Below are positions 1 through 12,199 of a DNA stretch of 12,199 nt, one piece after another; positions within the stretch are counted from its first letter, which is position 1; each line of letters opens with the position of its first letter. The notes under the pieces are model-generated. The model saw nothing but the letters and a program-made list of their open reading frames with translations, was not told where the DNA came from and made no database searches. Origin of the DNA: a virus (lineage: Duplodnaviria; Heunggongvirae; Uroviricota; Caudoviricetes); IMG/VR virus record IMGVR_UViG_3300024346_000020; one strand, 5' to 3'. The position numbers and the translations under genes were made by a program.

Positions 1-761
1 TTAGTTGCAGTTCCACCTCCACCTCTGTTATAAACATAACCATTTTCATCAACTATTAAAGAAACTGTTCCACCAGATGATGAAACTATAAATCTACTAT
101 TTGCTCTACTTCCTGTACCAACACTTAAAACTCCTGTTCTTACACTTGAATATGTTCCTATAGAAACATCTCCTGATACTGTTGCACCACTTGTTGTAGT
201 AATAAACTTAAACTCTTTTTCAGATTCATCCCATATAAATGCTTGTGTATCTGAACTTCCTCTATTAATAAATAAACCTGCATCAAAAATAGGTGTTCCA
301 GATTGACTACCCGCTAATAAAATAATAGGATCTCTAACAATTAAGTTTTCTGAATTTATAGTTGATGTTGTACCAATAATCATTAAATTACTACTAATTA
401 CAACAGTATCACCATTATCAGTAATACTACTATTACCTAATTTAGAAGGTGATATCCATTTTGGTATTGTATTTGTAACTCCATTACCACCTATACCTAT
501 AGAAGTCCAATGGTTAACATTAGTTGGATCTATACCTGAATAATAATAAATAGTACCAGTACTGGTTTCTAATAATAAACTATAACCACTTTTATATTTT
601 TCTGGAATTATAGATCCACCATCACCGGATGTATATTCCGAAATTAGTGAGTCACCACTAAAAGTAGCTATACTTCTTAATCCACCTCTAATATCACTAA
701 CATCAGCAATTGGATAGTTTGGATTATTGTGTCTTAATATGTCACCAAATTGAATACTCAT
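1..761 (-). CDS. Putative tail fibre / virion structural protein, N-terminal 253 aa only (runs off window start); paralog of 798..5183
   Basis: Not in the ORF track because there is no stop in the window. ATG at 761-759; manual translation MSIQFGDILRHNNPNYPIADVSDIRGGLRSIATFSG...VRDPIILLAGSQSGTPIFDAGLFINRGSSDTQAFIWDES...SLIVDENGYVYNRGGGGTAT. Aligns with the first ~230 aa of 798..5183. Function inferred from the paralog. Confidence 0.8.
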   Translation of the reverse strand, partial: MSIQFGDILRHNNPNYPIADVSDIRGGLRSIATFSGDSLISEYTSGDGGSIIPEKYKSGYSLLLETSTGTIYYYSGIDPTNVNHWTSIGIGGNGVTNTIPKWISPSKLGNSSITDNGDTVVISSNLMIIGTTSTINSENLIVRDPIILLAGSQSGTPIFDAGLFINRGSSDTQAFIWDESEKEFKFITTTSGATVSGDVSIGTYSSVRTGVLSVGTGSRANSRFIVSSSGGTVSLIVDENGYVYNRGGGGTAT

Positions 762-784
762 TTCTTCTTAATTATTTTTTCTTT

Positions 785-795
785 CTTATATATTA
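785..795 (-). promoter_or_regulatory. TAATATATAAG motif, candidate phage late promoter
   Basis: Plus strand cttatatatta, 23 nt upstream of the ATG at 761. Same motif at 7985-7995 and 9386-9396 with 24 and 23 nt gaps. Confidence 0.6.
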
Positions 796-797
796 TA

Positions 798-3700
798 TTA
801 TACAACCACCATCAAAGCATTTCCAGGAGTTTGATATATATCACCTGGAACTAAACCAGCACTTATTGCTAGACCATTACTTCCATATTGTGGTACATTT
901 CCTAAATTTATAATTCCTCTTAATTTTGTTTTTGTTATTGTATCAGCACCTAATGTTACTGAGTTTGAGCCTGAACCAGTTGCACCATAACCAATAACAA
1001 TTTCATTAGAAACATTTAAGCTTGTTGAGTTTGCGTTATAACCAATATATATGGATGCAGTTGCGTCTACTAAATTAGAATTACTTCCTGCGTATGATCC
1101 AAGAGCTAAATTATATGAACCTGTTCTAACATTGTATAGTGAGTGTACACCAAGAGCAGTATTATAAGTACCAGCTGGTGTTACAGAAGCTATATTTATT
1201 CTAAAACCTGAACCACCAACACCTGGTAAAATAGGTAAACCATAAGGACTATAACTATTATCCCACACACCAAGTACAATTGAAGTATCATGTACAACTG
1301 AACCACCATTAGTAAGAGTAACTGAACTTACTGTACCTCCAGGACCAACAATTATATCAGCCAGTGGGAAATCTGCCAATTGAGTACCTGGATAATAAAC
1401 AGGTCCTGATTTATAATTTAATGGAATACCTGAATATGTACCTGGTGTATAGTTAGAACCTGGTGAAAATGTTGCAGCCAATGTAGCTATTATACTTGTA
1501 TTCCAATTTAATGCACCTTTTCCAATTGCAACATTAAAATCACCTTTATTATTTTTATATAATGTATATTCACCAAGAGCAGTATTATAATTACCAGAAT
1601 TTCCAAAGTTTAATGACTGATAACCTATTCCAATATTATAAGAACCTGTTTTATTCCACAATAGTGAATTAGGACCAAGACCAATATTATATTGACCAGT
1701 TGAAGTATAAAATAGTGCACTATTACCAATTGCAATATTATTACTAGATAATCCAAATATACCACCACCCGTATCTAAATTATTTAATGTATTCATACCA
1801 AGTGCAATATTTGACGAACCATCTACTGCTCTATTCATTGCACTATTACCAATTGCAATATTATAGTAACCTCCTGTATTATAGTATAATACTTCATAAC
1901 CAATTGCAGTATTACTACTTGTATTAGTATTACTATATAATGCACCTTTTCCAACTATAGTATTATAACTACCAACTGAATTATAAAATAATGCACTATC
2001 TCCAACTACAGTATTATATTCACCAGTTGTATTTCTTGACAATGAATTATAACCCACTGCAGTATTTGCCTTACCTGTTGTATTAAAATATAATGATTGA
2101 TAACCAACTGCAGTACATGGAAAGGACACATAACTTGCAACTTTGTATGGACCATCAACTTGAGCAACATAGCTATATAATGCATTAAATCCAACTGCAG
2201 TATTACCACTATTTGATTTATTAGAATATAATGCACCATAACCAATTGCTGTATTAAATCCAGGAACTACTATATTAGAGATTCCTACTGAGAATCCAGT
2301 ACCTGAACCTCCTATACTTGACGCTGGCGCAGTCATTATTGTACTAAGATCCTTAAATCCAGTACCAAAATTTGTTCCTGGTGTAACTGATGTAACTGAG
2401 CCACCAGAAACAACAATTTGAACTCCTGTAGGATATGATATTGCAGTAGAACCACTTAACCATGTTAAATTAACATTTGAATAGGTTCCATTTGTATATC
2501 CACTCCCTCCTATTATTTCACCAAATCCATTAACAATTTGACTTCCAACAAAACCTGAACCTAAAGTAGATGTAGTATTGTACATTGCCTGAACACCCAC
2601 TGCGGTATTATAATAACCAGTTGTATTTGAGTATAATGAATTAGAACCAATTGCAGTATTATAATAACCTAGTGTATTATAATACATTGATTTATTACCA
2701 ACTACAGTATTTTCATATCCAGTTGTACTACTAATTAAGGACTGATATCCAAGTGCGGTATTACCAGAGCCAGTTGTTATATAACTTAATTTTACTGAGA
2801 AAGTTACTCCAGTTCCTAAATTGGCACCCATAATAGTTGTAACATCTTTAAAACCACTACCAGAACTAACTAGTTTAACAGTACTTACAGAACTAGTTGA
2901 ACCAACATAAACAGTTACTATTGGATAAATATTTGCGGTACTACCAGATATATATGATAATTGAACATTTGAAAATGTACTACTTGCTGTATATCCAGAA
3001 CCACCATCAGTTATTATTAAGGTTGCAGTAATTTGTCCTGTTGCAGTATTATTATATAATGATGAAACCCCAAATGCAGAGTTACCATCACCAGTTGTAT
3101 TATTATATAATGACTGATAACCAAGTGCAGAATTATAACCACCAGTTGTATTTGAGTATAATGAATTAGAACCAATTGCAGTATTATTTGTACCAGTTGA
3201 TACTAATAGTGCATTGAATCCATATAAAGTATTTGAACCTCTTGCATCATTATAAACACTTCCATTTGGTGCAACTACTAATGAAGTAACTAAACTTGAT
3301 CCAGTTGTTGCTCTTGTTGAAAATTTAATTCCACCACTAGATACGGCATTATTATAATTACTCATATATCCAGATATAAGACCATATCTATGTCCAACAT
3401 TATAAGGACTATTTGCACCTGGTTGTCCCTGTGATGAGAATGAAATTTCTGATAAATTATTTAAAACACCGTTATTATCACCATTATACAAATCTAACAT
3501 TATATTACTACCAATTGTAGTTGATGATGTACTTGATTGTATAAATAATTTAGCACCACTAATTGATTGTGTTGAACCAATATTTACATAACCTCCTAAT
3601 GTATTAAACATAACCTCACCATCAGTAACCTCAATAGATCTAAATTTATTTAGATCATTTGTCAATGTTGGTTTAATATAAAGACCTATGTCTATTCCTG

Positions 3701-5183
3701 ATGAAGTACCAGTTTTATTTATAGTAGGACTTAGTTCAATCATTCTTAATTGATTATTAGAAGAACTAGCAGCAATTGTATATTCTTGTAATATAATTTT
3801 TTGTGTTAAATTAGAATAACCTGCTGGAAGAGTAGTATATTGTGGGTCAAACTTAAATGTAGCAGTAGCTGTACTATATGCTTTAAATATGATATTACCT
3901 GCACCACCTTCCCACATACCAGTTGCACTATCACTAAATGCATATCTACCACCTGACTTTGATGTAACATAATCTCCATTTGTGTGTATCCCAAAGCCAA
4001 AACCACCTACATTAATATCCAGTCTTGTGTTACTAAAAGCAGAAGAAAATGTTGGTCCTATTGATACTTTACCAGAATCTTCAACTAAGAATATACTTGC
4101 ACTATTACTCCAAGTTGCACCAGTTCCAACAACTTTCATAATACTTGATGTAGTACCTTTAACAAATAATGTACTTTGTTGACTTGCAGGTAAACCATAT
4201 CCTGCAAAAACAATATTTGTACCAACAAATAAATTTCCTATTGTTCCTATTGTGTTTTGTACCTCTATTGGATTACCCCATTGGTTTGTTATTTGATAAT
4301 CAGTAAATTTCCATCCATATTGATAATTATATCCACTTAATGTATCTGTACCGATTATTATTTGCTTACTACCTGGTGAATATATTGAAGTTTTATCTCC
4401 AAAAGTAATAGAACCAGGAGGTAGATTAGAAATTGTTACACCCGTAACTTTTGTACCACCACTAAAAACAGTATCACCTTGTTCATTTACTACTAATGAT
4501 AATGTACCACCAGTTGATGAAACAGAAAATCTACTTGATGTAACTCCAGTACCAACTGATAAAGCACCAGTTCTTACGTTTGAATATGTTCCTATAGAAA
4601 CATTACCCAAAGTAGTCGAACTACTAGTAGTTGAGAAAAACGAAAACTCACTTGAAGATTCATCCCATATAAAAGCTTGTGTAGCACCAGTACCTCTATT
4701 TATAAATAAACCAGAATCCATTGTCGGTGTTCCTAATTGATCACCTGCCAATAACATTATTGGGTCTTTAACAATTAAGTTTTCTGAATTTACTGTTGAT
4801 GTTGTTCCAATAATCAATAGATTACCATTGATAGTAATAGTATCACCATCATCAGTTATTATACTATCACCTAATATAGACTGACCAAGCCATTTAGTAA
4901 CACTATTGGTTGTACCAGATCCAGAAAATCCACTACTTATAGGTGTCCAACTAGTAGTAACTGTAGAATCAGTTCCAGATAAATAATAAAATTTGTTAGT
5001 ATTTGTAACTAATAAAGTACTATAATTTTGTTTTAACTTTTCTGGTATACCATCAAATGCATTATATAAATCGATATTACTAAAAGTAGCAATAATTCTT
5101 AATCCGCCTTTAACATCTGTAACATCAGCAATTGGATAGTTTGGATTATTGTGTCCTAGTATGTCACCAAATTGAATACTCAT
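798..5183 (-). CDS. Large tail fibre / receptor-binding-like structural protein (1461 aa) with ~24 17-aa N-T-A-x-G-x-x-(A/S)-L-Y-x-N-T-T-G repeats
   Basis: Long intact ORF, G/S/T/N-rich. Repeats resemble beta-roll/beta-helix repeats of trimeric adhesins and phage fibres. Three ~90-110 aa inserts split the repeat tracts. The C-terminus (EIVIGYGATGSGSNSVTLG...AGLVPGDIYQTPGNALMVVV) shows no recognisable peptidase S74 chaperone. Confidence 0.75.
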   Translation of the reverse strand: MSIQFGDILGHNNPNYPIADVTDVKGGLRIIATFSNIDLYNAFDGIPEKLKQNYSTLLVTNTNKFYYLSGTDSTVTTSWTPISSGFSGSGTTNSVTKWLGQSILGDSIITDDGDTITINGNLLIIGTTSTVNSENLIVKDPIMLLAGDQLGTPTMDSGLFINRGTGATQAFIWDESSSEFSFFSTTSSSTTLGNVSIGTYSNVRTGALSVGTGVTSSRFSVSSTGGTLSLVVNEQGDTVFSGGTKVTGVTISNLPPGSITFGDKTSIYSPGSKQIIIGTDTLSGYNYQYGWKFTDYQITNQWGNPIEVQNTIGTIGNLFVGTNIVFAGYGLPASQQSTLFVKGTTSSIMKVVGTGATWSNSASIFLVEDSGKVSIGPTFSSAFSNTRLDINVGGFGFGIHTNGDYVTSKSGGRYAFSDSATGMWEGGAGNIIFKAYSTATATFKFDPQYTTLPAGYSNLTQKIILQEYTIAASSSNNQLRMIELSPTINKTGTSSGIDIGLYIKPTLTNDLNKFRSIEVTDGEVMFNTLGGYVNIGSTQSISGAKLFIQSSTSSTTIGSNIMLDLYNGDNNGVLNNLSEISFSSQGQPGANSPYNVGHRYGLISGYMSNYNNAVSSGGIKFSTRATTGSSLVTSLVVAPNGSVYNDARGSNTLYGFNALLVSTGTNNTAIGSNSLYSNTTGGYNSALGYQSLYNNTTGDGNSAFGVSSLYNNTATGQITATLIITDGGSGYTASSTFSNVQLSYISGSTANIYPIVTVYVGSTSSVSTVKLVSSGSGFKDVTTIMGANLGTGVTFSVKLSYITTGSGNTALGYQSLISSTTGYENTVVGNKSMYYNTLGYYNTAIGSNSLYSNTTGYYNTAVGVQAMYNTTSTLGSGFVGSQIVNGFGEIIGGSGYTNGTYSNVNLTWLSGSTAISYPTGVQIVVSGGSVTSVTPGTNFGTGFKDLSTIMTAPASSIGGSGTGFSVGISNIVVPGFNTAIGYGALYSNKSNSGNTAVGFNALYSYVAQVDGPYKVASYVSFPCTAVGYQSLYFNTTGKANTAVGYNSLSRNTTGEYNTVVGDSALFYNSVGSYNTIVGKGALYSNTNTSSNTAIGYEVLYYNTGGYYNIAIGNSAMNRAVDGSSNIALGMNTLNNLDTGGGIFGLSSNNIAIGNSALFYTSTGQYNIGLGPNSLLWNKTGSYNIGIGYQSLNFGNSGNYNTALGEYTLYKNNKGDFNVAIGKGALNWNTSIIATLAATFSPGSNYTPGTYSGIPLNYKSGPVYYPGTQLADFPLADIIVGPGGTVSSVTLTNGGSVVHDTSIVLGVWDNSYSPYGLPILPGVGGSGFRINIASVTPAGTYNTALGVHSLYNVRTGSYNLALGSYAGSNSNLVDATASIYIGYNANSTSLNVSNEIVIGYGATGSGSNSVTLGADTITKTKLRGIINLGNVPQYGSNGLAISAGLVPGDIYQTPGNALMVVV
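2616..3187. repeat. Exact 47-nt direct repeat (2616-2662 and 3141-3187) inside the fibre gene
   Basis: accagttgtatttgagtataatgaattagaaccaattgcagtattat appears twice; it encodes NTAIGSNSLYSNTTG on the minus strand. Confidence 0.9.
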
Positions 5184-5206
5184 TTATTTTTATTTATTTT
5201 TGAATT

Positions 5207-7960
5207 TTATAATGTTGTTATTGTTACTGTTGTTCCATTACCATAACTATTATCAGCAACTGCAATATATATAGTATATGATACTAATGCACCACTTATT
5301 GTTGTAATTGATAGTGCAGAAGTTCTTTTTATAAATGCAGTTAGTGTACTTGAAACTGTTGGTGGTGGAATCGATTCTGGATAAGGAGTTACTGTTAAAG
5401 ATGAAAGATCTCCTAATGAAGAAGGATAAGCAAATACCAATCTTGAACCAGCACCCCCATCATTGGAAGCGAATTTTTGTGCCTTAGTACCAAATTTATA
5501 ATTTCCAAGTCCTTCCACGATACTTTGAAGAGCAACTGAATTATATGCATCAACATCTGTTTGAGTAAGACTTATAGAAACTTGTCCAATATTAGCATAT
5601 CCATAGTAAAATACATTACTAAATGCCAATGATGCACTAACTGATGTACTATCACTTCCAGTTGCTGCAATTACCTGTGAACCAGATACAATTAAACCAG
5701 TTTTTGGTTTTGATATTGTTGTAGTATAAGTAATACCACTAGATAATCCAACAGTAGATAAAGTTGCACTAACTTTTGGATATGAACCTGAACTAAATGT
5801 ATATGATCCAGTTATTGTAGATGGGGTTGAAAATCCAGTAGTTGCTGCAGGAATACTACTTGTTCCTGTATATTTTACTATACATCCATTAGGTACTGTT
5901 ACTGAATTCGATGTACTAAATGTACCTACTGTAAACGGAGTCATACTTGTTCCAGTACCGTTTATTGCAGTCGGTCCAAATGATGTAGTACCATCAGACT
6001 TATATATCTCCCATCTAGAAACAATTGTCGGAGTAACTAATGATGTTGCTGCCAAGTCTATCTCAACTTGTTGATTATTTAGTTTACCAACTAATCTAGC
6101 AGGGTTTTGTTGAGGTAAATCACCTTGAAAAACTAAATTATATTCAGACGATAATAATACCGATTGTCTATCGTATAAATAATTATCAAATACTAAGTTA
6201 TCTTGTACTGATGAATTATTAGTATTCAAATTATATTGACCTGATAGATTATTCATTGTAATATTAGTTTGTTCAATACCTCTAAAGTTGATATTTTCAT
6301 TATAAGAATTTACTATATTTTGACTACCAATTCCCTTAGTACTAGCTGTTGCATATACATTTCCCCATTGAAATGCTTTTATTGGATTATATAATCCAAC
6401 ATCATCTATCCAATAGCTAATATTTTGTGAATTAGTGCTTACTATATTTGTACCTCTTTCATTTCTATAAATGATTTTATCAGTAAGTCTATCATACTTA
6501 ATTTTATCATAACTAATATTATAATTTGGAGTCGTGTAAGAAAGAAGTAACCATTCTGATAAATCTAAATTATAAGTATCTACTGATGCTAATGTATTAA
6601 CTCCTGAGATATTACTCCATGCTCTACCACCCCAATAAGCAACAGAGTTCGTTGCATAAGATGATGAAGTACCACCCCATATTTTATATCCAGCAACTGT
6701 TTGATCATACTTAGGATTAAAGAATTGACCCTCACCAACATCATTTAAAATTCCTTGTGAATTTGTTGTTAGGTATATTTCTGTACCACCATATAAACCA
6801 ACATCAGCATCTGTTATTCTATAAGTACTAGATGATGACAATGGTGATATTAAAGCAAATTGAGCAACAGTTACTGTAATAACCGGTGTTACACTACCGG
6901 CTCCGGACGACCAACTAAGATTACCTGTACCATCTGTTGTTATAACTTGCCCAAAAGTTCCATCTGATAAAGGTAGTTTATATTGATTATTAATATCAAC
7001 TATACCACCTAAATAAACGGTATCTGAACTATCAACTATTAAATTTTGACCACCAATAACAACTGTATTAGTTAAACTATCATTTACGGTTGTATTTGAT
7101 GATAATATAATGGCATTAGCACTAGTTGGTGTAGTAGAAATAGTATCTATATTGTCCGTAATAAAAATACCATTATATGTAGTCATTACAGCACCATTTG
7201 CACCCAATATACCAATAATATTTGTACCTGATGTTATATAAGCCTCATTATCACTATTAAATTTTAATTGTCCAACACCGCTAATTCCTTTTACATAACC
7301 ACCATCTTTTATTATTAAATTAGGTACATAAACAGAGTTTGATTGTGTTCCAACAATATTAGAACCACCAATAATAACACTATTATTAACGGTATTTGAA
7401 AATCTCGAACCATTTGATGATATAAATGCAGGAATCCTATTACCAGAGGCTCTCACAGTTGTTGCTGTTGTAAATTCTAAAACATTTGTTGTTCCTAACT
7501 TTAAATAAGAGTTGTTATTTTGTAATAGAAATTGATTTGCACCATAAGCTAAACTTATATAGGATGTATTCATTACTACAGATGAGCTTAAACCAGTTAG
7601 TTGAATAGTAGTATCAGTCATAGTTAAAGTAGAACCAGTTATTAAACTAGAAGATGATAATTCTACATAATTACTATAACTACCATTATCTAATCTTAAA
7701 CTAGCAGAGCCACCAGAGGATTTAATACCAGAATTTATATCTAAAAATATAGAATTCGTACCTGTTGTTTTACCAATAGATAATGTTTGTGCAAGTGAAC
7801 CAATTCCACCACCTGATCCAATTGGTGTAATAATACCTAAATGATCTTTTTGTTTTAAAACTCCATCTAATGTATCATACGCAACTAGGAATCCACCAAT
7901 TGAAGAAGGTGTAGCTGCAGTTATCATATTTACTCTACTCTCAAAAAGAACTAATGCCAT
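5207..7960 (-). CDS. Large virion structural / tail-associated protein (917 aa)
   Basis: Intact ORF, S/T/G-rich. Contains the fibre-hinge-like segment LPLSDGTFGQVITTDGTGNLSWS and two short SV(I/V)IGG repeats. Lies 23 nt from the next fibre gene and is probably co-transcribed with it. Exact function not assignable. Confidence 0.65.
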   Translation of the reverse strand: MALVLFESRVNMITAATPSSIGGFLVAYDTLDGVLKQKDHLGIITPIGSGGGIGSLAQTLSIGKTTGTNSIFLDINSGIKSSGGSASLRLDNGSYSNYVELSSSSLITGSTLTMTDTTIQLTGLSSSVVMNTSYISLAYGANQFLLQNNNSYLKLGTTNVLEFTTATTVRASGNRIPAFISSNGSRFSNTVNNSVIIGGSNIVGTQSNSVYVPNLIIKDGGYVKGISGVGQLKFNSDNEAYITSGTNIIGILGANGAVMTTYNGIFITDNIDTISTTPTSANAIILSSNTTVNDSLTNTVVIGGQNLIVDSSDTVYLGGIVDINNQYKLPLSDGTFGQVITTDGTGNLSWSSGAGSVTPVITVTVAQFALISPLSSSSTYRITDADVGLYGGTEIYLTTNSQGILNDVGEGQFFNPKYDQTVAGYKIWGGTSSSYATNSVAYWGGRAWSNISGVNTLASVDTYNLDLSEWLLLSYTTPNYNISYDKIKYDRLTDKIIYRNERGTNIVSTNSQNISYWIDDVGLYNPIKAFQWGNVYATASTKGIGSQNIVNSYNENINFRGIEQTNITMNNLSGQYNLNTNNSSVQDNLVFDNYLYDRQSVLLSSEYNLVFQGDLPQQNPARLVGKLNNQQVEIDLAATSLVTPTIVSRWEIYKSDGTTSFGPTAINGTGTSMTPFTVGTFSTSNSVTVPNGCIVKYTGTSSIPAATTGFSTPSTITGSYTFSSGSYPKVSATLSTVGLSSGITYTTTISKPKTGLIVSGSQVIAATGSDSTSVSASLAFSNVFYYGYANIGQVSISLTQTDVDAYNSVALQSIVEGLGNYKFGTKAQKFASNDGGAGSRLVFAYPSSLGDLSSLTVTPYPESIPPPTVSSTLTAFIKRTSALSITTISGALVSYTIYIAVADNSYGNGTTVTITTL

Positions 7961-7977
7961 AATTTTATATAAAATAT

Positions 7978-8008
7978 TTTGTATCTTATATATTATTTTT
8001 TATATTTG
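7978..8008 (+). promoter_or_regulatory. Bacteroidetes-type housekeeping sigma promoter (-33 TTTG / -7 TAnnTTTG)
   Basis: TTTG 7978-7981, 19-nt spacer, TATATTTG 8001-8008, then ATG at 8028. Matches the established Bacteroides/Flavobacterium consensus. Confidence 0.65.
7985..7995 (-). promoter_or_regulatory. TAATATATAAG motif, candidate phage late promoter
   Basis: 24 nt upstream of the ATG at 7960; identical to the copy at 785-795. Confidence 0.6.
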
Positions 8009-8027
8009 TAAATTAAAGGAAAGTAAC

Positions 8028-8534
8028 ATGATTATTACAAAAGGTGAAATAAGTGAGAAGAAAAATAAATCTAAGATATTTAGATTTGAAAATGAAGAGG
8101 ATGAAAAGGAACATTATAGTAAATTTGACTTACATAAAAGTACAATTAAAACAGGTAAATTCTTTTTATATGAGTCTATAGTTGGTGGTAGAAGTCAATC
8201 AGTTTTGACTTATCCTAAGTTAGGACTTTTTATAGATACTTATCTAGTAGATCAAGCTCTAGAGATTGAATGGATTGATACTAGAAGAACTTGGGAATAT
8301 AACTGTGAGTATGAATATGATTATAATGGTAAAATATACACCAATATTGTTGCAGAAGATAAATCTGAGTTAAAAAGTTTAATTCTATGGGGTGATATAA
8401 TGTGTGTTTATGGAATTTGGGACACAAAACCAGATTGGAAACAATTAAGACAAGCATACGAAAGAACTTTATGGTTCAAAAAAACAAAATCTGAACTGAG
8501 AAATTCTCAAATAAATAGAATACTAAATGGATAA
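8028..8534 (+). CDS. Hypothetical protein (168 aa)
   Basis: ORF follows a promoter, has normal composition and overlaps the next start by 8 nt. Ends ELRNSQINRILNG. Confidence 0.8.
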   Translation: MIITKGEISEKKNKSKIFRFENEEDEKEHYSKFDLHKSTIKTGKFFLYESIVGGRSQSVLTYPKLGLFIDTYLVDQALEIEWIDTRRTWEYNCEYEYDYNGKIYTNIVAEDKSELKSLILWGDIMCVYGIWDTKPDWKQLRQAYERTLWFKKTKSELRNSQINRILNG

Positions 8535-8787
8535 ACAAGAAATAATCGACCTAGTAATTACAATGAAAAGTGGTGCAGTTAAACTTCAAATATTTGAAGC
8601 TGCGAGTGCTCTAAGAAGTATTGAGAATACTTTTAAAGGACAGTTTGGTAAAATATCACAAAATCCAACACTTGAAAATCTTTCAATGTTGTTAAAAGGG
8701 TATATAGATACTAATATAGATGAAGACTCTAAAGTTTATCTAAAAAGTTCTTTACGAGACTTAAAAATAAACGAAGTATTAAAATGA
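8527..8787 (+). CDS. Hypothetical protein with UVR-like (UvrB/UvrC, ClpC middle domain) motif (86 aa)
   Basis: KSGAVKLQIFEAASALRSIE resembles the UVR consensus AV..Q.FE.AA.LR. ATGA overlap with the next gene. Ends LRDLKINEVLK. Confidence 0.65.
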   Translation: MDKQEIIDLVITMKSGAVKLQIFEAASALRSIENTFKGQFGKISQNPTLENLSMLLKGYIDTNIDEDSKVYLKSSLRDLKINEVLK

Positions 8788-9014
8788 AAGAATATTATAA
8801 AGAAAAACTAATCGAATATAAAAATCATTTCTTTACAATAGGCGAGTATGAGCGGGCAACCGAATTGAGAAATTTAGAAATTTTACAATTCATAGATTCT
8901 ACTTGGATTATTTGGAATGAAGAAAACTTTCTCAACGAAATAAGAAAGTTTTGTGAAATATATAAACAAGATTGGATATTGAGAGATTTAAAAATAGATT
9001 TAATATCTAGGTAA
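8784..9014 (+). CDS. Hypothetical protein with UVR-like motif, probable paralog of 8527..8787 (76 aa)
   Basis: GEYERATELRNLE motif at a similar position; ends LRDLKIDLISR; start overlaps the upstream stop (ATGA). Confidence 0.65.
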   Translation: MKEYYKEKLIEYKNHFFTIGEYERATELRNLEILQFIDSTWIIWNEENFLNEIRKFCEIYKQDWILRDLKIDLISR

Positions 9015-9362
9015 TTGCATATCAGTTGTAATCTCAATCTTGAAACCAAATCCAGAATCATCATCTGATGTATATCTAATTTCTGAATCATATCCTCTAC
9101 CACCATCAAATGTTTTTGGTTTTGGACCTGTCATTTGTTGTTGTCTTCTCATTTGGCTATTTCTTTCTTCAGCTTCTTGTTGAGCAACCATTTCTTCAAA
9201 TGTTAAACCTGGTTGTTGAACTGGAACTTCCTGACGAGTTGTAAATTGTTCTGGTTGATGTCCATATTTACGAAGTAGTTGTTCTGCTTCCCAACTTGGA
9301 ATATTTGCTGGTTTAGTTTCCTCTGATTGAGGTTCGATCATTCTTACTTGAGGTCTTTCCAT
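9000..9362 (-). CDS. Hypothetical Q/E/P-rich protein (120 aa)
   Basis: Intact ORF preceded by the TAATATATAAC motif at 23 nt; 15-nt tail-to-tail overlap with 8784..9014. Confidence 0.75.
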   Translation of the reverse strand: MERPQVRMIEPQSEETKPANIPSWEAEQLLRKYGHQPEQFTTRQEVPVQQPGLTFEEMVAQQEAEERNSQMRRQQQMTGPKPKTFDGGRGYDSEIRYTSDDDSGFGFKIEITTDMQLPRY

Positions 9363-9385
9363 CTTTAATAAATTATTTTATATAA

Positions 9386-9396
9386 GTTATATATTA
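9386..9396 (-). promoter_or_regulatory. TAATATATAAC motif, candidate phage late promoter
   Basis: 23 nt upstream of the ATG at 9362. Confidence 0.55.
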
Positions 9397-9419
9397 AAAA
9401 TTATTACTACATTTACATT

Positions 9420-9992
9420 ATGAAAGTTATAGGTATAACAGGAGGGATTGGTTCTGGAAAGACAACAATTACAAAGTATATTGAATCTTTGGGTTATCCT
9501 GTTTATATTGCAGATGATGAAGCCAAAAAAATACTTGATACCGAAGAAGTAGTAAATGAAATTAGAAATACCTTTGGAGAAGAAATTATCGAGAATAATT
9601 TGGTAGATAAGAAAAAGTTAGCTACTTTTGTATTCGGAAATGAGAATAACCTCAAAAAAATAAATGAGATTGTTCATCCAAAAGTAAGACAACACTTTAA
9701 TAACTGGTTAAAACAATGGGATAAACCTTTTGTAGTTAAAGAAGCAGCTATCTTATTTGAAAGTGGTGCTTATAAAGATTGTGATTTTACAATTTTAGTA
9801 ACAGCACCAGAAGATGTCAGAGTTGAAAGAGTTATCAAACGGGATAACACTAACAAAGAAGATGTCATTAAAAGAATAAGAACTCAATGGTCTGATGAGG
9901 ATAAAGCTAAATTAGCAGATTTTGTAATACAAAATATAGATTTAGAACAATCTAAGAAAGAAATTGATCAAATATTGGTAACTATAAAATAA
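9420..9992 (+). CDS. coaE: Dephospho-CoA kinase
   Basis: N-terminal IGITGGIGSGKTT P-loop plus the typical CoaE segments FVFGN...INEIVHPKV, EAAILFE, ILVTAPEDVRVERVIKRD, RIRTQ and ADFVIQN. Length 190 aa. Confidence 0.95.
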   Translation: MKVIGITGGIGSGKTTITKYIESLGYPVYIADDEAKKILDTEEVVNEIRNTFGEEIIENNLVDKKKLATFVFGNENNLKKINEIVHPKVRQHFNNWLKQWDKPFVVKEAAILFESGAYKDCDFTILVTAPEDVRVERVIKRDNTNKEDVIKRIRTQWSDEDKAKLADFVIQNIDLEQSKKEIDQILVTIK

Positions 9993-9996
9993 AAAT

Positions 9997-10224
9997 ATGA
10001 TAAAATCGTTACAACTTTATAGAGAATATAAAGATAGAGTTACAAATAAAGGTTATAATTTTATAGAATGGGTAGATATAAAATATCCAGAGTTGAGAAT
10101 TAAAAGTTTTCAAGATAGATTTATACAGGATTGGCTTAATGGTACATCAAATATTCATAGTAATAATACTTTTATACTATGGTTATGTAAGAATTATTAC
10201 ATTGTTGATGTAAATAATGATTAA
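9997..10224 (+). CDS. Hypothetical protein (75 aa)
   Basis: Starts 4 nt after the coaE stop with an A-rich initiation context. No recognisable motif. Confidence 0.65.
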   Translation: MIKSLQLYREYKDRVTNKGYNFIEWVDIKYPELRIKSFQDRFIQDWLNGTSNIHSNNTFILWLCKNYYIVDVNND

Positions 10225-10269
10225 ATTTTGAAAAAATGTTCAAAAATATGAAAAGGTAGAAAAACTTTT

Positions 10270-10279
10270 TAATATATAG
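10270..10279 (+). promoter_or_regulatory. TAATATATAG variant of the candidate late promoter, upstream of the two CAU tRNAs
   Basis: 9/9 match to the TAATATATA core, intergenic, 16 nt before the first tRNA-like gene. Confidence 0.4.
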
Positions 10280-10295
10280 AACTATAAACATATAT

Positions 10296-10366
10296 CGCGT
10301 TAAAGTGTAAAGGTTGCATGAGAGTCTCATAAACTCCACGGGGTGGTTCGAATCCACGAAACGCTA
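10296..10366 (+). tRNA. Atypical tRNA-like gene, anticodon CAT (Met or Ile2; possibly non-functional)
   Basis: Anticodon arm agagt-ctCATaa-actcc; T arm gtgg-ttcgaat-ccac; acceptor cgcgtt/aacgct with C1:U72 mismatch. Mismatches at 7:66 and 49:65, and A rather than U at position 8. Confidence 0.55.
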
Positions 10367-10412
10367 CAAAAGAGATAGATAACGATTTAGATACAAGTCT
10401 CAAAGAATATAT

Positions 10413-10485
10413 CGCGGGATAGAGCAGTTGGCAGCTCGTGTGGCTCATAACCATAAGGTCGGAGGTTCGAGTCCTTCTCCCGCTA
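10413..10485 (+). tRNA. trnfM: tRNA-Met(CAT), initiator (fMet)-like
   Basis: cgcggga/tcccgct acceptor with C1:U72 mismatch, fMet-type D arm, CAT at 10446-10448, T arm ggagg-ttcgagt-ccttc. Only two of the three diagnostic anticodon-stem G-C pairs are present. Confidence 0.85.
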
Positions 10486-10509
10486 CTAAATAAAAAAAGT
10501 TAAAAAAGA

Positions 10510-10540
10510 TTTGGTGGGTTAAAAACTTATCGTATCTTTG
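10510..10540 (+). promoter_or_regulatory. Bacteroidetes-type housekeeping sigma promoter driving the leader and tRNA array
   Basis: TTTG 10510-10513, 19-nt spacer, TATCTTTG 10533-10540. Confidence 0.8.
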
Positions 10541-10581
10541 CATAGAAGAATTAAAAAACAACAATTTAAAAAATAGAAAAA

Positions 10582-10683
10582 ATGACAACAATTACTAACA
10601 TAACAATAGCTATCGAAGCCATAGGCGGGTATGAAGCGGGGTATACAATACCATCGGTCAGAAGCGTTATGTGTATAAAGTAA
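10582..10683 (+). CDS. Putative attenuator leader peptide (33 aa, MTTITNITIAIEAIGGYEAGYTIPSVRSVMCIK)
   Basis: Below the ORF-track cutoff. A-rich initiation region typical of Bacteroidetes (aaaaaatagaaaaaATG). Sits between a consensus promoter and an intrinsic terminator; TAA at 10681-10683. Confidence 0.65.
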   Translation: MTTITNITIAIEAIGGYEAGYTIPSVRSVMCIK

Positions 10684-10709
10684 TGAGTTAAAAAACATTA
10701 TTATATAAC

Positions 10710-10747
10710 AAACCCAATCTGACGTAAAAATCAGATTGGGTTTTTTT
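10710..10747 (+). terminator. Intrinsic terminator, probably conditional (attenuator)
   Basis: aaacccaatctga (10710-10722), 8-nt loop, tcagattgggttt (10731-10743); T7 tract 10741-10747. Ends 14 nt before tRNA-Tyr. Confidence 0.9.
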
Positions 10748-10761
10748 ATTGAATTATATCT

Positions 10762-10843
10762 GGGTAGATATGCAAGTGGTTAAAGCTGGCAGACTGTAAA
10801 TCTGTTCTCATCGAGTTCGGGGGTTCGAATCCCTCTCTGCCCA
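10762..10843 (+). tRNA. trnY: tRNA-Tyr(GTA), canonical class II
   Basis: gggtaga/tctgccc acceptor, gcaga-ctGTAaa-tctgt, long variable arm ctc-atc-gag, ggggg-ttcgaat-ccctc, A73. Confidence 0.95.
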
Positions 10844-10851
10844 CAAAATAT

Positions 10852-10924
10852 GGTGTATTCGTCTAGCGGTAAGGATTACGCTTTTTCAAAGCGGAGGACG
10901 TCGGTTCGAATCCGACATACACTA
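10852..10924 (+). tRNA. trnE: tRNA-Glu(TTC)
   Basis: ggtgtat/atacact acceptor, cgct-ttTTCaa-agcg anticodon arm, gtcgg-ttcgaat-ccgac T arm. Confidence 0.9.
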
Positions 10925-10989
10925 CAAAGATGTAAATAAGTTATAACAGGATAGTAAGACCTAACACCGTGTAAATGATATATCTAATC

Positions 10990-11057
10990 GGGATGGATTA
11001 TGGTGATAGCCGGGTCTGTAAAACCCTAGCAGGAGAGTTCGAGTCTCTCGCATCCCA
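10990..11057 (+). tRNA. Compact atypical tRNA, anticodon GTA (Tyr-like), 68 nt
   Basis: gggatg/catccc acceptor (7:66 mismatch), D arm ttat-ggtg-atag with 4-nt loop, gggt-ctGTAaa-accc, 5-nt variable loop, gagag-ttcgagt-ctctc. Confidence 0.65.
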
Positions 11058-11065
11058 CAAAATAT

Positions 11066-11139
11066 GCTCTTGTCGTCTAACGGTAGGACTCCAGCTTCTC
11101 AAGCTGATGTAAATGCGGGTTCGATCCCCGTCAAGAGTA
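11066..11139 (+). tRNA. trnE: tRNA-Glu(CTC)
   Basis: gctcttg/caagagt acceptor, cagc-ttCTCaa-gctg, 7-nt variable region, gcggg-ttcgatc-cccgt. Confidence 0.88.
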
Positions 11140-11146
11140 CAAAATT

Positions 11147-11255
11147 GGGTTAACTTCCGGTGTAGGAACCGGCGTCCTCGTGTGAGAGAGGAAGCTAACA
11201 AAGCTAAGGAAAATGGTGGTAAACAAACCACGAGGTGCGAGACCCCTTTAGCCCA
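11147..11255 (+). ncRNA. 109-nt tRNA-like structured RNA with extra arms
   Basis: 7-bp terminal stem gggttaa/ttagccc + A and the same caaa trailer as the tRNAs. Hairpins ccgg/ccgg, tcctc/gagga (8-nt loop), agct/agct and tggt/acca, plus an imperfect T-like arm with loop tgcgaga. Confidence 0.55.
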
Positions 11256-11262
11256 CAAAGTA

Positions 11263-11367
11263 GATATTTGAGTGTAAGCAAGTACAATATCAGTCGTTAG
11301 GTTCTTACAGACAGTGAACGGTGGTCCGAATGTCATTATTCGGTGATGGATACCGGCAACTCCATCA
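11263..11367 (+). ncRNA. Candidate structured RNA (possible pseudoknot plus two hairpins)
   Basis: gatatt/aatatc, tgtaag/cttaca (crossing), ccgaat/attcgg, tgatgga/tccatca. Boundaries uncertain. Confidence 0.4.
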
Positions 11368-11372
11368 TATAT

Positions 11373-11444
11373 GATCCGGTCTTCTAATGGTCAGGAATCC
11401 AGGTTTTCATCCTGGCAATCGGGGTTCGATCCCCCGTCGGATTA
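11373..11444 (+). tRNA. trnE: tRNA-Glu(TTC)
   Basis: gatccgg/tcggatt acceptor, ccagg-ttTTCat-cctgg, cgggg-ttcgatc-ccccg. Confidence 0.92.
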
Positions 11445-11455
11445 CAAAAAAATAT

Positions 11456-11530
11456 TGGTAAGTAGCTTAGACGGTAGAAGCATCTGTCTTATACACAGAA
11501 GATAGTCGGGTTCGATACCCACCTTACCAA
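11456..11530 (+). tRNA. trnI: tRNA-Ile(TAT)
   Basis: tggtaag/cttacca acceptor, D stem gctt/aagc, tctgt-ctTATac-acaga (TAT 11490-11492), T arm gt(c)ggg-ttcgata-cccac with one bulged C. Confidence 0.85.
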
Positions 11531-11539
11531 CAAAAAATT

Positions 11540-11611
11540 GCGGGAGTCGTATAATGGCTATTATGCTGGACTTCCAATCCAGAGATGAGGTTTCGACTAC
11601 CTTCTCCCGCA
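11540..11611 (+). tRNA. trnG: tRNA-Gly(TCC), atypical (U53:A61, A73)
   Basis: gcgggag/ctcccgc, ctgga-ctTCCaa-tccag, gaggt-ttcgact-acctt. Confidence 0.85.
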
Positions 11612-11674
11612 CAGAATATGGAATAACATCGGTCCCGTAATGCCATGGCTCGTGCACGAGTAACGGGATGCCAT

Positions 11675-11747
11675 GCAAAAGTAGCTCAGTTGGTAGAGCT
11701 CCTGCCTTCCAAGCAGGTTGTCGCGAGTTCGAATCTCGTCTTTTGCT
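11675..11747 (+). tRNA. trnG: tRNA-Gly(TCC), canonical
   Basis: gcaaaag/cttttgc, cctgc-ctTCCaa-gcagg, gcgag-ttcgaat-ctcgt, U73. Confidence 0.95.
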
Positions 11748-11752
11748 CACAT

Positions 11753-11790
11753 GCCGGAGGACTCCCTGTTAGTCCCAGGGTCCGGCTCCA
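11753..11790 (+). ncRNA. Candidate Gly-like minihelix ending in UCCA
   Basis: gccgga/tccggc stem followed by T-CCA; GC-rich interior with alternative 5-bp helices. Confidence 0.35.
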
Positions 11791-11794
11791 ATAT

Positions 11795-11866
11795 GCGAAA
11801 ATAGCTCAGTGGTAGAGCACCACCTTGCCAAGGTGGGGGTCGCGGGTTCAACCCCCGTTTTTCGCT
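11795..11866 (+). tRNA. trnG: tRNA-Gly(GCC)
   Basis: gcgaaaa/ttttcgc, ccacc-ttGCCaa-ggtgg, gcggg-ttcaacc-cccgt, U73. Confidence 0.95.
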
Positions 11867-11945
11867 CAGTATAAGTGGTTTAAGTTGTAGAAATCTCTAT
11901 ATCTAAGACGTTAGATGTAAATTTTTATACACCACTTTAATTATA

Positions 11946-12089
11946 AAGATAGTAGTAATATAAAGCGTTACTTCGTATTCAAACGACTATTATAGGTTCG
12001 AATCCTATTGTCCGCACAAATAATTTAAAATGCGGATATAGTGTAATGGTAGCACAGTAAAAACACGTTTAATAAACTTTCTCTATCTT
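11946..12089 (+). ncRNA. Circularly permuted tRNA mimic with paired termini; YrlA-type Y RNA-like
   Basis: T arm (11992-12008) and acceptor 3' strand tgtccgc (12009-12015) come before the complementary acceptor 5' strand gcggata (12032-12038) and D arm (12041-12055). Flanks pair: ttac/gtaa, aagcg/cgttt, aagatag/ctatctt. Confidence 0.7.
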
Positions 12090-12095
12090 ATTTTT

Positions 12096-12169
12096 GGGGG
12101 ATTAGCTCAGATGGCTAGAGCGCTTGCCTTGCACGCAAGAGGCCACCGGTTCGACTCCGGTATTCTCCA
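12096..12169 (+). tRNA. trnA: tRNA-Ala(TGC)
   Basis: gggggat/attctcc with G3:U70, cttgc-ctTGCac-gcaag, accgg-ttcgact-ccggt. Confidence 0.95.
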
Positions 12170-12179
12170 CAACAATTTT

Positions 12180-12199
12180 GGGGTCACATGTTCCAAGGC
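12180..12199 (+). tRNA. Probable 5' end of a further tRNA, truncated by the window edge
   Basis: GGGG-start after a short A/T spacer, matching array spacing. Only 20 nt visible, so the isotype cannot be assigned. Confidence 0.3.

Follow-up and report, generated by a model that had tools for sequence, protein, structure and literature searches.

The window and its genes

The stretch of DNA analysed here ("the window") comprises 12,199 nucleotides of a virus of the Caudoviricetes (IMG/VR record IMGVR_UViG_3300024346_000020), and coordinates without an accession or contig name refer to it. Its – strand carries a 1461-aa ORF (798–5183) with PHROG matches to virion structural/tail-spike proteins (1e-57) and an adjoining 917-aa ORF (5207–7960) for which no PHROG match was found; a 190-aa ORF (9420–9992) has weak kinase-like PHROG matches. 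Beyond these genes the + strand carries a copy of a phage-wide motif, TTTTTAATATATA (10266–10278), a weak tRNA-like element (10296–10366), an initiator-like tRNA-Met gene (10413–10486), a Bacteroidota-type promoter (10510–10540), a short leader ORF (10582–10683), an intrinsic terminator (10710–10747) and a tRNA operon (10762–12170). A previous sequence-only reading of this DNA had described the promoter, leader and terminator as preceding the tRNA genes. That order stands, but the unit lies within the array and not ahead of all of it, as the tRNA-like element and tRNA-Met are upstream of the promoter. Our nearest relative for comparison is G001, a 105-kb IMG/VR fragment that is 97% identical over the module, and the more distant relatives are the "uncultured phage" assemblies LR745206.1 (634,780 bp) and LR756501.1 (735,411 bp).

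The promoter consists of a –33 TTTG (10510–10513), a 19-nt spacer and a –7 TATCTTTG (10533–10540), which bears out the consensus host promoter proposed by the sequence-only reading and assigns it to the Bacteroidota type. The pattern TTTG-N17-21-TAnnTTTG is matched five times in the window against 0.59 expected, and five matches were reached in none of 200 shuffles; it is not matched on the + strand of the window past 10540, and the window contains no TAnnTTTG box downstream of 10747 that the array could use. The promoter motif is retained among orthologues despite a change in the spacer. The word TTAGGTAGA...TAnnTTTG is not exclusive to such modules, and one of its four copies in LR745206.1 precedes a protein gene. 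Phages with genomes over 634 kb have been predicted to infect Bacteroidetes (Al-Shayeb et al. 2020, PMC7162821), which fits the type of promoter seen here. A further full promoter match (9599–9630, + strand), which lies inside the 190-aa ORF and closely resembles the promoters of the G001 modules, may drive the tRNA-like element and tRNA-Met that lie upstream of the unit.

The phage-wide motif is probably a phage-specific promoter, to judge from its distribution. The 12-mer TTTTAATATATA is present in 14 copies in G001 and 46 in LR745206.1 (0–1 for the reversed control), typically 8–26 nt 5' of gene starts. Within the window the motif is found on the + strand only at 10266–10278, upstream of the tRNA-like element and tRNA-Met, and on the – strand at 9388–9398; no copy lies past 10747. 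The earlier statement that the tRNA genes have no further consensus promoter thus holds on the + strand past 10747 for host-type and phage-type motifs alike. Many leader modules have the motif 7–9 nt 5' of the leader ATG, downstream of the host-type promoter; if it is a phage promoter, these modules would have dual promoters and nearly leaderless leader mRNAs. Copies are also found inside two gated arrays of G001 (40224–40235 and 23067–23078, + strand), in insertions absent from the window, so some distal tRNAs there may escape the gate.

The operon downstream of the terminator encodes, according to ARAGORN and Rfam, tRNAs Tyr-GTA, Glu-TTC, Glu-CTC, Glu-TTC, Ile-TAT, Gly-TCC, Gly-TCC, Gly-GCC and Ala-TGC, and the spacers separating these genes are tRNA-like. 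There are no protein genes between 10747 and 12199, and the regulated genes are these nine tRNA genes. The first, tRNA-Tyr, starts at 10762, 14 nt past the T tract; the corresponding gap is 13–23 nt in most of the related modules, which leaves no room for a promoter, and this implies that the tRNAs are made only by read-through of the terminator. The G001 array likewise ends with Ala-TGC, and the next tRNA gene there is 16 kb away. Sub-threshold tRNA-like elements (Rfam scores 25.4 and 22.1 bits) or long structured spacers occupy 10296–10366, 10990–11057, 11141–11372, 11613–11674 and 11868–12095. The tRNA-like elements may be degenerate, intron-bearing or mimic tRNAs, and if they are real the codons of the leader could hint at their identity.

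The tRNA-Met (CAT; 58.7 bits, found by both ARAGORN and Rfam) has a C1xU72 mismatch and an A11:U24 pair, which are hallmarks of initiators, as well as two of the three anticodon-stem G:C pairs, and it lies upstream of the promoter and leader, so it is not gated by them. An ungated tRNA-Met is placed identically before the module in G001, LR745206.1 and the contigs L101, L107 and L070. Leader units precede 36 of the 37 tRNA genes in G001 and 40 of the 41 in the LR745206.1 stretch that was scanned, and the one exception in each is an initiator-like Met; this fits the gate model, since elongation stalling could not sense the initiator.

The leader ORF and its codons

The leader ORF begins with ATG 41 nt past the –7 box, after an A-rich and unstructured 5' region, and has 33 codons and a stop, as the sequence-only reading gave it; its N-terminus, MTTITNI, is of a kind found throughout the family of modules described below. 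The following codons 7–23 (10600–10650) encode I T I A I E A I G G Y E A G Y T I, so that 15 of the 17 specify Ile, Ala, Glu, Gly or Tyr, which are exactly the five identities of the downstream tRNAs. At the codon level 12 of the 17 can be read by anticodons of the array, among them four ATA codons for Ile-TAT (a fifth ATA, codon 32, is outside the run); the GCT, GCC and ATC codons match the array only at the amino-acid level. The run is broken by Thr at codons 8 and 22, and the array has no Thr tRNA. Taken alone, the composition of this one leader is modestly unusual (p ~0.014 when the amino-acid usage of genes in the window is taken as background). A PHROG search with the leader peptide found no match.

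Contigs from RNA (metatranscriptome) libraries of lakes and fresh water, in which admixture of DNA is possible, span the leader (10569–10711) with zero differences, and one such contig (10664–10842) bridges the terminator into tRNA-Tyr. Such contigs are uninformative about RNA ends and could be of DNA origin, and they are compatible with both terminated and read-through RNA.

The terminator and an alternative RNA pairing

The strong terminator that had been read at 10710–10747 is confirmed. It has a 13-bp stem (10710–10722/10731–10743), an 8-nt loop, a T7 tract (10741–10747) and a hairpin energy of –17.8 kcal/mol, and it is the longest and strongest of eight terminator-like sites in the region (2.1 expected). 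Four segments of the RNA can be arranged in the manner of a classical attenuator: region 1 (ACATAAC, 10598–10604) would pair with region 2 in untranslated RNA; region 2 (10657–10673), within leader codons 26–31, would be the 5' strand of an antiterminator; region 3 (10702–10723) would be its 3' strand and overlaps the loop-proximal part of the terminator 5' arm (10718–10722); and region 4 (10731–10743) is the terminator 3' arm. The alternative helix had been proposed to consist of GTCAGA (10657–10662) with TCTGAC (10718–10723) and of 10666–10673 with 10702–10709, its 5' side lying in the last codons of the leader; these pairings are indeed in the minimum-energy fold when the terminator 3' arm is withheld, and the placement of region 2 agrees. 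The further proposal that this helix sequesters the terminator 5' arm is right for the loop-proximal part only, as just five of the 13 stem positions are overlapped in the window. This loop-proximal segment of the arm is where hairpin formation would start.

Folding of growing transcripts, a check suggested with the original proposal, gives the three pairings in the order 1:2, then 2:3, then 3:4. Region 1 pairs with region 2 (10598–10604/10666–10672) in transcripts extending up to 10710 (1:2 belongs to the minimum-energy structure of the full leader and to those of transcripts with ends at 10675–10710), the 2:3 pairing is seen from 10723 to 10736, and the terminator appears together with 1:2 at 10743. 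Region 2 begins 13 nt past the last sensing Tyr codon and ends 8 nt 5' of the stop; with this spacing a ribosome stalled at codons 7–21 would leave region 2 free, and a ribosome that has reached the stop would mask it. The terminator state is the more stable at equilibrium (–40.4 versus –28.7 kcal/mol), the antiterminator being weaker by 10–14 kcal/mol, so any switch must be kinetic. In the trp attenuator the terminator likewise wins at equilibrium and control is kinetic.

In the window considered by itself nine of the 13 arm bases pair upstream, against 5.8 in shuffles, and 17% of shuffles do as well, so this number is not significant. Of 17 pre-terminator folds, 15 have the terminator arm paired to the leader tail. 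GTCAGA is retained in all six orthologues, and the orthologous terminator of LR745206.1 has a compensatory A>G / T>C pair. The alignment of the six orthologues is too gapped in its divergent rows for column-wise covariation, and permutation among paralogous modules was used in its place (below).

Conservation of the leader and rearrangement of the operon

The original proposal depended on conservation of the ORF, and the leader is in fact identical in G001, conserved in L101 and L107, and represented by homologous leaders in LR745206.1 and L070. L107 (85% identical) differs from the window in codons 10–18 by five synonymous and zero non-synonymous changes; the array can read all five of the changed codons in their L107 versions, and three of the five window versions are not readable. 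The non-synonymous differences of L101 and L107 are at codons 22 and 31. In L101 about 34 extra nt that include a hairpin-like repeat (2917–2950 of that contig) are inserted between the –7 box and the leader ORF, and a sequence resembling this insertion is a loose end in a freshwater RNA-library contig (X24).

The operon itself has been differently organised in different lineages. LR745206.1 and L070 have a separate Glu/Tyr operon, preceded by a Y/E leader, and an Ile/Gly/Ala operon, preceded by an I/A/G leader; the lineage of the window has one operon and one merged leader with both sets of codons.

Leaders match their arrays in related phage modules

A scan anchored on terminators covered three IMG/VR contigs and 50 kb of LR745206.1 in addition to G001, and 16 non-redundant modules were tested; as the leader of each we took the longest ORF that starts with ATG and has its end no more than ~45 nt from the terminator, a rule that was formulated after the first cases had been seen. 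(A 15-mer scan of viral contigs gave mostly chance matches, and BLAST filtering left L020, L101, L107, L070 and L100/L011.) Every tRNA block in the scanned stretches is preceded by a promoter/short-ORF/terminator unit, and the contents of leader and block go together. His, Phe, Trp and Lys tRNAs follow an H/K/F/W/S leader, and Arg and Ser tRNAs an S/R leader; Asn, Ile-GAT, Val, Cys and Thr are found behind an N/V/I/T/C leader that uses ATT, Gln, Asp and Pro behind a P/Q/D leader, and four Gln tRNAs behind a leader with a run of Q. Over the 16 modules, 49 of 50 tRNA identities are present in their own leader. When leaders are reassigned to arrays in every possible way, the natural assignment scores higher than any other among the 720 permutations of G001 and among the 120 of LR745206.1, and it beats all 100,000 pooled permutations at both the amino-acid and the codon level; related modules share ancestry, so the pooled permutation overstates their independence, a problem from which the within-genome tests are free. 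The correspondence extends to individual codons, in that ATA is found in leaders before Ile-TAT and ATT in the leader before Ile-GAT. It is also specific to the reading frame, with 156 of 458 codons matching in the ATG frame as opposed to 62 and 54 in the other two, and to position within the ORF: matching is concentrated at codons 7–21 and peaks at 75% at codons 12–16, versus 16% at codons 2–6 and 27–31 (16 modules).

The 3' part of each leader is in addition complementary to the arm of its own terminator. The mean duplex energy is –9.83 kcal/mol for the true pairs and –6.92 ± 0.51 kcal/mol for permuted ones, none of 100,000 permutations does as well, and within LR745206.1 the true pairing is the best of 120. 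The parts of the element, their conservation, the correspondence between codons and tRNAs and the module-specific alternative pairing are matters of observation. On this basis we consider it likely that the operon of nine phage tRNA genes is gated by a ribosome-mediated (leader-peptide) transcription attenuator, with feedback on tRNA supply. The trp/thr/ilv-type geometry claimed for it earlier is upheld: regions 1–4 are present, and codon matching, frame specificity and the complementarity of leader tail and terminator arm all speak for it. The comparisons also support the view that the predicted attenuator is one member of a modular family whose response would be demand-driven.

The same observations bear on three other explanations. 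Translation of the leader might instead set the fate of the precursor RNA, by protecting it from or exposing it to RNase or Rho, with the hairpin acting as a processing or stability element and the tRNAs made by constitutively leaky read-through. The codon/tRNA match and its frame specificity show that decoding matters without saying how it acts, and with a terminator that always wins at equilibrium some other read-out of stalling is conceivable. But the hairpin of every module is a canonical intrinsic terminator with a T6–T8 tract, and complementarity of a leader to its own terminator arm would have no role in an RNase or Rho model, so that we think this explanation improbable.

Somewhat less probable still is that the small ORF is an independent gene for a short peptide, its likeness to an attenuator being incidental, and that the tRNAs come from partial read-through without regulation or from a phage promoter that has escaped recognition. 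Huge phages do use their own promoters, of which the genome-wide TTTTAATATATA motif is a probable example, and the leaders do have a common N-terminus (M, K/N/T, T, I/N, x, N, I; M-x-T-I-T-N-I), as might be found in a functional peptide. Beyond that N-terminus, however, the peptides diverge totally and follow the local set of tRNAs, the synonymous-only changes favour codons that the array can read, and the segment complementary to the terminator is specific to each module; the 13–23 nt gaps are too short for a promoter, and the phage motif is absent past 10747. The suggestion of a T-box-like mechanism, in which the leader RNA would detect tRNAs by direct codon–anticodon pairing without translation, would suit the nature of the regulated genes and the presence of cognate codon-like triplets, but it is extremely unlikely given that the many matching codons lie in one ATG frame with its stop just before the terminator and match in that frame specifically, that no specifier-loop or T-box sequence was recognised, and that a scan of 4227 Rfam families (E up to 1) found no T-box or other cis-regulatory family, its matches being tRNA and two chance plastid models only.

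Similar units in other phage genomes

LR756501.1 was analysed afterwards with a fixed rule (a perfect stem, at least five T, and the longest ATG ORF ending within 45 nt). The rule found three modules, and in all three the leader matches its array: Ser/Lys/His/Phe/Trp, Leu, and Met/Gln/Ile/Glu. The strict terminator finder misses modules of this genome whose T tracts are interrupted. A looser scan found a fourth, in which a T/P/A/V/R/G leader is followed by Arg, Thr, Val, Ala, Gly and Pro tRNAs, and a composition-guided (hence biased) search found a fifth, in which Ile, Cys, Asp, Asn and Tyr follow a Y/N/D/C/I leader; neither of these last two was counted in the tests.

The cultured Caulobacter phage phiCbK (JX100813.1) has annotated terminators immediately 5' of tRNA blocks; ahead of two of the three lies a small ORF matching the block. 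The gp083 unit has an ORF of 45 codons in which Ser, Leu, Pro and Lys are frequent and an annotated terminator, followed by tRNAs for Pro, Pro, Lys, Lys, Leu (three) and Ser (two); in the second unit an ORF with the core QFVRQIQVVRNI and a terminator precede Phe, Val, Ile, Ile, Val, Gln and Gln. These units belong to the same class as the window module but have no sequence similarity to it, and they are in a GC-rich genome of a phage whose host is of another phylum.

The small ORFs in the tRNA region of phage T5 were considered as leader units and rejected, as they are not parts of promoter/leader/terminator units and mostly mismatch the neighbouring tRNAs. One of them, the 91-aa ORF T5.072 (10618–10893, – strand, of AY543070.1, our L136), has promoter P14a and the genes for tRNA-Tyr, Glu, Trp and Phe downstream of it, and it too is not part of such a unit. 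Its first 30 residues include SWEGWEGEIEWLYFY, a resemblance that is suggestive and may be a coincidence.

A model for the control of tRNA synthesis

What the design of the leader would sense is the speed of decoding at specific codons. In the working that we propose for the attenuator, transcripts carrying the 33-codon leader would start at the host-type promoter or enter from upstream, and the codons sensed would be ATA, GAA, TAT, GGC/GGG and GCN, which are decoded by tRNAs encoded downstream. If codons 7–23 were decoded fast, the ribosome would move over region 2 to the stop, the terminator would form and the transcript would end at about 10747. If a matching charged tRNA were scarce, slow decoding would stall the ribosome, break the 1:2 pairing and leave region 2 free; it would pair with region 3 while the terminator 3' arm is still to be transcribed, and RNA polymerase would read into the tRNA genes; a rise in tRNA supply would then relieve the stall and restore termination. 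RNA that is not translated would be expected to form 1:2 first and to terminate. The inferred steps are the stalling itself, the way in which ribosome position would affect RNA folding and the direction in which the system would respond, and the scheme assumes that transcription and translation are coupled in Bacteroidota. Cleavage or depletion of host tRNAs, named as the trigger in the sequence-only reading, could plausibly set off such a response.

We can also imagine, more tentatively, that the phages possess a family of "codon-menu" sensors, in which the leader of each tRNA operon samples every codon family that the operon serves and is rewritten whenever tRNAs are gained or lost or operons split or merge. 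Such a leader would measure decoding capacity and not amino-acid supply, and it would turn on whichever tRNAs are limiting, including after attack by anticodon nucleases or other tRNA-targeting defences, so that it might serve as an inducible counter-defence.

Why phages carry tRNA genes and how these are expressed are open questions, and compensation for codon usage and escape from tRNA-targeting defences are both debated as reasons. If the leader reads the decoding speed of the codons that its array serves, the phage's tRNA supply would be demand-driven and homeostatic, classical attenuation would extend from protein genes to RNA genes, and the leaders would give a direct read-out of the codons that a phage expects to be limiting in its host. 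They would also aid annotation by marking the boundaries of tRNA-array operons, and may predict the identity of odd tRNA-like genes. The design is found in uncultured huge phages of Bacteroidota and, as partly checked, in the cultured phage phiCbK, which would make a tractable system in which to test it.

Comparison with known systems

Full-text searches of the literature found no description of leader-peptide attenuation of tRNA genes, in agreement with the statement in the sequence-only reading that no characterised attenuator of phage tRNAs was known. The phiCbK genome paper and the huge-phage paper (PMC7162821) mention neither attenuation nor leaders. The attenuation mechanism of pheL is described in PMC3082878, which mentions a tRNA operon in another context only.

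The window element has the features of the attenuator class (a 5' leader ORF, reporting codons, an intrinsic terminator and a predicted, mutually exclusive antiterminator) with the exception of its target, which in that class is a set of proteins for biosynthesis, transport or aminoacylation and here is nine tRNA genes. Leaders that report on more than one amino acid are well known among enterobacterial attenuators, for example thrL (Thr/Ile) and the ilvGMEDA leader (Ile/Val/Leu), and other members of the group are trpL, hisL, leuL and pheL. The phage module is like these in its short ORF of regulatory codons, its regions 1:2, 2:3 and 3:4 followed by a U tract, a stronger terminator and hence kinetic control, and the several amino acids per leader. 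It is unlike them in that it controls tRNA genes and not biosynthetic enzymes, so that the loop would close on tRNA abundance or decoding speed, and in that its leaders sample up to seven amino-acid identities each. The phage family is also modular, with numerous units in one genome, each recoded to suit the tRNA block that it precedes, and with promoters of the Bacteroidota type.

Two other systems approach it from the side of the translation apparatus. The pheM leader of pheST attenuates an operon for an aminoacyl-tRNA synthetase, and like the phage module it acts by leader-peptide attenuation on a gene of that apparatus, but it controls a protein gene and reports on one amino acid. T-box riboswitches (RF00230) resemble the module in using a terminator/antiterminator switch to report on a specific tRNA pool, but they bind uncharged tRNA directly, without translation, whereas the signal in the window is frame-specific. 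The comparisons support the conclusion that what is new here is the application of classical ribosome-mediated attenuation to tRNA genes; the working logic itself is already known from the thr and ilvGMEDA operons.

What the first reader, a model, noticed from the sequence alone, without database searches (positions are those of the whole stretch)
11946..12089. Circularly permuted tRNA mimic (YrlA-like Y RNA) hidden in the phage tRNA array
Seen: order is hairpin tcgt-attcaa-acga, T arm atagg-ttcgaat-cctat, tgtccgc, a 16-nt loop, gcggata, then D arm gtgt-aatggta-gcac. The acceptor strands pair 7/7 but in reversed order. The flanks form a long interrupted stem: ttac 11968-11971/gtaa 12057-12060, aagcg 11963-11967/cgttt 12066-12070, aagatag 11946-11952/ctatctt 12083-12089. 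Established: bacterial YrlA Y RNAs have a terminal stem binding Ro60/Rsr and a tRNA-like module with T arm, closed-loop acceptor stem and D arm in permuted order; rsr loci are often linked to RtcB RNA repair. Permuted true tRNA genes are known from some algae and an archaeon. Inference: a phage Y RNA predicting an Rsr/RtcB RNA-repair module, co-induced with the tRNAs via the attenuator. Alternative: a permuted tRNA gene, though the 6-nt anticodon-position loop argues against decoding. I cannot verify a Ro-binding consensus by eye.
Basis: partly seen in the sequence, partly recalled or inferred. Interest (0 to 1): 0.85.

Follow-up and report, generated by a model that had tools for sequence, protein, structure and literature searches.

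The report
Megaphage Y RNA: inside-out tRNA
A giant freshwater phage hides among its tRNA genes a small RNA built as a complete tRNA turned inside out and mounted on a conserved stem; the same stem marks small RNAs beside the Ro60 (Rsr) gene in related phages, so this is a divergent member of the known YrlA class of Y RNAs, not a tRNA.

Summary
The fold is conserved with heavy covariation: 14 homologues, 97% of cells paired, and 27 of 36 pairs changed on both sides against 9-12 in slid controls.

The YrlA-like reading holds.
- A model built from this element finds full-length copies directly upstream of the Ro60/rsr gene, on the same strand, in Rhodococcus phage Trina and two other phage contigs.
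- It also finds the published-type YrlAs of mycobacteriophage ET08 and Streptomyces phage Comrade.
- Across 31 rsr loci, all 30 of its hits lie within about 900 nt upstream of rsr on the rsr strand.
- Many of those hits are stem-only hairpins that share only the terminal stem, which marks that stem as the likely Rsr handle.

Every near-complete genome carrying the element encodes a TROVE+vWA protein. In the megaphages that gene lies 127-143 kb away.

Not supported:
- RtcB is absent from all five relatives searched.
- The GNCGAA motif is absent.
- Rfam's YrlA model gives no hit.
- The window's own rsr gene could not be checked.

Removing the stem in silico gives a cloverleaf that ARAGORN calls a tRNA, but the window's anticodon-position loop has 6 nt.

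This scan has reported similar phage Ro60/Y-like RNA sets on other DNA. Verdict: a new variant of a known kind, of moderate interest.

The parts
11946..12089 (+). Whole element: a YrlA-type Y RNA made of a handle plus a permuted tRNA body
   Evidence: The minimum-free-energy fold gives this layout. Model R1 scores it at 164 bits full length. Covariation supports the structure.
11946..11952 (+). P1, 5' strand (aagatag), pairing with 12083-12089
   Evidence: All 7 pairs change on both sides somewhere among the 14 homologues. In the rsr-adjacent hairpins it is replaced by CCAG/CUGG, CAAG/CUUG and similar pairs.
11953..11962 (+). 5' internal-loop motif UAGUAAU (11953-11959) plus linker; the candidate protein-contact part of the handle
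   Evidence: The sequence is kept as UAGUAAU, UAGUGAG or UAGCAAU in the megaphage copies, and as UAGUAA or UAGUGA in most stem-only RNAs beside rsr; the more distant copies drift to CAGUGAG or AAGUAAU, and Trina's copy lacks it.
11963..11967 (+). P2, 5' strand (aagcg), pairing with 12066-12070
   Evidence: 4 of 5 pairs show changes on both sides.
11968..11971 (+). P3, 5' strand UUAC, which is the YUAY of YrlA; pairs with GUAA at 12057-12060
   Evidence: It is nearly invariant. GUUACUUCG is also kept in nearly all the stem-only RNAs. YUAY is described by Chen et al. 2014.
11973..11986 (+). 'V' hairpin, a relic of an anticodon arm: 4-bp stem with a 6-nt loop AUUCAA
   Evidence: All 4 pairs covary. 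After un-permutation ARAGORN reads it as the anticodon arm. Orthologues have 7-nt loops of the UUC or GCA type.
11987..11991 (+). 5-nt variable loop CUAUU; its last U can pair with A15 (Levitt pair)
   Evidence: Read from the sequence. One copy in G029 has G15 with C at this position (alignment).
11992..12008 (+). T arm (AUAGG-UUCGAAU-CCUAU)
   Evidence: Rfam's tRNA model matches it locally at positions 46-63. 3 of 5 pairs covary and the loop is nearly invariant.
12009..12038 (+). AS hairpin: a 7-bp acceptor stem closed by a 16-nt loop that begins A-CAAAU
   Evidence: All 7 pairs covary and 100% of cells pair. The loop starts like the 3' trailers of neighbouring tRNAs.
12039..12056 (+). U8-A9 linker, D arm (GUGU-AAUGGUA-GCAC) and A26
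   Evidence: The D arm is invariant in the 9 close homologues and covaries in the distant ones.
12057..12082 (+). 3' side of the handle: GUAA (P3), AAACA, CGUUU (P2), then the loop AAUAAACUUUCU carrying the conserved UUUCU
   Evidence: AAAACAC and UUUNCU are also kept in most of the stem-only rsr-adjacent RNAs.
12083..12089 (+). P1, 3' strand (ctatctt)
   Evidence: See P1.
11795..11867 (+). Upstream neighbour, tRNA-Gly(GCC)
12096..12170 (+). Downstream neighbour, tRNA-Ala(UGC), 6 nt after the element
   Evidence: One contig from an RNA library bridges the element and this tRNA.

Best explanation
The element is a phage-encoded Y RNA of the YrlA type. It has two modules.

1. A terminal 'handle' made of P1, an asymmetric internal loop (UAGUAAU opposite UUUCU), P2 and P3 (UUAC/GUAA). 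I infer that this handle binds the phage's Ro60/Rsr protein, which has TROVE and vWA domains.
2. A complete tRNA cloverleaf in circularly permuted order. The acceptor stem is closed by a loop, and the handle leaves the body between tRNA positions 26 and 27.

The element is transcribed within the tRNA array. Its acceptor loop looks like an ordinary inter-tRNA spacer (3' trailer plus 5' leader) on a 7-bp acceptor stem. It is therefore probably opened by RNase P and 3' processing with CCA addition, as shown for Mycobacterium smegmatis YrlA, with the two halves staying paired.

The tRNA-shaped module would then tether Rsr to a tRNA-binding partner, or protect the RNA, during infection.

Shown here: the structure, its conservation, the genomic linkage of the RNA family to rsr, and the sharing of the handle. 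Inferred: Rsr binding, processing and biological role.
For: - Structure. The layout is exact and is the minimum-free-energy fold. Covariation is strong in every helix except the nearly invariant P3; the D stem covaries only among the distant copies.
- Linkage to rsr. Model R1, built only from this element and its homologues, finds the Trina copy (111 bits) 1.2 kb upstream of gp245 'Ro RNA binding protein' on the same strand. It finds tandem full-length copies (63-72 bits) directly upstream of rsr in G024 and G029. It also finds the YrlAs upstream of the Ro genes of ET08 and Comrade, at the places where Rfam's YrlA model gives its own sub-threshold matches.
- Position of hits. In 31 rsr loci (194 kb, both strands), all 30 R1 hits lie on the rsr strand within about 900 nt upstream of rsr.
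- Shared handle. Many of those hits are stem-only RNAs that share the handle. Their P1 covaries while UAGU(A/G)A, GUUACUUCG, AAAACAC and UUUNCU are largely kept.
- Co-occurrence. TROVE genes are present in LR745206, G004, G025 and Trina, which are all the near-complete genomes that carry the element.
- The protein. It matches solved Ro60-type proteins over its full length: 9l5y and 9kop at E=1e-22, and also 9nen, 2nvo and 1yvp. Pfam finds TROVE plus a vWA domain, and the sequence carries DVSGSM.
- tRNA features. U8, A14, A15:U48, G18G19, the T loop UUCGAAU, the UA linker and YUAY are all present.
- Processing precedent. M. smegmatis YrlA has a 7-bp acceptor stem and is cut by RNase P and CCA-tailed in vivo.
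- Weak hint of expression. Contigs from RNA libraries of three studies cover the element, one at 2 differences in 242 nt.
Against: - No Rfam YrlA hit even at E<=10.
- The GNCGAAN0-1G motif proposed as the Rsr site is absent.
- In the megaphages rsr is 127-143 kb from the element, not within 4 kb.
- The window's own genome could not be searched, and its two closest relatives are fragments without TROVE.
- Three near-complete megaphage contigs that carry rsr lack a strong copy of this RNA.
- There is no binding or end-mapping data. Contigs from RNA libraries cannot exclude DNA carry-over.
Confidence: 0.85

Rival explanations
1. It is a genuine circularly permuted tRNA gene. The precursor ends are joined at the base of the handle, the acceptor loop is opened, and a decoding tRNA (Glu or Cys type) results.
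For: After in-silico removal of the handle and un-permutation, ARAGORN calls all 14 homologues tRNAs. It reports Glu-UUC in four, Cys-GCA in two, Ile-UAU in one and Asp-GUC in one. The acceptor loop resembles a trailer plus leader. The acceptor stem has 7 bp.
Against: The window and its closest relatives have a 6-nt loop at the anticodon position, with a 4-bp stem plus a conserved U-C mismatch. The 'anticodon' differs between orthologues at the same locus while the D arm stays identical. The handle is conserved in sequence and is shared with hairpins beside rsr that have no tRNA part. No RtcB ligase is present in five relatives. Copies lie directly beside rsr in three phages.
Confidence: 0.04
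2. It is debris: the 3' part of one decayed tRNA gene followed by the 5' part of the next, with no function of its own.
For: YrlA-type RNAs are thought to have arisen from dimeric tRNA transcripts (Wang et al. preprint). Ordinary tandem tRNAs match part of the search pattern.
Against: The same permuted layout occurs in every relative, down to an actinophage. Compensatory changes are seen in all 7 acceptor pairs and in the flanking stems. No relative shows two complete tRNAs at this place.
Confidence: 0.01
3. It is a functional tRNA-shaped RNA whose handle binds a partner other than Rsr. It would act as a decoy or substrate mimic for tRNA-directed enzymes, such as host anticodon nucleases or tRNA-modifying or repair enzymes, independently of Ro60.
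For: In the megaphages the element sits in the tRNA array far from rsr. Some megaphages with rsr lack it. The canonical Rsr motif is absent. The anticodon-arm relic is conserved.
Against: R1 hits are strictly placed on the rsr strand just upstream of rsr in 31 loci. Tandem full-length copies lie beside rsr in G024, G029 and Trina. Every complete genome with the element has rsr.
Confidence: 0.08

Closest known systems
YrlA (Y RNA-like A; Rfam RF02553; Chen et al. 2014, PMC4201824; crystal structure of the Salmonella tRNA-like domain, preprint 10.1101/312249)
   Same: The order of parts is the same: terminal stem, YUAY, V hairpin, T arm, closed acceptor-like stem-loop, UA, D arm, return strand. 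The nucleotides needed for tRNA tertiary contacts are present. Homologues lie next to Ro60/rsr on the same strand.
   Different: There is no GNCGAAN0-1G; the handle carries UAGUAAU opposite UUUCU plus GUUACUUCG and AAAACAC instead. The Rfam model does not detect it. In the megaphages it is 127-143 kb from rsr, inside a tRNA array. The V hairpin followed by a 5-nt linker behaves as a full anticodon arm plus variable loop, so the body is a complete cloverleaf.
Mycobacterium smegmatis YrlA (Chen et al. 2014, section 8)
   Same: It has a 7-bp acceptor stem with a sizeable loop. That is the feature that made the M. smegmatis RNA a substrate for RNase P and CCA addition in vivo, with both halves staying bound to Rsr.
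   Different: Processing is only inferred here. The loop begins N73-CAAAU, like the local tRNA trailers. The host and the Rsr clade are different.
Actinophage YrlAs beside Ro genes (mycobacteriophage ET08, Streptomyces phage Comrade, Rhodococcus phage Trina)
   Same: They are detected reciprocally by the model built from this element, at 24, 34 and 111 bits. They sit in or beside phage tRNA arrays and have V hairpins with 7-nt loops.
   Different: Those copies are within 0.2-1.2 kb of the Ro gene, and Trina's keeps a CCGAAUG stretch resembling the canonical motif. The megaphage copies are unlinked from rsr and have a different handle sequence.
Circularly permuted tRNA genes of the red alga Cyanidioschyzon merolae (recalled from my own knowledge, not tested here)
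   Same: The 3' half of the tRNA precedes the 5' half, and the acceptor strands are joined by a spacer that has to be opened.
   Different: Those genes yield normal decoding tRNAs through a circular intermediate formed at a bulge-helix-bulge site. Here the termini form a conserved protein-type handle, the window's loop has 6 nt, and no matching ligase is seen in relatives.
Thermus phage phiLo Ro60 with Yrl1 and Yrl2 (PMC12135203)
   Same: A phage-encoded Ro60 with small stem-plus-internal-loop RNAs upstream of the gene. I take the two TROVE entries 9l5y and 9kop, the best solved matches to the megaphage Rsr at E=1e-22, to be this protein; the search output names no organism.
   Different: The phiLo RNAs were picked by their CGAA motif, and that paper does not use the terms tRNA-like or YrlA for them.

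Membership tests
YrlA-type Y RNA | T stem-loop with a tRNA-type loop and D stem-loop with GG, in the order T ... D | tested here: met
   T arm at 11992-12008 with loop UUCGAAU; D arm at 12041-12055 with loop AAUGGUA. Both are conserved in 14 homologues.
YrlA-type Y RNA | Closed acceptor-like stem-loop (AS) between the T and D arms, a UA linker to the D arm, and a pyrimidine at the end of the variable region | tested here: met
   The 7-bp AS at 12009-12038 has every pair covarying. UA is at 12039-12040 and U at 11991.
YrlA-type Y RNA | Conserved YUAY ahead of a V hairpin upstream of the T arm | tested here: met
   UUAC at 11968-11971, then the V hairpin at 11973-11986. UUAC or UUAU is found in all homologues.
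YrlA-type Y RNA | GNCGAAN0-1G motif near the 5' end (proposed Rsr contact) | tested here: not met
   It is absent from 11868-11990. The 5' strand reads AAGAUAGUAGUAAU... instead. Trina's copy has ACCGAAUG, one mismatch away.
YrlA-type Y RNA | Encoded within about 4 kb of rsr on the same strand | tested here: inconclusive
   The window's own genome is not held. The criterion is met by the homologues in Trina, G024 and G029. It is not met in LR745206, G004 and G025, where the strand is the same but the distance is 127-143 kb.
YrlA-type Y RNA | Match to Rfam RF02553 at the gathering score (69 bits) | tested here: not met
   No hit at E<=10. The test is weak, because the YrlA upstream of the Ro gene of ET08, a phage whose YrlA was published, reaches only 37.4 bits and Trina's Ro-adjacent copies only 17-24 bits.
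YrlA-type Y RNA | Reciprocal detection of accepted YrlAs by a model of this element | tested here: met
   R1 hits ET08 at L038:4162-4317 and Comrade at L039:3648-3789. Both are upstream of the Ro gene and overlap the sub-threshold Rfam YrlA matches.
YrlA-type Y RNA | Physically bound by Ro60/Rsr | not testable with these tools
   This needs co-immunoprecipitation, CLIP or a gel-shift assay. The indirect support is the handle shared with rsr-adjacent RNAs.
Permuted decoding tRNA gene | 3' half upstream of 5' half, with a complete cloverleaf after un-permutation | tested here: met
   ARAGORN calls all 14 un-permuted bodies tRNAs.
Permuted decoding tRNA gene | Canonical 7-nt anticodon loop on a 5-bp stem, with identity consistent among orthologues | tested here: not met
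   The window has a 6-nt loop and a 4-bp stem with a U-C mismatch. Orthologues read UUC, GCA, UAU or GUC.
Permuted decoding tRNA gene | Machinery and motif for joining the precursor ends (RtcB-type ligase, bulge-helix-bulge) | tested here: not met
   No RtcB in five relatives. The termini form a long, conserved, interrupted helix rather than a bulge-helix-bulge. The window's own genome was not searched.

The most novel reading that the evidence does not exclude
In this megaphage clade the Ro60 handle may be a portable module grafted onto real tRNA bodies at position 26/27, in both topologies. In the permuted form described here the acceptor is closed and the handle is open. In a tRNA-Asn-like gene about 4.7 kb upstream the acceptor is open and the handle is closed. 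[quoted passage not shown] The phage would then make Rsr-tagged, possibly chargeable tRNA bodies that deliver Ro60 to ribosomes, synthetases or host anticodon nucleases. That would be a tRNA surveillance or counter-defence particle, not a generic RNA-decay cofactor.
Probability: 0.12. Interest if true: 0.8.

Novelty: new variant of a known kind. Interest (0 to 1): 0.5.

Why it matters
Y RNAs that mimic tRNA are known from bacteria and a few actinophages, but their effector and purpose remain unknown.

This locus extends the class to megaphage-sized (roughly 390-640 kb) freshwater phages, with a different handle sequence that the current Rfam model misses.

It gives a clean natural experiment. 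One conserved handle occurs alone beside rsr, on a permuted full tRNA body, and, in close relatives, on a non-permuted tRNA-Asn-like body. That makes the handle-Rsr interaction and the role of the tRNA module separately testable.

It also warns annotators that 'gaps' in phage tRNA arrays may hold Ro60 partner RNAs far from the Ro60 gene.

Tried and rejected
- Rfam. Neither the gathering search nor an E<=10 search of 11860-12199 gave a YrlA or Y_RNA hit. The only match inside the element on its own strand was a 13.9-bit tRNA T-arm fragment. I do not count this as evidence against membership, because accepted phage YrlAs also fall below the threshold.
- Own genome. It is not held, so TROVE and RtcB could not be searched there.
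- G001 and G002. Neither has TROVE. This is uninformative, because they hold only about 40 kb upstream of the element while rsr lies 127-143 kb upstream in complete relatives.
- RtcB (PF01139). It is absent from LR745206, G001, G002, Trina and G004, so the RtcB linkage is dropped.
- Pattern scan of one genome per prokaryote species. It gave 0 hits, so there is no sign of a bacterial or prophage copy with this exact core.
- Promoter and terminator scan of 10200-12199. Nothing convincing lies next to the element. The 'terminators' are tRNA T arms.
- Rfam on the rsr-upstream regions of the megaphages. Nothing was found.
- RNA-library contigs. They show presence only. They cannot give ends, strand or level, and DNA carry-over is not excluded. 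Stretches of the window without cover are not interpreted. The coincident contig starts at 11896-11901 in three studies are only a weak hint, because no DNA run was laid beside them.
- CUUCG as a degenerate GNCGAA. Only the CG is shared, so I left this as not met.
- Handle motif GUUACUUCG elsewhere in the window. There is no second exact copy.

Full report
**Observation.** The unconstrained minimum-free-energy fold of 11940-12095 gives exactly the proposed layout. That layout is a long interrupted terminal stem enclosing four hairpins, at -29.8 kcal/mol, with a z-score of -3.0 and 0 of 200 shuffles folding as well. ARAGORN and Rfam find ten ordinary tRNAs on the + strand from 10413 to 12170 and nothing inside 11946-12089. 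The element lies between tRNA-Gly(GCC) and tRNA-Ala(UGC).

**Homologues and covariation.**
- BLAST and pattern scans found the same permuted layout in the 634,780-bp uncultured phage LR745206, at 75% identity.
- It also occurs in IMG/VR contigs G001 and G002 (close relatives), in G004 (476 kb) and G025 (385 kb), in several lake metagenome contigs, and in Rhodococcus phage Trina.
- On a 9-sequence MAFFT alignment, 98.1% of cells pair and 19 of 36 pairs change on both sides. Slid controls give 2-5, and 0 of 500 shuffles reach the observed value.
- On 14 sequences aligned to model R1, 97.2% pair and 27 of 36 pairs change on both sides, against 9-12 in slid controls. That alignment is fitted to the model, so it leans towards the structure.
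- All seven pairs of the 'reversed' acceptor stem covary.
- No relative has two complete tRNAs at this place, so the decay-remnant reading is out.

**Link to Ro60/Rsr.** In Trina the homologue (111 bits with R1) lies in a tRNA array 1.2 kb upstream of gp245, annotated 'Ro RNA binding protein', on the same strand. Further YrlA-like modules lie between the two.

LR745206, G004 and G025 each encode a 483-aa protein with TROVE and vWA domains. That protein matches solved Ro60-type proteins over its full length: 9l5y and 9kop at E=1e-22, and also human Ro60, Deinococcus Rsr and Xenopus Ro.

In G024 and G029, whose Rsr is 57% and 47% identical to that of G004, two tandem full-length copies of the RNA (63-72 bits) sit directly upstream of rsr on its strand.

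R1 also finds the YrlA upstream of the Ro gene of mycobacteriophage ET08, a phage used in Chen et al. 2014, and that of Streptomyces phage Comrade. Both hits fall exactly where Rfam's YrlA model gives its own sub-threshold matches.

**The handle.** Across 31 rsr loci (194 kb, both strands), all 30 R1 matches at E<=0.05 lie on the rsr strand within about 100-900 nt upstream of the gene.

Many of those matches are hairpins of about 80 nt that have only the terminal-stem module. In them P1 covaries (AUAG/CUAU becomes CCAG/CUGG, CAAG/CUUG, GUGG/CCAC and so on). By contrast UAGU(A/G)A, GUUACUUCG, AAAACAC and UUUNCU are largely kept.

Further handle-bearing RNAs occur elsewhere in the megaphage genomes. 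One example carries the handle plus a T arm only, at G004:257501-257629.

A shared, sequence-conserved stem module that recurs immediately in front of rsr is what an Rsr-binding site would look like. Binding itself is inferred, not shown.

**The tRNA body.**
- The body has U8, A14, A15 with U48, G18G19, a T loop UUCGAAU, a UA linker and YUAY (UUAC). These are the features Chen et al. and Wang et al. list for YrlA.
- When the handle is removed and the halves are re-ordered in silico, ARAGORN calls all 14 homologues tRNAs. It reports Glu-UUC in four, Cys-GCA in LR745206 and Trina, and one each of Ile-UAU and Asp-GUC.
- The window group is left unassigned, because its anticodon-position loop has 6 nt.
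- The 'V' hairpin with its 5-nt linker is therefore an anticodon arm plus a class-I variable loop, and the handle leaves the body at position 26/27.
This is a tRNA-Asn(GUU)-like body with an open acceptor. The same handle, closed by a loop, is inserted at the same junction with the same GUAA/UUAC pairing.

**Processing (inferred).** tRNAs of this array are followed by N73-CAAA. The 16-nt acceptor loop begins A-CAAAU, so it looks like an ordinary trailer-plus-leader spacer on a 7-bp acceptor stem.

Chen et al. showed that M. smegmatis YrlA, the one with a 7-bp stem, is cut by RNase P and CCA-tailed in vivo, and that both halves remain with Rsr. I expect the same here.

Contigs from RNA libraries of three studies cover the element: 11901-12142 with 2 differences, 11896-12118, and 11901-12053. 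One of them bridges into tRNA-Ala. This is only a weak hint of transcription.

**What does not fit.**
- Rfam's YrlA model gives no hit.
- GNCGAAN0-1G is absent.
- In the megaphages rsr is 127-143 kb upstream of the element, not adjacent to it.
- Three near-complete contigs that carry rsr lack a strong copy of the RNA.
- RtcB is absent from all five relatives searched.
G001 and G002 reach only about 40 kb upstream of the element, so their lack of TROVE says nothing.

**Known versus new.** tRNA-mimicking Y RNAs beside Ro60 are established in more than 250 bacteria and 22 phages. TROVE proteins in some jumbo phages have been noted, and 357 phage records encode homologues of Trina's Ro protein.

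This scan has already reported Ro60-like genes with handle-sharing tRNA-like RNAs in other phages, and the same element on another genome. I did not test those notes.

What is new here is a divergent subfamily with three features:
- a different handle sequence;
- a full permuted cloverleaf, unlinked from rsr and embedded in the tRNA array;
- coexistence with stem-only and inverse-topology handle RNAs.

I rate it a new variant of a known kind, with an interest score of 0.5.

Noticed in passing
L003:451-534 (LR745206 240619-240702); L019:460-540 (G004 96383-96463): Hairpin RNAs of about 80 nt lie roughly 400 nt upstream of rsr on the same strand. They carry only the handle and look like YrlB-type stem-only Y RNAs. 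They are conserved across about 20 rsr loci, and their P1 covaries.
   Followed up: yes
L003:540-830; L019:545-830: A noncoding stretch of about 290 nt lies between the stem-only hairpin and rsr. It is conserved between two megaphages and ends in a strong terminator-like hairpin. It has no Rfam match. It may be a further structured RNA of the rsr locus.
   Followed up: partly
L051:151-285 (G001) and L052 (G002), about 17 kb (G001) and 8 kb (G002) upstream of the element in these relatives: A tRNA-Asn(GUU)-like gene that ARAGORN does not call. The same handle, closed by a loop, is inserted between the D arm and the anticodon arm.
   Followed up: partly
L014:5840-7240 (Rhodococcus phage Trina 83.2-84.6 kb): At least three YrlA-like modules lie upstream of the Ro gene, at about 5916-6065, 6845-6954 and 7042-7184. 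One region is annotated as a 209-nt pseudo 'tRNA-OTHER'. Each RNA in this stretch is followed by a repeated motif AACATG(T/C)TC.
   Followed up: partly
window 12185-12194 and 11749-11756: CACATGTTCC after tRNA-Ala and CACATGCC after tRNA-Gly resemble the AACATGYTC repeat seen after the RNAs in Trina. This may be a shared processing or termination signal.
   Followed up: no
window 11057-11065, 11140-11148, 11255-11262, 12016-12021: tRNAs and tRNA-like genes of the array are followed by N73-CAAA, a common 3' trailer. The acceptor loop of the Y RNA starts the same way.
   Followed up: partly
L045:502-630 (G004 257501-257629); L088:1501-1628 (G012): A handle RNA whose cargo is a 34-35-nt insert plus a T arm only, with no acceptor stem or D arm. 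It is another member of the handle family.
   Followed up: no
window 9420-9992 (+): A phage-encoded dephospho-CoA kinase (CoaE; Pfam 148.6 bits) just upstream of the tRNA array. The large minus-strand ORFs of 1461 and 917 aa have no Pfam match.
   Followed up: no
L005:2990-3070; L006:4230-4310: In other viral contigs a normal tRNA is followed by a D-arm-like GGTGTAATGGTAGCACAGG. This continues into conserved sequence that is not tRNA (…AAGTCCGAGA…GGCAGCAAGATGCC). I did not identify it.
   Followed up: no
window 11896-11901: Contigs from three metatranscriptome studies that cover the element all begin within these 6 nt, about 45 nt upstream of P1. This could be a transcript start or a processing site, but contigs cannot prove either.
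   Followed up: partly
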